Assembly: GCA_041742355.1 (NCBI GenBank)
Contig: JBGSIV010000077.1
Location: forward strand, 1 to 48,121
Direction: 5' to 3'
From: Candidatus Zixiibacteriota bacterium
GTDB taxonomy: Bacteria > Zixibacteria > MSB-5A5 > GN15 > FEB-12
Length of the DNA stretch: 48,121 nucleotides
The notes under the pieces were generated by a model. That model had not been told where the DNA came from and searched no databases. It worked only from the letters and a program-made list of their open reading frames with translations. Shown one piece after another: positions 1-48,121 of the stretch. The position numbers were made by a program, and so were the translations under genes. Within the stretch, counting starts at the first letter, position 1, and each line of letters begins with the position of its first letter.

Positions 1-2754
<2,754 letters not shown>

Positions 2755-2853
2755 AAAAGCCTTACCTAAGAGCATCCATTTGTCACCTTACGTGACACAG
2801 CCAATTGGAAGATACGTTTTTTCCGTATCAACCCGGGTCGTCAAATCTATGAA

Positions 2854-2866
2854 GTTGTCAAAGAGC
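2854..2866 (-). promoter_or_regulatory. boxA antitermination site in the 16S-23S spacer
   Basis: Minus strand TGCTCTTTGACAAC, matching the rrn boxA consensus, between tRNA-Ala and 23S. Confidence 0.8.
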
Positions 2867-2924
2867 AGGTTGCCCTGGAGGGCAACTTATCTAATACAAA
2901 ACAAGAATTCGTAAGTTCCAAAAT

Positions 2925-2997
2925 TGGAGATGACCGGGATCGAACCGGCGACCTGTGGCTTGCAAAGCCACCGCTCTCCCAACTGAGCTACATCCCC
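2925..2997 (-). tRNA. tRNA-Ala(TGC)
   Basis: GGGGATGTAGCTCAGTTGGGAGAGCG-GTGGC-TTTGCAA-GCCAC-AGGTCGCCGGTTCGATCCCGGTCATCTCCA folds as a cloverleaf with anticodon TGC. CCA is not encoded. Confidence 0.97.
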
Positions 2998-3022
2998 GAA
3001 ACCAAAACCGTTTTTTTCACAC

Positions 3023-3096
3023 TGGGCCTAGATGGAGTTGAACCATCGACCTCGCGCTTATCAGGCGCGCGCTCTAACCAACTGAGCTATAGGCCC
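3023..3096 (-). tRNA. tRNA-Ile(GAT)
   Basis: GGGCCTATAGCTCAGTTGGTTAGAGCG-CGCGC-CTGATAA-GCGCG-AGGTCGATGGTTCAACTCCATCTAGGCCCA, anticodon GAT. CCA is not encoded. Confidence 0.97.
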
Positions 3097-3236
3097 GTTA
3101 AGCTCGTTTACGCGCCTGATGGCGACGTTGTTTTATCACGTAAATAGTCATCGGGAAGTCCAGGAGGGGTAGACGGCGTGCCGGTCGACCTTGGAACGGC
3201 ACCGCGCTTGCGCGCGACGCTCGCACCATTCTCCTT

Positions 3237-4789
<1,553 letters not shown>

Positions 4790-4956
4790 AATATTAAAAT
4801 CATTGTAATCGAGTTTAAATCCGTCAGTCCGAACAGCACATTCCGAGGAATGTATTGTTCTGGATTCAAGAATTTAGGGTTCCTGAAACCGGCGAACCGA
4901 TCTCAGGACAGCGACATCGTCGCCTTCCCGCTCCTGAACTTTCCGATGACTATTTA

Positions 4957-4970
4957 GTTGTCAAAGAACG
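4957..4970 (-). promoter_or_regulatory. boxA antitermination site in the rrn leader
   Basis: Minus strand CGTTCTTTGACAAC just downstream of the proximal rrn promoter, nearly identical to the spacer boxA. Confidence 0.75.
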
Positions 4971-5011
4971 TTGTGCGAAAAAAATCTGCCAGCTTTGTCC
5001 GGCAGACCCCG

Positions 5012-5040
5012 ATAATACCAGATCGCCGTTTCTTTGTCAA
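5012..5040 (-). promoter_or_regulatory. rrn promoter, proximal (sigma70-like)
   Basis: TTGACA-N17-TATTAT with a TG extended -10 and an A-rich UP-like tract upstream. Confidence 0.8.
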
Positions 5041-5170
5041 GGCCTTTTTTTGCCTTTTTTCGACGATCTTTGTCCGTCGCGGATTTAAGATAACCGCCGG
5101 ACTGCCCGTACGCAAGCGGAAAATAGTGGCCACGGCCGGTCTCTTCCGCCTACTCTCTATCGGCGGGGCG

Positions 5171-5199
5171 AACTTAATCATTTACCCCGACCATGTCAA
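5171..5199 (-). promoter_or_regulatory. rrn promoter, second (sigma70-like)
   Basis: TTGACA-N17-TAAGTT, preceded by the same AAAAGGCC context as the proximal promoter. Confidence 0.65.
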
Positions 5200-5415
5200 G
5201 GCCTTTTCAAAGAAAAATCTGATGGGCTCTGGCTACCCCGGCGGCCTCTCACTTCCTGACCGGTCCTGCGTGTCCCCGACGCGGCAACGTCGGCGGTTCT
5301 CCCGCCGGTTGTCCGCTTTCTCCTGTCGGCAGTGCTCCCGACTGGCTCCTTGCATCGTATGCGAGCATCCCAGCACCGGCCGGAAGTTCCCCGTGTCTGC
5401 TGCATGAGCAACCAG

Positions 5416-5444
5416 GTCATAGATCGACTTTTGCCCGCTGTCAA
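5416..5444 (-). promoter_or_regulatory. possible distal rrn promoter (sigma70-like)
   Basis: TTGACA-N17-TATGAC pointing toward the rRNA operon. Confidence 0.45.
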
Positions 5445-6011
5445 GTATCGCCGCGCTGCGACAGTCACGTCGACAGCGCTGATAGCTTACCGACGAACCG
5501 TGGGCAGGGTTCCGGTTCGCCGCGAGAAACTTGCACCGGGCTCTTCCCTTCCTCAAGACACACTTCAGATCACTATCAGATATCGAGCTCAGCGGCCCGA
5601 GTCAATCGGGTTGGCCGTTTTCTATAGGGAAAAACACAAAATTCCGGCGCGGGTGGGGGTGTCCTGCTTCCGTCATCTTTCAGACGGGAGCGGACATCCC
5701 ACCTTTCCTTCAGCGACACTTTCCTTCGACAAGCTGGGCGTCTGGTGCTGGTCACTCACCGCAGTGAGTGCCTGTCGAACCGAACGTCGTAATCGCTCGC
5801 CGTTGATTCATGCCGCTGCTGCTCAAGCCCGCGTCGGTTATCTTTGTCACTGCTCCTAACCGCAACGGTTACGCCCGGGTTCCCGGCCGTCAATAAATAT
5901 GCGACAATATTATCGATTATTCTCGCGTTCTCTCGTTGTTCTCCCCCGACTGGTCGATTGCCCCTCGGCCGCCAGGAGCTCCGAGAGCAGTTGCCCCTCG
6001 AGGCTTTCCGA

Positions 6012-6040
6012 TTGCCAGAAATCCCCGTTGCGACTATTTT
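6012..6040 (+). promoter_or_regulatory. sigma70-like promoter, probably producing a leaderless mRNA
   Basis: TTGCCA-N17-TATTTT, with the ATG at 6046 only 5 nt after the -10 and no SD sequence. Confidence 0.5.
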
Positions 6041-6045
6041 ACAGT

Positions 6046-7932
6046 ATGAGTAAACAGCAACCCGCCACTCACCCGCACGACCGCCGCCCGTGGCTCATTC
6101 CCCTGATGCTGGCCGCCGGAGCATTCCTCGTCCGGTTGATCTATCTCTTCCAGATTGAAGCGTTCCCTCTCTTCTACCACCCAACCATGGATGAGCGGTA
6201 CCATGTCGAGATGGCGCGGCAGATTCTCGCAGGGACGCTCCCGGCTGAGCCATATTACCGTGCTCCCGGCTACCTGTACTTTTTGGCGGGACTTTTCAAG
6301 ATTACCGGAGAAAACCTCTTCTGGTCTCGGGTCATCCAGATCGCAATCGGGGCAGCGACCCCGGCAATTACCTATCTGATTGCCAGAAAGGTAGTTACAA
6401 GACCTCTTGCCCTCACTGTCGGGATTTTGGCCGCGCTCTATCCTACGCTGATCTTCTTCGACTCTCAATTGCTCTTAACAGGCCTGAAGACACTGCTGCT
6501 TACCTCTCTGGTTTGGCAGCTCTATAGAACGCAAGCAAACCCGGTGTATCGGGAATTCATCATTGCCGGCGTGGTACTCGGTTTGGCCGGGCTCATCCGC
6601 CCAAACATCCTGATTGTAGGTCCGGCGCTAGCCATTTGGGCCGCGGTTGAACTGCGCCCGAAATTTGGCTGGCGAGGCACGATAACGCGTTATGCCGCTA
6701 TGGGTTTAGCCGCCGTGGTCGTCGTCGCTCCGGTTACTATCCGTAACTACGCGGTCAGCGGCGACCCGGTGTTTATCGCGTGGCAGGGGGGATTCAACTT
6801 CTACTTGGGAAACAACCAGCAGGCAACCGGTTGGTCGGCCACGGCGCCCGGGATAGACCAAAGCTGGATGGGTGGCTACAAGCAGGCGATCGCCATGGCC
6901 GAAGACGGGATGGGGCGACCGCTCGCACGATCAGAGGTATCCGACTACTGGTATGATAGGGCATGGGAGGAAATCCACCGCTCCCCCGGCACGTTCGTGA
7001 GCCTCGTCGTCAAGAAGCTCAGGCTGTTCTTCAACGGCTACGAAATCCCAAACAACCAGGACACGTACTTCGCTCGCGACTACGCCTGGATCATCAGACC
7101 GCTGTTGTGGAGTGAGCCATTTCGCTTCCCCTACGGCCTACTCGCTCCGCTGGCGCTGCTCGGCTTGTACTTCACAATTCGGCAGTGGCGCAAGTATTTT
7201 CTCCTCTACCTCGTGATGGCGGCGTACATCGGCTCGTTCCTTTTCTTCTTTGTCTGCGACCGCTACCGCCAGCCGATGGTCCCGGTGTTTATTATCCTCG
7301 CGGTTCTGGCCGTCTCGGAGATCATCAGCCGAATGCGGGAGCGCGACTATCGAACCCTGGGCATACTTGGGGTGGTGCTGATCGCGCTGTTCATAGAGAG
7401 CAACCACGATATGCTCGGGCTCACACCGGAGCGGACTGCATCGAACAATCAGAATTTGATCGGCAATGCGTATCTTGAGCAGGGTAACACCCTGCTTGCG
7501 GCGGAAGCATTCCGACGGGCTGTTGCCGCCGATCCGACTAACGCCGAGGCGTTGAATAATGCGGGGATGATGGAGGCCCAGCGCGGAAACCGTCGCCAGG
7601 CAATGCAGCACTTCCTACAGGCGATCAAGTACGATCCGGCCGAGATGGGATCGTATGTCAATTTGGCGACGCTGCATTTGGAGGAGGGGAACACGGCGGC
7701 TGCAGCACAGATACTCGAACAGGCCTGCCTTGTTCGCCCCTACGACGATTACATGCACCTGCGGCTGGCGATGACCTACCTCGAGGCGGGACGGCTGCAG
7801 GAAGCGTGGAATTCGGTCAATCAGAGCCTCCGGCTGAATCCATCGTCGGGCACGGCCCAACAACTGAGAGTGCAGATCGCCCAAGCTTTGCGAAACGCGG
7901 CCCCCCCCGACGGCATGTCGGACCGCCCTTGA
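6046..7932 (+). CDS. Glycosyltransferase family 39 (PMT/ArnT-like, GT-C) membrane protein with C-terminal TPR repeats
   Basis: Multiple TM helices, 'MDERYH' acidic motif after TM1, 'YRAPGY', 'IRPNIL', 'GGFNFYLGNN', 'DRYRQP', and C-terminal TPRs ('AEALNNAG', 'SYVNLA'). Start moved to MSKQQ at 6046. Confidence 0.85.
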   Translation: MSKQQPATHPHDRRPWLIPLMLAAGAFLVRLIYLFQIEAFPLFYHPTMDERYHVEMARQILAGTLPAEPYYRAPGYLYFLAGLFKITGENLFWSRVIQIAIGAATPAITYLIARKVVTRPLALTVGILAALYPTLIFFDSQLLLTGLKTLLLTSLVWQLYRTQANPVYREFIIAGVVLGLAGLIRPNILIVGPALAIWAAVELRPKFGWRGTITRYAAMGLAAVVVVAPVTIRNYAVSGDPVFIAWQGGFNFYLGNNQQATGWSATAPGIDQSWMGGYKQAIAMAEDGMGRPLARSEVSDYWYDRAWEEIHRSPGTFVSLVVKKLRLFFNGYEIPNNQDTYFARDYAWIIRPLLWSEPFRFPYGLLAPLALLGLYFTIRQWRKYFLLYLVMAAYIGSFLFFFVCDRYRQPMVPVFIILAVLAVSEIISRMRERDYRTLGILGVVLIALFIESNHDMLGLTPERTASNNQNLIGNAYLEQGNTLLAAEAFRRAVAADPTNAEALNNAGMMEAQRGNRRQAMQHFLQAIKYDPAEMGSYVNLATLHLEEGNTAAAAQILEQACLVRPYDDYMHLRLAMTYLEAGRLQEAWNSVNQSLRLNPSSGTAQQLRVQIAQALRNAAPPDGMSDRP

Positions 7933-8115
7933 TTGCCCGTTGTAGATTCTGCCATGAGAGGGCGCTTGAGCCCGGCCCAAGTACGTTGGTGGATCGGTGC
8001 TGTACCGCGATGGAGCCGGGAAGGGGTTGCCGCACAAGCGCGATCCCAGACCCGGGCAGTTCGACAGGCCGCTCCTGTCCAGCCTCACGTCTATCGGCTA
8101 ACGTCGACGTTTTCC

Positions 8116-8145
8116 TTGACAACAAAGACCTATCTAAGTTACCTT
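8116..8145 (+). promoter_or_regulatory. sigma70-like promoter
   Basis: TTGACA-N18-TACCTT upstream of the dockerin-domain gene. Confidence 0.45.
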
Positions 8146-8285
8146 TGATCATTCAGAGCTAAATCCGATTTCAATTGGTCAAGCGCCATAGCGTCGTTGC
8201 CGGCCTTGGAGATTCTCCCGGCGGGGTCTGCGACTTGGCGAGAGTCTTAAGTAGAAGAACCTACTTCGGCGGAGGATTGATTCCG

Positions 8286-9068
8286 ATGAGAAATGTCCCG
8301 ATACTCGTGACACTCGTTGCTGCAGCCGTTCTGGTAGTTAGCGGCTACGCCGGCAAAGCAGTTGCTGACGATTCCGTTATTCTCGATCATGTCGTGGGTT
8401 TGGCATATTCCGGCGCGATCATGGCCGATAAGCCGGTGGTCTTTGTTTTTCGGTTTGATATCGAGTCCGGGAATGTGGTAGCGGGTACTCTTGGGTACAC
8501 GATCTATTCTCCCGACAGCGCCCAGTGGGTTGGCACTTCCATTTCGGATATTCGCCTCAGCCAGTTCTGGGATCTCGGGGTTCCGGAAAACAACACCAAT
8601 GTCGATGGAATTTCCCCCGATACCGTTTCCATTGGAGGATTCTCTCTCGCCAAGCCCGGCATTCCGGTCGGGTACGACAGCACTCTGTATCAGGTGTCAC
8701 TCACTATTCCTCTGACCGAGGCCGGAAAGACTATCTGCATCGATTCCTGCATTTATGTCACGGGAAGCCCGACCTCCTGGGGTACAAGTACGGCTCCGTT
8801 GGTTTACCCGGCTTGGGGCGGACCCTACTGTTTTGAAGGTGTTCCGTGCTGCACCGGGATACGGGGAAATATCAACCTAACAGGCGGCATCGATATCTCT
8901 GACCTAAATTTCATCGTCAAGTATCTCTTTCGCGACGGCCCCTCGTCACCGTGCGTTGAAGAAGCGAATGTTGACGGAGAGGGGATGGCTCCAGTGAATA
9001 TCGCGGACCTCACCTATCTGGTCAATTACCTTTTTAAAGCCGGCCCACAGCCTGTTGCCTGCCCCTAG
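8286..9068 (+). CDS. Secreted protein with a cohesin-like beta domain and a C-terminal dockerin-like domain
   Basis: SD GGAGG and signal peptide MRNVPILV..AVA. C-terminus 'CCTGIRGNIN..IDISDLNFIVKYLF..P..C..EANVDG..VNIADLTYLVNYLF..GP.P..C' is a duplicated dockerin-type Ca-binding repeat. Confidence 0.8.
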   Translation: MRNVPILVTLVAAAVLVVSGYAGKAVADDSVILDHVVGLAYSGAIMADKPVVFVFRFDIESGNVVAGTLGYTIYSPDSAQWVGTSISDIRLSQFWDLGVPENNTNVDGISPDTVSIGGFSLAKPGIPVGYDSTLYQVSLTIPLTEAGKTICIDSCIYVTGSPTSWGTSTAPLVYPAWGGPYCFEGVPCCTGIRGNINLTGGIDISDLNFIVKYLFRDGPSSPCVEEANVDGEGMAPVNIADLTYLVNYLFKAGPQPVACP

Positions 9069-9129
9069 CGGCAGCTTGCTTCCCGGTTAATGGGGGCATT
9101 ACAGTGACCGATCGGCGGTCTGCTCTCCC

Positions 9130-9714
9130 CTATCCGATGACTGCCCTCTCCCGCTGACGGTCGACGTCCACCGACTTCTTCGGCAGAAGTGTCAGAAACA
9201 GCCCTACTCCGAAGAGTAATATCCCCAGCCCGCTTTGCGCGTAGTCGTTCCAGCGCGGCTCGGGCATAATAGTGGAGCGGTTAGGATCTCCCGGATCATA
9301 GTACACCGTCACCGGTGTCCCGGGCGGAAAGCCCGCGATCTCCTTCTCGGCCACTTCCATGTTGCGCCGTTTGTTTCCGAACAACGGCACATTCCGATCG
9401 CTGATCCCTGAGTACCGTCGCCCGTTGAGAGTAAACTCGTAAGTGATCCTGGGCGCAAACGACCGTTCACCGGTGATAATCGACGACGCAATGACTCCGT
9501 CGACGGTGGGCCAGTCCCTCCGCTCGAACCGCTCGGCCAATCGATCAAAGGCGCTGACCGCCAGAACCACACCAGCCACTCCGCCGGCGATTCCCAGAAG
9601 CAGCAGCCCGGTCCGTTTAGCCGGCAAGGCTATCCGGCGCAGCGATAGCCGGAGTCCGACCACCAGGGCCGCGGTCGCCGCGAGTATCCAAACAATCAGT
9701 ACCATACAATGCAC
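9130..9714 (-). CDS. DUF3592-like membrane protein
   Basis: TM helices flank 'WPTVDGVI..S', 'PRITYEF..NGRRYSG', 'PPGTPVTVYYDPGDP..S'. Exact start uncertain. Confidence 0.75.
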   Translation of the reverse strand: MHCMVLIVWILAATAALVVGLRLSLRRIALPAKRTGLLLLGIAGGVAGVVLAVSAFDRLAERFERRDWPTVDGVIASSIITGERSFAPRITYEFTLNGRRYSGISDRNVPLFGNKRRNMEVAEKEIAGFPPGTPVTVYYDPGDPNRSTIMPEPRWNDYAQSGLGILLFGVGLFLTLLPKKSVDVDRQRERAVIG

Positions 9715-10159
9715 CCAACATAGTGAGCGGGCCGTCGGGCCACAAGGCCCATTGAGCGGCCAGCTCTGAAGTATAGCCTTGTCCGCAATTTCGGCACCTG
9801 ATCCATCATAGACAATGTTTGTACGCTATCCCTATCTCAAAACGAACCGGATACCTGCAATAGAAAGGTCTGCGGGTGCCGCGTATCGCCCATTTCGATC
9901 TCACGCCCGCAATGCCGGCTGCGCCCAAAATGCGATCGTCGAACCTGATTTGGACCGCCCGATCGGGCCGTCGGCGGCTGCAATCGGTCGGATTGTGGGG
10001 CCGAAAACGCCGGGGGCGAGACTCGGCCGGCAGGCAGGCTGCAAAGGTACAGAGCGAACCATTCTTGGCTTGGCGCATCAGGATCCGCCCAACCGCCGGT
10101 AGTACATTCGCTGCCCGGTGTTCACAGTGGGCAGACCAGTTGTGTATCGAGTGCCCCGG

Positions 10160-10942
10160 TCATTGCCGTGCAGGCAAGCTACCTGGCTCCCGCCACTGGC
10201 TGTAACAGCCATCCCTCAGGATCGCAACCGACGGATAAGCGTCAAGCTGGGCGGCGAAGCAGACGTCGTCGCGAAAGCCGATGTCACAGAGCTCCCGGCC
10301 ACTTATCGATCCGAGCAGGGCATCCTCCAACCGTCGGCGCAGGTGCAGGAATGTGCCCTCCGCAACTTCGGCTTCAGGTGCCTTCACACAATCAAGCGCG
10401 GCGATAATCGCACCTGCTCCGATGAGATCTTCGGCGGCGAATCGCAGCAACGGACCGGTGGCGCCTGGCTCCTGCTCTCCACAGGCCACGACGGTAACCT
10501 TCCGTTTCGCATCAACCTGCATTAACTTCCGCAACGCCTCCGCAGTCGCCCCGGCATTGACCAGGCCGGCAGCCACAACAACAGGCGCAGCCGAAGCTGC
10601 GAGCGTACACGCTCCGCCGTTTACTGCCCGGAGTACGACACGCGTGCCCGGTGAAATGCCGAGGTAGGTGAGCGGAGACAGGGAGAATCGACCGCGCGCA
10701 GGGACTTCGCCGCGAGCGACCGCCGCCTGACCGTTGACGCACGCAGCCATCTCGGCAGCTTCATCGTATGAGGCGCAGGGGTACATCTGAGCGCCGTACG
10801 TGACCGCGGTCGCAACCGAAGTTCCGAAGCTCAGCGTGTCGACGATGACGACAATCTCCCCTCTCTCAGCCGCTGCCGCAGCCCCGGCAGGCCCCCACGC
10901 CAGAGTGCACTGGGCCACAGTCAAATCGCCTTGCGGACCCAT
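10160..10942 (-). CDS. comB: 2-phosphosulfolactate phosphatase family protein
   Basis: 'VVIVDTLSF.TS', 'FSLSP', 'NGG', 'VVACGE', 'RFAAEDLIGAGAII', 'SISGREL...GF.DDV..AAQLD' are ComB family motifs. SD GAGGAG. Confidence 0.85.
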   Translation of the reverse strand: MGPQGDLTVAQCTLAWGPAGAAAAAERGEIVVIVDTLSFGTSVATAVTYGAQMYPCASYDEAAEMAACVNGQAAVARGEVPARGRFSLSPLTYLGISPGTRVVLRAVNGGACTLAASAAPVVVAAGLVNAGATAEALRKLMQVDAKRKVTVVACGEQEPGATGPLLRFAAEDLIGAGAIIAALDCVKAPEAEVAEGTFLHLRRRLEDALLGSISGRELCDIGFRDDVCFAAQLDAYPSVAILRDGCYSQWREPGSLPARQ

Positions 10943-11026
10943 ATCCGTCTCCTCACATTCGCGAATTTTCGCCGCGAAGACTGGTCAGAGGTGTCAGTCA
11001 GTACAACCGCCACCGCATGGAATTGT

Positions 11027-13159
11027 TCACTGTGTCGCGACTGAGGCACCGGCCCGTTGGCAGAGGGTATTGAGAACCGCCAGCAGCCCCTCGGGTGGCT
11101 GCGTGCATTCGACCGGCAGAAGTTCATACATACGGCCGCAAAGGTCCTGCGCCAGTCCTGTATCGCCCTCTTCGATCCGCGCCGCGATGAGCGTGCCGAA
11201 CGAATTGTACAGCAACTGCGCGTACCACGCGCTTGGCGGCTCTAGCGGCACTGACGGGTGATCGAACCCGCGGACGATGTAGACATCAGTCAGATTTCGC
11301 TCGAGCACCCCGACGTCAATCGGTGGATTCTGCACCGGAAGAACACGGGTCACCAGGCCCTCGGGACGCCGAAAGGGCTGTAACCAGGGGAGCTGGTCGG
11401 GCCCGAGCGAAGCCACCGTGTACAGTGGGCGTTCCCATCGGAGCTTCTCCACGAGGCGGAGGACCACATAGTCCTGCGGCAGAAGGTAAGCATCCGCCGC
11501 AGTCGGCTGAATCGAAATTCCTATCTCGTCTGTGGCCTGGGCGGAATCCAAGGCGGCTGAGCCCGCCTGGCCCACCACCTGGACCATCACCACAGTATCA
11601 TGCCAGGGCACGACCGGAATCTGCGTCAGTTCCTCATCGGTGAAGTCCAGTCTGAGCCCTGGATCACGTCGCTGCCATTGACGTACGAACCACCCCGTGT
11701 TCAGCAGGGGAATATTCAGCACGGTCACATCGGTTCGAACGCCCTCAACCGCCTGAAGGTACCATAGTGGAAAAGTGTCGTTGTCGCCTGTGGTGAGAAG
11801 CACGGCGTCGGGTTCCAGCCCGGCGAGCATATTGGCGGCATAGTCGCGTGCAAACGAGCGGGTTGAGCCGTCGATATCGGCATAGTAGTTTAAGCCATGA
11901 TTGATCGGAACCGCCAGAAGAAGAAGCAGGGCAATCACGCTCCCGATGCGACCGATTAGTCCGCCGAGCTTGAGCAACCTCTGCAAAACCGTTACCGCTC
12001 CAAACACGACGAAGACACCGAAAATGACCAATGAGGGAAGGTAGTGCCGGTGCAGTGAGCGGAAGTAATTCTCCGGAATATTGAAGTAGACAATGGCCGC
12101 GGCCACGGTCATCATAAACAGAATGCCGGCGGCGATGCCAAGCCGCGGAGAACGACGAGTCATAACCGCGAGACCCAATATCCCGGCCGCCAACGGGACG
12201 ACTCCCACAACGCTCAGCGGGCCATCTGTGGAAACAAACGTCTGCCCGAACGCGGCCAGCCAGTCGGCGACCTGCACATTCCAGAAGTCGGCGTTGCGAG
12301 GGTACAGGTTTACGAGGAACCCGCCGCCACGCATCTTGAGGAAGAAGTAGTCCCAGAAGCGTCCGATTGTACTGGGATCGCCGATGTTCATGAACGGCTC
12401 GCGGGCCGCCATAAACATGATCACTCCATGGAATGACAGCCCCAGAAACAACCCCAACGCACTGATCCTCCAGGTCTTCCACTGAAGCAGCGCTCGGGGA
12501 TTCCCGAGAGCGATCCATACTGCCAGACCCGGCATTAGAAGAGCATTCGTGCGGTGGACAGACACGTCGAGGCCAAACAAGAGCATTGTGACGAAGAGCC
12601 AGCGGATTCCGCCGGTCGATCTCGCACTCTCCCACCACTTCAGCATGGCAAAGAGGATGAAGACGGTGAAGACGGGCGTTACCACGTAAGTCGTGTACTG
12701 CACCGCGTAGAACCACAGGGCTTCGCCAAAACCGAGCGATAATGCCGCGCCGACGGCACCAAGCCACAGAAAGAGGCTGCCTCCGCTCCATCGTTCCCCG
12801 GCAGTGAGCCCTTGGAGCCGGTTCGCAAGCAGCAGCACACCTGCGGTCACAAACCCGGCGAGTACACCGGCAAACAGGTTCAGCGTGAGGATATCGGCGG
12901 TCGCGGGTACAAGATGGACAACGAGCCAGCCAAGAATAGTGGATATGAGTCCCCCCGGCGCCGACATTACGCCGAGGTCGTGAGCAGCCAGGGCCTCTTC
13001 GGCATTATTCCACCAAGCGATGGTTCGATAGGCTGTCAGGTAGTAGACCGCGAACGCAGCCGCAAAGGTCAGCCCTGCTGCCACCAAAGGAAGCCGCCGG
13101 GGCGATGTGGCGTCGCGAGAAAGGCTCGACGTGGAACCAGCGGATGACAGGACACGCAT
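11027..13159 (-). CDS. DUF2723 / TMEM260-like protein O-mannosyltransferase-family membrane protein
   Basis: 'VYYLTAYRTIAWW', 'LGVMSAPG', many TMs, 'LLTTGDNDTFPLWYLQAVEGVRTDVTVLNIPLLNTGWF'. SD GGAGGT precedes the ATG at 13159. Confidence 0.85.
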   Translation of the reverse strand: MRVLSSAGSTSSLSRDATSPRRLPLVAAGLTFAAAFAVYYLTAYRTIAWWNNAEEALAAHDLGVMSAPGGLISTILGWLVVHLVPATADILTLNLFAGVLAGFVTAGVLLLANRLQGLTAGERWSGGSLFLWLGAVGAALSLGFGEALWFYAVQYTTYVVTPVFTVFILFAMLKWWESARSTGGIRWLFVTMLLFGLDVSVHRTNALLMPGLAVWIALGNPRALLQWKTWRISALGLFLGLSFHGVIMFMAAREPFMNIGDPSTIGRFWDYFFLKMRGGGFLVNLYPRNADFWNVQVADWLAAFGQTFVSTDGPLSVVGVVPLAAGILGLAVMTRRSPRLGIAAGILFMMTVAAAIVYFNIPENYFRSLHRHYLPSLVIFGVFVVFGAVTVLQRLLKLGGLIGRIGSVIALLLLLAVPINHGLNYYADIDGSTRSFARDYAANMLAGLEPDAVLLTTGDNDTFPLWYLQAVEGVRTDVTVLNIPLLNTGWFVRQWQRRDPGLRLDFTDEELTQIPVVPWHDTVVMVQVVGQAGSAALDSAQATDEIGISIQPTAADAYLLPQDYVVLRLVEKLRWERPLYTVASLGPDQLPWLQPFRRPEGLVTRVLPVQNPPIDVGVLERNLTDVYIVRGFDHPSVPLEPPSAWYAQLLYNSFGTLIAARIEEGDTGLAQDLCGRMYELLPVECTQPPEGLLAVLNTLCQRAGASVATQ

Positions 13160-13260
13160 GACGCACCTCCCCAGTGTCAAAGGTGTTGGTTCAGCTGATG
13201 AGCGATCTTCCGGTTTATGTTAGTTGGTCCACGATACACGGGCAAGCTGATTTTGCCCGC

Positions 13261-13290
13261 AAAAAACACCCCTCGGGATAAGCCGAGGGG
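13261..13290 (-). terminator. Intrinsic terminator
   Basis: CCCCTCGG-CTTATC-CCGAGGGG stem-loop followed by TGTTTTTT on the minus strand. Confidence 0.8.
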
Positions 13291-13393
13291 CTGTAACTTA
13301 AGTTAACTTGTTCGGAAGGTGCCGCTACATGTGTCGCATCACGCGGCGGGGTCGGGATCCGTCCCCGGAAACCCCTGTAGATCGGACTTCCTG
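13261..13393 (-). ncRNA. Candidate small structured RNA or riboswitch-like leader (unassigned family)
   Basis: Lies between a consensus promoter and an intrinsic terminator with no ORF. Nested pairings GGAAG/CTTCC, CTACA/TGTAG, GGGGT/ACCCC, GGGA/TCCC, CGC/GCG. Confidence 0.6.
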
Positions 13394-13398
13394 ACTAT

Positions 13399-13427
13399 AG
13401 AATAGTCGCTCGCCTCCACTTTGTCAA
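13399..13427 (-). promoter_or_regulatory. sigma70-like promoter for the candidate sRNA
   Basis: TTGACA-N17-TATTCT. The -10 is overlapped by the inverted repeat GACTAT-N3-ATAGTC (13393-13407). Confidence 0.75.
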
Positions 13428-13467
13428 GCGAAAAGTGGACTTGGGGCATCGTTTTCGCATTCGTCTT

Positions 13468-13746
13468 TCAGCTCTGCCGACTATCGAGAATTCGCCGATC
13501 GGTCAAGATTGACCAGACAAATGATGGCCCTCCGCTTAGGGCCGCTATCTTCCCGGTCGAAGCGCCGTGGACCTGCGCGAAATATCGAGCCAATTCCCTG
13601 CGGCTGATGGAGATATCCGAATGGCTCGGACGAACCCGATCGCCGTCGACAATTTCATAGCGGAAGGCCAGACCCGCTTGTGTTTGAAACTGCTCGCCGG
13701 CGTGCTCGACAATCCGCTCCCAGATTTGATCAAACGGTGTGCTCAT
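13468..13746 (-). CDS. Small hypothetical protein (92 aa)
   Basis: SD GAGGGG before MSTPFDQIWERIVEHAGEQFQT..G..F.Y; 'GPSFVWSILTDRRI' looks like a genuine small globular protein. Confidence 0.7.
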   Translation of the reverse strand: MSTPFDQIWERIVEHAGEQFQTQAGLAFRYEIVDGDRVRPSHSDISISRRELARYFAQVHGASTGKIAALSGGPSFVWSILTDRRILDSRQS

Positions 13747-13994
13747 ACGTTCCCCTCGACAAGTCAATTCGGACCGATACGCTCTCCGACCGCTGACAGC
13801 CAACCGCAGGTGAGTTCGACTGGCGTGCGCCCGATTACAGTGCTTCACCAGTAGGTACTCGCACAGTCCGTGAAACGCAATCATTTTTTTGCAGCCGAGA
13901 CTCCCTTCGGAGTCCGGCAGAAACCACTTGACACAACCCTCCGGCAGACGCTACTTAGGAGCGTAACGCAACTCATTCAGGCAGGGCTGAAACC

Positions 13995-14147
13995 ATGGAT
14001 CAATCGGAATTTGTATCGTACCTGCGGCAGCATATTCTCAAAATCGATGCCCGTGTGATTGTTGGACCTTCCGTCGCCCACAGCAAGGACCTTGGCGCCA
14101 CAGTCGTTGTCTCGTCGTCCAAGACGCCGGCCGTTACTCCTCGATAA
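13995..14147 (+). CDS. Candidate small protein (50 aa, MDQSEFVSYLRQHILKIDARVIVGPS...)
   Basis: ATG..TAA ORF below the 60-aa track cutoff, ~60 nt downstream of a TTGACA at 13928. Weak SD. Confidence 0.35.
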   Translation: MDQSEFVSYLRQHILKIDARVIVGPSVAHSKDLGATVVVSSSKTPAVTPR

Positions 14148-14515
14148 TCACTCTCCGCTTCACCCGCTGCCCATCATCTGATCAGTTCGTCTTCGCCCTG
14201 AAGCGGAAGACACACACATTCTCATTGACGTAGTGCTCGCTGTCCATTATACTACATACAGGATTCTGCATGCGGACCGGAAGCGCATGGGTTCAGACGA
14301 CGGGAGGGGGATCGTATTAATGGTGGTACCAGGAATTGCGCAGCTCGCATTGGTCCATGCCGGATTTTCAGGATATTCGCAACGCCGAATCGAGTTCTTG
14401 AGAGATAAGAAGCCGGCTGGCGTATCGCTGCCGGCAGTTCGCAGCGACGCCGGCGCGCCGGGGAGGTGCGCCGGCGTTTAATTGCCGGGGTTTGTGAATG
14501 TCTGCTTAAGCGCTA

Positions 14516-15769
14516 TCACGATTCGTGCCCGCCTGCCTGAGACCGGCTCTTCTTGAATGCTTCAAGTACGTCCAACACCATATCAATATCTTCCGGCGTC
14601 ATGTCCGCGGCGACCTGGAAGCGGATCAACTCCTCCCCCCTTGGTACGATCGGGAACCCGAGTCCTGTCGCTAGTATTCCGTGGTCGTGCAGAAACCGCG
14701 CCATCGCGCGCATCTGCATGGTGTCGCGCACGATCAACGGCACAACCGGGTGGGGGCTTGGGATTGTCTCGAAGCCGTGCGCAATCAACCCCTCCTCGAA
14801 TCGTCGGGTCATGGAGTGCAGGTGAGCGATCATCTCCAGTCCCTCGCTGCTGTCGACAATCTCGAGCGACTGCAGCGAAGCTGCCGCCTCTGGTGGCGTG
14901 ATCGGATTCGTGTAGATGTAAAGCGGGTTCTTCTCCCGGAGGTATGTCGTAACCGCTGTATCGGACACAATGTACCCGCCATTCACCCCGAACGCCTTGC
15001 CGAGTGTAGCGACGAGGATATCGGCCTGCCCCCCGGTCTGTTCCTCGGTGCCTCTCCCCGTCCTCCCCAGTGCACCAACGCCATGAGAATCATCGACAAT
15101 GAGCACGACCCCTCGTGGAAAGTCCTTGTCGTGGCGCCGGACGATCTGCTCGATCTCGTCCAGTGGCGCACAGTCTCCCCGCATAGAGAACACTCCGTCG
15201 GTGATCACGAGCACGGACTCCGCCTCACCGACCGAGGCGCCAATTTGTCGATCCAGCTCAACCAGATCCAGGTGCGGGTAGATTTTCTTCGCCTTCGGCC
15301 GGGACAGCTTCATCGCATTGATGATGCTGTTATGATTCAGTTCGTCGGATATGATGATCGTCTCGGGCGTGGTCAGCGAGGTGAGCACGCCGAGGATGGC
15401 GGTATACGCCGCCGAAGTGATCATGCAGGCGTCGCGCCCGTGGAATCCTGCGAGCTTATGCTCCAGTTCTACGTGCGGTTGGAACGTGCCGGCGATGAAC
15501 CGTACTGCCCCAGGTCCGACCCCCATCGACCGCGCGGTCTCCTCTTCTGACTGGATGAGACGCGGATGTGTGGAGAGGCCGAGGTAGTTATTTGAATTCA
15601 TGCGCAGGAACTCGTGACTCCCGTGACCTTCGAGAAACACGCGCGGTCCGGTGGTACCGTGCGGGCGACGGACCCCGACTATGACCTGCTCATGGGCCTT
15701 AGACAGTCCCTGAGCTTCAAGCGCATGCGCTTCGTCTTTGAGTGCAGCTGTAAATTTGTCGAGCGGCAT
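14516..15769 (-). CDS. PLP-dependent alpha-oxoamine synthase (Kbl/BioF family), second paralog
   Basis: 'MNSNNYLGLS', 'AVRFIAGT', 'ISDELNHNSI', 'TDGVFSMRGD', 'DDSHGVG', PLP lysine in 'TLGKAFG', 'IRFQV'. Confidence 0.9.
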   Translation of the reverse strand: MPLDKFTAALKDEAHALEAQGLSKAHEQVIVGVRRPHGTTGPRVFLEGHGSHEFLRMNSNNYLGLSTHPRLIQSEEETARSMGVGPGAVRFIAGTFQPHVELEHKLAGFHGRDACMITSAAYTAILGVLTSLTTPETIIISDELNHNSIINAMKLSRPKAKKIYPHLDLVELDRQIGASVGEAESVLVITDGVFSMRGDCAPLDEIEQIVRRHDKDFPRGVVLIVDDSHGVGALGRTGRGTEEQTGGQADILVATLGKAFGVNGGYIVSDTAVTTYLREKNPLYIYTNPITPPEAAASLQSLEIVDSSEGLEMIAHLHSMTRRFEEGLIAHGFETIPSPHPVVPLIVRDTMQMRAMARFLHDHGILATGLGFPIVPRGEELIRFQVAADMTPEDIDMVLDVLEAFKKSRSQAGGHES

Positions 15770-15902
15770 AATCCTGATCCGGCAGTGTTTAGGGGTTCCA
15801 TGCGGCTCGGCCGCACATCAAAATTGCGCAAACATAGTGGAAAACTGGAGGTGTGGCAAGGGGTTCCCACATTTCGAAAGTACGTAAGGCCGGACTCAAA
15901 TG

Positions 15903-15933
15903 AAAAGGCGCCGGGTGGCTTCACCCGGCGCCT
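15903..15933 (-). terminator. Intrinsic terminator after kbl
   Basis: 12-bp stem AGGCGCCGGGTG/CACCCGGCGCCT with a 4-nt loop, followed by a T-run on the minus strand. Confidence 0.75.
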
Positions 15934-15958
15934 CGTTTCGAAGGATGTGCGGCACAGG

Positions 15959-17206
15959 CTACATGCCGTACATCTCGATAATCTCATCCTTCGTCTTGCC
16001 CAGGATATTGTACTTGCAGCCGACCTTTTTGAACGCGTCGAGCGCCTTGTCAAGGTGATGTCGTTCGTGTGCGGCCGAGATCTGCGTCCGAATCCGCGCC
16101 TGCCCCTGCGGCACGACCGGGAAGAAAAACCCGATCGCGTAGATCCCCTCGGCGAACAGGTCGCGCGAGACGTCCTGCGAGAGCTTCGCGTTGAACAGCA
16201 TTACCGGCACGATCGGAGTGTCCCCCTTCTTGAGCACAAAACCGGCCTCTTCGAGCCCCTTGCGCCAGTAGGCGGTATTGGCCTCGAGCTTGTCGCGCCG
16301 CTCAGTGGTCGCCGATAGGATCTCAAGGACCTTGAGCACACCCGATACCACGACCGGAGCGATCGTGTTAGAGAAGAGATACGGACGAGCCTTCTGACGG
16401 CACATTTCTACCAGTTCCCTGCGTCCGGAGACACAGCCGCCGGAGGCACCGCCGAGCGCCTTGCCAAAAGTAGTAGTGATGATATCGATCTTACCCATCA
16501 CGCCGCACTTCTCATGCGTGCCCCGGCCGGTCTTGCCGATGAAGCCGCTGGAATGCGACTCGTCGACAAACAGCATAGCGTCGTACTTTTCACACAGCGC
16601 CACCATCTCATCGAGCTTGGCCGTGTCGCCGTCCATCGAGAAGACGCCGTCGGTGATAACCACCTTGCGGCGCTTGCCGGCGTGGAGTTGGAGCTTCTCC
16701 TCGAGGTGCTCCATGTTGGAGTGCTTGAACGTGTCGTGCTCGGCGCTGCACAGGCGGATGCCGTCGATAATCGAAGCGTGCACCAGTCGATCCGAGATCA
16801 TGACATCGTCCTTGTTCAGGATCGCTTCGAACACGCCGGCATTGGCGTCCATGCAGGACGGGAACAGAATCGTTGCCTCGGTGCCCAGAAAAGCCGTGAC
16901 CTTGTCTTCCAACTCCCTGTGGATGTCCTGCGTGCCGCAGATGAACCGCACCGACGACATGCCGTAGCCGCGGGTTTCGAGCCCCTCGTGGGCGGCCTTG
17001 ATCACATCGGGATGGCTTGACAAGCCGAGGTAGTTGTTGGCGCACATGTTGATGACCTTTTTGGTCGCGGCGCCAACCGGATATTCAACATCGATATCCG
17101 GCGACTGGGCGGAGTGGATGAAACGCTCCTGCTTAAACAGGCCGGCATCCTGCAGATCCTTGATCTGCTGCTGGTAGGTCGACCGGACAGTATTGCTGAA
17201 ACTCAT
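15959..17206 (-). CDS. kbl: Glycine C-acetyltransferase (2-amino-3-ketobutyrate CoA ligase)
   Basis: 'MCANNYLGLSSHP', 'GMSSVRFICGTQDIH', 'SCMDANAGVFE', 'TFGKALGGASGG', 'RQKARPYLFSN', 'FPVVPQGQARIRTQISAAH' are Kbl signatures. SD AAGGAG. Confidence 0.93.
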   Translation of the reverse strand: MSFSNTVRSTYQQQIKDLQDAGLFKQERFIHSAQSPDIDVEYPVGAATKKVINMCANNYLGLSSHPDVIKAAHEGLETRGYGMSSVRFICGTQDIHRELEDKVTAFLGTEATILFPSCMDANAGVFEAILNKDDVMISDRLVHASIIDGIRLCSAEHDTFKHSNMEHLEEKLQLHAGKRRKVVITDGVFSMDGDTAKLDEMVALCEKYDAMLFVDESHSSGFIGKTGRGTHEKCGVMGKIDIITTTFGKALGGASGGCVSGRRELVEMCRQKARPYLFSNTIAPVVVSGVLKVLEILSATTERRDKLEANTAYWRKGLEEAGFVLKKGDTPIVPVMLFNAKLSQDVSRDLFAEGIYAIGFFFPVVPQGQARIRTQISAAHERHHLDKALDAFKKVGCKYNILGKTKDEIIEMYGM

Positions 17207-17269
17207 TGCCTTACTCCTTGCCGCTCACGACGGAGAAACCGCCGGCGGCGAATGCCGGGCCTGCCCGGA

Positions 17270-17515
17270 CTACTTCACATACTCGCGAACCAGCGCGACA
17301 ATCTTGTTCACGGAGTCGAACGCCTCCGGGGTCGCCTTGTCATCGGGAATCGAAATCTTGTACTTGTTTTCGAGGAAACGTTTCAGGGAAACCATCGAGA
17401 ACGAATCGACGATGCCGCCGGAAATGAGCGGCGTATTGACGCCCAGATCCTCGTCCTCATCCTCGAGGTACTCGGCCTTGACGTATTCCAGCACAACTTT
17501 GGTCATGTCATCCAT
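17270..17515 (-). CDS. Acyl carrier protein
   Basis: 81 aa, acidic, 'TPLISGGIVDSFSMVSL' phosphopantetheine Ser motif, 'YKISIPD', 'FDSVNKIV'. SD AGGAG. Confidence 0.9.
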   Translation of the reverse strand: MDDMTKVVLEYVKAEYLEDEDEDLGVNTPLISGGIVDSFSMVSLKRFLENKYKISIPDDKATPEAFDSVNKIVALVREYVK

Positions 17516-17551
17516 GGTCAACTCCTGCCGTCAGGCTGTATATCGTACATG

Positions 17552-19255
17552 CTAGTCGTTTTCGAGCGACGAAACATCGCCGACTTCTTCGCCCCACTCC
17601 TTGGCATGCAGCAGGCGACGCACGATTTTCCCGCTGCGCGTCTTCGGCAGCGACGGAACGTACTCGATCTCCTGCGGCATCGCCAGCGGCGAAAGCCGTT
17701 TCCGAATGAAATTCATGATCTCAAGTTCGAGGTCGGGACCGGCCTGGAAACCGGGTTTGAGAGTCACAAACGCCTTGACCACTTCCATGTTGATCGGGTC
17801 GGGCTTCGATACCACGGCCGACTCGGCCACGGCCGGGTGCTCGAGCAGGGCCGATTCCACTTCGAACGGACTCACAAGGTGGCCGCCGGTGTTGATGATG
17901 TCATCGTCGCGTCCCGTGAACCAGAAGTACCCTTCGTGGTCGAGTTTGGACCGGTCGCCGGTGAGATACCAGCCATTCTTAAACTTCGCCCGGTACGTGG
18001 TTTCATTGTTCCAGTATGTTCTCATCATCGACGGCCAGCCCGGCTTGATCCCGATGAGGCCGATCACGTTCGGACGCTCGATCGGCTCATATGTCACGGG
18101 GTCGAGTACAGTCGCCGTGATTCCCGGGAACGGGCGTCCCATCGAGCCGGGCTTGATCGGCATGCCGGGGAAGTTAGTGATCATGATGCTGCCGGTTTCG
18201 GTCTGCCAGTATGTATCGTGGAACGGCAGGCCGATAACCCGCTGTGACCAGACCACCGCCTCGGAATTGAGCGGTTCGCCGACGCTGGCCAGATGGCGCA
18301 GGCTCGACAGGTCGAACTTCTTCGGCGCGTCATCGCCGGCCTTCATGAGCGAGCGGATTGCGGTCGGGGCCGAATACCACATCGTGACGCGGTGCTTCTC
18401 GATAAACTTGTACCAGCCCTCCGCGGAGAATCCCTGGTCGATCACGCACTGCGTGACTCCCAGCGAGAACGGCGCGATGATGCCGTAGGAAGTGCCGGTC
18501 ACCCAGCCGGGGTCGGCCGTGCACCAGTATATGTCGTCATCGCGCAGGTCCAGCGCCCACTTGGCAGTGAGGTACTGGCCGACCAGGGAGTAGTGAACGT
18601 GCTTCACTCCCTTCGGTTGGCCAGTCGTCCCGGATGTATAGTGGAGCACCGACGGCGACTCCGCCTTCGTCGGATGAATTTCAAGGTGCTCGACCGGGGT
18701 GGCTGTCTCCAGACTGAATGCTACTTCGCGTTCCTGGAGCGGCTTGCGGCCGTCGTAATCGACGATGATGATGTGCGTCAGCGACGGAAGCTGGTCGATG
18801 ATCTTGCGCACCTTCGGCACGTGTTTTCTCTGCGTGATGATTGCCTTCGTCCCGGCGTCTTTCAAACGCACGAGGAGCGATTCGTCGCCAAAGGCGGAGA
18901 ACAACGGCTGCACGATGGCGCCCAGCTTGAGAACGCCGACGAAACCGAGATAGAGTTCGGGAATTTTATCCATGAAGAGGCAAACCCGGTCGCCGTCGAC
19001 AATGCCGAGTCCGCGCAAAAACGCCCCGATCGTGTTCGAGGTCAGGCGGACATCGTTGTAGGTGTACTTCTTCTCCTTGCCAGTCGCGTCTTCCCAGAGC
19101 AGGGCCATCTTGTCGGCCTTGCCGAGTTGACACACGCGGTCCGAGCAGTACCAGCCGATATTGATCGTACCGCCGGGAGTATAGCCGAGTTCCTTCTCGG
19201 CAATTGACCAGTCGAAGCCTTTGACGCGGTCCTGATATGATCCGAAGTTAGTCAT
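17552..19255 (-). CDS. acsA: Acetate--CoA ligase-like AMP-binding enzyme (AcsA type)
   Basis: 'YTSGTTGQPKG' P-loop, 'WCTADPGWVTG', 'SVGEPLN', 'DTYWQTETG', 'GRDDD', 'PKTRSGKIVRR'. Confidence 0.9.
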   Translation of the reverse strand: MTNFGSYQDRVKGFDWSIAEKELGYTPGGTINIGWYCSDRVCQLGKADKMALLWEDATGKEKKYTYNDVRLTSNTIGAFLRGLGIVDGDRVCLFMDKIPELYLGFVGVLKLGAIVQPLFSAFGDESLLVRLKDAGTKAIITQRKHVPKVRKIIDQLPSLTHIIIVDYDGRKPLQEREVAFSLETATPVEHLEIHPTKAESPSVLHYTSGTTGQPKGVKHVHYSLVGQYLTAKWALDLRDDDIYWCTADPGWVTGTSYGIIAPFSLGVTQCVIDQGFSAEGWYKFIEKHRVTMWYSAPTAIRSLMKAGDDAPKKFDLSSLRHLASVGEPLNSEAVVWSQRVIGLPFHDTYWQTETGSIMITNFPGMPIKPGSMGRPFPGITATVLDPVTYEPIERPNVIGLIGIKPGWPSMMRTYWNNETTYRAKFKNGWYLTGDRSKLDHEGYFWFTGRDDDIINTGGHLVSPFEVESALLEHPAVAESAVVSKPDPINMEVVKAFVTLKPGFQAGPDLELEIMNFIRKRLSPLAMPQEIEYVPSLPKTRSGKIVRRLLHAKEWGEEVGDVSSLEND

Positions 19256-19271
19256 ATCGATCGAGAGCCTC

Positions 19272-19646
19272 CTATTTTTCCAGAATTACCATTGCTGCCG
19301 CTGTTGTGGTCGGTACGGATAAAGCGAGGCGACACCGGATGATGCCCCGGCGGTCGGTCTGCCGACGGGCCTCCCCCGTCACCGCCAGGTCGGGAGCACC
19401 AGAGTCACCGCTGATGACCTCAATATCGGAGAAGCGAATACCGCCTCTCCAGCCTGTTCCGAGGGCCTTCAGATAGGCCTCCTTGGCCGCGAATCGGGCG
19501 GCGAAGTGCCGTTCCGGATGGCGCTGGCCCGCACAGTGCGCTATTTCCGCCGCGGTGAACAGCTGCTCCATGAGGCCGGCCTGCTCTTCGAGCTGCCGCG
19601 CCACCCGCGGTACTTCGATTGAATCTATGCCTATTCCGACAATCAC
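19272..19646 (-). CDS. acpS: Holo-ACP synthase (4'-phosphopantetheinyl transferase)
   Basis: 'IVGIGIDSIEVPR', 'FT..E', 'AARFAAKEAYLKALGTG', 'DIEV....GAP'. Its GTG start overlaps the tdh stop (GTGA). Confidence 0.92.
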   Translation of the reverse strand: MIVGIGIDSIEVPRVARQLEEQAGLMEQLFTAAEIAHCAGQRHPERHFAARFAAKEAYLKALGTGWRGGIRFSDIEVISGDSGAPDLAVTGEARRQTDRRGIIRCRLALSVPTTTAAAMVILEK

Positions 19647-20620
19647 CGCGACACCGGTTTCGCGTCTCCTTTGCCGAACCGGGCCGCGAGCACATCGAGC
19701 ATCTCGCGCGACATCTTCGGCAAATCAAACTTCGGCCGCCAGCCCCACTCCGCCCGCGCCGCCGAATCGTCCATGTAGTTCGGCCACGAGTCGGCGATCG
19801 CCTGCCGCACCGGGTCGATCTGATAGTCAATCGTGAATCCCGGAACGTGCCGGCAGATCTCCGCCGCGAGTTCCGACGGAGTGAAGTGCATGGCAGTAAC
19901 GTTGTACGCGTTGCGGTGCACCAGAGAGGTCGGATCCGCCTCCATCAGCTCGATCATCGCGTTGATGGCGTCGGGCATATACATCATGTCAAGACTTGTG
20001 TCCGGACGAAGGTAGCAGGTGTATTTCTGGTGTTTGATTGCTTCAATGAAAATCTCGACCGCGTAGTCGGTCGTGCCGCCGCCCGGCTCGGTTTCATAGG
20101 AGATGATTCCGGGGAAGCGCACGCCGCGCGTATCGACTCCGAACCGCTTGAAGTAGTACTGGCAGAGAAGTTCGCCGGTCAGCTTCGTGACGCCGTAAAT
20201 GGTTTCGGGGCGCTGAATAGTTACCTGCGGCGTGTTGTCCAGCGGAGTGGACCGGCCGAAGACGCCGATCGAGCTGGGGACGAACACGCTGCAGTGGTAC
20301 TGCCGCGCCGCCTCAAGGATGTGGTAAAGTCCGTTGACATTGACCTGCCACGCCTGGTTGGGACGGCTCTCCCCCACAGCCGACAGCAGTGCGGCCAGGT
20401 GGAAAATCGTATCGGCCTGGTGGATCGACATCACCCGCGTGATGTGGTGCGGATCGAGGACATCGAGAAATTCGAACGGTCCCGACTCAAGGAACGACCG
20501 ATCGGCGGGCATGCGGATATCGGTGGCAATAACGTTCTCGGCGCCGTAGCGTTTCCGCAGCGCCAACGTGACCTCGGAGCCGATCTGACCAATGGCGCCG
20601 GTGATGAGGATCTTCTTCAT
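19643..20620 (-). CDS. tdh: L-threonine 3-dehydrogenase, SDR/epimerase type
   Basis: 'ILITGAIGQIGSE', 'HLAALLSAVGE', 'PSSIGVFG', 'YGVTK', 'PGGGTTDYAVEIF', 'MMYMPDA', 'RQAIADSWP' match the UDP-galactose-epimerase-like ThrDH family. Adjacent to kbl genes. Confidence 0.88.
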   Translation of the reverse strand: MKKILITGAIGQIGSEVTLALRKRYGAENVIATDIRMPADRSFLESGPFEFLDVLDPHHITRVMSIHQADTIFHLAALLSAVGESRPNQAWQVNVNGLYHILEAARQYHCSVFVPSSIGVFGRSTPLDNTPQVTIQRPETIYGVTKLTGELLCQYYFKRFGVDTRGVRFPGIISYETEPGGGTTDYAVEIFIEAIKHQKYTCYLRPDTSLDMMYMPDAINAMIELMEADPTSLVHRNAYNVTAMHFTPSELAAEICRHVPGFTIDYQIDPVRQAIADSWPNYMDDSAARAEWGWRPKFDLPKMSREMLDVLAARFGKGDAKPVSR

Positions 20621-20723
20621 GATGCTTCACCTATGCTAAGTTCCCGCCTTCCAACCGAACCGCCGGATCAGGCGTCCGCCTGAGAGTAGCCGAGGGTACG
20701 CTGGTCGACGACATTTGGCGTAC

Positions 20724-20752
20724 AAAATACCTGTGATGCCGGGGCAAGGCAA
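20724..20752 (-). promoter_or_regulatory. sigma70-like promoter of the tdh operon
   Basis: TTGCCT-N17-TATTTT about 100 nt upstream of tdh. Confidence 0.5.
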
Positions 20753-20786
20753 GGGGAAAAAGTCCCTGCTTGTCCGGGTTTGCCCC

Positions 20787-21626
20787 TCAGGAGAGGTTAG
20801 GCGGGAAAACGCTACGGCGGCGAAGCAGCCCTAGCAGCGGCAGACCGATCACGTAGCACGCGATCAGCTCCCCTACCCCGACCATCTGCACACAGAACCA
20901 GTAGTTGACTCCGATAATTGGCGCCAGGTATGCCGACACCCCCAGGGCGTTGAGCACAACCGGCGGAAGCGGCGCCAGAAGAACGCCGGGCCCGATCTCC
21001 GAGACAAGGCTCCAGGAAAACACTCCTGCCCCGGCCACAGCTGCCACCATAAGCAGCGCCCCGCAAACAATGAAGTAAGTGTCCGGGGTGACCCGAAGGA
21101 GCAGCACCGCTACCATGGCCAGTATGAGCGATACAATGAATCGTGTGCCGATCTGCTCGCGCAGGTCGTCGGCTGCCTTCCCCTTCGGCGTTCGGTACAC
21201 CAGAAGCGGCACAACTGCGGCTACGCCCAACGCGGCCCCGAGGACTGTCAGCAGGGTGAGCACCAACCCGCTGAGCAGGTACACCGCCCCCAGCCACATC
21301 AGGACGACCGGGAGAACCGCCGGCAAGAGGGCCGCCCTCCGACTGAGCATACCGGCACGATGTGTCAGCACCGCAGCCACCAGGGTGATCAGCGGCCCAA
21401 CCACAATATCGATCCAGCCAACGTTGCCGAAGACATTGGCCAGCAGGCAACCCACATAGAGGCCGGGAATAGCCGCCGGGAGAAAGAACGGAAGGACGGT
21501 CAAGGCCTCGGCTACCCGAATCTGATAGACGCCGAACGAAATTGGGGCAAACGCCAGACTGAGGACGGCGTAGAGCGCGGCAACAAGACCAGCGTGGGCA
21601 ATATCACGAATAGAGAACCGGTTCAT
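20787..21626 (-). CDS. queT: QueT family transporter with internal extra TM segments
   Basis: N-half 'AALYAVLSL.FAPISFG..QIRVAEALTVLPFF.P.AIPGL.VGCLLAN' and C-end 'LAPLPPVVLNALGV..YL....VGVGELIACYVIGLPL' are QueT motifs. Start MNRFS at 21626. Confidence 0.8.
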   Translation of the reverse strand: MNRFSIRDIAHAGLVAALYAVLSLAFAPISFGVYQIRVAEALTVLPFFLPAAIPGLYVGCLLANVFGNVGWIDIVVGPLITLVAAVLTHRAGMLSRRAALLPAVLPVVLMWLGAVYLLSGLVLTLLTVLGAALGVAAVVPLLVYRTPKGKAADDLREQIGTRFIVSLILAMVAVLLLRVTPDTYFIVCGALLMVAAVAGAGVFSWSLVSEIGPGVLLAPLPPVVLNALGVSAYLAPIIGVNYWFCVQMVGVGELIACYVIGLPLLGLLRRRSVFPPNLS

Positions 21627-21646
21627 TCGGAGGAATGAACCGGTTC
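21615..21646. repeat. Perfect 14-bp inverted repeat covering the queT start codon
   Basis: GAACCGGTTCATTC-ggag-GAATGAACCGGTTC. Confidence 0.9.
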
Positions 21647-21684
21647 GGGGAGGTGACGTCAATGCTTTTCGTACACTGGGAACG

Positions 21685-22341
21685 TCAGGACACCGAGGCC
21701 GGGGCCGTGCCGGCCACTGGCTGACGGTGGTACGGGACGTCGGTGACGCCGATCCAGGAGAGGGTGCTGAGGTTGTACTCAACCACCCGTCCCTGTTCGT
21801 CGGCGACCTTCAAGACATTCTCATGATCGCGAAGGCCCACCGAAATGGGGGTGTACAGATCGCCATTGGTGTTGTTTTCCTTGGACTTGATGCGGATCTT
21901 GCGGCGACTCTGGAGTGCCCGGAAGAACTCCGCCAGGATGTCCGGATCGGTCGGTTGGTTCAAGACATTCTCGCTCGTCTCGAACTCAATGGCCCGCTCG
22001 TCGTCGCGGCGCATGCCCGAGATGAACCCGCCGAGCTTCTGCTCGATTACGGCGAACCGGCGGCGGAAATACGGGTGCTTCGCCAGATTGTTCGAACGGA
22101 GACAGTAGTTGACCAGCGCCACATCCGAACCGTCCAGCGAGTTCTGCGGCAGTTCCGCGTCCGGTGTAAGCTTGTAGCCGTCCCGGTACTGAATGACGAA
22201 CCCCAGCCTGAGAAGGGAGCTGATGTCGCGATACACGGTGCGTTCGGAAACGCCGCATTCGCGGGCCATATCTGCAATATGCACTGCCGTCTGGTTCTTC
22301 AGCAGACCCAGCACATACATCAGACGCTCTGATTTGGTCAC
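21685..22341 (-). CDS. HTH (DeoR/HTH_11-like) plus WYL-like transcriptional regulator
   Basis: 'MTKSERL..VLGLL', 'MARECGVSERTVYRDISSL..LGF.I....GYKL' is a YafY/PafBC-like N-terminus. C-terminal 'ALQSRRKIRIK..Y.P..V' is WYL-like. No WCX domain is evident. Confidence 0.75.
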   Translation of the reverse strand: MTKSERLMYVLGLLKNQTAVHIADMARECGVSERTVYRDISSLLRLGFVIQYRDGYKLTPDAELPQNSLDGSDVALVNYCLRSNNLAKHPYFRRRFAVIEQKLGGFISGMRRDDERAIEFETSENVLNQPTDPDILAEFFRALQSRRKIRIKSKENNTNGDLYTPISVGLRDHENVLKVADEQGRVVEYNLSTLSWIGVTDVPYHRQPVAGTAPASVS

Positions 22342-22746
22342 GATGTTAACCCCTTTTTAGTAGTTATCACAGGCGCCCGGTGCCCGGTGGTCAGTTCCTG
22401 ACCCGTCCCATTACTCAACCGATGATACAATCTGACAGGCGTCTGTTTCCAGCTTGTCGGTCGTTCTAGGTCGGAAAAAGTGAATTGAAGCTACCTGCCT
22501 CTCTGTTAATCGGTCCCTGACGCTTACCGTCGGCCTATCCGCCTAATAGTCACTCCCTGTTGAGACCGGCGGCCATTCGCGTGGCCGCCGGCCAGACAGT
22601 CTGACTCGGATGTCTCAATGCTGTCCAAAGCCACCGCCGGAGCGGGGGCCGCAATCCTAGCGCCCTCTGACAGGAAAGGTCGGGGAAAGTAGCTGATTGG
22701 TCAATAGGAGTAAATTGCTAAGGTAATGCGTATACCAAATACGTAA

Positions 22747-25700
22747 TTATAAGGATTGCAGGTAGGAATTCAGGTTGATGTCGCGATTCTTCAACCCAAG
22801 CTTGTCACGAATGGCCTCGCGGTGTTTATGGACTGTAAGCAGTGATGTGCCAATTGATTCTGCTATTTCCTTGGAGGTATAGCCGTTCTTGATAAGTCTG
22901 CAGATCTGGACCTGACGGGGGGTTAAATTCCGGAACTGCTCACGCAACCCCGAGGCAAATTCTGACGAAATCTGGTCCAGACCGTCCTCCAACACCTCGA
23001 ACAGCGCCGCCTGCGGCTTCCCGCTCATTGCCCTCAGCCGCTGGAGCGTGGGTAGGATGTCCCGCTCGATGTTGTCCATTACCAAGCGCTTAACCCCTTC
23101 CTTCTCCCCTTCAATCTGATTCAGCACCTCTCTCAGCGCGATGTTCTTCTTCTGTAGCGCTTCGTGCTCCTGTTCGAGTTGTTCGTGAGTACGATGGAGG
23201 TCTTCCTCCATTCGTCGCCGCTCGGTAATGTCGATTCCCGAAGCCAGGATGCCGCCGATCTGTCCATCCGGATTTCGGACGCCCGTCAGGTACCAGGCTA
23301 TCAGCCGGCGGTCGCCCGCAACCGTCAAAGCATAGCTTTCATAGTAGTCCAGACCGTCCATTTGCCCAGAAACAAACTTCCGGAACAAACCCCGGACCAG
23401 ATCCCGATCCTCCTTCGGAACAAATTCGTCCACCCATACCCTGCCAATCAGGTCCGCCTCGGGCAATCCGATCAGATCGGCCCCCTTACGGTTGATCATT
23501 AGGATTCGGGTGTCCGGATCGAAGGCCATCATCAGGGTCGCCGCTACATCAAGGTACATCTGAGCTCGCTCCATTTCACGGCGAAGCGCCTCTCGTGTGT
23601 CCTTGAGTTCCTGGATATTGCGGGTGATGGTCAAAATGTGCGGTCTGCCGTCGAGGGTCATCAGGCTGGCTGACATCAGTCCGACCAGCACTGATCCATC
23701 TTTACGGCGGAACTCCATTTCCAGGTTCTCCATGCGCCCCCGATCCCGGAGACACCGAATCATGTGGTCGCGGGCGGTCTGATCGACCCAGATGCCCAAT
23801 TCAAGGCTGCTCCGGCCGATGAGTTCTTCGCGGACGTAACCCGTGATCGAAGTGAATCCTTCATTCACGTCGATGTAGACACCGTCCTCGACACGGGTAA
23901 TAGCGACGGCGTCCGGACTCGTGCGGAAAGCCCGGCGGAATCGCTCCTCGCTCTCGGCAAGAGCCGCGTGGGTTCGGTTGCGCTCGGTGATGTCGAGCGC
24001 AGCCACAGTGATGCCCGCCGACGGGTCCTTCGGATCGACCGGCGCCATCTGCATGAGGACATCGATGATCTCGTCATCCTTGCATCGCAGCCGGGTCTCG
24101 ATCGAGGAGAACCCGATCTCCTCGCTCTGAGCCTCGAGGAAGGCTTCGATACCCCTCCAGTCTTCGTCTGATGCGTACAGGCTGCTGGCTTCGCGCCCCA
24201 CAATCTCTGTACGGTCATACCCGACCATCGAACACAGGTGATCGTTTACCCGTTGGATGATGCGGTCGCGGATCACAGCAATGGCTACCGGCGCCGCCCG
24301 GAAAATGCTCCGCATCGCTGCTTCGCTGGCGCGGAGTGCCTCTTCGGCCTCATGGCGCTGTGTGACGTCGCGGCCGACCGAATGAATCTCGATCAGGCTA
24401 CCGGCATCATCGAAGAGTCCTCGGTCCGTCCACTGCACCCACGCCATACGGCTGCCGGCCATCACCTCCAACTGCTCGTTACTGATAACGGGCGTAGCTG
24501 GACTGAGCCGGGAGGTTTTTTCGCGCAGCATGCTTGAGAGGTCGCGCGTCGGGACTTCCAGGATATTTACCCGCAGTGCCTGTTCCTCGGTTGTTCCAAA
24601 GAAACGGCAGTAATGCTCATTTACGTACGTTCGAGTACCGTCCGGCCGCCATCGCATGATGAGTTCAGTCTGGTCTTCGACGAGACTTCGATATCGTGCT
24701 TCGCTCTCCTTCAGCAGCCGGGCGGCGCGGCTTCGCTCGGTGACATCGAGAAACATTGCCGCCACACGGTCCTGTGAGGTTTGAAAGGCCACTACCTCGT
24801 AGGCTCCGCGAATCTGATCGTCTTCATATATGATTTCGTCGGTTCGCCAGGTCGAACCATCACGGGCCACCTGGCGGTAACGGGCCGGGACCTCCGTGGA
24901 TGCCAGAGGAGGGAATGCTTCCTCAATGGCTTTGCCGATAAATCGGGAGTTGTCCACAGCGAGCATCTGGTCAGCCGCCGGATTTCCCCCTTCGAAAATA
25001 AGCCGACCATCAGGCTCCAATCGATACAGGTGCACTCCCATCGGCGACGACTGGACGATATTGCGGAACTTCTCTTCACTGCGACGAAGGTCATCGGCGG
25101 CCTGGCGTTGAGCTGTCACCTCGGTCATCACGCCGGTGAGGCCGATAATACCCTCCTCCCCTTTGACCGGCCCCAGCGTGATCGTGTACCAGGAACAGCC
25201 AGACGTCTCTCGCCTCATAACCTCCCAGGTCACAGCCCTGCCGGAATGCAGTACCTGGTCGGTATACTCGGCCACCGAGGTCACCCGACCGCAGTCCAGA
25301 AAGTCACTGATGGACCGGCCGATCATCCGTTCCGGGATCTCTCCGGGCAGCGGACGGTTGATGAATGTTATGGCGCCGCCGAGGTCAAGGGTGAACACGA
25401 TATTCGAGAGATTCGTAACCAGCGAACGCCAGAACGCCTCCGAATTCTGCAACGCCTGACGGGCTTCCGACCGCTCCACCGCCGCACCCAGAGTACCAGC
25501 CACAGCATGCACCGCATCCAATTCTGCCTGCGACCAACCGCGACCGGCATCCCGGCTGTGGAACGCGACGAAACCCCAGAACACTCGTTGGACGAATATT
25601 GGTACGGCCGCCAGCGAAAGCACACCTTCCGCAACCATGCGGACTCGCAGCGCTGCCGGGACGTCCTCAACCCCGCCGTGAACCGGCACTCCTTCCGCGA

Positions 25701-27246
25701 GAAGATCGAACACCGGAGCAAAGCCGGAATCATCACAAGGGATGTCAGCAGCCCTCCGATCCTCGTCGTTGCCCTCCTCCGAGTCGCCGGTTGTCCACAC
25801 GCACCGGCAGCGATAGACCGATTCTGTCCCTGACTCGCGACCGTAGATACAGATCCGATCGACCTGGGTCGCGCGCCCGAGACGGGCCAGACAGCTGTAA
25901 ATTGCCTCTGACAGCTCGGGGATCTGAAGCAGCGTCTCGGCAACATCACCCAATGCCTGCAAAATGGCGTCTCGTCGCCACAATTCCAACTCGGCGTGTT
26001 TGCGGGCCGTTATATCCATCAGCACAAGCTGCACCGCCGGTTCCCCGCGAAACAGAATCCGCGAAGCAGCGACGTCGGCCCAGAGCAGCGAACCGTCTTT
26101 GCGGCAGAGCACAGCTTCGTACCGTGAGGGTTCATCTTCGCCGCGGAGACGTGCGATGTAGCGTGGAAGCAAATACCGCGATTCCTGTGGCAGCAAAATG
26201 TCGAAGGAGTCGGCGGCGAGCAGTTCGTCGACGGCGAACCCGGTGACGCTCTCGACCACGGGATTGGCAAATACGATTCGTCCCGCTTCCCCTTGAAGGA
26301 TTACCAGCCCCTGCAGTGACCGATCAACGAGCGTCCGATACTGCTCCTCGCTGCCGCGGAGAGCCGCTTCGGAAACCACCCTGGCCGTGACATCGGTAAT
26401 GAATCCCTCCAGCGCGGTCAGTCCACCGCCCAAATGAACCAGACGCCCCTGCTCCCAGACCCAGCGTTCTGCTCCTGTACGATTGATGATGCGATACTGA
26501 ATCTGAAAGGACCGCTGATTCCTCACTCCCGATTGGACACTCCTCCAAACCAACTCACGATCCTCGGGGTGAATGAGCTGGCCGTAGGGCACTTTCCCGG
26601 ACACCAGGTCTTCCGGCTCGTACCCTGTCAAGTCGCGGCAGCCATCGCTCACGAACTCCATGGGCCAGTCTTCGGTGTTCGCACAGCGATAGGCCATTCC
26701 CGGAAGATTGCTCAACAGCGTACTCAACTGCCGGCGATTTTCCCTGAGCTCCTTTTCGGCAGACTTGCGCAGCGAGATATCACGTATGCTGGTACGGTAT
26801 CCCGAGAGCTGGCCGTCGGTTCCGATGATCGGCTGCCATGATGCTGCAACCCAAAGGGAACTGCCATCCTTGCGGCGAATACGGAACTCGACGTCGTTTC
26901 CCGATGTCCCGTTGAGAGCACCTTCAAAACATCGTGCCGCCCGCTCGCGATCATTGTCCTCAATTAGCGCCAAGGGGAATCCCGACAGGTCAAAGCACTC
27001 CGCCTGAGTATAGCCGGTGACTCGCTCGACGGCCGGGTTGACCCACAGGAGCCGTCCGTCGGCTCCAATCCAGTTCTCCCAATCGTAGCCGTAGTTGGCG
27101 ATCGCCCGGAGGGGATTGTCTTCTCCGACTGCCTCGATATTGAAGCCGTCTTGAAACCGCGGCTTCAGACGCTCCTCGTCGGAGGAATGGGAAATCGACT
27201 CGGGTGGTGCGGAATTGCGCGAGTGCTGGTGGTCGTCTTGGTGCAT
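22747..27246 (-). CDS. Multi-PAS/GAF sensor with a C-terminal LuxR-type HTH (one-component regulator)
   Basis: Nine PAS/PAC units ending in D[IV][ST]-R-like motifs, one GAF, a coiled coil, then 'LTPRQVQICRLIKNGYTSKEIAESIGTSLLTVHKHREAIRDKLGL'. Confidence 0.92.
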   Translation of the reverse strand: MHQDDHQHSRNSAPPESISHSSDEERLKPRFQDGFNIEAVGEDNPLRAIANYGYDWENWIGADGRLLWVNPAVERVTGYTQAECFDLSGFPLALIEDNDRERAARCFEGALNGTSGNDVEFRIRRKDGSSLWVAASWQPIIGTDGQLSGYRTSIRDISLRKSAEKELRENRRQLSTLLSNLPGMAYRCANTEDWPMEFVSDGCRDLTGYEPEDLVSGKVPYGQLIHPEDRELVWRSVQSGVRNQRSFQIQYRIINRTGAERWVWEQGRLVHLGGGLTALEGFITDVTARVVSEAALRGSEEQYRTLVDRSLQGLVILQGEAGRIVFANPVVESVTGFAVDELLAADSFDILLPQESRYLLPRYIARLRGEDEPSRYEAVLCRKDGSLLWADVAASRILFRGEPAVQLVLMDITARKHAELELWRRDAILQALGDVAETLLQIPELSEAIYSCLARLGRATQVDRICIYGRESGTESVYRCRCVWTTGDSEEGNDEDRRAADIPCDDSGFAPVFDLLAEGVPVHGGVEDVPAALRVRMVAEGVLSLAAVPIFVQRVFWGFVAFHSRDAGRGWSQAELDAVHAVAGTLGAAVERSEARQALQNSEAFWRSLVTNLSNIVFTLDLGGAITFINRPLPGEIPERMIGRSISDFLDCGRVTSVAEYTDQVLHSGRAVTWEVMRRETSGCSWYTITLGPVKGEEGIIGLTGVMTEVTAQRQAADDLRRSEEKFRNIVQSSPMGVHLYRLEPDGRLIFEGGNPAADQMLAVDNSRFIGKAIEEAFPPLASTEVPARYRQVARDGSTWRTDEIIYEDDQIRGAYEVVAFQTSQDRVAAMFLDVTERSRAARLLKESEARYRSLVEDQTELIMRWRPDGTRTYVNEHYCRFFGTTEEQALRVNILEVPTRDLSSMLREKTSRLSPATPVISNEQLEVMAGSRMAWVQWTDRGLFDDAGSLIEIHSVGRDVTQRHEAEEALRASEAAMRSIFRAAPVAIAVIRDRIIQRVNDHLCSMVGYDRTEIVGREASSLYASDEDWRGIEAFLEAQSEEIGFSSIETRLRCKDDEIIDVLMQMAPVDPKDPSAGITVAALDITERNRTHAALAESEERFRRAFRTSPDAVAITRVEDGVYIDVNEGFTSITGYVREELIGRSSLELGIWVDQTARDHMIRCLRDRGRMENLEMEFRRKDGSVLVGLMSASLMTLDGRPHILTITRNIQELKDTREALRREMERAQMYLDVAATLMMAFDPDTRILMINRKGADLIGLPEADLIGRVWVDEFVPKEDRDLVRGLFRKFVSGQMDGLDYYESYALTVAGDRRLIAWYLTGVRNPDGQIGGILASGIDITERRRMEEDLHRTHEQLEQEHEALQKKNIALREVLNQIEGEKEGVKRLVMDNIERDILPTLQRLRAMSGKPQAALFEVLEDGLDQISSEFASGLREQFRNLTPRQVQICRLIKNGYTSKEIAESIGTSLLTVHKHREAIRDKLGLKNRDINLNSYLQSL

Positions 27247-27637
27247 ATCGAGTTACCTGAGGTCGACGGCTGTTCCCTTCTTCGCCCTGCGGGGACCTGA
27301 GACTCGTCGATGGCAAAGAGAATGGGCTTACAATTCAGCTTAATTCAAATATGTAAAACCAATCAAAGCGAGTCAACGAAAACCGGTTTCTGACACCCAC
27401 TGACAGCCGATTTTCTGCGTAATTGTAGACTCCTCCGGTAGTTGGGAGAATAGGCGCGAGTATTGGGCTTTCCCCCTATACCCCGGAGATCTCCGGTTCC
27501 CAATAGTGAGAATACGGTCTATCAGCCAGGTTAACCTGTTGCGGATCCTGCGGTTATCCACCCATTCGATCCGGGCATTCCATTTGCACTCTCCGCCTCA
27601 GAAACAAGAATGAAACTGTCTGCCACAAGGGGGTCTT

Positions 27638-29698
27638 ATGGCCCGAACAAATCGAGCGCGTGACAACGATGGGGCCGGCTCTCCGATTGTCGCGTTCTTC
27701 CTGAGAGCCGGTTCGAAACTCCTCTTTGGAGTGGTCATTGTACTGGCTTTCCTGACCATCGCCCAGTGCACGGTGAAGAAGCCGGAGGCACCAACTTGGT
27801 CCACCCAGTTCGTACTGCCGGTCGTCAATCGAACCTACACCATGGAGGAGTTGCTCCAGCGGATCGATGAGGAGGGGCTTGCGATCAATGACTCGGGCGA
27901 AGTGGTCTTCAGCATAACCGAAGACTTCGATACCGTCGGACTCAACGATGATGACTTCGCCACCGATGACCTGAGCTACACGCTGTCCGAGCAACTGGGG
28001 GTCATCGAGTTAATTGCGCCGTCAATATCGCCGGTTACCGTCACCTTTGCCCAAATCGGGTCTTTGGGCGCGGTGCTGCCCGGCGACTCAATGTTTGTTC
28101 CGGACACGACATTCACCGTGGAGAGCGCCCTTCCGCCCATCTCGAGCTTTACGAGCGCCACGGTGGCGCAAGGCCGGATTGACGTGGCTCTCACAAACCA
28201 CCTCGATCTCACGCTGGACAACATCGTGCTCGACCTTGTCGACGCCCAGACAAGCGCCTTGATCGTCAAAGGGACGCGGCAGGCTCCGTTGGCGAGTGGC
28301 GCGCAGGCGATCATTCCGCTGATTCTGGACGGCAAAACGGTTCCCTCGGGGATGCGCCTGGTCGCCACCTACCACTCTCCTGAGGATACTGTCCGCAGCG
28401 CTTCTACCCGCTACATCACATCGTCCTTTGATTTCAGTGATACACTAGCGGTGACGTCCGCCCTGGCCCGAATCCCCGCGCTCACCCGCGTGGACACGAC
28501 TGCGGTGAACCTGGCGGAAACCGAGAAGATTGACTCCGCATCGCTGGCAACCGGATCGTTGCAAATCACCATCACGAACGGCTCCAATCTCGACGCCGCC
28601 GTGACTGTGGATATTCCCGACTTCGTGCATAACGGCCAATCGCTGACATTCGAGCGGCAGGTTCCCGCCCAAGGCTCTGCAAACATCTCCGTGAATCTCG
28701 CCGGATACGCGCTGGTCCCGCAATCCGATGTTGTGCCGCAGCACCTGAATATCGTGGCCACGGCGGACATTCCGGGTACAGGCCTCTCCCAGGTTGCGGT
28801 CAGCCAGAACGACGGATTCACCGTCTCCGCCCAAGTCACCGACCTGACCTTTCACTCAGTTACCGGCCTCTTCCAGAGTATAAGCGCCTCGTTCGACGAC
28901 ATCTCCGAAAACCTGGATGTTCCCACTGGTTTCGAGGACGTCGAACTGGTGAATGCCATCCTCACGCTCGAGATTCAGAACGGCATCGATCTTCCCGGTT
29001 CAATGGACATTCAAATCACCGGCAGCAACGGCAAGCAGACAGCGTTCATCAGCGACATCGCCCCCCGGGGCCTGGCCACCGCTGTGACCACGACCGTCGT
29101 AAATGACGACATCGCCGACTTCCTCTCCCCGCTCCCCTCGCGCATTGATGCCAGCGGCACCGTGACCTTCGGCGACGGCTCCTACCAGGGGACGATCACT
29201 CGTGACGATTTCGTCGTGGGTCGGCTTCTGCTGCATGCGCCTCTGGAGATGATCATCAATCCCTCCACCGTTGATATGGACATCGAAAACGAGGAGATTG
29301 ACCAAGAGGACATCGATATGGTCACCGACCACTTCATCGAGGGGAGATTCGTGTACCAGTTGACCAGCCACCTTCCGGTCGGCGCTTATCTTAACGTTTA
29401 CCTCGGTAGTGACTCGACGACCCTGTTCACCAACCCGCAACTGCGTTTCGATTCGCTGTACATGACGGCAGCCCCGATCGGCCCCGGCGGCATAGTCATC
29501 GACACAGCCCAGACGGGAGAGCAGGAGATCCACCTGGATTCGCTCGACATCCGCATCCTGGAGAATCCGGTGCTCTACATCGGCCAGGAGATCCTCCTGG
29601 AAGGATCGGGCGGGCAAGTGGTGAAGTTCACGGCCAGCGACTACATACAGGTCACCGGGCGGATCGAGATCGAATACCTGTTCAACGGTGAGTTCTAA
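27638..29698 (+). CDS. Putative lipoprotein with repeated beta-sandwich domains
   Basis: Hydrophobic stretch ending 'LTIAQ-C', then 'P.W....LP'. Beta-rich, acidic, 686 aa. First gene of a three-gene operon. Confidence 0.75.
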   Translation: MARTNRARDNDGAGSPIVAFFLRAGSKLLFGVVIVLAFLTIAQCTVKKPEAPTWSTQFVLPVVNRTYTMEELLQRIDEEGLAINDSGEVVFSITEDFDTVGLNDDDFATDDLSYTLSEQLGVIELIAPSISPVTVTFAQIGSLGAVLPGDSMFVPDTTFTVESALPPISSFTSATVAQGRIDVALTNHLDLTLDNIVLDLVDAQTSALIVKGTRQAPLASGAQAIIPLILDGKTVPSGMRLVATYHSPEDTVRSASTRYITSSFDFSDTLAVTSALARIPALTRVDTTAVNLAETEKIDSASLATGSLQITITNGSNLDAAVTVDIPDFVHNGQSLTFERQVPAQGSANISVNLAGYALVPQSDVVPQHLNIVATADIPGTGLSQVAVSQNDGFTVSAQVTDLTFHSVTGLFQSISASFDDISENLDVPTGFEDVELVNAILTLEIQNGIDLPGSMDIQITGSNGKQTAFISDIAPRGLATAVTTTVVNDDIADFLSPLPSRIDASGTVTFGDGSYQGTITRDDFVVGRLLLHAPLEMIINPSTVDMDIENEEIDQEDIDMVTDHFIEGRFVYQLTSHLPVGAYLNVYLGSDSTTLFTNPQLRFDSLYMTAAPIGPGGIVIDTAQTGEQEIHLDSLDIRILENPVLYIGQEILLEGSGGQVVKFTASDYIQVTGRIEIEYLFNGEF

Positions 29699-29710
29699 AG
29701 GAGTCCCGGC

Positions 29711-30976
29711 ATGAAATCAATCTTAAGAATACATCCGTGGGGTCTGTTGGGGGGAATGATGGTTGCGGCGCTGGTATTCAGTTTACCGCGAGCCGAAGCC
29801 GCTCCCTCGTCGGCCCGCAGCATGGCGATGGGCGAGGCCTTTACTTCGTTGGCAATGGGCGTCGATGCCGCACGGTTCAATCCGGCCAACCTCGGCCTCG
29901 ACGGCTTCCGCCGGGCGGAACTCGAGCTGGTCGGTGTCGGAGTCAATCTGGACAATAACTCGTTTAGCCTTGAGGATTACAACAACTACACCGGTGCGTT
30001 CCTCACCGATGCCGACAAGTCCGACATTCTGAACAAAATCCCGGATCAGGGTCTGTCTCTCACAGCCAACGCCCATGCTTCCGCCATGGCGCTGTCGGCC
30101 GGTCCGTTCGTTATCTCGGTGAGCGGTGTCGGCCAGGCTGAGGTAAACCTCAGCAAGGACATCGTAAACCTTCTCCTCAACGGCAACTCCTTTGGCGATT
30201 CGGTGGGTGTCACCGGATCGTATTCGGATGCCATCGGCTACGCGGCAGCCGGAGTCTCTTATGGGCTGCCACTCTACACTTCGGGCTCCCGACAGCTCGC
30301 CGTGGGCGTGACGGCAAAGTACATCCGCGGACTCGCTATCGAACAGATTGTCGAGATGGAGGGACTGGCCGCCACCTTTGCGACCGGCTATGAAGGTGAA
30401 GGACGCATGATCGCCCGGACTGCCACCGGCGGTTCCGGGTATGGCGTGGATATCGGCGCCGCCCTGAAGCTTTCCGACAACTACACCACCGGTGTGCGGG
30501 TTTCCAACGTACTAAGTTCTATCACCTGGAGCACCGACCCCGAAGAACACAGCTACATCTTCAGCTTCGACACCGTGACGGTGGACAACATGGAAGACGA
30601 TTTCGTGGTGTCGGAAAGCGAGACACGCTCGATCGAGCCGTTCTCAAGCACCCTGCCGTCGGTGATGAATGTTGGCTTCGCCAACACAACCGGAAAATTC
30701 GTGTGGGGTGTTGACTGGCAGCAAGGGTTCCGCCGTGCCGCCGGTGCCGCAACGGAGCCGCGGATTGCCGTCGGCGCAGAGTGGTCGATCATCCCGCTTC
30801 TGCCGCTTCGGGCCGGCTACGCCACCGGCGGGGAACGCCCCTCGGCCGTATCCTTCGGCTCGGGCCTCGATCTCGGCCCCATTTACATTGACTTCGCCGC
30901 CGTGACCGGCACCTCGATTTCCCCCTACTCAACCAAAGGTGTGAACGTCGCCTTCTCCACGGGCATGACGTTCTGA
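29711..30976 (+). CDS. Outer-membrane beta-barrel protein (FadL/PorV/DUF5723-like)
   Basis: Signal peptide, 'SARSMAMGEAF..LA.GVDA..FNPANL', 'GYGVDIGA', 'PLRAGY', terminal Phe. Confidence 0.8.
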   Translation: MKSILRIHPWGLLGGMMVAALVFSLPRAEAAPSSARSMAMGEAFTSLAMGVDAARFNPANLGLDGFRRAELELVGVGVNLDNNSFSLEDYNNYTGAFLTDADKSDILNKIPDQGLSLTANAHASAMALSAGPFVISVSGVGQAEVNLSKDIVNLLLNGNSFGDSVGVTGSYSDAIGYAAAGVSYGLPLYTSGSRQLAVGVTAKYIRGLAIEQIVEMEGLAATFATGYEGEGRMIARTATGGSGYGVDIGAALKLSDNYTTGVRVSNVLSSITWSTDPEEHSYIFSFDTVTVDNMEDDFVVSESETRSIEPFSSTLPSVMNVGFANTTGKFVWGVDWQQGFRRAAGAATEPRIAVGAEWSIIPLLPLRAGYATGGERPSAVSFGSGLDLGPIYIDFAAVTGTSISPYSTKGVNVAFSTGMTF

Positions 30977-30993
30977 GGAAAGGACTCTTCGCT

Positions 30994-32745
30994 ATGCGGA
31001 TTCAACGAAGTTTGCTTCAATACGGTGTGGTCGCGGCCGCGGTGGTTCTTCTGCTCACCGCCCTGGCGACTGAGGCCTGTCCCCCGCACCCGGATCTGGC
31101 TGCCGATATCGCAGCCGGCCTTCGCCCCGCTCCCTACTACCTGGAGAACATCGACGGGTTGCACGCCCGGGGCATTTCCACGGGCATGTCCATGCGACAG
31201 AGCGCCGGCGGGTCCGCGAAACTGGTCGAAGGAAGGGCTCCCGGCTTGACCGGGACATTCAAAGCCCTCGCCGTCCTAGTGAAGTTCAGCGACAAACCGT
31301 CCGGTGTCAACGGGGTCTACTTTGACTCGCTGCTCTTTGACTCCATCGGCACAACGGTACGTGACTTCTATAACGAAATCTCGTATGGCCAGTTGGACCT
31401 GATCACGGTCAACCTTCCCTCGTCGCTGGGCTGGCGAACGGCTCCACAAACCTATGCCTGGTACGTCAACGGACAGAACGCCACCGGTCCCTACCCACAG
31501 AACAGCCAGCGTCTCACCGAGGATTTAGTCGATCAGATCGATCCCCTGGTGGACTTTTCGCAGTACGACAATGACGGCGACGGTTACGTCGACGTGCTGA
31601 TCGTCATTCATGCCGGGTCGGGCGCGGAGATGACCGGCAGTCCAAATGACATCTGGTCGCACAAGTGGGGGATCTTCCCCCGACTGAAGGATGGCGTGTA
31701 CATTTCCGACTACACCATCCAGCCGGAGTTGTGGATCTCGGCGGGTGACATGACCATTGGTGTGTATGCCCACGAGCTTGGCCACGCTTTCGGCCTGCCT
31801 GACTTGTACGATACCGACGGCAGTTCGTCCACCGGTATCGGTACCTGGGGGATTATGGGCTATGGTTCCTGGAATGGCCCGGGCGGCATGGGGGGCTCTC
31901 CGTCACACCCGTGCGCCTGGAGCCGCGTTCAGATGGGATTCGCGGCGGCCACGAACGTTACGCAGAACGTGGACGGACAGGCTATCGCGGCAGTTGAGAC
32001 CAGCGGCGAGATTTATCGGCTGTGGACCGCCGGATCCGCAAGTTCGGAGTACTTCCTCATCGAGAACCGCCGGAAGACTGGCTATGACAGCTATCTGCGA
32101 GGTGAGGGGCTGCTGATCTGGCACATCGACGACGCCAAAGCAACGCTGAACAACTTGGACAACTCACAGGAGTGGTGGCCCGGGCTCCCGGCCGCCCAGC
32201 ATTTGCGGGTCGCGCTTGAGCAGGCTGATGGCCTCTGGGAGATAGAGAAGGGGCTCGACTACGGCGACGGCAACGATGTCTTTCCGGGCGGACTCGGTCG
32301 CCGCGTCTTTGACGCCATTTCGACCCCCAGCTCGGATTCCTACCTTAGCGGCGGGTCTTTCGTGAAGTTGGACAACATCTCCAACTCCGGCGCGGTGATG
32401 ACGGCGGACTTGATTGTCGGCCTCGCAGCCGGCGTGGATCCGGACGATCCGTCAGTCCTGCCGGCGGCCATAGAGTTGGCGCAGAACTATCCGAACCCAT
32501 TCAATCCGGCCACATCAATCGGCTTCGAGTTGAACCAGGCCGCCCGGATCAGCCTCGAGATCTACAACATCGCCGGGCAACGCGTCCGGACGCTCTTAGA
32601 TGCATGGGTTGAGGCCGGCCTGACAACGCTGACATGGGATGGCCGCGACCATGCAAACGAACCGGTGGCTTCGGGTGTGTACCTCTATCGGGTAACCGCC
32701 GACTCCGGCGCCAACCAGGTTAGAAAGATGGTTTTGTTGAAGTAA
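30994..32745 (+). CDS. M6 family (immune inhibitor A-like) metalloprotease with a FlgD-Ig/T9SS-type C-terminal domain
   Basis: 'DFSQYDNDGDGYVD..IVIHAG.GAE', 'IWSHKW', 'GVYAHELGHAFGLPDLYD', 'W.IMG.GSW', 'EYFLIENR', and C-terminal 'LAQNYPNPFNP.T.I.F', 'WDG.D....VASGVYLY', 'RKMVLLK'. Confidence 0.92.
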   Translation: MRIQRSLLQYGVVAAAVVLLLTALATEACPPHPDLAADIAAGLRPAPYYLENIDGLHARGISTGMSMRQSAGGSAKLVEGRAPGLTGTFKALAVLVKFSDKPSGVNGVYFDSLLFDSIGTTVRDFYNEISYGQLDLITVNLPSSLGWRTAPQTYAWYVNGQNATGPYPQNSQRLTEDLVDQIDPLVDFSQYDNDGDGYVDVLIVIHAGSGAEMTGSPNDIWSHKWGIFPRLKDGVYISDYTIQPELWISAGDMTIGVYAHELGHAFGLPDLYDTDGSSSTGIGTWGIMGYGSWNGPGGMGGSPSHPCAWSRVQMGFAAATNVTQNVDGQAIAAVETSGEIYRLWTAGSASSEYFLIENRRKTGYDSYLRGEGLLIWHIDDAKATLNNLDNSQEWWPGLPAAQHLRVALEQADGLWEIEKGLDYGDGNDVFPGGLGRRVFDAISTPSSDSYLSGGSFVKLDNISNSGAVMTADLIVGLAAGVDPDDPSVLPAAIELAQNYPNPFNPATSIGFELNQAARISLEIYNIAGQRVRTLLDAWVEAGLTTLTWDGRDHANEPVASGVYLYRVTADSGANQVRKMVLLK

Positions 32746-32795
32746 CCAAGCCCCCTTGTGCTGACAGGCGGTTCACGCATCGTGACCGCACAAGT

Positions 32796-32825
32796 AACCC
32801 CGGCCATCAGCCGGGGTTCTTTTTT
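32796..32825 (+). terminator. Intrinsic terminator (possibly bidirectional)
   Basis: AACCCCGGC-CATCA-GCCGGGGTT followed by CTTTTTT, between convergent genes. Confidence 0.8.
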
Positions 32826-32837
32826 GGCCTGTGGCGG

Positions 32838-33053
32838 TTACTCCGGGTACTGGATCTCGGCGTGGGTCGATTCATGATGCGACCGGCCGTTGCTGCGCTG
32901 ATCCTTCTTGTACTGCGTATGGCAGGTTTTGCACCGTTTTGGATCTTCGGTGTATCCCCGCTCGGCGAAGTACTGCTGCGCAGCGCCAGTGAAGACGAAC
33001 TCCTGTCCGCATTCACTGCAAATTAGAATCTTCGGTTCGAAACCGTGGTCCAT
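32838..33053 (-). CDS. Zinc-ribbon protein (zf-trcl-like)
   Basis: 'LICSECGQEFVFT...Q.YF.ERGY..PKRCKTC' with two CxxC pairs. SD GAGGGGG before the ATG at 33053. Confidence 0.88.
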   Translation of the reverse strand: MDHGFEPKILICSECGQEFVFTGAAQQYFAERGYTEDPKRCKTCHTQYKKDQRSNGRSHHESTHAEIQYPE

Positions 33054-33176
33054 GTTTCCCCCTCTAGCATCGCTGCACGCCTTCCATGACGGCCGCAACA
33101 CTGGAAACATTTGTCTACTTTCGCCTAATTGTTACGGGAGCAGGAATCCTGTGTCAACAAAAAAGGCATCAATTTG

Positions 33177-35192
33177 TCAGTATGGATTGCAGATCGGGCT
33201 ATTACCGCCCTGGAACAGGTACTTGACCAGCTGAGTGAGATCGGTGACGTTCACGAAAGCATCACAGGAGAAGTCTCCCGCATCGGCCATCGGAACAGGA
33301 GGCGCGCCTGACTTGAAGAGGAAATTGACAAGGTACGTCAGATCGCTGATTTTGATTTCCCCCTCAAAGTCAAGATCCCCCCGCTGGAGTGTTGTCCGTG
33401 CGCCGACAACCTGGGAATCGACCATCGCCGGATTCCCCCGCGACGCTACCTTGAACCACATTTCTGAGACACTGCCCAAGGGAGTGGCGTTTGGCGGAGC
33501 GACCTGAATGGTCACGATTGAATCCGACTCAGCCGCCAGCGAGAAGCTCTGTGTCCCGGGAGAGACCCAGCCCGAGTTGTCCCAGGCCGTCACATCGAGG
33601 ACATCGACCACGGGGGCGTCGTTAGTAATACGGTATTCGAAATCGCGCCGGCCTCCGGAGTACACCGCCGAGTCCACCGTGACCACGGACGAGCGAACCG
33701 CATACGGCGGGATGATCGTGGCCGAATAGTTGAAGAACGCCCCGGCCGAATACTCCATCGTGTTCACCATCACGAGGGTGACACGGTAGAAGTTTTCGAT
33801 GTGCAGAACGCTGTCGATGCCGTAGTAGGCCCCCGGCGACAGGGCGAGCGGCTCGAACGTGTGGACGTTGTCCGCAGAAGAGAGCACCAAATAGGCCCCC
33901 CACTCCCTTGCATCATCACCGTTGACCGTAATCTCAAGCGTGCCGAGTCTCCCGCCCGGGAAGAACTGGACGTATGCTGCACCGTATCCGGCCGGATTGT
34001 AGGGAGCTGTCTGCAGCGTTACGGGGAACAGCGTGTGGGTCTTGGCGGTCTTGACACTGAAGGGGTAATCTTCCGAGTAGTGGACTCCGTCATCCCGTCC
34101 CTGGGTAAGATAGTTCCATATCGCAAATTCTGTGAAAGCGGCATCCCTGGATACGCCGTAGCGCCCTGCGATCGTGTCGGTCATGGCCGCAAAAGCTGTC
34201 TGGAACCGGGCACCGTCCCAAATCGCTTCCATGAGCGATGTATCGAAGCGTTCGCCCAGGAATATTCCCCATATAAAGCTGCTGTAGGCATGGTTGCCCG
34301 TTTCCATGAGCGATTTCTCCGGAACGGTGAAGAAACCCGGCAGGTAGTTGTAGTTGTCATCAACCTGCTCGAATACAATGTCCTCGATATGGGTAGCATC
34401 CATTTCCATGAACCATATGTCGTCCCCGGCATCGTAGGCAAACTGGACACAATGGTGGAATTCGTGCGCGCACGTAGCTTTGGCTGCCCCCGCCTGCGAT
34501 CCTTCCGGATCATAGTTCGCCGGAAAGTCCAGGAAGTCGCGATGCAGGACGAGATAGCTGTAAGAATCATTCCAGGGCTCCGGTCCCGGCCCCTCCGGTT
34601 GCGCATACCCGTAGATACCCCCCAACTCCTCGAAATAGACGTCCAGCAGCGTGTCGCCACCCAGTAGGCTGTCGCCGGGAGGGAGACGGTACCCGAGAGC
34701 CTGGTGGGTAGCCAAACTCGAATCGAGGTATGCAGCGCATCTCTCGACGAAGTCCGGGACTCCGCTGGCATCGAGATCATCGATCGGCACAGCATTGGCG
34801 CCAGTAGTGTCGTAATGAAGTTTAAAGAACCCGCTTGGGGAGACATAGACCGATTCGGTCACTGCCCGGAGGAATGCGGCTGTATAAGTCGCCTGCGTCG
34901 AAGAATTCAGGAGATCCCAATTGCTCCGAATGTCGAGAAGAACGGGAGTAGCGCACTTGGAGAAGTAAGTCGCACTGGCAGCCACAGTCTCCGGCCGATA
35001 CCGATCGGGCAAAGCGGCAGGATTCTTGATGGCCGCGATCTGCAGAAGAACCCGTTCGTCCAGCGTCAGGCGGCCATCCCGGTAATCCTGCTCGATAGAC
35101 GAGAGCGGGTCTACCGCGGCGGAAATCCCGGCCGGGCTCAGAAGCACAATGAGAACCAGGAGCACGAAGGATGTCAGAAACGATTTCGGCAT
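33177..35192 (-). CDS. MXAN_6640-like secreted metalloprotease with a C-terminal dockerin-like domain
   Basis: Signal peptide MPKSF.., 'KCATP', 'SPSGFFKLHY...G', 'DASGVPDFVE', zincin 'ATCAHEFHHCVQFAY', 'WFMEMDAT', and dockerin 'RGDLD....ISDLTYLVNFLF..G', 'VNVTDLTQLVKYLFQGG..P.C'. Confidence 0.88.
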   Translation of the reverse strand: MPKSFLTSFVLLVLIVLLSPAGISAAVDPLSSIEQDYRDGRLTLDERVLLQIAAIKNPAALPDRYRPETVAASATYFSKCATPVLLDIRSNWDLLNSSTQATYTAAFLRAVTESVYVSPSGFFKLHYDTTGANAVPIDDLDASGVPDFVERCAAYLDSSLATHQALGYRLPPGDSLLGGDTLLDVYFEELGGIYGYAQPEGPGPEPWNDSYSYLVLHRDFLDFPANYDPEGSQAGAAKATCAHEFHHCVQFAYDAGDDIWFMEMDATHIEDIVFEQVDDNYNYLPGFFTVPEKSLMETGNHAYSSFIWGIFLGERFDTSLMEAIWDGARFQTAFAAMTDTIAGRYGVSRDAAFTEFAIWNYLTQGRDDGVHYSEDYPFSVKTAKTHTLFPVTLQTAPYNPAGYGAAYVQFFPGGRLGTLEITVNGDDAREWGAYLVLSSADNVHTFEPLALSPGAYYGIDSVLHIENFYRVTLVMVNTMEYSAGAFFNYSATIIPPYAVRSSVVTVDSAVYSGGRRDFEYRITNDAPVVDVLDVTAWDNSGWVSPGTQSFSLAAESDSIVTIQVAPPNATPLGSVSEMWFKVASRGNPAMVDSQVVGARTTLQRGDLDFEGEIKISDLTYLVNFLFKSGAPPVPMADAGDFSCDAFVNVTDLTQLVKYLFQGGNSPICNPY

Positions 35193-35438
35193 CGATGTTT
35201 CTCTCCAGGGCACAGATCGGGTGGTCTGGTCGGTGTATCGGCGGAAATCGCCGCCGCATATATACATTTCGGGTCGGACTTAGATCGGAGAACGTGGCGG
35301 CCTATCGCCGCCGGTGTACATCGATTGACGATGAAACAAGAGCGGATCTCTATATGTTTCCGTCGCTTGCACAACGGGACGATGGCCCGTCCGGCACGTC
35401 GACCCGCCTTTCCTTACCCTGCTATAATTTATTGCATA

Positions 35439-37115
35439 TCAGGGACTTGTCAAGAAGAATCCCGATGCCGGTGCGCCGAAATAGTGATATCCGCTGACCG
35501 ATAGCTGCCAGCCGTTGACCTCCGAGTACGAGAAGTCAAAGCGTATCAATCGTTCGCGGGCAGAGTGTTCCAACGCAACTCGGATGCCCGCACCGACCGC
35601 CGCATGGATTGCGTCGAAATTCAGCTCTTCCCCGCGCTTCCAAGCCTGCCCGAAGTCTGCAAACATGACGGGAGAGAAGACAACCGAATGGAGGCGCACG
35701 GATGGAAAGAACCGTGCCTCGAGATTCATGATGGCCATCCGGTCACCTGTTCGGAAATACCGATCATAGCCCCGGAGGCCGGATTCCCCGCCGAGAACAA
35801 GGCCTTCCGATCCGTCGACTCTCCAGTCAGAGATATAGGCCCCCCGCCACACGAGGGTCAGATAGTCAGTCGCGCGGCTGTATATCCGGCCGGAGAAGCG
35901 GGCGGTCTTGCGTATGTCATCTCGACCATGAAACCAGAAGACCCGTTCGTACGATGCAAACAGCAGGTTGGACCCAAGGCGATACCCCTGGGCGAGAAGC
36001 ACCGCCATATTATCGTATACGTGATCCCGCAGCCCGGGTGAGAACGCCCGGCCAAACGAGAGGCCAATACCCTGCCCCAGAGTGAAATCTTCTGTGTACG
36101 AAAACCCGTCGATCTGGGTCATTTTGGTAAAGTGGAGGTTTGAGAAGGCCAAGCCGAGCTCCACTGCGTGGTATATCGAATCTGCGCCAAAAGAAGCCGT
36201 GGCGTCGGCAATATCTTCTGGTTCGTCGGAGTAAACCCTCTTGTCCAGGGTCTTTCCGTATCGATACTCGTAACGACTGGTCAATTCCAGTTTGCGATGG
36301 TAGGTGCCGGTCCGTGTCTGCACCTTTGCTTCAAACCAGTCCCCTTCCCGGTCGGACTGACCAATCAGCGCGTCGTCCTGGTACACGTCGCGCCTGCCGT
36401 CATGAGACCCAATAGCAAAGCTGTAGGCGTAGTCCTGCGACAGGTTATAGAACGGATGCCCCACTCTCAGCCACCGGATGCCATCCTGTGGATCGTTGCG
36501 GAAACCGGATTCAAAGCTGATACCTTTGCCCCAGAGCCGGCTGTTGCCATAAGAGAGATCGGCAAAGTCCCCCTCTATGCTCTGAAAGACATACCGGGCG
36601 GATACCTGCTGATTCCGACCGAGGAGATTGCGTTCGACGAGCGAAAAGTCGTAGCGGTTTTCGTTCCCCTCGCGTCGGACGTTTGGACCCACGGCGAGTG
36701 TCCATTCATCGATCGTCACCACCCGGACCAGCAGGTGGCCGTTGGGGAGTGTCTCGGTTTCGATCCAGGCATCATAGACCGACAAGCGGGTGCGGATGTT
36801 GCGGGCAGACTCCTCCGCAAGTTCATACGGAAAGGGTTCCCCTTCGCGGAAGAGGAGTTCCCGCCGGACCACCCCGTCGCGGGTAGTCACATGCACTTTG
36901 TTCGCAAGGCGAAAGAGGAAGTTGTTATACTTGGGGTTTCCGGTGTCGTAGACTTCACGATTTTCGATGACAATTGTATCAACAACTGACCCAAGCCTGG
37001 GGGTTGCCGGCTCCTGACGATGGGTTGGAGCTACCGAAAGAGCACCCTGGGTCTCAACGGCTTGGGCAGTAGAAAGCAGAATCAGCGACGCGCATGTAAG
37101 CAGGCTTCGGCGCAA
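35439..37115 (-). CDS. Omp85/BamA-TamA-like outer membrane protein with a POTRA domain
   Basis: Signal peptide, POTRA 'TRDGVVRRELLFREGE....EESARNIR', 'ERNLLGRNQ', 'LGGESGLRGY', 'FADFGQAW', 'VGAGIR', 'IRFDFSY'. Confidence 0.85.
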   Translation of the reverse strand: MRRSLLTCASLILLSTAQAVETQGALSVAPTHRQEPATPRLGSVVDTIVIENREVYDTGNPKYNNFLFRLANKVHVTTRDGVVRRELLFREGEPFPYELAEESARNIRTRLSVYDAWIETETLPNGHLLVRVVTIDEWTLAVGPNVRREGNENRYDFSLVERNLLGRNQQVSARYVFQSIEGDFADLSYGNSRLWGKGISFESGFRNDPQDGIRWLRVGHPFYNLSQDYAYSFAIGSHDGRRDVYQDDALIGQSDREGDWFEAKVQTRTGTYHRKLELTSRYEYRYGKTLDKRVYSDEPEDIADATASFGADSIYHAVELGLAFSNLHFTKMTQIDGFSYTEDFTLGQGIGLSFGRAFSPGLRDHVYDNMAVLLAQGYRLGSNLLFASYERVFWFHGRDDIRKTARFSGRIYSRATDYLTLVWRGAYISDWRVDGSEGLVLGGESGLRGYDRYFRTGDRMAIMNLEARFFPSVRLHSVVFSPVMFADFGQAWKRGEELNFDAIHAAVGAGIRVALEHSARERLIRFDFSYSEVNGWQLSVSGYHYFGAPASGFFLTSP

Positions 37116-37377
37116 TAGGGTCTCCAGTCAATCACTGAGAAGGCGCACGGCCTTCCCATTAATGTAAACACATTCAGTGCCGCCGGGGAGCAGTATTCCG
37201 ACACCACTGCCCCCAACACAACCTATTTTACCCACTACCAACAACTTATTTCAGATAATTCCTGGGGGGCTTTGAATTACTGAGGAACCGTGCATGCAGA
37301 AATTCTGCGCTCGGGCGCTGAATTCAGCCATGATGCACTCCCCTATCTGGACTGCTTGCTCAACGGCCCCGACCCGT

Positions 37378-37404
37378 TCAGTCCCCGCGGCAATCATCCG
37401 ATAA
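37378..37404 (+). promoter_or_regulatory. sigma28-like promoter upstream of pilB
   Basis: TCAG-N15-TCCGATAA (FliA/SigD consensus TAAA-N15-GCCGATAA). Confidence 0.45.
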
Positions 37405-37470
37405 CTGAATGAAGACTTGGAGTTAACCGGCCGCTTCCGTGGCCCGACAGCTGCTGACACCCGGAACGAT

Positions 37471-39201
37471 ATGGAAAAGAAGAAAATTGGCGACCTCCTC
37501 CTGGAGAAGGGTTACCTCACCGTTGGCCAACTCGACGATGCCCTGAAGGAACAAGCGCTTAGCGGCCGACGTCTCGGGGAAATTCTCGTGGAACGGAAGC
37601 TCATCACCGAAGAGCAGTTGGTGGGCGTTGTCTCGGAGCGTTTGGCCATTCCCAAAATCTCCCTGGAGTCCATGGTCATCGACCCCGATGTCATCCGCAG
37701 AGTGCCGGTGAGTGTCGCGCGCCGCTACACGCTCATCCCCATTTTCGAGATCGGCAATACGCTCACGCTGGCAATGGCCGACCCGCTCAATATCATCGCC
37801 ATCGATGAAATCAAGTACGTCACCGGAAAAACCATCAAGCGGGCAATTGCTACTCCAAGCGAGATTCGTGCGGCGATCGACGATTGCTACTCGGTTGCGG
37901 ATTCTCTGAACATGATCATCGGCTCGCGCAGCGGGGAAGATCCCGCGCGCCCTGACTTCGCCCAGCAGAAGGGGGACGAAGAGTCCGAGAGTGCCGTCGT
38001 CAAGATGGTCAATATGATGATCCAGCGGGCCGCAAAAGACCGGGCCTCGGACATTCACATCGAGCCGGAAGAGAACCGGCTGCGGATCCGTTACCGCATC
38101 GACGGCTCCATGCGGGAGGAGGCGGCCCCGCCGAAATCGATGCAGAACGAGTTGATTTCACGCGTCAAGATCGCCGCCAATCTCGATGTTTCGGAGAAGC
38201 GGCTGCCGCAAGATGGCCGGTTCACGATGAATGTCGACGGTGGCAACGTCGATCTGCGCATCTCCACGCTGCCGACCATCCACGGCGAGAAGATCGTTAT
38301 ACGTTTGCTGGACCGCCGCAATTTGCTCCTGACGTTTCAGCAGCTCGGCTTTCCTTCAGTGCTTGAAACGGCCTGGAAGAGCGTCATTCACAAACCTGAG
38401 GGGCTCATTCTGATTTCGGGGCCGACTTCCAGCGGCAAAACTTCGACCCTGTACGCCACGCTGCACGAGATCAACTCGGTCGAAAAGAACATTGTCACGG
38501 TGGAAGACCCGGTTGAGTACTCCTTGCCCTTAATCATCCAGATTCAGATCAATGAGAAGGCCGGGCTGACCTTCCCCGTCTGCCTTCGCGCGATTTTGCG
38601 GCAGAACCCCGATGTCATCATGATCGGCGAAATCCGCGACCCGGAGACGGCGCGCATGGCTATCCGGTCGGCCCTGACCGGACATACGGTCTTTTCGACC
38701 ATTCACACCAATGATGCCCCCTCTGCGATAGCCCGTCTCGTCGACATGGACATCGAGCGCTACCTCGTGGGTACCGCCCTCAAAGGAGTCCTGGCGCAGC
38801 GGCTGGTGCGGGTGAACTGCCCCGAGTGTTCTTCCGTCTACCGTCCCTCTGAGAGCCTCTTGCTCCGGTCCGGCCTGATCGACCGCGCCTCCGAGTTCAC
38901 CTTCAGGAAGGGCACGGGCTGCCCCAAGTGCAAGAACTCGGGCTTCAGGGGCCTCACCGGCATCTACGAGTACGCTGAAGTGACGCCGTATGTTACGGAG
39001 ATGATCATGCGCAATGCGTCGCTCGGCCAGATCAAAGAAGCCATTCGCAAGAACGGCTATGTCCCCTTGTTCGAAGCCGGGCTTGAGCGGGTGCGAGACG
39101 GTTCGGTGTGCCTCGAGGAGCTATTGAAAGAGACTTCCAACGTCGAAGACTACCTCATGCCGGAAGAAGCGGCTGTGATGCGAGCGATCCATGCAGAGTA
39201 G
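37471..39201 (+). CDS. pilB: PilB/GspE/MshE family assembly ATPase with an N-terminal MshEN domain
   Basis: 'KIGDLLLEKG..L..AL.EQ', 'RLGEILVE', 'ASDIHIEP', 'EKRLPQDGR', Walker A 'GPTSSGKTSTL', 'TVEDPVEY', 'LRQNPDVIMIGEIRD', 'TGHTVFSTIHTND', and Zn-binding CxxC pairs. Confidence 0.95.
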   Translation: MEKKKIGDLLLEKGYLTVGQLDDALKEQALSGRRLGEILVERKLITEEQLVGVVSERLAIPKISLESMVIDPDVIRRVPVSVARRYTLIPIFEIGNTLTLAMADPLNIIAIDEIKYVTGKTIKRAIATPSEIRAAIDDCYSVADSLNMIIGSRSGEDPARPDFAQQKGDEESESAVVKMVNMMIQRAAKDRASDIHIEPEENRLRIRYRIDGSMREEAAPPKSMQNELISRVKIAANLDVSEKRLPQDGRFTMNVDGGNVDLRISTLPTIHGEKIVIRLLDRRNLLLTFQQLGFPSVLETAWKSVIHKPEGLILISGPTSSGKTSTLYATLHEINSVEKNIVTVEDPVEYSLPLIIQIQINEKAGLTFPVCLRAILRQNPDVIMIGEIRDPETARMAIRSALTGHTVFSTIHTNDAPSAIARLVDMDIERYLVGTALKGVLAQRLVRVNCPECSSVYRPSESLLLRSGLIDRASEFTFRKGTGCPKCKNSGFRGLTGIYEYAEVTPYVTEMIMRNASLGQIKEAIRKNGYVPLFEAGLERVRDGSVCLEELLKETSNVEDYLMPEEAAVMRAIHAE

Positions 39202-40405
39202 GTTCAAATACCGGGCCGCAGCCGGCGACGGCGAAACTAAGACCGGGGTTCTCCTGGCCGACAGCCCCGATCAGGTGCTGGAATATCTCACCGAGCAGGA
39301 GCTCGTCCCAATAGCTGTCGAACCAGCTCCTCCGCGCAGGGGCTTCTCCCTTCTCGGATTTCTCCGCAGCGGCAACTACGAGCGACTGATTACGTTTACC
39401 GCGAACCTGACCACAATGTACCGCGCGGGTATTCCGATTCTCCGCGCCCTCACCCTCATCAAGATTGGCCCGGCCAACGGCCGTTTCGACAGGGCGATTA
39501 ACGACATCCGGCTCGCCGTCCAGTCGGGGAGATCGCTCTCGTCGGCTATGGAAGCGCATGACGATCTCTTTTCCCGCGTCTATGTCGCCAGCATTGCGGC
39601 TGGAGAGGAATCGGGGCAGTTGGACGATATTTTGACCGAACTTCGCACGATGCTGGAGGACGAATTGGAGCTGACCCGCGCGATCAAGTCGGGCGTCCGA
39701 TATCCGATAATGGTCATCTCGGCACTCGCCGCCGCAGCCGCAGTCATTCTCTTCTACGTCGTTCCAAAGTTCACTGACTTCTACAATCAGTTCAATGCCG
39801 AACTCCCCCTGCCCACCCGTATGCTGATCGGACTTCAGGGGGCGCTCGCCAAGTACTGGCCTGCCCTGTTGATTGGGGGAGTTCTCTGCGGATTTCTGGC
39901 CAACCGCCTGATATCCAATGAGCGGGGCAAGATCTGGCTGGACCGCCAGTTTCTCCGCCTGCCGGTGTTCGGCAACCTGATCATCAAGGGAAATATCGCC
40001 CGATTCTCCATGATGTTCCATATCCTGTTCAGGTCGGGACTTCCAATAATCGCCTGCCTGGATATACTCGCCGATGCGGTCAAGAATAGCGCCATTGCCG
40101 GAGAAATCCGACAAATGGGCAATCTCTTCCGCGAAGGACGCGACAGCCGTTTGGCCGAGCACGAGTTCAGGTACTTTCCGCCGCTGGCCCTTCAGATGAT
40201 GACAATCGGCCTGGAATCCGGTTCGCTGGCCGAGATCCTCAAAGAGGTATCCACCCACTACGCAAAGGAGGTGCAGTACACCTCCCGTCAACTGACCGCC
40301 ATCCTCGAGCCGATTCTCACGCTGGTGATGGGCATATTCGTCCTGATTCTGGCGCTGGCTATCTTCCTGCCGATGTGGAACTTGATCAAAGTATTTAACG
40401 GGTAG
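39191..40405 (+). CDS. pilC: PilC/GspF/MshG inner-membrane platform protein
   Basis: 'F..NL.TM.RAGIP', 'G.SLS.AM', 'AAGEESGQLD', 'YPIMV', 'VVPKF..FY', 'LPLPTR.L', 'LEPILTL', 'AIFLPMW'. Confidence 0.95.
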   Translation: MQSRFKYRAAAGDGETKTGVLLADSPDQVLEYLTEQELVPIAVEPAPPRRGFSLLGFLRSGNYERLITFTANLTTMYRAGIPILRALTLIKIGPANGRFDRAINDIRLAVQSGRSLSSAMEAHDDLFSRVYVASIAAGEESGQLDDILTELRTMLEDELELTRAIKSGVRYPIMVISALAAAAAVILFYVVPKFTDFYNQFNAELPLPTRMLIGLQGALAKYWPALLIGGVLCGFLANRLISNERGKIWLDRQFLRLPVFGNLIIKGNIARFSMMFHILFRSGLPIIACLDILADAVKNSAIAGEIRQMGNLFREGRDSRLAEHEFRYFPPLALQMMTIGLESGSLAEILKEVSTHYAKEVQYTSRQLTAILEPILTLVMGIFVLILALAIFLPMWNLIKVFNG

Positions 40406-40410
40406 CCCCC

Positions 40411-40438
40411 TAAAACCCGGGGCAGAACACGCCGATAG
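40411..40438 (+). promoter_or_regulatory. sigma28-like promoter upstream of the major pilin
   Basis: TAAA-N16-GCCGATAG in the only sizeable intergenic gap of the operon, ~50 nt before a strong SD (AGGAGG). Confidence 0.55.
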
Positions 40439-40490
40439 AAGACATAACGGTAATTCTTTCCAATGTATGTGCTCTCAGGAGGATAGACTC

Positions 40491-40916
40491 ATGGCCCCAA
40501 TGCACAACGAACGTGGTTTCACGCTCATCGAACTCGTGATCATTATTGTGATCCTCGGCATTCTTGCCGCTGTCGCCATTCCGAAGTATCAGGATCTCTC
40601 AGGCGAGGCCCGTGAGGCTTCGGCCCGCAGCTCTCTGGGATCGATGCGCTCGGCGATCACTATCTTCTACGCAAACCAGGCCGTCCAGACTGGCGCGGCT
40701 ACCTGGCCCTCGCTGGTCGAATTGCGCACCCCCGGCACGGTGATGGCGCAAAGCATCCCGCCGAATCCTTACCAGAGCAGCGTTCCTGATTCGGTTGTCG
40801 ACGGCACGGGCCAGGCACGCGGCACGGTGATCGGCGCAGCGGGGGGTTGGGTATACAACCCGACGACCGGCGAACTCTGGGCGAACACTGACGATGCCGA
40901 CGAGAATGAGTGGTAA
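40491..40916 (+). CDS. Type IV pilin / MshA-like major pilin
   Basis: Class III signal 'NERG|FTLIELVIIIVILGILAAVAIPKY'. SD AGGAGG at 40477. Confidence 0.92.
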   Translation: MAPMHNERGFTLIELVIIIVILGILAAVAIPKYQDLSGEAREASARSSLGSMRSAITIFYANQAVQTGAATWPSLVELRTPGTVMAQSIPPNPYQSSVPDSVVDGTGQARGTVIGAAGGWVYNPTTGELWANTDDADENEW

Positions 40917-41370
40917 GCCCACGCCGGCGTCCCGACTCGGAGCATCCGGGTTCACGCTGGTCGAACTGGTCATCATCATCGTGATCCTCGGGATTCTCGC
41001 CGCCGTGGCAATTCCGAAGTTTGGCGACATGAGTGAGTCATCCAAGGACGTCGCCACCCGAAAAGAGATGAACGAATTGCGGCGAGCCATCGTGGGCTCG
41101 CCCGATGCGGTGGCCGGAGGACGCCTGGTCAACGCGGGGTTCGAAGGAGATGTGGGACATCTTCCGACCCGCCTGGAAGACTTGGTCACCCGGCCGGACT
41201 CCATTGTGCCATACGATCGCCTTACCCGGCTCGGCTGGAACGGTCCGTACATCGACGGAACCGGCGGCAGCTTTCTTGCGGATGCATGGGGGACGCCTTA
41301 CCAGTACGACCCGGGCCTGCGGCAGTTGCAGTCGGTCGGGGGAAATGACACCATTTCTGTAACGCTCTGA
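40906..41370 (+). CDS. Type IV pilin / GspG-like pseudopilin
   Basis: 'ASG|FTLVELVIIIVILGILAAVAIPKF', GspG-like 'DVGHLPTRLEDLV..P', 'WNGPYI', 'DAWGTPYQY'. Confidence 0.9.
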   Translation: MSGKPTPASRLGASGFTLVELVIIIVILGILAAVAIPKFGDMSESSKDVATRKEMNELRRAIVGSPDAVAGGRLVNAGFEGDVGHLPTRLEDLVTRPDSIVPYDRLTRLGWNGPYIDGTGGSFLADAWGTPYQYDPGLRQLQSVGGNDTISVTL

Positions 41371-41378
41371 TACCAACT

Positions 41379-42980
41379 ATGTTCACCGCGATAAAGAACA
41401 GACTCACACGGCCGAAGGGGGCAACGGGCGCTTCGGCACAGACTGCTGTACACGAGACCGCGCTGACGCCACAAAGCCGGCTGCTCATCGGTCATACGAT
41501 TGGTGTGTACGTGACATCGGAGAGCATCTACTTCGCCGCGGTCCGCCACCTCGGTCGACGCCGGACGGTTACGGCCGCGGAAGCTGTTCAACTCCCGCTT
41601 GGTCTATCGCCCGATGAACACGCCGCCCAGGTTGCTCAGGAGGCGGGGCGATTTTTCGACCTTCATGGGGGCCGAAGCACACGCGTTACCGTCTGCGTCT
41701 CCGGTCAGGGGACCGCCTTTCGCATGTTCATGCTGCCCGCGCTTCGCCGCGGCGATCTCCAGGCCGCCGTGCGAATTGAGGCGGCAAAGCAGGTGCCCTT
41801 TCCTCAAGCCGACTGCTACTATGGATTCGCCCCGATCGCCAGAGTGAGCAGCGGCGGCCAGAGCCGCGTGAAGATCGCCTTGCACGCAGTGACCAGAAGT
41901 CTGATAAACCAATCGCTGATGCCGCTGACCAAAGCGTCGTTGCCCGTGCAGGCCATCCACGCCGCTCCCACGGTTTTGGGGCAACTCCTCTCTGAACTGC
42001 CCGAATTCTCTGTCAACCGCAGCTACGCCGTGCTGCGCATCGGGCACCATGATACCGAAACCTCCTTCTATCGCGGCGGGACACTGGAGTTCTTCCACCA
42101 CGGTGGAACCGGGGCATCCATGCTTGGCGACCATCCTGAAGAGGCCCACATAGAGTACTTCGCCGAAACCCTCGCCACCGAAATTCAGACGTCGTTCGAT
42201 TACTATGCGGGCCAACACGCGGTTCAGAATGCGCAGGAAGTCTACGTGTACGGCGAAGCCGCCTCTCTTCCCCGGCTTCTGGAGCTGCTCTCGGAACGGG
42301 CCGGTTACCGGTTTGCGGCATTCCCGGCCGATCAAATCAGAGCCATGGCCCTTGGGCGAGGGGTTGACCGAGAGGTGGTGGTCGAAGCGCTCCCGGCTGT
42401 CGCCACCGCACTTTGCCATGCGGAAATCCCCAACCTTCTCCCGCCTGAACGGGTGGAATACTGGCGCCGCAGACGAATCGACATGATCGGACGGACTGCT
42501 GTTGCCGCGGCATTCCTTGTATTGGCCGGAAGCTGGGGTTTCCTCAACCGGGATCTGCAGGTGCACGACGGAACCGTGGCGGCCCTTGAACGCCAGCTCG
42601 CCATGTTCCAGTCGTCAGAAGCTTTCCATACCTTCAACACGCTCAAAACGAGGGTCGCCGCATCCAGCAAGTACCTTCGGGAAACGGCCAAGGAGTCAAC
42701 CTGGCTCGCACTCAATCTCAAAGAGCTGTCGCTGCTTACTCCCGCTGAGATTCGGTTGACGCGTTATGAGCTCAACACCGCCGAGCCGTCGCAAAATCTC
42801 CGAATTCAGGGAATCTCACAGTCGGAACAAGTCCCTCCTGAAGTGGCCGTTGCCGAGTTTGTCGAGCGACTCAGGACGAGCGGTTTTTTTGAGAACGTTG
42901 AAGTGGAGCGCCACGTCAAGCGTCGTATCGATGGCGAGGCGCAAATCGATTTCCAGCTGCTTATGCGGGGGATACTGTGA
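41379..42980 (+). CDS. pilM: PilM-like cytoplasmic domain fused to a PilN-like TM/periplasmic domain
   Basis: Actin-like PilM motifs 'IGVYV', 'EAAKQVPFP', 'LATEIQTSFDYY', 'VYVYGE', then 'IPNLLP', a TM, a coiled coil and PilN-like 'L.ELS.LTP.EI.LT', 'F.ERL..SGFFENV'. Confidence 0.8.
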   Translation: MFTAIKNRLTRPKGATGASAQTAVHETALTPQSRLLIGHTIGVYVTSESIYFAAVRHLGRRRTVTAAEAVQLPLGLSPDEHAAQVAQEAGRFFDLHGGRSTRVTVCVSGQGTAFRMFMLPALRRGDLQAAVRIEAAKQVPFPQADCYYGFAPIARVSSGGQSRVKIALHAVTRSLINQSLMPLTKASLPVQAIHAAPTVLGQLLSELPEFSVNRSYAVLRIGHHDTETSFYRGGTLEFFHHGGTGASMLGDHPEEAHIEYFAETLATEIQTSFDYYAGQHAVQNAQEVYVYGEAASLPRLLELLSERAGYRFAAFPADQIRAMALGRGVDREVVVEALPAVATALCHAEIPNLLPPERVEYWRRRRIDMIGRTAVAAAFLVLAGSWGFLNRDLQVHDGTVAALERQLAMFQSSEAFHTFNTLKTRVAASSKYLRETAKESTWLALNLKELSLLTPAEIRLTRYELNTAEPSQNLRIQGISQSEQVPPEVAVAEFVERLRTSGFFENVEVERHVKRRIDGEAQIDFQLLMRGIL

Positions 42981-43537
42981 ACCGACGTCTTCTCATGTAC
43001 GGCGGAACGATCGCGGCAATGGTCGTCCTCTGGGGCTACCTCGTTTGGATCCCTCATGCCCGGAAGACGCAAGCTGCGGACCGCCTGGCGGAAGAGACGC
43101 GACGGCAGCTGGCCGAGGCCCAGCAGTTCACCCTCCAGTTGCCCGCATTCATGGACACTCAGGAGCGCTTGCAGGCGCAGCGGATTGACTTGAATTCCCG
43201 GCTGTACGCAGCTGCCGACATCATGGCGCTCCTGCGCGAACTGCGCGATCAGGCGGCCGAGTTGAACCTCCGAGTGATCGAGATAACGCCGTCAATCGAC
43301 GAACTCCTCCGCCTCAACCAGGCTCTGACCAGGAGTTCCGAGCCGCAGTACCTCAATATCGAGATCCTCCTCTCGGGCGAATTTGTCTCGCTCGGTGAAT
43401 TTGTGCGGCACATCGAACACGAGGAATACACCCGGGGGATCAACCGGTGCATCATGAGCGGCGCGCGGGACGGGTCGGAGCCACTGCAGATGCAATTCGG
43501 ATTCAGGGCCCTGTTGGGAACCGGAGGCAGCGTATGA
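42977..43537 (+). CDS. pilO: PilO/GspM-like protein
   Basis: N-terminal TM, coiled coil, 'LNIEILLSGEFVSLGEFVRHIE'. Position after pilM/N. Confidence 0.78.
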   Translation: MNRRLLMYGGTIAAMVVLWGYLVWIPHARKTQAADRLAEETRRQLAEAQQFTLQLPAFMDTQERLQAQRIDLNSRLYAAADIMALLRELRDQAAELNLRVIEITPSIDELLRLNQALTRSSEPQYLNIEILLSGEFVSLGEFVRHIEHEEYTRGINRCIMSGARDGSEPLQMQFGFRALLGTGGSV

Positions 43538-43986
43538 ATGCGGCAACGCGCCGACGCGGACTCTATGTGCTTCTCGGCCTGGCCATTGTCTGGGGCATGT
43601 ACAATATGAACGCCCCGCGCAACTCAAAGCCGAAGTCGGATGCTGTCCCAGCCGCGACAGCCTCTGCCCCACAGGTGAAGGCGTCGGCGAGGCAGGCAAA
43701 CCTGGCCGACTACGAGGCGAAGCCGTGGGGCCGCGACCCCTTCCGCACGCAGTCGCACCGGAACGGGAGTGCTCAGATGCCCTCCGCAAATAGGCCAGCC
43801 CAGGCCGCCTGGAGACTTTCCGGCATTGTCTACAGCGAAGGGACCCCGCTTGCGATAGTGAACAATCGCCCGGTTCGCGTCGGCGACCACATCAATGGCG
43901 CCACTGTCATGGACATAAACAGACGGGAGGTGACCCTCGATGCCGGCGGAAGCCGTGTCACTCTCCGGGTCACACCCAAAGGATAA
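43534..43986 (+). CDS. PilP/GspB/MshK-like protein
   Basis: TM, 'WGRDPF', 'LSGIVYS....AIVN...VRVGD.I.G..V..I....V.L'. The ATG overlaps the pilO stop. Confidence 0.75.
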   Translation: MNAATRRRGLYVLLGLAIVWGMYNMNAPRNSKPKSDAVPAATASAPQVKASARQANLADYEAKPWGRDPFRTQSHRNGSAQMPSANRPAQAAWRLSGIVYSEGTPLAIVNNRPVRVGDHINGATVMDINRREVTLDAGGSRVTLRVTPKG

Positions 43987-43989
43987 CGT

Positions 43990-45285
43990 ATGAAACCGCG
44001 CACTGCAGCTCTGGTCATCCTCGGCTTGTGTATTCTGGCTGCCTCGCCCAGGGCCTCCTCCCCACTGGACAACGCCCGGCCGCTGTCCCTCAATCTTGAA
44101 AATGTGCCGATTACGACTGTCCTGGACATGGTCGCGGCGCAGAACGGGTTGAACATTGTCGTTTCCGGCACCGTCGTCGGGTCGGTGACTCTGCGTCTGG
44201 AAGATGTGGCGCTCCCGGCGGCCCTCGATGCGATCCTCCTCCCGATGGGTTTCAACTATTACATTCGGAACGGTGTGATTGTCGTGAAGCCGTTCGAGAT
44301 GTATTCCCCGGGCGAGCTTGAAACCCGGAGCGTGGAGCTGCGGTACATCGACCCCGTGACCGTGCAGAAAGCGCTGAGTCCCCTGAAATCGACGCAGGGG
44401 CAGGTGATCATCCTGGACAAGATAGCCGGCGCCGAGGGGGGCACAGTCAGTCCTCGCGAGACCTACAAGCCGAATCGGCTTCTGCTGGCCGACTTCCCGG
44501 CGGTTGTGGCGCAGATGCTCGAAGTAATTGCGGACATCGACCAACCGGAGCAGGTCATCTCCATTGAAGCCCGCATTATCGAGACGAATGTCGATGACGC
44601 CAGCCGCGTGGGATTCTCGTGGCCAACCGCTTTCGGCACGGTATTGGGCGGCGGCGGCACCGACTCAGGCAGCACGGGCGGCTCGGACGAAGTCGACGGT
44701 GCCGCGGTGTGGAATCCCAACAACGGCGATTTTGCGTGGGCCAAACTCACGGTTCAGCAGGTCAACCTGGTTCTTCACCTGCTTGAGGAGAAAGGCGACA
44801 GCAAGTTGATCTCGGACCCACGGGTGACGACTCTGGCCAACCACGAGGCGGAAATCAAGATTCAGACGGTCATACCGATCGCCACGATCAACCGGTTCAC
44901 CGAGGGGGCGGCGACGCAGGATATCGTGACTTTTCAGGATCAGGAGGTCGGGATCTCGTTGCGCGTTACGCCGAGGATAAATGAAGCGGGCAGGATCACG
45001 ATGGATGTCATGCCGGTAGTCGAGGACATCATCGGCTTCGCCGGACCCGCCGACAACCAGAAGCCGATCACGACCGAACGGTCGGTTCGCACGACTATCA
45101 CGGTCGCCGACGGCGAGACGGTCGCTTTGGGCGGGTTGCGCAAGGAGGACGAAATCGAGAGCGTCCGGCGCGTGCCGCTCCTCGGTCACATACCGCTTCT
45201 CGGGAGGCTGCTCTTCACCAATACCTCAAAGGAGAAGAAAGCAACCGACCTGATTATCCTGATAACGCCACGCGTCCTTCCCTGA
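43990..45285 (+). CDS. pilQ: Secretin (PilQ/GspD/MshL family)
   Basis: Signal peptide, N0 'LSLNLENVPI..VL..VA...GLNIVV', 'Q.ISIEARIIE', 'LISDPRVTTLAN', 'VGISLRVTPRI', 'GETVALGGL', 'VPLLGHIPLLG.LF', 'LIILITPRV'. Confidence 0.93.
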   Translation: MKPRTAALVILGLCILAASPRASSPLDNARPLSLNLENVPITTVLDMVAAQNGLNIVVSGTVVGSVTLRLEDVALPAALDAILLPMGFNYYIRNGVIVVKPFEMYSPGELETRSVELRYIDPVTVQKALSPLKSTQGQVIILDKIAGAEGGTVSPRETYKPNRLLLADFPAVVAQMLEVIADIDQPEQVISIEARIIETNVDDASRVGFSWPTAFGTVLGGGGTDSGSTGGSDEVDGAAVWNPNNGDFAWAKLTVQQVNLVLHLLEEKGDSKLISDPRVTTLANHEAEIKIQTVIPIATINRFTEGAATQDIVTFQDQEVGISLRVTPRINEAGRITMDVMPVVEDIIGFAGPADNQKPITTERSVRTTITVADGETVALGGLRKEDEIESVRRVPLLGHIPLLGRLLFTNTSKEKKATDLIILITPRVLP

Positions 45286-45736
45286 TCGCCTGCCTCCGGT
45301 CCACGAGGAACCGTCGCGACCGGGAAAAGAGCAGCTGCAGCATCAGGAGTAGCAGTCCGAGGTCGCGAATGAGCGTGTTGACAGCTTCATCGCCGGCGCC
45401 CTGCGACGCCTTGAAGCAACCGCATTCGATATCCAGACCGCGGGCCGCGGCCGATGCCAGCGCCACAATGAACACCAGGTTCATGAGCAACACCGACCAG
45501 ACCGCCCCCCGGTAGAATACCCCGAAAATCAGGAACAGCCCGGCCAGCATCTCCCACCAGGGGAGAATCAGGGCCACGAGGTTGATCAGGCTGACCGGCG
45601 TCAGGTGATAGTACCAGATCGACTTGGCAAAGTCGCCCGGCTCAAGGATTTTGTAGTAAGCGGCGTAGATAAAGACGGCTCCCACAAAGAGGCGCACGGT
45701 CAGGGTCAGGTAGTCGTTGTCGATTATTCGCCGCAT
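45254..45736 (-). CDS. DoxX/MauE family membrane protein
   Basis: 'RLFVGAVFIYAA..KI..P..F...I..Y', 'LP.WE..AGL.LIFG', 'RGLDIECGCF', 'L.RD'. Start MRRII at 45736. Confidence 0.88.
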   Translation of the reverse strand: MRRIIDNDYLTLTVRLFVGAVFIYAAYYKILEPGDFAKSIWYYHLTPVSLINLVALILPWWEMLAGLFLIFGVFYRGAVWSVLLMNLVFIVALASAAARGLDIECGCFKASQGAGDEAVNTLIRDLGLLLLMLQLLFSRSRRFLVDRRQAIREGRVALSG

Positions 45737-46242
45737 GCTTCTCTCCGTTCCATCTGCAGGCTGTTCTTCTCCCACTCCCTCGCTCCGCCGAAGAAAATCA
45801 TGACGTTGGTGTATCCGATGGCTTGGAGGTTCCGGGCCAGGTGCAGGGAGAGGTCGCACTCCTCGCCGGAGCAGAAGGTAATCAGTCGGGTGTCCGGGGA
45901 GGCACCGCCGAATGCGGAGTCAAAGTACGGGCCAAGGTCTCCCTCGGGGAGCATCTCAAACGGGATGTTGATCGAGCCGGGGATTGTCCCACAGACGAAT
46001 TCGGAGGGGTTGCGGGCATCGATGAAGATAACGCCTCCGCCGGTGAATTCGACATGGGCGACATCAAGGCCGATGAAGGGCGGGTCGCCCGGATCGGCCG
46101 CCGGGGGGATCACCGGGCCGTCGCCCGAGGATAACTCCCGCCAATCGCCGATGTAGGGTATGGCGTTGGGGGAAACGAGGTTGATACCGAGTCCGAAGAC
46201 CGCCGCGAGGCCGAGGATGATGAGGAGTTGTCGAAGGGCCAT
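45724..46242 (-). CDS. Rhodanese-like domain protein with an N-terminal membrane anchor
   Basis: 'FIDARNP.EF..GTIPGSINIP', active-site loop 'FCSGEECDLS', 'GY.NV..F.GG..EW'. Paired with the DoxX/MauE gene. Confidence 0.9.
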   Translation of the reverse strand: MALRQLLIILGLAAVFGLGINLVSPNAIPYIGDWRELSSGDGPVIPPAADPGDPPFIGLDVAHVEFTGGGVIFIDARNPSEFVCGTIPGSINIPFEMLPEGDLGPYFDSAFGGASPDTRLITFCSGEECDLSLHLARNLQAIGYTNVMIFFGGAREWEKNSLQMERREACGE

Positions 46243-46568
46243 GGGTGTCCGTGGGTTTAAGGGTTCGCACCTTTGGTCTGTTATACCAGTAGGCCTGCCA
46301 AAGGTTTAGCGAAAAGTGCCGGACCGGAGGAGGACTGTCCTGGTTGCTGTTTCTCAGGCCGAAAAAAGGTACCGGCGACGCTGGTGTCAACCAATATTCG
46401 CGGCAGGCCGTCATACCTCTCGTAGACGATCGGAGCGGGCCCGACATGACGGATTAAGTGAGGCGAGGGTAAAAATTGGCAACTGGACGGTAACTGGTAT
46501 GCCTGGACGATGGCGTCGGCGAGTACGGAACGTTAAAGTGTTGGTTGAGGGGATGTGTGGAACTCCAT

Positions 46569-46599
46569 AGAAACAGGGCCAGTCAGTAGACTGGCCCTG
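46569..46599 (-). terminator. Intrinsic terminator
   Basis: 11-bp stem CAGGGCCAGTC-TACT-GACTGGCCCTG followed by TTTCT on the minus strand. Confidence 0.7.
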
Positions 46600-47035
46600 A
46601 GTATTCGGTAGTTCGCAGTCGGGCGGCTCCACCAGGCAACCGCCGGGAAATCATATCTCGCTCAATGGGTTTGCTCGGCGCCGCGGACGTATCGGGACGA
46701 TACCAACATATAATGTCCGCGAAGAATTTGACCCACTACAGCCGAGAACTTGGTCGGTGACAGGACCTGCAGGCCGTAGGGGTGCCAGCAATCCTTTTCT
46801 CCCAGAGATGCGAACCCTTTGTCATCTTTGCTCTTCGGCATGAAGCAACTCCCTATCTGCTCGTGAAGTCTGATATCCCCCTCTTCGGTTTCTGGCACAT
46901 AGCTATAGATAACCGGGGATAGCGGTGAAGCTATAGGGATTGGTGGATTTCTGAGATATCACCTCCTAACGACTGCGACGCCCCTTGGCCATTACTACCT
47001 ATTCCGACCTCCAAAGGTGCTGACGGACTCAGCAA
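46569..47035 (-). ncRNA. Candidate large structured non-coding RNA (unassigned family)
   Basis: Multiple nested long-range complementary segments close a ~400-nt domain that ends directly at a terminator (detailed in findings). The 5' end is uncertain. Confidence 0.55.
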
Positions 47036-47074
47036 ACGTATCGCCCCTCACATAGTAGACTTTTGACATACAGG

Positions 47075-47389
47075 TCAGGTCAGCAGCATCCTGTGTAATT
47101 TTTTGATCGCACGGTGTTTATAAATATTCACCACCTGTTGGGTAACCCCTAACAGATCGGCTATCTCGCGCTCGGTCTTCCCTATCAAGTAGTACTTGAT
47201 TACTTCTTTTTGGCGCTTTGACAGGGAGTGATTTATGTGCCATTTGAGTTTGCCGCGAATCCTGTCGAGGTGTTGCCGGATGAGGCCATCGGATTCCTCC
47301 AGGTGATAGGGCGACTGCTCGTTGGCGAACGACTCGAGGAAGAGTCGGTCGACCGCCACTTCGGCAAAGTCGGACTCGCGCGCGGGCAC
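47075..47389 (-). CDS. Stand-alone sigma70 region-4-like HTH protein
   Basis: 'SLSKRQKEVIKYYLIGKTEREIADLLGVTQQVVNIYKHRAIKKL' fits the sigma region 4 HTH pattern. 104 aa with no region 2. SD-like AAAGGGG before the GTG. Confidence 0.85.
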   Translation of the reverse strand: MPARESDFAEVAVDRLFLESFANEQSPYHLEESDGLIRQHLDRIRGKLKWHINHSLSKRQKEVIKYYLIGKTEREIADLLGVTQQVVNIYKHRAIKKLHRMLLT

Positions 47390-47408
47390 ACGTTCCCCCT
47401 TTCCGGTA

Positions 47409-47966
47409 TCAGAACTCCAGCTTGTTCTCCGAGCGGATGCGGTTGAGGTCGGCGACGGAGATATTGAACTTCTTCGCCGTTTCCTCCCGGATTTCGTTGA
47501 CCGCCACAGTCAGTTCGTACGATGACAGGTCTTTCGGGAGACTGCGGTAACGCTGATTGTAGTACGCCAGGACCTGATCGTTGAGTGATTGCGTTTTGGC
47601 AGCGGTCGAGGCCGGAGCGGTGCCGGAGCCTGATTTGGGCTTGGCGGCGGCTTTGGCGGCCTTGAGCTGCTTTGTCATCTGGGCCAGCTGCAGTTGCAGG
47701 GTGTCGATTGTGCCCGACAGGGAGTCGACCGTGATCCGGTAGGTCTGATCGCGGCGCAGGAGGCTGTCACCGAAAGCCAACTCCTTGCCGGCCATCTGGT
47801 CACGGAGGGAGTCGGCTTCAAGCTGGGCAGCGTAGACCTCGCCAACCGAAGACTGGCGGCCGGCCTCAAAGGAGCCCGCGAGGCGATCCTGCTGGCGGAC
47901 AACCTGAAGGTAGCCAACAAGAACAACCACGGCGAGCAGGAATATGGCGAGCAGGGCTTTTTTCAT
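47409..47966 (-). CDS. Hypothetical membrane-anchored coiled-coil protein
   Basis: MKK plus N-terminal TM, heptad coiled coil, Ala/Lys/Ser linker, small C-terminal helical domain. Only 19 nt separate it from the sigma4 gene. Confidence 0.8.
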   Translation of the reverse strand: MKKALLAIFLLAVVVLVGYLQVVRQQDRLAGSFEAGRQSSVGEVYAAQLEADSLRDQMAGKELAFGDSLLRRDQTYRITVDSLSGTIDTLQLQLAQMTKQLKAAKAAAKPKSGSGTAPASTAAKTQSLNDQVLAYYNQRYRSLPKDLSSYELTVAVNEIREETAKKFNISVADLNRIRSENKLEF

Positions 47967-47993
47967 AATGATCCGTCAGTGAAGACTGGTCGC

Positions 47994-48022
47994 ACAATAT
48001 TGGGGCCGCGAAAGGGTGTCAA
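47994..48022 (-). promoter_or_regulatory. sigma70-like promoter for the membrane protein / sigma4 / RNA unit
   Basis: TTGACA-N17-TATTGT about 27 nt upstream of the ATG at 47966. Confidence 0.7.
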
Positions 48023-48070
48023 GTTTGAACTTTCCGGGGGGTTGGCCCCGGATTGGGTTCGTTTGATACT

Positions 48071-48092
48071 CGGCCGATGTGGACATCGGCCG
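48071..48092. repeat. 10-bp perfect inverted repeat
   Basis: CGGCCGATGT-gg-ACATCGGCCG. GTGGACATC recurs about 29 nt downstream. Confidence 0.75.
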
Positions 48093-48121
48093 CGCACATG
48101 TACGGCCGTGGACATCCGCAG

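Follow-up and report, generated by a model that had tools for sequence, protein, structure and literature searches.

The stretch of DNA analyzed here, hereafter the window, comprises 48,121 nucleotides from a member of the Zixibacteria, an uncultured phylum. On its minus strand, a promoter-like sequence, a series of inverted repeats and a G+C-rich hairpin with a T run precede a gene for a TMEM260-like/DUF2723 protein (PF11028), which lies 79-100 nt downstream. A first-pass annotation had proposed either an unannotated small RNA or a riboswitch or attenuator controlling the DUF2723 gene. The locus raises the question whether it encodes an RNA gene of its own or the leader of its neighbor and, in the former case, in which way such an RNA would act.

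Predicted transcript at the window locus

The features of the locus are listed below; percentages of paired cells refer to the alignment of homologs described in the following section.

13399-13427, minus strand: sigma-70-type promoter TTGACA-17-TATTCT with a T-rich stretch immediately upstream; 10 of 12 consensus matches
13261-13392, minus strand: predicted transcript of about 130 nt, its start taken from the promoter geometry and its end, at the end of the U tract, from the terminator
13387-13391, minus strand: 5' strand of helix P1, GGAAG, partner of 13314-13318; 97.9% of cells paired, changes on both sides in 4 of 4 modeled pairs
13314-13318, minus strand: 3' strand of P1, CUUCC, seen in the sequence reading, the fold and the alignment
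13376-13385, minus strand: 5' strand of helix P1b, conserved CCG (13385-13383) and window-specific extension CUACA (13380-13376)
13321-13329, minus strand: 3' strand of P1b, UGUAG (13329-13325) and CGG (13323-13321)
13348-13375, minus strand: helix P2, GGGGU/ACCCC, with a variable distal hairpin (13367-13353); base 90% paired
13333-13347, minus strand: hairpin P3, GCCGC-GUGAU-GCGAC, abutting P2 directly; highest sequence conservation in the RNA
13292-13313, minus strand: AU-rich single-stranded linker of about 22 nt, without pairs in the MFE or the centroid fold
13261-13291, minus strand: intrinsic terminator, a 9-bp stem (13291-13268, 7 G-C pairs) with a 6-nt loop and a GU6 tail

The promoter (13427-13399), the helices GGAAG/CTTCC, CTACA/TGTAG and GGGGT/ACCCC with the inner GGGA-CGGA-TCCC hairpin, and the terminator, in which the stem is followed by T6, all lie where the first-pass annotation had placed them. 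Promoter-like sites occur at 2 per 1.2 kb in a promoter scan, as compared to 0.5 expected from shuffled sequences. The covariance model introduced below matches the locus over its full length (13259-13395, 127 bits). The claimed lack of an open reading frame was confirmed, as no frame of at least 40 aa was found on the minus strand within the element; short frames starting from a 5' AUG are present in some homologous copies, where they are of unequal length, and the window copy has no such AUG. Taken alone, the window RNA folds with an MFE of -49.7 kcal/mol (z = -2.17), and 4 of 200 shuffled sequences fold equally well. As this is only modestly better than the shuffles, the single sequence proves little, and the real support for the structure comes from its homologs.

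Rfam 15 (4227 models) contains no family that matches the window locus at gathering score. When positions 13150-13480 were searched at E<=10, only anti-hemB (16 bits, on the terminator part) and PreQ1-III (12 bits) appeared, both of which are noise, and a search of 12 homologous loci at E<=1 returned nothing except an unrelated tRNA. The likeness of the RNA ends to the ykkC family, which the first-pass annotation had suggested, could not be substantiated, since no ykkC-type family appeared in this region even at E<=10. The reported absence of an SRP motif is in line with the lack of a match to RF00169 at the locus; the SRP RNA of this genome is encoded on another contig (74.9 bits).

Conservation of the RNA and of its transcription unit

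A BLASTN search of 61 genomes (60 relatives and the window's own) revealed homologs in three relatives, all of which agree with the window in -35 box, fold and terminator. A covariance model built from these four sequences (R1) found full-length matches in 61 of the 108 genomes of the family. Forty loci were fetched, yielding 48 true copies, which together with one spurious reverse-strand match to a terminator make up a 49-row alignment; 13 copies added later bring the set to 61. In the 49-row alignment, 94.9% of the pair cells hold standard pairs, compared with 77.7% after shuffling and 42-55% in the slid controls. Compensatory changes are found in 25 of the 29 pairs, and the observed values were reached by none of 500 shuffles. 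Double changes occur in 4 of 4 pairs of the P1b CCG/CGG helix (94.4% of cells paired), in 5 of 5 pairs of the P2 distal hairpin, which varies in length and sequence, and in 8 of 9 pairs of the terminator helix (98% of cells paired).

These covariation counts come from an alignment that was fitted to the covariance model, and each copy was therefore also folded separately. The alignment-free MFE folds of the single sequences contain P1 and P1b in 44 of 48 copies each, P2 in 33, P3 in 38 and the terminator in 47, with a mean folding z of -4.3 over the 48 copies. A structure-blind MAFFT alignment of 42 of the 48 copies, evaluated with RNAalifold, recovered only P3 and the terminator; P1, P1b and P2 are lost there because the P2 insert, being variable, throws the 5' half out of register. 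Thus, homologs were found as well as covariation, and the window RNA is one member of a conserved structured RNA family with covariation in every helix.

The common fold differs in some details from that read from the window alone. The 5' domain of about 78 nt consists of P1, P1b, P2 and P3. Throughout the family, P1 comprises 4-5 bp at the extreme 5' end and is followed by a small internal loop, often with CAA on its 3' side. P1b has the form CCCG/CGGG with an extension by a C-G and a U-A pair in about 70% of the copies; the CTACA/TGTAG helix of the first-pass annotation does pair in the window but is not the family-wide form, in which CCG/CGG is the conserved part, usually with this extension. 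A variable joining strand of 4-6 nt leads from P1b to P2, which combines GGGG/CCCC with the variable distal hairpin. The small hairpin described as CGC-GTGAT-GCG is present but is in fact a 5-bp stem, GYCRC-N5-GYGRC, often with a C.A mismatch. Its outer G-C pair is kept in 42 of 48 copies, and its second pair is C-G in 19, U-A in 9 and unpaired in 19, mostly as C.A; among the middle pairs, one is C-G in all 48 copies and one is G-C in 25 and A-U in 19. The junction is completed by a purine-rich strand of 7-9 nt.

The loops are variable, whereas the junction helices are nearly invariant in sequence, and by information per column the junction core is conserved above the AU-rich linker. Across the family, the linker shows a loose ACA..UAU..AUCAAG-UUU motif, which is kept in two families of the order (f1 and f3), and its commonest 5-mer, AAGTT, is present in 17 of 48 copies. 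The linker had been described as AU-rich and self-complementary; it is AU-rich, but it is unpaired in the folds and the palindromes of the window are not conserved.

An exact TTGACA lies upstream of 54 of the 61 copies, and a -35/-10 pair with a spacer of 16-18 nt is likewise present in 54. In consensus the promoter reads CTTGACAAAATG...CGATATT, preceded by A/T-rich sequence. Since P1 begins 7-8 nt past the -10 hexamer, the 5' end of the RNA is predicted in or next to P1. At the other end, 51 of 61 copies have a run of at least four T residues in the tail. TTGACA-17-TATTAT serves as the promoter of the window's rRNA operon, so that this type of promoter is in use in the organism. This operon (1-5040, minus strand) runs off the start of the window and comprises a 23S gene whose 3' end is cut (1-2754), two spacer tRNA genes (2925-2997 and 3023-3096) and a 16S gene (3239-4789); its promoter at 5040-5012 carries a TG before the -10 box. 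A strict CTTGACA[AT]-N14-17-[GT]ATA[TC]T motif has only 7 sites in the 4.37-Mb genome. Some of these, such as C20:24086 (minus), C191:22485 (plus) and C150:1200 (plus), precede hairpin-rich sequence and could mark further small RNA genes. Short inverted repeats that are specific to the respective copy, such as CGTCA...TGACG and GACCT...AGGTC, occur in promoter spacers (e.g., L008, L014, L019, L028); they adjoin a conserved AAAATG after the -35 box and could be a regulator site or due to chance.

The suggestion of an unannotated small RNA is borne out by the conservation of promoter, fold and terminator as one unit in 61 copies without an Rfam family. As is generally expected for small RNA genes, promoter and terminator are co-conserved, the structure covaries and there is no conserved open reading frame. 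Judged from these sequence features, the locus appears to constitute an independent gene, equipped with a promoter and a terminator, whose product would be a structured non-coding RNA with predicted ends and a length of about 130 nt.

Distribution and neighboring genes

With a second covariance model (R2) and a threshold of E<=1e-7, the RNA was detected in 67 of the 151 genomes of the window's order. By family, these are 55 of 98 genomes in f1, 8 of 14 in f3, 3 of 33 in f4 and none of 5 in f2; carriers belong to 34 of 77 genera and include 52 of the 110 high-quality genomes of the order. None of 67 sampled genomes from other families of the phylum contains the RNA, and all strong matches in the 151-genome phylum sample fall within the window's order. 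In the genomes sampled, the RNA family is thus confined to one order of the Zixibacteria. The genomes without a detectable copy, roughly half of those sampled from the order, include some that are rated 100% complete, so that the RNA is either dispensable or diverged in them. Weak model matches of 29-36 bits in other families of the phylum were discarded, because the 11 that were fetched are terminators only, without promoter or core. Two of the false weak matches from other families (L200 201-325, plus; L206 201-325, minus) share a different element, GGGAGTGGTG ... CCACCACTCCC, with a C-rich stretch before the terminator, which may be another structured RNA.

Most carriers have a single copy, and 5 of the 67 carry two. 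Second and tandem copies are common among regulatory RNAs. In one genus, two copies that have diverged from each other stand in tandem, separated by about 50 nt and each equipped with promoter and terminator (L008 2501-2822; likewise L010, L011 and L012). One genome of the window's genus has a second copy (L031 2064-2202) between the DUF2723 gene and an immediately following DUF3592 gene; DUF2723 is thus flanked by the two copies. A pattern scan of all species genomes gave at least 121 matches, and among the 80 matches listed, 12 are true copies (at least 50 bits with model R2); the remaining matches listed are chance hits in G+C-rich genomes. Among the matches listed, the records of the 12 true copies are titled Candidatus Zixiibacteriota (8), "bacterium" (2) and "uncultured Ignavibacteriales" (2). 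The latter titles (L100, L117, "uncultured Ignavibacteriales bacterium") may be imprecise labels, as the other named carriers are all Candidatus Zixiibacteriota.

A riboswitch or other cis-regulatory leader would be expected to precede, in the same orientation, a functionally coherent set of genes. DUF2723 adjoins the RNA in only 6 of 44 loci compared, namely the window and 5 of 43 others from two genera, and at one of these loci the RNA is a second copy behind the gene. According to a crude ORF call, the nearest downstream ORF has the orientation of the RNA in 31 of 48 copies and is convergent in 17, with at least 13 of the convergent ones supported by Pfam (PAP2, PMT_2/TPR, AhpC-TSA, amine oxidase, PfkB and others). 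The downstream genes on the same strand belong to unrelated families, including DUF2723, 2-phosphosulfolactate phosphatase-like proteins, PMT_2/TPR, SSF, MFS, hydrolases, cupin and CpeT, and the next gene is usually 60-400 nt away. Homologs are therefore not found upstream of consistent gene classes, and the varying neighbors together with the convergent arrangements leave a dedicated riboswitch or attenuator unsupported.

In the window, the gene order is aminotransferase, 138-aa protein, RNA, DUF2723, 2-phosphosulfolactate-phosphatase-like protein and DUF3592 (9169-9687, 10160-10942, 13468-13884, all minus strand). The 138-aa protein beside the RNA has no Pfam match and is conserved in the window's genus. 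Because parts of this order recur in other genera without DUF2723, the DUF2723 gene seems to have been inserted between the RNA and neighbors of longer standing.

Among the neighbors, a DUF3592 gene recurs most often: it follows the RNA in the same orientation in 13 of 60 copies, which represent about seven genera. The window has its DUF3592 gene 3.6 kb downstream, separated from the RNA by DUF2723 and a ComB-like gene. In one genus (L028, L034, L214), DUF3592 starts about 15-20 nt after the terminator, and the U tract is interrupted (UUGAUUUU, UUCAAUUUU, UCAAAUUUU). Given this short distance from a weakened U tract, read-through probably matters in that genus, which suggests that DUF3592 is co-transcribed with the RNA there. 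A functional link between the RNA and DUF3592 was nevertheless rejected, as the two do not co-occur: among 151 genomes, 33 have both, 34 only the RNA, 35 only DUF3592 and 49 neither, as expected for independent distribution.

These observations bear on the proposal that the RNA is a cis-acting leader, riboswitch or attenuator, the junction of which would sense a ligand or protein and thereby set the read-through into DUF2723 in the window and into DUF3592 in the ancestral arrangement. Its layout of promoter, aptamer-like junction with conserved core, and terminator would suit this role, as would the same-strand position of most downstream ORFs and the recurrence of DUF3592, which in the one genus has no space for a separate promoter. 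At the window locus, the scan detected no strong promoter in the 100 nt between terminator and DUF2723, and terminator read-through may feed DUF2723 there. The convergent ORFs, the unrelated same-strand families, the usual gap lengths and the independence of RNA and DUF3592 all argue against the proposal. Furthermore, no conserved anti-terminator was seen by eye in the alignment, and the AU-rich linker is not complementary to the G+C-rich terminator. A cis-acting leader is accordingly considered quite unlikely; as far as gene order can tell, the family is not a dedicated cis-regulator, and its link to DUF2723 is one of local synteny.

Possible modes of action and comparison with known RNAs

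The proteins that commonly assist small RNAs were searched for in the respective genomes. Hfq (PF17209) was detected neither in the window's own genome (93.8% complete) nor in 5 relatives, while it was matched in 5 control genomes, and ProQ was not found in the own genome. This genome encodes one CsrA (L217) and four single-RRM proteins (L218-L221) in frames of about 98-128 aa. CsrA and four RRM proteins, with neither Hfq nor ProQ found, make up a repertoire of RNA-binding proteins similar to that in other lineages lacking Hfq.

A trans-acting RNA that is recognized through its three-way-junction core by a conserved partner, probably a protein, is tentatively favored here. The RNA would be transcribed from its own promoter, end at its terminator after about 130 nt and act in trans, not as a switch for the adjoining gene. 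Its nearly invariant junction core would be the functional center and would be bound by the conserved partner, most probably a protein, and linker and terminator would form a module for single-stranded contacts or for stability, on which RRM-type proteins possibly act. The RNA would work without Hfq. This proposal agrees with the conservation of the core above the linker, with the lack of a tie to one neighbor and with the second or tandem copies, each with promoter and terminator, in 5 of 67 carriers. Several points weigh against it: the preference for a protein over base pairing derives only from the pattern of conservation, and the loose linker motif that is kept across two families could be a seed. 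In addition, about half of the order has no detectable copy, and the recurrence of DUF3592 (13 of 60 copies), with its close start in one genus, fits a cis role there. The covariation, moreover, was counted on the model-fitted alignment, and structure-blind MAFFT recovers only P3 and the terminator.

A related idea is that of a stand-alone sensor, a trans-acting "orphan aptamer" in which the invariant junction core would bind a small molecule or a global regulatory protein. This is regarded as unlikely; if true, it would represent a new class of riboregulators in a phylum in which Hfq, ProQ and a recognizable 6S RNA were not found.

Alternatively, the RNA could be a trans-acting base-pairing sRNA. 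In this case pairing near mRNA starts would fall to the AU-rich linker or to some other unpaired segment, the 5' domain would merely stabilize the molecule, and pairing would be independent of Hfq, perhaps with the help of RRM proteins. RRM-type proteins perhaps help sRNAs in other Hfq-less bacteria, and four such proteins are encoded here. The architecture of a structured 5' end, an AU-rich single strand and a terminator is typical of base-pairing sRNAs, the loose motif ACAUAU..AUCAAAG-UUU persists in f1 and f3, and multiple copies including tandem paralogs would also fit. The base-pairing seed, however, is normally the most conserved stretch of an sRNA, while the linker is the least conserved part of this RNA (commonest 5-mer in 17 of 48 copies), and near-invariant sequences of the junction helices would be needless for a mere stabilizer. 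Prediction of duplexes between the linker and 14,507 crudely defined start regions in the own genome with RNAduplex gave no convincing outlier, the top candidates being long interrupted duplexes. BLASTN-short of the RNA against the own genome detected complementarity of at most 13-15 nt (best E 0.42). Neither Hfq nor ProQ was found. Base pairing is therefore rated as possible but less probable than recognition of the core. Further occurrences of the core motif were also sought: the 4.37-Mb genome contains 5, which is chance level, and no promoter-like flank is visible in the sequence around them.

A further possibility is a housekeeping or global protein-sequestering RNA in unrecognizable form, either a 6S-like polymerase decoy or a CsrA sponge. 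Such a role would be in keeping with the very strong and conserved promoter of the rRNA type, with the presence of a CsrA gene and with the silence of the Rfam 6S model (RF00013) in the own genome and 5 relatives. This silence is weak evidence, since the model matched only 5 of 14 control genomes, and a search with 6S-Flavo (RF01685) is uninformative, as that model matched none of the control genomes. A short three-way junction with a tail is not the 160-200 nt rod with a central bubble of 6S RNA. Repeated GGA loops as in CsrB/RsmZ-type RNAs were not found; there is a single GGA loop, in P2, which only the window's genus and one further genus have, and elsewhere this loop varies. The RNA was also not found in about half of the order, complete genomes included, which is unlike a housekeeping RNA. 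Taken together, a disguised 6S or Csr-type RNA is highly improbable. The remaining probability falls to some other function.

Recognition of the junction core in trans thus stays the preferred working model. Irrespective of its mode of action, the locus represents an uncatalogued, clade-specific structured small RNA gene and a well-supported addition to the structured RNAs, given that the family has 61 copies, that all of its helices covary and that its promoter equals that of the rRNA operon in quality. Within the full texts that were searched, no paper on non-coding RNAs of Zixibacteria was found. For RNA-based regulation in this lineage, in which neither Hfq nor ProQ was found, the family provides a concrete starting point, and the junction, being conserved in sequence, lends itself to structure probing, ligand screens and protein pull-downs. 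At the same time, a dedicated riboswitch for DUF2723 glycosyltransferases has been removed as a false lead.

Among known systems, the ykkC/guanidine-I riboswitch (RF00442) shares with the RNA the order of promoter, junction with conserved core, and terminator and, in the window, a same-strand gene that follows after about 100 nt. It differs in that the RNA matches no riboswitch model at E<=10, has no coherent set of downstream genes, faces a convergent ORF in 17 of 48 copies and has no conserved anti-terminator that could be seen by eye. The resemblance to 6S RNA consists in a single, strongly promoted and conserved non-coding RNA in genomes without a recognized 6S RNA. A three-way junction of about 130 nt in all with a single-stranded linker in place of the 160-200 nt rod with its central bubble, and the patchy presence of the RNA within the order, set the two apart.

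The Hfq-binding module of sRNAs consists of an AU-rich stretch, a terminator hairpin and a U tail. Like Hfq-type sRNAs, the RNA ends in an A/U-rich stretch that runs straight into a G+C-rich terminator and its U tail; unlike them, it occurs in a genome in which no gene for Hfq or ProQ was found, and its 5 relatives likewise yielded no Hfq gene. The "Gene; sRNA" class of Rfam holds orphan structured sRNA genes that were recognized by comparative genomics in uncultured or little-studied phyla and for which a function is lacking. The RNA described here differs from these in having no match in Rfam 15 and in its compact three-way junction with sequence-conserved helices. It resembles them in its own promoter and intrinsic terminator, the absence of an ORF, strong covariation, restriction to one clade and variable neighbors.

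Follow-up and report, generated by a model that had tools for sequence, protein, structure and literature searches.

Carrier-dependent oxoamine synthases are established in lipid, biotin and natural-product synthesis. The threonine dehydrogenase-Kbl pair, represented by Escherichia coli Kbl (1FC4), Cupriavidus necator Kbl (7BXP) and the SDR-type TDH, needs CoA only. The AasR-AcpR-SPT system of Caulobacter and other Rhodobacteria is reported to unite an alpha-oxoamine synthase with a specialised carrier and an adenylating ligase that bears a CoA-ligase annotation (PMC9386255); the ligase acylates its own carrier only, and a long fatty acid is joined with serine in a decarboxylating reaction that gives a lipid product. 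SulA of Alistipes is described as an oxoamine synthase preferring acyl-ACP (PMC9304779). No account of the cassette reported here, nor of a carrier dedicated to acetyl groups in central amino-acid metabolism, turned up in the open-access literature searched.

The window analyzed is a stretch of 48,121 nucleotides from a Candidatus Zixiibacteriota bacterium. As shown in Table 1, checking of the coordinates placed tdh, acpS, acsA, acp and kbl1 on the minus strand, as first described. The tight operon reported in the first-pass annotation was borne out: the acpS start (GTG) overlaps the tdh TGA, the other gaps are 16, 36 and 63 nt, and a terminator follows, with a 13-bp stem and a T-run after it (-30.7 kcal/mol, z -5.2; none of 200 shuffles folded equally well). 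Overlooked in that inventory was kbl2, a second Kbl-family gene 189 nt past kbl1. Rfam matches in the window were rRNA and tRNA only, with no riboswitch, and no riboswitch was matched across 9 related loci; nor did a leader peptide rich in Thr or Gly recur upstream of 31 loci.

Table 1. Features of the cassette and the flanking kbl2 gene (positions in the window)
Feature	Coordinates	Strand	Description
tdh	19643..20620	-	SDR-type L-threonine 3-dehydrogenase; native to the older tdh-kbl2 operon
acpS	19272..19646	-	Cassette phosphopantetheinyl transferase
acsA paralog	17552..19255	-	Acetate-adenylating enzyme of the short Bacillus type, a candidate acetyl-ACP synthetase
acp	17270..17515	-	Dedicated 81-aa carrier protein
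kbl1	15959..17206	-	ACP-linked Kbl clade, 415 aa
Intrinsic terminator	15905..15934	-	Separates cassette from kbl2
Weak sigma70-like site	15831..15859	-	5' of kbl2; 9/12 matches; consensus match only
kbl2	14516..15769	-	Divergent Kbl, presumably CoA-dependent

The neighborhood proved to be conserved across genomes, as the first-pass annotation had supposed. We compared 80 AcsA loci spanning many phyla: acp follows acsA in 76 (3 of the 4 misses lie at a contig edge), the Kbl1 clade is present in 70 and acpS in 57, whereas acsA-acp occurs without a Kbl within 7 kb in 5. MAGs with the cassette are labeled Bacteroidota, Aminicenantes, Cloacimonadota, Planctomycetota, Fibrobacterota and Elusimicrobiota, among others. 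Judged from gene content and order, the conserved unit is acpS-acsA-acp-kbl1, a mobile module in anaerobic bacteria. An acetate transporter gene (AceTr/SatP) accompanies it in 8 of the 80 loci, immediately after kbl1 in 5, and a Pat-like acetyltransferase in 12. A plasmid search with ACP as query returned no match.

Tdh is similar over its full length to solved SDR threonine dehydrogenases (E 1e-126 to 1e-75), including the GGGTTDY loop that we take to be a hallmark of the SDR-TDH family. The kbl2 gene, whose product is 34% identical to Kbl1, lies immediately after tdh in 39 of 41 relatives without the cassette. By this arrangement kbl2 is the original Tdh partner of the lineage, the four-gene unit is here an insert inside an ancestral tdh-kbl2 operon, and tdh is a resident gene of the host operon outside the mobile core. 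GC and GC3 did not distinguish the insert from its surroundings. Other lineages have a Zn-type Tdh in place of the SDR type; within the phylum, Tdh of either type was found in 70 of 77 cassette genomes versus 82 of 124 others, and it lies within 10 kb of ACP in 53 of those 70. A second Kbl is encoded on the same strand within 300 nt in 24 of the 80 loci. Candidate hairpins with a T-rich tail were present in all 4 spacers similar to that between the cassette and kbl2, and a terminator candidate before the second Kbl was absent from 8 of 12 spacers tested.

AcsA passes the NF003313 acetate--CoA ligase model (748 bits; cut-off, 729), and the DPGWVTG motif by which the first-pass annotation named an acetate-type adenylating enzyme lies at residues 248-254. 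In the clade alignment, V252 and V325 are kept in 96 of 96 rows, W350 in 94 and the A10 lysine, K543, in all 96. The pocket roles of V252, V325 and W350 are presumably those of their counterparts in Salmonella Acs, from which we transferred them, and we take the equivalent of Val252 to be Asp in amino-acid-activating enzymes; on these residues, the pocket is acetate-size. The best solved relative, Bacillus subtilis AcsA (PDB 9G79; NF003313; E 3e-166), shares the short architecture, the acyl pocket and the A10 lysine but is a CoA enzyme. Identity between the cassette clade and its closest short-type representatives is only ∼45-50%, and the clade has additional conserved basic residues (R70, R150, K151, R176 and R435). 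Two candidate carrier signatures were dropped: the missing CoA loop (R191/R194) is equally absent from relatives of the short type, B. subtilis AcsA among them, and the change of the A8 Arg to Leu is common to 10 of 19 of them. Compared with these 19 relatives, whose gene context is unknown, AcsA has no decisive ACP signature.

The carrier motif DSFSM is invariant, with D37-S38 in 43 of 43 sequences (Ser38 codon, 17404-17402). A carrier profile matched solved carrier proteins down to E 1e-14, whereas the single sequence fell just below the Pfam cut-off (20.2 versus 20.8). The nearest solved structures are the type II peptidyl/D-alanyl carriers PltL, PigG and DltC; the cargoes of these and of the SulA-system carriers are aminoacyl, pyrrolyl or fatty acyl groups, whereas acetyl is proposed for the cassette carrier. 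AcpS passes TIGR00516. In-frame AcsA-ACP fusion proteins were found (P0012, with 6 members on 5 contigs; P0009; P0011). The fusion is limited to one lineage and retains the ACP's own Met; in an AlphaFold model of P0012 the ACP part was mostly below pLDDT 50, and a fold search returned Acs structures only. Three further fusions (P0014, P0006 and P0013) were set aside as probable frameshift or chimera artefacts. Single AcpS-ACP ORFs (P0007, P0010 and P0016) occur on one contig each and are weak evidence only.

Like the known Tdh-Kbl pair, the locus joins an SDR-type Tdh to an enzyme that passes TIGR01822 (566 bits; cut-off, 493) and keeps the active-site residues. Equivalents of the C. necator Kbl residues N52, V81, H138, S187, H215, K246, L274, F275 and R370, as named in PMC9814548, are invariant in ACP-linked Kbls (76 core and 7 deep rows), and the glycine/AKB residues are intact in Kbl1. 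It was initially called a canonical Kbl, which holds for the family model; by its place in a FastTree tree, however, Kbl1 is a distinct 415-aa clade, different from the lineage's ordinary Kbl. Unlike the pair, the Kbl1 clade accompanies a ligase, a carrier and a PPTase, and it joins or replaces the resident Kbl.

A pathway resembling that of sphingolipids or amino-lipids, with long acyl chains, would share the gene logic of AasR-AcpR-SPT, in which ligase, specialised carrier and oxoamine synthase are encoded together, a co-occurrence also found here. The top NCBIfam match of the ACP, an ACP from an ornithine-lipid locus, scores 58.8 bits, well short of the 130-bit cut-off. We nevertheless consider this pathway extremely unlikely: the AcsA pocket appears acetate-size, Kbl1 scores 313 bits on the SPT model against 566 on the Kbl model, a separate SPT-like gene lies on contig C303, and no acyltransferase recurs in the 80 loci. 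The cassette has no long-chain ligase with serine palmitoyltransferase; it would instead serve amino-acid metabolism, with acetate and glycine as substrates, a Kbl-type enzyme, a dedicated PPTase and Tdh as partner. The parallel with sphingolipid loci drawn earlier is thus limited to ligase, ACP and oxoamine synthase, since the SDR protein is a true Tdh and other lineages have the Zn type.

His157 of Kbl1 (codon 16738-16736) stands where a basic residue of the CoA-nucleotide site is expected. Lys or Arg occupies this column in 6 of 83 ACP-linked Kbls versus 50 of 52 ACP-free ones (44 of 46 canonical and sister rows and 6 of 6 Kbl2 rows), and no other of the 415 columns shows such a contrast. 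Column 157 maps to ALAS His+14 across equal-length stretches, and its CoA-nucleotide-site role is transferred from human ALAS2, whose Lys299 sits at the expected succinyl-CoA adenine position (PMC7272653). The contrast may stem from one evolutionary event.

AcsA and Kbl1 could be ordinary CoA enzymes, with ACP and AcpS serving another purpose; both exceed curated cut-offs for CoA enzymes, and AcsA carries no diagnostic change relative to the short-type set. This is quite improbable given that the acsA-acp-kbl order is fixed across phyla at 65-87% identity and that the same genome encodes a distinct long-type Acs (contig C198), a housekeeping FAS ACP (contig C136) and another Kbl. Another AcpS-like gene, 30% identical, lies on contig C216. 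Further evidence against CoA use is that, among 201 genomes of the phylum, ACP was found in 77 and the Kbl1 clade in 79, with both in 77. This co-occurrence, the AcsA-ACP fusion and the basic residue lost from Kbl1 make it probable that the cassette enzymes use the carrier protein.

Near the PLP site, Kbl1 also carries changes particular to its clade (M119, V142 and T374). These would fit a decarboxylating Kbl1 that makes aminoacetone, or a similar amino-ketone or amino-alcohol with a role of its own, from acetyl-ACP or propionyl-ACP, as would the kinship of the carrier to type II biosynthetic carriers; a different product would also account for co-expression with a second Kbl. However, all Kbl carboxylate-binding residues are retained, none of the genes that recur between phyla in the 80 loci is for tailoring or export, and M119 with a hydrophobic residue at 142 occurs in an ACP-free sister clade directly next to Zn-Tdh, so that we hold such a reaction to be improbable. 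M119, V142 and the C-terminal extension, once candidate carrier signatures, were dropped, as the sister clade has them too.

From the gene anatomy, conservation, insertion site and residue patterns observed, we infer the enzymatic steps, the carrier use and the direction that follow. The cassette chemistry is most likely that of acetate, glycine and threonine. AcpS would arm Ser38 of the carrier, and AcsA would convert acetate to acetyl-AMP and then pass the acetyl group to the carrier rather than to CoA. Kbl1 would condense acetyl-ACP with glycine to 2-amino-3-ketobutyrate (AKB), which the resident Tdh would reduce to L-threonine (net: acetate + glycine + ATP + NADH -> Thr + AMP + PPi + NAD+). 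By our estimate, a carrier pool that is small and private could be driven almost fully acetylated and so push a condensation that is unfavored at the acetyl-CoA/CoA ratio. An ATP-driven, private-carrier Kbl module making threonine from acetate and glycine is the reading we tentatively prefer, at close to an even chance. The carrier-dependent route proposed in the first-pass annotation thus gained sequence support for its carrier and most likely keeps its chemistry, but tdh falls outside the mobile core. A co-expressed second Kbl would short-circuit the private pool unless AKB is channeled. Of 77 cassette genomes, 40 yielded no second Kbl, a pattern pointing to overlap with the catabolic enzyme.

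We compared threonine genes in cassette and other genomes of the phylum. Homoserine dehydrogenase (hom) was found in 6 of 77 cassette genomes versus 33 of 124 others, and within the family in 0 of 20 versus 20 of 51; these genomes are related and not independent, and hom was not detected in 91 of the 124 cassette-free genomes either. The corresponding counts for thrC were 21 of 77 and 51 of 124. The co-absence of thrC anticipated at first did not hold across phyla, where 33 of 50 cassette genomes had thrC above cut-off and 10 had hom beside it; thrC alone is a poor marker, many matches being stand-alone threonine-synthase-like genes or lacking hom. The cassette and hom/thrC are therefore not mutually exclusive: hom is depleted, yet hom-thrC clusters coexist with the cassette. 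Depletion of hom slightly favors ATP-driven threonine synthesis, and we regard synthesis as somewhat the likelier direction. That neither hom nor thrC was found in the window's own genome also counts for synthesis.

The serious rival is ATP-forming threonine breakdown, which we rate as unlikely on balance. Tdh would oxidize threonine, Kbl1 would cleave AKB onto the carrier, and AcsA would run in reverse (acetyl-ACP + AMP + PPi -> acetate + ATP). The acetyl potential would be high and, on a private carrier, shielded from a CoA pool drained by Pta/AckA, so that AMP and PPi are recaptured. In several lineages the cassette is part of a tdh/kbl operon or adjoins one, and it often supplies the sole Kbl found; the coexisting hom-thrC clusters also fit breakdown. 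Besides hom and thrC, IlvD was not found in the window's own genome, which looks like that of an auxotroph living on peptides and hardly needing to make threonine. By estimate, the overall reaction is near equilibrium, which we count against breakdown, as we do the depletion of hom. A precedent for the reverse reaction is the ATP-forming Acs1 established in Syntrophus aciditrophicus (bioRxiv 10.64898/2026.07.06.736832); Acs1 is a long-type CoA enzyme of a cell without AckA/Pta, and cassette AcsA has no equivalent of its bias loop (G196/T197, R199/K202). Unlike in S. aciditrophicus, acetate kinase is not scarce in cassette genomes (65 of 77 versus 94 of 124 others), and the Pat-like neighbors and the A10 lysine, which is intact, agree with the way acetate activation is usually shut off (PMC11255334).

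Because both large enzymes pass curated Acs and Kbl cut-offs, the cassette would be misinterpreted when the metabolism of these anaerobes is reconstructed. If synthesis is true, the cassette would provide a new, aspartate-independent and ATP-driven route to threonine from acetate and glycine. If breakdown is true, ATP would be recovered from AMP and PPi in threonine fermentation, likewise new; this would be CoA-independent substrate-level phosphorylation, a carrier-protein form of energy conservation in amino-acid-fermenting anaerobes of many phyla.

Re-reading of the sequence showed the five-ORF operon as first described, with tdh overlapping acpS, the remaining genes spaced by 16, 36 and 63 nt, DPGWVTG present in AcsA and a terminator behind kbl1. 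The gene identities proposed in the first-pass annotation also held: AcsA is an acetate-type ligase (NF003313 acetate--CoA ligase, 748 bits against a cut-off of 729), Kbl1 a Kbl (TIGR01822, 566 against 493), AcpS a PPTase (TIGR00516 passed), Tdh an SDR-type threonine dehydrogenase (solved threonine dehydrogenases match at E 1e-126 to 1e-75), and the 81-aa protein a discrete carrier whose DS motif is invariant in 43/43 sequences. Profile comparison placed this carrier nearest to type II carriers (peptidyl and D-alanyl), not fatty-acid ACPs. Since the same genome (93.8% complete) has a long-type Acs, a FAS ACP, a second AcpS-like gene and an SPT-like enzyme, all outside the cassette, the cassette genes are extra copies. 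Overlooked in the first reading was kbl2, which begins 189 nt beyond kbl1; its product is 34% identical to Kbl1 and falls below every NCBIfam cut-off, including Kbl, BioF and SPT. The closest loci carry the label Zixiibacteriota.

Coordinates of features in the window, elsewhere in the same genome (G000; C, contig) and in fetched loci of relatives (L)
Feature	Location	Strand	Remark
rRNA operon	window 1-4789	minus	16S, two tRNAs, part of 23S
kbl2	window 15769-14516	minus	second Kbl
acpS-acsA-acp-kbl1	window, within 15959-19646	minus	cassette
tdh	window 19643-20620	minus	
QueT-like membrane protein	window 20787-21782		upstream of tdh
HTH regulator (Pfam HTH_11) and 1499-aa ORF	window 21685-27246		ORF, by eye: many PAS-like repeats, C-terminal LuxR-like HTH
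SPT-like oxoamine synthase	G000:C303:5470-6606		
AMP-ligase gene and small carrier gene	G000:C66:9055-11285 (L144, L145)		the two divergent
Pat/YfiQ-like acyl-CoA-synthetase-GNAT gene	L017:4661-6763; L104:9403-11256; L006:10999-13683; L012:10972-13656	same as kbl1	downstream of kbl1
Pat/YfiQ-like copy	G000:C214		66% identical
Broken- or interrupted-looking cassette	L118:3198-14640		acsA in two pieces, kbl ~8 kb from ACP
Frameshifted kbl1	L021:9027-10275		cassette looks broken or interrupted
Sister-clade Kbl	L073:3831-5090		after cassette
PLP enzyme-threonine synthase-homoserine kinase operons	L126:3603-6829; L131:3479-7507		

The AcsA scan gave at least 606 relatives, of which the best 80 loci were retained. 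Of these 80, 76 carry acp, and three of the four that lack it stop at a contig edge. The Kbl1 clade (at least 70% identity) is represented in 70 loci and acpS in 57; 26 have a Tdh, of the SDR type in 16 and of the Zn type in 10. Five of them (L041, L047, L051, L058 and L068) have acsA-acp without a Kbl inside 7 kb; the Kbl partner may lie elsewhere, or another enzyme may serve. Of 201 genomes sampled from the organism's own phylum, 77 have the ACP and 79 the Kbl1 clade; 77 have both. Cassette genomes were defined by ACP at 61% identity or more (n=77); the 124 others include, in every table, six genomes whose ACP is diverged (41-48%) plus two with Kbl1 only. acsA-acp was present in three fetched genomes of those six, and a homoserine dehydrogenase gene (hom) was found in 0/8 of the two groups. 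Tdh occurred in 70/77 cassette genomes versus 82/124 others, at most 10 kb from ACP in 53 of the 70. The conservation of the neighbourhood, a check named beforehand, was thus observed in two sets that overlap slightly and whose kin are not independent. The cassette is a real, widely conserved module.

As far as the available part of PMC9386255 describes AasR-AcpR-SPT, the cassette would work alike but has other substrates and enzyme subfamilies, and for that reason is not a member of that system; the parallel drawn earlier with sphingolipid loci thus extends to the operating logic but not to substrates or subfamilies. Its parts correspond to Tdh/Kbl and a Bacillus-type AcsA (PMC11255334, in the part available). 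We found no account of the cassette in the open-access literature searched, where the module is apparently undescribed; subscription journals or the tables of MAG papers may mention it.

In 39 of the 41 cassette-free relatives having kbl2, one of the same genus, this gene lies less than 200 nt behind tdh, which points to a probable ancestral tdh-kbl2 operon. Most likely, acpS-acsA-acp-kbl1 was inserted between its two genes. The order QueT-like gene-tdh, which is the same in cassette-free L086, L088, L090, L091 and L094, marks the ancestral locus. The kbl2 clade, which includes L085-L094 and L105, is probably an unannotated Kbl subfamily. A second Kbl was present in 37/77 cassette genomes, being of kbl2-type in 13 and of canonical or sister type in 24, whereas two queries found none in 40/77, so that the cassette joins, and often outlasts, a resident Kbl. 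Five good-quality genomes in which those queries found no second Kbl each gave one other oxoamine synthase in a family search (three were fetched and share 67-75% identity with the SPT-like protein of this genome), and all five had a threonine-aldolase-like match.

We consider it likely that the cassette is carrier-dependent. In a FastTree built from 135 Kbl rows, two label changes suffice to account for the 82 that are ACP-adjacent, while shuffled labels average 42, a contrast inflated by near-copies. Column 157 of the Kbl alignment (Kbl1 numbering) is basic in 44/46 ACP-free Kbls, including 8/8 of the nearest sister clade, and 6/6 kbl2, but in only 6/83 ACP-linked Kbls; it is the sole column of 415 screened with such a contrast, and the adjoining residue is Asp in 76/76 core ACP-linked rows. 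Column 157 is the PLP-stacking His+14 and equates, by equal-length matches to ALAS chains, to human ALAS2 Lys299, at the place anticipated for the succinyl-CoA adenine in the available part of PMC7272653; Arg occupies it in solved Kbls 1FC4, 3TQX, 7V58 and 7BXP. The contrast may represent a single evolutionary event. M119, V142 and the C-terminal extension were rejected as carrier signatures, being common to the ACP-free sister clade. This clade (L101, L106-L111, L073) is 63-66% identical to Kbl1, mostly adjoins Zn-type Tdh, retains Arg157 and has Thr for Pro275; its Kbl comes after the cassette in L110, L111 and L073.

We retrieved 22 proteins that are longer relatives of the ACP and examined nine. 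Three are in-frame AcsA-ACP fusions, mutually 86-91% identical, which form one lineage and retain the ACP's Met (one, P0012, comprises 6 members from 5 contigs); three are AcpS-ACP ORFs, each known from one contig; and three more, which look like artefacts, were discarded. AcsA has gained conserved basic residues, R150 being kept in 97% and K151 in 93% of 96 rows versus 21% of 19 short-type relatives taken irrespective of gene context. The missing CoA loop and the A8 Arg-to-Leu change were dropped because they also occur among those relatives (the A8 change in 10 of the 19); to judge from the alignment, AcsA therefore yields no firm carrier signature.

Regarding substrates, AcsA V252 and V325 occur in 96/96 rows and W350 in 94/96, with pocket roles that we assume after Salmonella Acs. 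Kbl1 retains all glycine/threonine-cavity residues named in the available part of PMC9814548. Among the best 80 of at least 606 loci, an acetate transporter was present in 8 (in 5 of them as the gene right behind kbl1), and 12 had a Pat-like acetyltransferase, several through lineage synteny; no tailoring gene recurred across phyla. A lipid pathway appears unlikely.

Acetate, glycine, ATP and NADH might be converted to threonine via acetyl-ACP, or the reactions might run in reverse. Consistent with synthesis, hom was present in 6/77 cassette genomes versus 33/124 others (0/20 versus 20/51 in the organism's own family), neither hom nor threonine synthase (thrC) was found in the 93.8% complete genome, acetate kinase was not depleted (65/77 versus 94/124), and a terminator stands between cassette and kbl2 in this genome, as it probably does in 4/4 similar loci. 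However, the co-absence of thrC anticipated beforehand did not emerge: thrC-like genes occurred in 21/77 cassette genomes versus 51/124 others and in 33/50 cross-phylum cassette genomes, with hom adjoining thrC in 10 of these 50. Moreover, hom is missing from most cassette-free relatives as well, and IlvD was likewise not found in this genome. In 24 of the best 80 loci (of at least 606) a second Kbl is encoded on the same strand less than 300 nt away, and 8/12 tested spacers are without a terminator candidate. Given the presence of thrC and hom, this proximity and the frequent outlasting of resident Kbls by the cassette, we retain threonine breakdown, with AcsA forming ATP from AMP and PPi, as a serious though somewhat less likely alternative. 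Syntrophus Acs makes ATP in this way, according to the available part of bioRxiv 10.64898/2026.07.06.736832. The bias loop of the Syntrophus enzyme has no counterpart in the cassette AcsA.

Operons of a PLP enzyme (methionine-gamma-lyase/O-acetylhomoserine-sulfhydrylase-like), threonine synthase and homoserine kinase (ThrH or TIGR02535) were seen in two loci, with similar layouts in L127, L129, L130, L132, L133 and L135. They occur in genomes (e.g. G002, G016) where the homoserine dehydrogenase search found none, and hint that threonine may there be made from methionine or homocysteine via homoserine.

Neither direction is easily reconciled with a co-expressed CoA-type Kbl unless 2-amino-3-ketobutyrate is channelled. 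CoA-linked threonine cleavage is thermodynamically downhill, and its reverse thus requires an ATP push, which the private acetyl carrier could supply to drive threonine synthesis.

Follow-up and report, generated by a model that had tools for sequence, protein, structure and literature searches.

The region near one end of the window that an earlier note had put forward as a large, undescribed non-coding RNA is instead, as judged from comparison of related loci, an mRNA coding for a conserved 59-residue protein of no assigned function, whose translation is predicted. The window is the whole stretch of DNA analysed, 48,121 nt from Candidatus Zixiibacteriota bacterium (contig JBGSIV010000077.1). 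This Zixibacteria gene probably gives rise to a monocistronic mRNA of about 460 nt, bounded by a promoter-like block and a terminator of its own, in which translation of the conserved protein would be controlled by the leader. The features that bear on this reading are listed here.

47389-47075, minus strand: gene for a 104-aa GerE/LuxR-type HTH protein (sigma-70 region 4-like); context, outside the RNA
47052-47072, minus strand: promoter-like block conserved in related loci, TGTATGTCAAA at 47072-47062 and then the -10-like TACTAT at 47057-47052
46574-47045, minus strand: putative transcript of about 440-470 nt, with a 5' UTR of about 205 nt, an ORF of 180 nt, and a 3' UTR with terminator
47018-47034, minus strand: 5' hairpin TGCTGA (47034)/TCAGCA (47023), then the conserved block AGCACCTTT
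47013-47021, minus strand: pyrimidine block AGCACCUUU, resembling the 16S 3' end
Leader, minus strand: conserved block (b), AGCACCUU, from comparison of related loci
Leader, minus strand: further conserved blocks CCUCACCGCY, apical GGUAACUAACUUC (many clades) and GAGGGGGA
46999-46994 / 46612-46607, minus strand: closing helix 1, GGTAGT/ACTACC, exact complement
46978-46970 / 46621-46613, minus strand: closing helix 2, TCGCAGTCG/CGACTGCGA, exact complement
46957-46967, minus strand: conserved AGGAGGUGAUA tract, holding AGGAGGUGAU, which is complementary to the 16S 3' end
46947-46941 / 46634-46628, minus strand: closing helix 3, TCCACCA/TGGTGGA, exact complement
46850-46939, minus strand: Domain 1, the putative Shine-Dalgarno-sequestering domain, with outer stem TCCCTAT/ATAGGGA (46939-46933 / 46856-46850) and inner stem TATCCCC/GGGGATA (46921-46915 / 46880-46874)
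46849-46853, minus strand: Shine-Dalgarno sequence GGGAG, 7 nt upstream of the ATG
46841-46662, minus strand: ORF of 59 aa plus stop, MPKSKDDKGFASLGEKDCWHPYGLQVLSPTKF... (ATG 46841, TGA 46662), of an uncharacterised small-protein family
46735-46666, minus strand: Domain 2 hairpins TGGGT/ACCCA and CGCGGAC/GTCCGCG, within the ORF
46634-46607, minus strand: 3' UTR strands of closing helices 1-3, exact complements of the leader strands
46574-46599, minus strand: intrinsic terminator of 11 pairs (8 G-C) with a loop of 4 and the tail TTTCTATGGA

The small-protein gene and its transcript

The comparison covered 93 loci, comprising 19 with a DNA match among 61 related genomes and 74 from a scan of species genomes. 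The match in those 19 of 61 genomes was, beyond the genus, limited to query positions 225-371, which correspond to the ORF. The reading frame was recovered by tblastn and ORF extension in 19/19 and 74/74 loci, and in each of these 93 related Zixibacteria loci its ATG is preceded by a purine-rich Shine-Dalgarno tract; a stop is reached in 91 of them, giving proteins of 56-74 aa, while the other two are cut by a contig end. Nine residues are invariant across 80 distinct protein sequences. Codon-position entropy in the ORF is 0.80/0.65/1.47, the third position being the most variable; the median dN/dS over 380 pairs is 0.19, with values below 0.5 in 99%; and among the strain variants present in the RNA contigs described below, 16 of the 19 variable ORF sites fall at third codon positions. 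DNA conservation across genera is that of the ORF only. Because conservation tracks those codons, an outcome named in advance as counting against a non-coding RNA, the region is not to be regarded as one.

At E<=1e-3 a profile search with the protein retrieved 234 small-protein clusters. The 59-aa protein itself gave no matches in Pfam or NCBIfam, none of the 31 small relatives scanned against Pfam matched any family, Foldseek found no match to its model (pLDDT 73.5) in the PDB at E<=0.001, and the ESM Atlas held no usable match. The protein is polar with a basic N-terminus, and is modelled as two short helices with no long hydrophobic span. A scan of metagenomes using a single protein sequence recovered just three loci. 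The leader motif discussed below is missing from five loci (L075 and L090-L093), of which all but L075 also diverge at the N-terminus of the protein; the assemblies containing L091 and L093 have a canonical copy as well, which makes these two second copies.

The HTH protein encoded immediately upstream has Pfam matches to GerE (2.8e-10) and Sigma70_r4_2 (1.6e-8). Synteny of its gene with the small-protein gene is found in related loci, and in 18 loci the spacer from the HTH stop to the ATG measures 184-248 nt and contains conserved blocks. A predicted complex of the HTH protein with the small protein scored 0.02.

According to a word index, 10 RNA-library runs contain part of the stretch, and contigs from four RNA runs, belonging to three studies, were placed on 46400-47500. 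All of these metatranscriptome contigs are confined to 46596-47037, which makes a separate RNA of about 440-470 nt likely, in keeping with the earlier claim of a discrete RNA near that size; since the contigs have neither strand nor true ends, this evidence is to be read as a hint and not as mapping. Run X4 yielded a single contig of 439 nt (46596-47034), run X6 one of 391 nt (46647-47037), run X10 one of 288 nt (46750-47037) plus one of 156 nt (46624-46779), and run X3 four pieces spanning 46619-47034. Every set of contigs ends at 47034-47037, without loose ends there. No RNA contig lies on 47066-47500, the side of the HTH gene, or on 46400-46584, though the absence of a contig does not amount to proven silence; of the words sampled from the entire stretch, two DNA runs carry 1.00 and 0.83. 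High expression of the gene is probable, given that environmental metatranscriptomes yield an assembled transcript of it and none of its neighbours.

The extent of the contigs agrees with the terminator on the minus strand and with TACTAT, which precedes the contig ends by 15-20 nt and from whose position the 5' end would be placed near 47045. The 11-bp terminator that had been described as following the closing helix was found at 46599-46574 with its 11 pairs, and a stem with a T-run occurs 40-110 nt past the stop in 18/18 related loci having downstream sequence. The promoter-like block in the window has no TTGACA -35 box. In related loci a block of TGTATGTYAA plus TAnTAT is situated directly 3' of the stop of the HTH gene, and its presence goes together with that gene: both are found in 71 loci and neither in 17, while the gene alone occurs in 2 and the motif alone in none. 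Ten of the 17 loci with neither have TTGACA-N15-19-TAnnnT instead. TGTATGTYAA has 18 sites genome-wide, the other 17 being without the TAnTAT context and mostly coding-like. The TGTATGTYAA/TAnTAT block is read as a putative special promoter or operator.

The leader: a Shine-Dalgarno stem and an upstream GGAGGUG tract

Within the leader AUCCCUAU is complementary to the Shine-Dalgarno sequence AUAGGGAG, and minimum-free-energy folds place a Shine-Dalgarno stem over an inner hairpin in most of 26 diverse leaders. In most loci 22-33 nt separate GGAGGTG from the 5' strand of the stem, and 2-10 nt separate the end of its 3' strand from the ATG; the sequence of the stem varies between lineages (GCATCTCT/GGAGATGC, TCCTTATTTT/AAAATAAGGA and TTTATATTCT/AGAATATAGG). 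With the relatedness of the loci ignored, the best helix scores 7.08 for native strand pairs vs 6.31 for pairs taken across loci, and none of 20000 permutations scored as high; it is here that Domain 1 of the earlier note is borne out as a conserved stem. For the variable 14-nt extension just inside the core, made of lineage-specific complementary sequence, on the same footing of relatedness ignored, native and cross-locus values are 4.82 and 4.08 (0/20000 permutations) and the corresponding energies -6.93 and -5.08 kcal/mol (0/20000). Against composition-preserving shuffles the extension gives z = 0.62 (p 4e-4), and its energy z = -0.87 (p 1.5e-5), likewise with relatedness ignored. RNAalifold applied to sub-groups recovered the stem in 4/6 groups, and fixed-column pairing of the stem core in a sequence-based alignment is 80-100%. 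Tests for covariation gave a different picture: in the sequence-based alignment 66% of cells of the P1 stem are paired and 289/500 shuffles reach as high a value, while RNAalifold on a 48-sequence MAFFT alignment returned just six pairs, with zero compensatory changes. The comparative support for anti-Shine-Dalgarno/Shine-Dalgarno pairing at a conserved place is accordingly mixed.

Farther upstream, 88/93 loci have a single GGAGGTG, placed 81-135 nt ahead of the ATG. The 3' end of the organism's 16S rRNA reads GGATCACCTCCTTTCT / GGAUCACCUCCUUUCU. The tract in the window reads TTAGGAGGTGATA / UUAGGAGGUGAUA and has a contiguous 16S complement of 8 nt (AGGAGGUGAU vs AUCACCUCCU); in most relatives the tract reads AAGGAGGTGAT / AAGGAGGUGAU, a perfect 11-nt complement, and the A/G alternative in GGAGGUG(A/G)UA would preserve pairing to U. 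The 11-mer AGGAGGTGRTA is rare, the 4.37-Mb genome containing 6 sites. No conserved start codon follows GGAGGUG in the alignment; an 8-codon ATG frame in the window, considered as a leader peptide, is absent from L002. Because it is complementary to the 16S tail and nearly invariant, GGAGGUG may be taken as a candidate docking site for 30S subunits.

No constant intramolecular partner of GGAGGUG was found in a search across leaders. The predicted unpaired probability over 77 leaders is 0.27 for GGAGGUG, 0.26 for the Shine-Dalgarno sequence and 0.44 for the whole leader, and the tract is thus predicted not to be open, similar in this respect to the true Shine-Dalgarno. Its GGUG pairs with CACC of the CCUCACCGCY block in 86-96% of sequences, a register shifted by three being equally good, and this CACC can also pair with GUGAGG; fixed-column covariation of GGUGA/UCACC was not above shuffles. 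The pyrimidine block is present in most leaders, distant clades included, 30-75 nt upstream of GGAGGTG; pairing between the two is possible, and the block is the best upstream partner in only some leaders. Conservation of the 5' UTR between species of the genus is 67% and 51%, vs 76% and 54% at third codon positions, and since the leader is no better conserved than synonymous sites, short functional blocks are favoured over a large tertiary fold.

Long-range helices and folding energy

A direct check of the sequence showed that all seven helices of the earlier note are exact reverse complements on the minus strand at the coordinates listed above; the minor elements GGTT/AACC and GTATCG/CGATAC are also present in the window, as are the repeats, CCGAAGAG twice (46888 and 46838) and CTTCA three times, so that every pairing and repeat then described is real. 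The claim that three collinear end-to-end helices exceed chance also stands: the nested chain of perfect helices from the first 115 nt to the 3' UTR amounts to 22 bp, which was reached in 2/2000 dinucleotide shuffles, and the minimum-free-energy fold includes the long-range helices. Folding energy gave a divided answer. For the 472-nt transcript z = -2.45, with 1/100 shuffles equally good, and for a 506-nt stretch z = -1.66 (6/100); for the isolated 5' UTR, on the other hand, z = +1.17 (174/200). The folding energy of the whole transcript is therefore modestly unusual, while that of the 5' UTR alone is not. The absence of a known family, likewise anticipated, was confirmed by a cmscan of 46300-47400 against Rfam, which gave no family at the gathering threshold and, at E<=10, a sole match, to Pseudomon-Rho on the plus strand at 17.8 bits vs a threshold of 45. 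A search of the literature on non-coding RNA in Zixibacteria found nothing relevant.

The closing helices are conserved over a narrow range. L002 has helices 1 and 2 unchanged. In L004 helix 1 is GGTAGC/GCTACC, with one compensatory pair, and the 3' strand of helix 2, CGGCTGTGA, gives rise to two G-U pairs. Counterparts of helix 1 are found in L011 (GGTAGTTTGA/TCAGACTACC) and in L029 (GGTAGTTT/GAGCTACC), each from another genus. Helix 3 is absent from both L002 and L004, and is probably a chance pairing. Over 66 non-redundant loci a position-specific test of the closing helices gave 6.0 for native vs 5.49 for cross-locus pairs (p 0.0003, relatedness ignored), and 7/66 loci beat their own shuffles at p<=0.05, vs 3.3 expected, three of these seven belonging to the genus of the window; RNAduplex of the whole 5' UTR against the whole 3' UTR gave -21.42 for native and cross pairs alike. 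Because only those seven loci pass the own-shuffle test and native duplex energies equal cross-locus ones, closure of the 5' and 3' ends is, as far as sequence comparison can tell, real within the genus of the window and one or two neighbouring genera, and not phylum-wide. Of the proposed long-range closure there remain, then, helices 1 and 2, kept in the genus with one compensatory change, while helix 3 is unconserved. Domain 2, which lies within the ORF, is likewise unconserved: L002 has two compensatory pairs there (TGCGGGC/GCCCGCA) and L004 two mismatches, and across 77 loci there is only a weak signal (6.4 vs 6.14, p 0.017; p 0.10 for energy).

Mechanism, rival explanations and known systems

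In the favoured reading, that of a leader-controlled mRNA, the Shine-Dalgarno sequence AUAGGGAG sits in a predicted stem with the upstream UCCCUAU, over the inner hairpin, and this would constitute the 'off' state. GGAGGUG(A/G)UA, about 115 nt farther upstream, would serve as a standby or enhancer site on which 30S subunits dock; alternatively, GGAGGUG might swap partners with the pyrimidine blocks GCACCUU and CCUCACCGC, so that the Shine-Dalgarno opens. The two helices between leader and 3' UTR just before the terminator may close and stabilise the RNA in the manner of hok mRNA, a lineage-specific feature.

The rival readings draw on much of the same evidence. A leader operated like a riboswitch or by a protein, in which GGAGGUGRUA, CCUCACCGCY, GGUAACUAACUUC and GAGGGGGA bind a metabolite, the small protein or the HTH protein and thereby shift the Shine-Dalgarno stem, would account for the several blocks in predicted loops and junctions that are kept across the phylum and for the alternative pairings of CACC, with GGUG (86-96%) or GUGAGG. 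It seems rather unlikely, given that Rfam offers no such family even at E<=10, no significant covariation outlines a pocket, the content of the blocks varies among clades and the function of the gene gives no hint of a ligand. It is also conceivable that the mRNA acts in trans as a dual-function RNA, targeting the 30S subunit or other mRNAs with its anti-Shine-Dalgarno-like or Shine-Dalgarno-like tracts. Such RNAs are already known, and the transcript assembled in four RNA runs with no flanking gene within 46400-47500, the invariant blocks far from the start codon and the z of -2.45 for the whole-transcript fold would all fit; yet cis roles suffice for all the conserved blocks, and 59 aa exceeds the usual length of less than 50 aa given in PMC12310071, and this reading is accordingly held to be improbable. 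A more far-reaching version is a new class of ribosome-sensing leader or trans-acting dual-function RNA, in which an abundant phylum-wide RNA would capture or sense free 30S subunits through a near-invariant 16S-tail complement that has no start codon and precedes a locked Shine-Dalgarno by about 100 nt, and the protein so controlled might itself act on translation; this is entertained as a distinctly speculative idea, with little more than an outside chance of being right.

To our knowledge, type I toxins are unlike single-copy, syntenic genes under phylum-wide purifying selection, as this gene is, and that must be set beside the possibility of an mRNA of the hok/tisB type, which would be kept silent by folding its 5' and 3' ends together and sequestering its Shine-Dalgarno, until processing activates it. 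The architecture is one that hok and tisB have in common with it, as described in PMC9841398 and PMC7708055. The fold-back, however, is unconserved beyond a few genera, and the plus strand of 45500-48121 has no promoter-like or terminator-like site. Since the protein is non-hydrophobic, with its basic N-terminus and a model of two short helices, nothing points to an antisense RNA and the gene is single-copy and syntenic, assignment to the type I toxins is unsupported, and this reading is very improbable. As for a large non-coding RNA in which the ORF is fortuitous, the discrete transcript, the long-range helices in excess of chance and the lack of an Rfam match speak for it; against these stand the ATG and Shine-Dalgarno tract in 93/93 loci, a dN/dS of 0.19 with the third codon position most variable, and the restriction of cross-genus DNA conservation to the ORF, in the face of which it is almost certainly wrong.

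What appeared to be an orphan non-coding RNA is thereby resolved, in an uncultured phylum, into three testable items: an unannotated family of strongly conserved small proteins (without a Pfam family; 234 clusters at E<=1e-3); a leader motif, not described before, that would lock the Shine-Dalgarno, accompanied by a conserved 16S-tail complement without a start codon; and a likely dedicated promoter block linked to the gene for a GerE-like regulator. For RNA discovery the case also carries a caution, in that coding function is compatible with long-range helices and a discrete transcript.

Leaders that sequester the Shine-Dalgarno are familiar from riboswitches, RNA thermometers and ribosomal-protein operators. 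The Zixibacteria leader resembles these in its conserved anti-Shine-Dalgarno stem and possible alternative pairings, and differs from those described in being without an Rfam family match. With the dual-function RNAs RNAIII, SgrS, SR1 and AzuCR it has in common a structured, abundant RNA bearing a small ORF, whereas in the Zixibacteria RNA the ORF is the most conserved part. RNAIII is itself closed by a long-range 5'/3' helix. The 104-aa neighbour is comparable to the GerE/LuxR-type regulators that consist of an HTH only, matching Pfam GerE and Sigma70_r4, but only co-occurrence ties it to the TGTATGTCAAA block.

In the tisB mRNA of E. coli, 100 nt lie between a standby region and the sequestered ribosome-binding site downstream of it (PMC7708055), and the +42 form of that mRNA is similar to the present RNA in having a structured leader that combines a sequestered ribosome-binding site with an element about 100 nt upstream, which in tisB is required; the standby of tisB is described as a single-stranded region, whereas here the element is a Shine-Dalgarno-like 16S-tail complement that is not predicted to be open. 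The architecture is, by analogy, closest to that of hok mRNA (hok/sok of plasmid R1, with its tac/fbi fold-back), in which, as PMC9841398 sets out, a long-distance stem joins the 5' and 3' UTRs and the Shine-Dalgarno is masked by a complementary box lying upstream. The likeness lies in a small-protein mRNA of a few hundred nt with a 5'/3' stem and a Shine-Dalgarno box. Unlike hok, the Zixibacteria gene specifies a protein that is not a hydrophobic toxin, and neither an antisense RNA nor a mok-like overlapping frame is seen; its closing stem precedes an intact terminator and is kept in few genera only, while the gene itself is chromosomal, single-copy and phylum-wide.

The promoter-like block and flanking genes

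The small-protein locus lies on the minus strand between the following features:

47075-47389, minus strand, GerE/sigma-70-region-4-like (HTH) gene of 104 aa
47052-47072, minus strand, block TGTATGTYAA-N4-6-TAnTAT, immediately 3' of the HTH gene's stop codon
45254-46242, minus strand, downstream of the terminator, rhodanese-domain gene and overlapping MauE/DoxX membrane-protein gene

Among the related loci L001-L093, the block is present only where the GerE-like gene lies upstream: 71 loci have both and 17 neither, while two have the gene only and none the block only. Loci that lack the block tend to have a TTGACA-type promoter instead. Taken together, these sequence patterns suggest that the GerE-like gene encodes a regulator whose own operator or promoter adjoins it. 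The synteny of the rhodanese-domain and MauE/DoxX genes is kept in many relatives, in several of which a TTGACA box occurs 3' of the terminator.

The anti-Shine-Dalgarno sequence was read from the 3' end of the window's own 16S gene, within a ribosomal RNA operon:

1-4789, minus strand, ribosomal RNA operon
3239-4789, minus strand, 16S
3023-3096 and 2925-2997, minus strand, two tRNAs
minus strand, 23S, truncated by the window end

Variation and repetition in the leader and ORF

The variant represented by the contig of RNA-library run X6 (46647-47037) and the window disagree at 12 sites. Every one of these is within the ORF, 10 at third codon positions, whereas the contig's 196 nt of 5' UTR match the window throughout. 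In contrast, when species are compared, conservation of the 5' UTR does not exceed that of synonymous sites. The X6 pattern could reflect either a recombination mosaic or recent constraint.

The word CCGAAGAG occurs twice on the minus strand, at the ORF start (46838-46845, in the context AUGCCGAAGAG) and immediately 5' of the inner stem's G-run (46881-46888, in the context ACCGAAGAGGGGG); the repeat may permit alternative pairing or may be a duplication.

The small-protein family and its divergent copies

Profile searching (proteins P0009-P0158) showed that the 59-aa protein is one of a broader group of related small proteins; the group comprises 234 clusters at E<=1e-3, and there is no Pfam family for it. 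The family core is K-D/T-C-W-H-x-Y-G/S-L-Q-x-L-x-P-x-K-F-x-x-V-V-x-K-I-L, and some members bear long N- or C-terminal extensions. Four loci, L090, L091, L092 and L093, encode divergent copies in which the N-terminus differs and which lack the GGAGGTG leader. Because the assemblies of L091 and L093 also contain a canonical copy, these two are probably paralogues under different control.

Follow-up and report, generated by a model that had tools for sequence, protein, structure and literature searches.

Regulators that resemble one region of a sigma factor are known from phages and mobile elements as well as from a bacterial chromosome. Proteins of the LtrA (Sigma70_r4) family, part of the RinA/ArpU/Ltr superfamily, are described as phage late-gene activators whose genes immediately precede terS (PMC3753634). 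Two-subunit sigma factors are represented by SigO-RsoA of B. subtilis and Sig7-8 of Tn916 (bioRxiv 10.64898/2026.10.01.756105; PMC8103513; PMC7826278), and the finding of further split or partial sigma factors is presented there as an open question (PMC7826278). At the RNA level, the B. subtilis hbs mRNA is described as having a 5′ UTR rich in structure, a strong Shine-Dalgarno (SD) sequence and pairing between its 5′ and 3′ UTRs (PMC5737220), and the STAB-SD of B. thuringiensis cry3A as a strong SD that lies about 125 nt 5′ of the ATG and has no start codon of its own (PMC12970973).

Here we describe a chromosomal locus of an uncultured member of the Zixibacteria that shares properties with each of these systems. 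It occupies one end of the window, by which we mean the whole stretch of 48,121 nucleotides analysed, and all of its features lie on the minus strand. The explanation that we favor, with a probability of about 0.68 for the whole of it, is that a stand-alone helix-turn-helix (HTH) activator drives the mRNA of a small protein whose ribosome site is sequestered. A housekeeping sigma70-type promoter, as judged from its consensus match and conservation, would transcribe a membrane-protein gene and the HTH gene. The HTH protein would then recognise a TGTATGT sequence behind its own stop codon, where co-loss and promoter replacement suggest that RNA polymerase starts a transcript of about 470 nt; its most likely mode of action is that of a stand-alone activator working alongside a host sigma factor, as in phage LtrA-type sigma4-like proteins and the promoters next to them. 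The transcript would be the message of a 59-aa protein with its ribosome site taken up in a conserved anti-SD helix. This message may be both stable and translationally gated, an orphan SD possibly serving as a ribosome standby or protection site. The small protein would be the output of this circuit rather than a regulator subunit.

LtrA-type proteins and the 104-aa HTH protein are both small and stand-alone with limited similarity to sigma region 4, and both genes lie directly upstream of a single promoter proposed as their target (PMC3753634). Unlike phage LtrA, to which it is likened by description, the 104-aa gene has one chromosomal copy and has spread vertically within Zixibacteria, and its proposed target is one small-protein mRNA instead of a terS late operon. 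As in SigO-RsoA and Sig7-8, a region-4-like protein without a sigma2 of its own is combined with a non-sigma70 two-block promoter and a small adjoining gene, and the second promoter block resembles, by eye, the orf7 upstream region. Unlike in these systems, no sigma2-like partner was detected here, the motif lies behind the HTH gene rather than feeding it, and the small gene outlives the HTH gene.

The transcript shares with the described features of hbs mRNA a structured 5′ UTR, a strong SD and 5′/3′-UTR pairing, and RNase Y is present in this genome too. It differs in that its protein is unrelated to the hbs product, a small basic DNA-binding protein, its SD is sequestered, a second, orphan SD is present and RNase J was not found. 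As in the cry3A case, a strong start-less SD sits far upstream in the 5′ UTR (90/104 leaders); unlike the STAB-SD, this element spends much of its time base-paired according to prediction, and a STAB-SD role is weakened because RNase J, the 5′ exonuclease that such an element would block, was not found in the genome (93.8% complete). An apparently abundant structured transcript beside a region-4-like gene also recalls 6S and Ms1 RNA, YlxM-SRP and the large ornate ncRNAs, from all of which it differs in being protein-coding, having no Rfam match and lacking a family-wide fold.

The analysis corrects a false lead toward a large non-coding RNA and uncovers a small-protein family without a family model in every Zixibacteria genome searched, a possible phylum marker, with a gene apparently highly expressed in uncultured Zixibacteria. 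It also provides a compact regulator-promoter pair, made up of the 104-aa protein and a roughly 30-bp motif, for which natural cases of loss and replacement serve as controls. This pair bears on whether a chromosomal region-4-only protein fires a promoter alone, needs a hidden sigma2 or redirects a host sigma.

Layout of the locus and its two upstream genes

A sigma70-type promoter matching the consensus (TTGACA-17-TATTGT, 47994..48022) precedes the gene for a 185-aa membrane protein (47409..47966), which is followed after a 19-nt gap by the gene for the 104-aa HTH protein (47075..47389); an intrinsic terminator (46569..46599, hairpin 46599-46574) closes the locus. All of these elements are where the sequence-only reading had placed them. 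Scored on this sequence alone, neither the promoter (1 in the sequence vs 1.4 in shuffles) nor the terminator (1 vs 3.0) rises above chance. Both are nevertheless credible through their relatives: a sigma70-like site recurs 5′ of the orthologous 185-aa gene in 52/82 loci, and the terminator covaries among 12 aligned RNAs, with compensatory changes at 8/10 pairs. The same reading had treated the whole as a single transcription unit, which is doubtful since the HTH gene and the RNA are separated by a conserved promoter-like motif. No terminator was found between the two, so read-through is possible.

The 185-aa protein consists of an N-terminal membrane anchor, a long helix and a conserved C-terminal three-helix domain; its AF2 model (pLDDT 91) has one helix at 2-108 and further helices at 128-180. 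Foldseek returned no match at E<=0.001, only weak HTH/homeodomain-like rows, and the ESM Atlas returned none. The membrane gene and the HTH gene have been lost independently of each other. The proposed functional tie between them finds no support, as the membrane gene is kept at loci where the HTH gene was lost and was not detected beside the HTH gene in three other families. Synteny with the membrane gene is confined to one order, and the proposed circuit does not require its product.

The HTH of the 104-aa protein spans aa 54-98, in a LuxR/GerE- and sigma4-like C-terminal half, behind a conserved N-terminal segment, ESFANE-x-S-x-Y. It had been called essentially a sigma region 4 alone. That label stands insofar as Sigma70_r4_2 passes the Pfam cut-off (34.5 bits), as does Sigma70_r4, and is ambiguous in that GerE/LuxR, also above its cut-off, scores higher (40.1 bits). 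Compared by eye with the sigma4 domains encoded in this genome, the HTH is shorter by one residue, and its top PDB matches, EvgA and a FixJ-type regulator, belong to the NarL/FixJ type. The gene is chromosomal and single-copy, and is found in 92/151 genomes of the phylum. A small ORF lies 3′ of it at 110/110 distinct HTH matches, so homologs of this protein do precede a similar downstream element; 50 of the loci were fetched with the HTH protein itself.

An undescribed family of small basic proteins

The best-conserved part of the presumed non-coding RNA is an overlooked 59-codon ORF (46662..46841), present in 30/30 loci and encoding a basic protein with the pattern KxxWHxYxLQxLxPxKFxxVVxxILxG. 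Purifying selection on it is strong (pN 0.30 vs pS 0.81, with pN<pS in 406/406 pairs from 30 loci), and by this codon-level selection the RNA is the mRNA of the 59-aa protein.

By database comparison the protein represents an undescribed family: it matched nothing in Pfam, NCBIfam, PDB sequences or the ESM Atlas, and it was not found in phages. A monomer model (pLDDT 73) compared with a fold library gave nothing usable, with one Z=2.0 row, a result that does not imply a new fold. The family comprises 236 representative clusters and occurs in 151/151 Zixibacteria genomes at 1-6 copies, compared with 92 genomes for the HTH gene, and the small ORF persists after HTH loss. A paralogue is positioned behind sigma54- and sigma28-like sites. 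The proteins are soluble and basic (median pI 9.9). The hydrophobic membrane peptide expected of a type I toxin mRNA was not seen: 19-residue hydropathy reaches 1.3 at most, with a median of 0.67 (162 proteins).

Its composition suggests that the small protein probably binds nucleic acid. The more specific suggestion, an abundant protein of stress or stationary phase whose binding partner is nucleic acid, the ribosome or RNA polymerase, is tentative, and we would place it slightly below an even chance. A literature search on Zixibacteria sigma factors, small proteins, metatranscriptomes and split sigma factors, in which subscription journals were thinly covered, found no description.

A promoter-like motif behind the HTH gene and its possible readers

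The motif, whose logo was built from 103 loci, has two blocks. The upstream block (47063..47073, core TGTATGT at 47072-47066) lies 2 nt past the HTH stop codon. The downstream block (47044..47058), CT-A-N-T-W-NN-T followed by a purine run, is the proposed -10/start region. The TACTAT hexamer pointed out earlier as -10-like is indeed present within it (47057-47052) and is not conserved as a sigma70 -10, TAnnnT occurring there in 28/103 loci; nor do the 103 loci have a conserved sigma70 -35 at the motif. Depending on the start site, the position of the motif could be -35, the spacing then being ECF-like, or roughly -26 to -20, the latter being odd for an activator.

The TGTATGT core is unchanged in the 30/30 loci picked by the HTH protein, and the motif lies <=45 nt from the HTH stop in 105/111 loci with both HTH gene and ORF, at 1-2 nt in 90/103. 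A PWM scan of the genome gave one strong site (33.8 bits, runner-up 20.3 bits) and no regulon. When metagenomes were scanned with the motif only, 21 of 30 matches fell at the end of this HTH gene, with the ORF downstream in 20/21; viral contigs contained none. Its occurrence 5′ of the HTH gene's own operon is limited to 1/82 loci.

Loss of the HTH gene goes along with loss of the motif. At the promoter position the motif is found in 0/51 ORF loci without the HTH gene, two regex matches among these lying in the leader and not 200-480 nt upstream. A sigma70 site scoring at least 9/12 is present instead in 10/15 orthologous-leader loci without the HTH gene (17 minus two paralogue rows), compared with 2/95 intact loci. 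The six HTH loci without the motif all have a decayed N-terminal segment, and 4/6 carry TTG-17/18-TAnnnT; the decayed proteins retain a near-normal recognition helix. Counted on a quick and poorly resolved tree, gene losses amount to about two independent events and decays to a few, and the regulatory evidence throughout is correlation among related genomes. Co-loss of gene and motif together with promoter replacement makes activation by the HTH protein of the promoter just 3′ of its own gene, as had been suggested, the best-supported reading. An antisense promoter, considered because the reverse complement of the motif contains TTGACA, was dropped since inspection by eye shows no -10 after it, the terminator has the opposite orientation and the replacement promoters face forward.

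The strongest competitor, which we consider unlikely, is a split sigma factor: the 104-aa protein would dock on core RNA polymerase as the sigma3/4-type subunit, and the -10 would be melted by a second subunit of sigma2 type, either unlinked or, in a positive-feedback loop, the 59-aa protein, as in SigO-RsoA and Tn916 Sig7-8. The sigma-profile matches of the protein are in keeping with this, as are a promoter that is not sigma70-like with TGTATG-N16-TRRR spacing, which we take to be ECF-like, and a downstream block resembling, by eye, the stretch 5′ of Tn925 orf7. Transcript contigs ending at 47034-47038 would fit a start about 35 nt past the motif, and the KF..VV..I segment of the small protein aligns, without significance, at the position of sigma2 region 2.3. 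Yet no sigma2 similarity was detected by hhalign in the small protein (0.7%; 3.7% to Orf8) or the membrane protein (0.6%), the genome has no HTH_16 gene above cut-off, and a split sigma is unproven as no sigma2 partner was found, although a very divergent or unlinked one may exist. The shortened HTH with its NarL/FixJ-type matches, the wider distribution and longer persistence of the small family, and the rarity of the motif 5′ of the operon also argue against it. A predicted complex of the 104-aa and 59-aa proteins scored 0.16 against a mark of 0.32; the controls were not folded and the score carries no weight either way. Less probable again is a broader version, in which the 59-aa family would be a phylum-wide RNA polymerase or ribosome factor, with paralogues under sigma54, sigma28-like and the present promoter, and here, together with the 104-aa protein, would make up a minimal split sigma encoded on the chromosome, some 160 residues in all, which boosts production of its own abundant, ribosome-gated mRNA.

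We give still lower odds to an ordinary host ECF sigma reading the promoter, with the HTH protein as a repressor or an unrelated syntenic neighbour. The genome has 22 sigma2-containing ORFs from which such a factor could come, decayed HTH proteins keep their recognition helix though the motif is gone, and independent loss events are few. Against this, a single strong PWM site is not what an ECF regulon would show, the motif was not found at paralogue loci and gives way to a sigma70 site after HTH loss, and its placement immediately past the HTH stop is held in most loci.

The transcript, its fold and the remaining alternatives

The proposed monocistronic structured transcript (46569..47046) would measure about 470-480 nt, with a 5′ end placed between 47038 and 47049; the median length in 77 loci is 454 nt. 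Metatranscriptome contigs from four studies cover 46596-47038 only, the sole part of 3.6 kb to be properly assembled, and one unrelated 37-nt partial match lies outside it; that no contig spans the two upstream genes is not evidence of their silence. In three runs the contigs stop at 47034-47038 and have no loose end. As assembled contigs, which carry no strand information, these data hint weakly at a transcript that is separate and abundant.

The SD site of the small ORF, ATAGGGAG (46849..46856), is predicted to be sequestered by the anti-SD arm ATCCCTAT (46933..46940). Pairing of this SD to the leader is predicted in 66/77 RNAs, and in a cognate-pair test 0/5000 permutations were as good. 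Further upstream lies the orphan SD-like element AGGAGGTGAT (46953..46967), complementary to the 16S 3′ end as read from the window and with no start codon behind it. It recurs in the leaders counted above at a median of 111 nt (about 110-125 nt) upstream of the small ORF, and no start codon follows 4-11 nt after it in 96/103. In the consensus fold of 12 RNAs it pairs with the anti-SD-like arm AGCACCTT (47014..47021), a CACCU-like match to which is found in only 38/103 leaders, and in this genome the 3′ UTR is its predicted partner. Among the 12 RNAs the leader helices do not vary in sequence and give no covariation signal; double-sided changes are confined to the terminator and 4 weak pairs inside the ORF.

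In this genome and those most closely related to it, the 3′ UTR (46607..46659) is predicted to pair with leader positions 46999-46953. A family-wide 5′/3′ rod was rejected, the cognate partner being best in 1/56 only; the family-wide pairing signal is limited to a short arm beside the stop codon (1/5000 permutations). In other families the leader is about 60-120 nt long and its AGGAGG is sometimes the ORF's own SD. Folding of the RNA stretch is modest compared with shuffles (z -2.0; 4/100 as good), and Rfam gave no relevant match at gathering or E-value thresholds. With these values and the ORF as its best-conserved part, the large non-coding RNA of the sequence-only reading falls away. The ribonucleoprotein or RNA-assisted sigma built on it is unsupported, as the RNA is the mRNA of a conserved small protein and lacks a conserved overall fold.

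It is accordingly very improbable that the transcript acts primarily as RNA, whether 6S-like, in a ribonucleoprotein with the HTH protein, or as a CsrA or 30S sponge, with the ORF secondary. Its exclusive assembly in the four metatranscriptomes, the long rod in this genome, the lack of a detected 6S RNA (RF00013) in genome G000 and several GGA-rich tracts in an RNA whose genome encodes CsrA would suit such a role. Selection on the ORF, the restriction of the rod to close relatives, the short leaders elsewhere and the Rfam result oppose it. Finally, the idea that a frameshift in a full-length sigma gene left the 104-aa ORF behind, as its GTG start in this genome and its similarity to region 4 only might suggest, is refuted by length conservation (101-109 aa in 30 aligned orthologues; 593 relatives at E<=1e-8, 103-112 aa among the 120 matches listed, with only 3 longer), and the gene upstream encodes an unrelated membrane protein.

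The genes for SRP RNA, RNase P RNA and tmRNA are located elsewhere in the genome, which rules out these three identities for the RNA.

A conserved small-protein gene in place of a structured RNA

On the minus strand, a consensus-matching promoter (TTGACA-17-TATTGT, 48022-47994), the 185-aa membrane protein ORF (47966-47409), a 19-nt gap, the 104-aa ORF of the HTH protein (47389-47075), about 475 nt and a predicted intrinsic terminator (46599-46574) follow one another as a sequence-only reading had laid them out. Taken alone, both signals are within chance (promoter, 1 seen vs 1.4 in shuffles; terminator, 1 vs 3.0); relatives back the promoter in 52 of 82 loci and the terminator by covariation. 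That reading took the last stretch for a large structured RNA which may form a ribonucleoprotein with the HTH protein. The stretch, with a fold z of -2.0 and no matching Rfam family, is instead an mRNA carrying an ORF under codon-level constraint, and the ribonucleoprotein model is highly improbable. The tmRNA, RNase P and SRP RNAs of this genome are encoded outside the locus.

The HTH protein is present in 48 of 60 relatives searched. Among the best 30 loci, downstream nucleotide similarity gathers on one stretch, matched in 25 of the 29 other loci, which is an ATG-started ORF with a Shine-Dalgarno (SD) sequence (29 by pattern, the 30th by hand). Majority-base frequencies at codon positions 1, 2 and 3 are 0.72, 0.80 and 0.50 in these loci, and mean pN is 0.30 against a pS of 0.81, with pN below pS in 406/406 pairs. 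The window copy (46841-46662, minus strand) encodes 59 aa. A profile of the family retrieves 236 representatives at 50% identity and matches 151/151 genomes of the phylum, with 1-6 copies per genome. Named homologues, among those seen, are all Zixibacteria hypothetical proteins, and Pfam, NCBIfam, PDB, Atlas and phages gave no match. We regard the family as undescribed, no description having been located in a literature search missing most subscription journals. Across 162 proteins the median pI is a basic 9.9 and no membrane segment was found; the AF2 model (pLDDT 73) has two helices, one short and one longer, with a short strand on either side. Binding to nucleic acid, ribosome or polymerase is a tentative role.

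The membrane protein, which we treat as a neighbour, lies upstream in 30/30 close loci, two of these being weak matches, and is kept at four loci that have lost the HTH gene (L051, L126, L132, L141); in families f5, f8 and f18 its profile did not detect it next to the HTH gene. It is modeled as one long helix with a three-helix C-domain, and fold comparison gave no significant match. At locus L047 this C-terminal domain is duplicated, and the HTH protein and its adjoining motif are decayed. Elsewhere in the window are an rRNA operon (1-4789, minus; 16S, tRNA-Ile, tRNA-Ala, partial 23S) and a type II secretion/type IV pilus-like cluster converging on the locus (37417-45285, plus; ATPase, platform protein, pilins and secretin, labeled by eye from translations). 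A rhodanese-domain gene and a MauE/DoxX gene (46242-45254, minus) form a pair that also follows the small ORF in many of the order's loci.

A promoter-like motif linked to the HTH gene

Directly after the HTH stop codon, TGTATGT (47072-47066) is invariant in 30/30 loci, these having been chosen by the protein. Over 103 loci the logo is GTGTATGTCAA-N4-CT-A-N-T-W-NN-T plus purines, and in 90 of them the motif follows the stop at a distance of 1-2 nt. A TACTAT hexamer earlier read as -10-like is not conserved as such, TAnnnT being kept in only 28/103 loci. With a matrix trained without this locus, the window motif is the top site genome-wide (33.8 vs 20.3 bits for the next).

The HTH gene is single-copy in 92/151 genomes, spanning 7 of 19 families. 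As the sequence-only reading anticipated, the same element recurs behind its homologues: the small ORF comes next in 110/110 distinct matches, many loci having been fetched via the small ORF and 50 chosen by HTH. Of 111 HTH-ORF loci, 105 have the motif no more than 45 nt from the HTH stop; in all six motif-less ones the N-terminal segment of the HTH protein is decayed, and in four TTG-17/18-TAnnnT replaces the motif. At 51 ORF loci lacking the HTH gene the motif was never found at the promoter position; two regex matches fall inside the leader (the transcript 5' of the small ORF), none at 200-480 nt upstream. Seventeen HTH-less loci were flagged with a leader, 15 after two paralogues were dropped, and a sigma70 site scoring at least 9/12 occurs in 10 of these vs 2 of 95 intact loci; the HTH-less and decayed loci are kin. 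A quick tree suggests, with weak support, at least two HTH gene losses and a few decays. An independent motif-only metagenome scan returned 30 matches, 9 of them unrelated; the other 21 sit where this HTH gene ends, 20 with the small ORF downstream and one cut off. Viral contigs gave zero matches.

We infer, with a probability of roughly 0.75, that the HTH protein activates the motif promoter; against this, decayed HTH proteins retain a near-normal recognition helix. At L051, where the HTH gene is gone and a sigma70-like promoter is present, the sequence GTGTATGGCAA, some 340 nt ahead of the small ORF, may be what is left of a decayed motif.

Nature of the HTH protein

Profile matches are ambiguous on the proposal that the 104-aa protein is essentially only a sigma70 region 4: Pfam Sigma70_r4_2 scores 34.5 bits but GerE 40.1 bits, and EvgA and a FixJ-type regulator come out best in the PDB. 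Compared by eye with the sigma4 domains of this genome, the protein lacks one residue, and by sequence it appears to sit between sigma4 and LuxR/NarL HTH domains. A split sigma of the SigO-RsoA or Tn916 Sig7-8 kind (bioRxiv 10.64898/2026.10.01.756105; PMC8103513; PMC10141391; PMC7826278) is tempting, because sequence upstream of Tn925 orf7 looks similar to the second motif block. However, no sigma2-like partner was detected, the motif is not ahead of the HTH operon, and the small gene persists after the HTH gene has been lost. A stand-alone activator is clearly favoured. The nearest analogue in mode of action is offered by the LtrA (Sigma70_r4) phage activators (PMC3753634), whose genes lie immediately upstream of the promoter that they target. 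A remnant of a longer gene, including a frameshifted sigma factor, is ruled out.

Transcript, leader and paralogues

On record as RNA, 21 runs contain part of 46500-48100. Assembled contigs were compared from 4 of 24 listed runs (RNA runs only, four studies), and all fall within 46596-47038, bar one 37-nt partial match. Those of three runs end at 47034, 47034 and 47038 without a loose end, and towards the 3' side cover extends as far as the terminator stem. Coming from assembled contigs of RNA runs alone, this cover hints only weakly at a discrete and abundant transcript. Overall, we consider a separate transcript probable. A start near 47046-47049 would put the motif in the spacer, and one near 47037-47040 would make it the -35 element.

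Among 97 loci, 77 had a called terminator; the transcripts predicted there have a median length of 454 nt, and the SD of the small ORF is sequestered by the leader in 66 of 77 predicted folds. Cognate-versus-swapped duplex tests (56 de-duplicated loci, 5000 permutations; relatedness can inflate results) support this anti-SD/SD arm (0/5000) and a short arm in which the segment after AGGAGGUG pairs with the start of the 3' UTR (1/5000); three further pairs gave 55, 267 and 1273 of 5000, and the ORF-interior control was flat (4398/5000). The long rod pairing 5' and 3' parts in this genome was rejected as a general feature, its own partner being best in only 1/56. With RNAalifold on 12 RNAs picked for similarity or good pairing, the leader forms three helices that are invariant in sequence and show no covariation.

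Ahead of the ATG by a median of 111 nt, 90/104 leaders carry a AGGAGGTG(A/G)T element that is complementary to the 3' end of the 16S encoded in the window; in 96/103 no start codon follows it. This arrangement resembles STAB-SD (PMC12970973) and the hbs mRNA (PMC5737220). Neither RNase J nor 6S RNA (RF00013) was found in this genome (93.8% complete), which does encode RNase Y and CsrA.

Two further copies of the small protein occur in this genome. One, ending in LIK (contig C196, 18484-18684, minus), has counterparts of the same type in L143-L180 and in 19/22 loci precedes a gene whose product has an M23-type HxGxD motif (M23-type peptidase). Ahead of it, in tandem, are GG-N10-GC (22/22 loci vs 0.5 expected) and CGATA (17/22 vs 2.3), patterns written after the sequences were seen, which we label by consensus as sigma54-like and sigma28-like sites, respectively. 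These sites suggest an output protein whose expression is conditional. The other (contig C221, 1933-2103, plus) is alone with its own hairpin, with no HTH gene or motif there, between genes resembling, by eye, an iron-sulfur repair di-iron protein and rpiB. In f8 and f18 the leader is short, AGGAGG being the ORF's own SD in several, and in their loci L183-L189 the 3-5 kb that hold the HTH locus also contain a second, divergent paralogue, in some cases with a TTGACA promoter.
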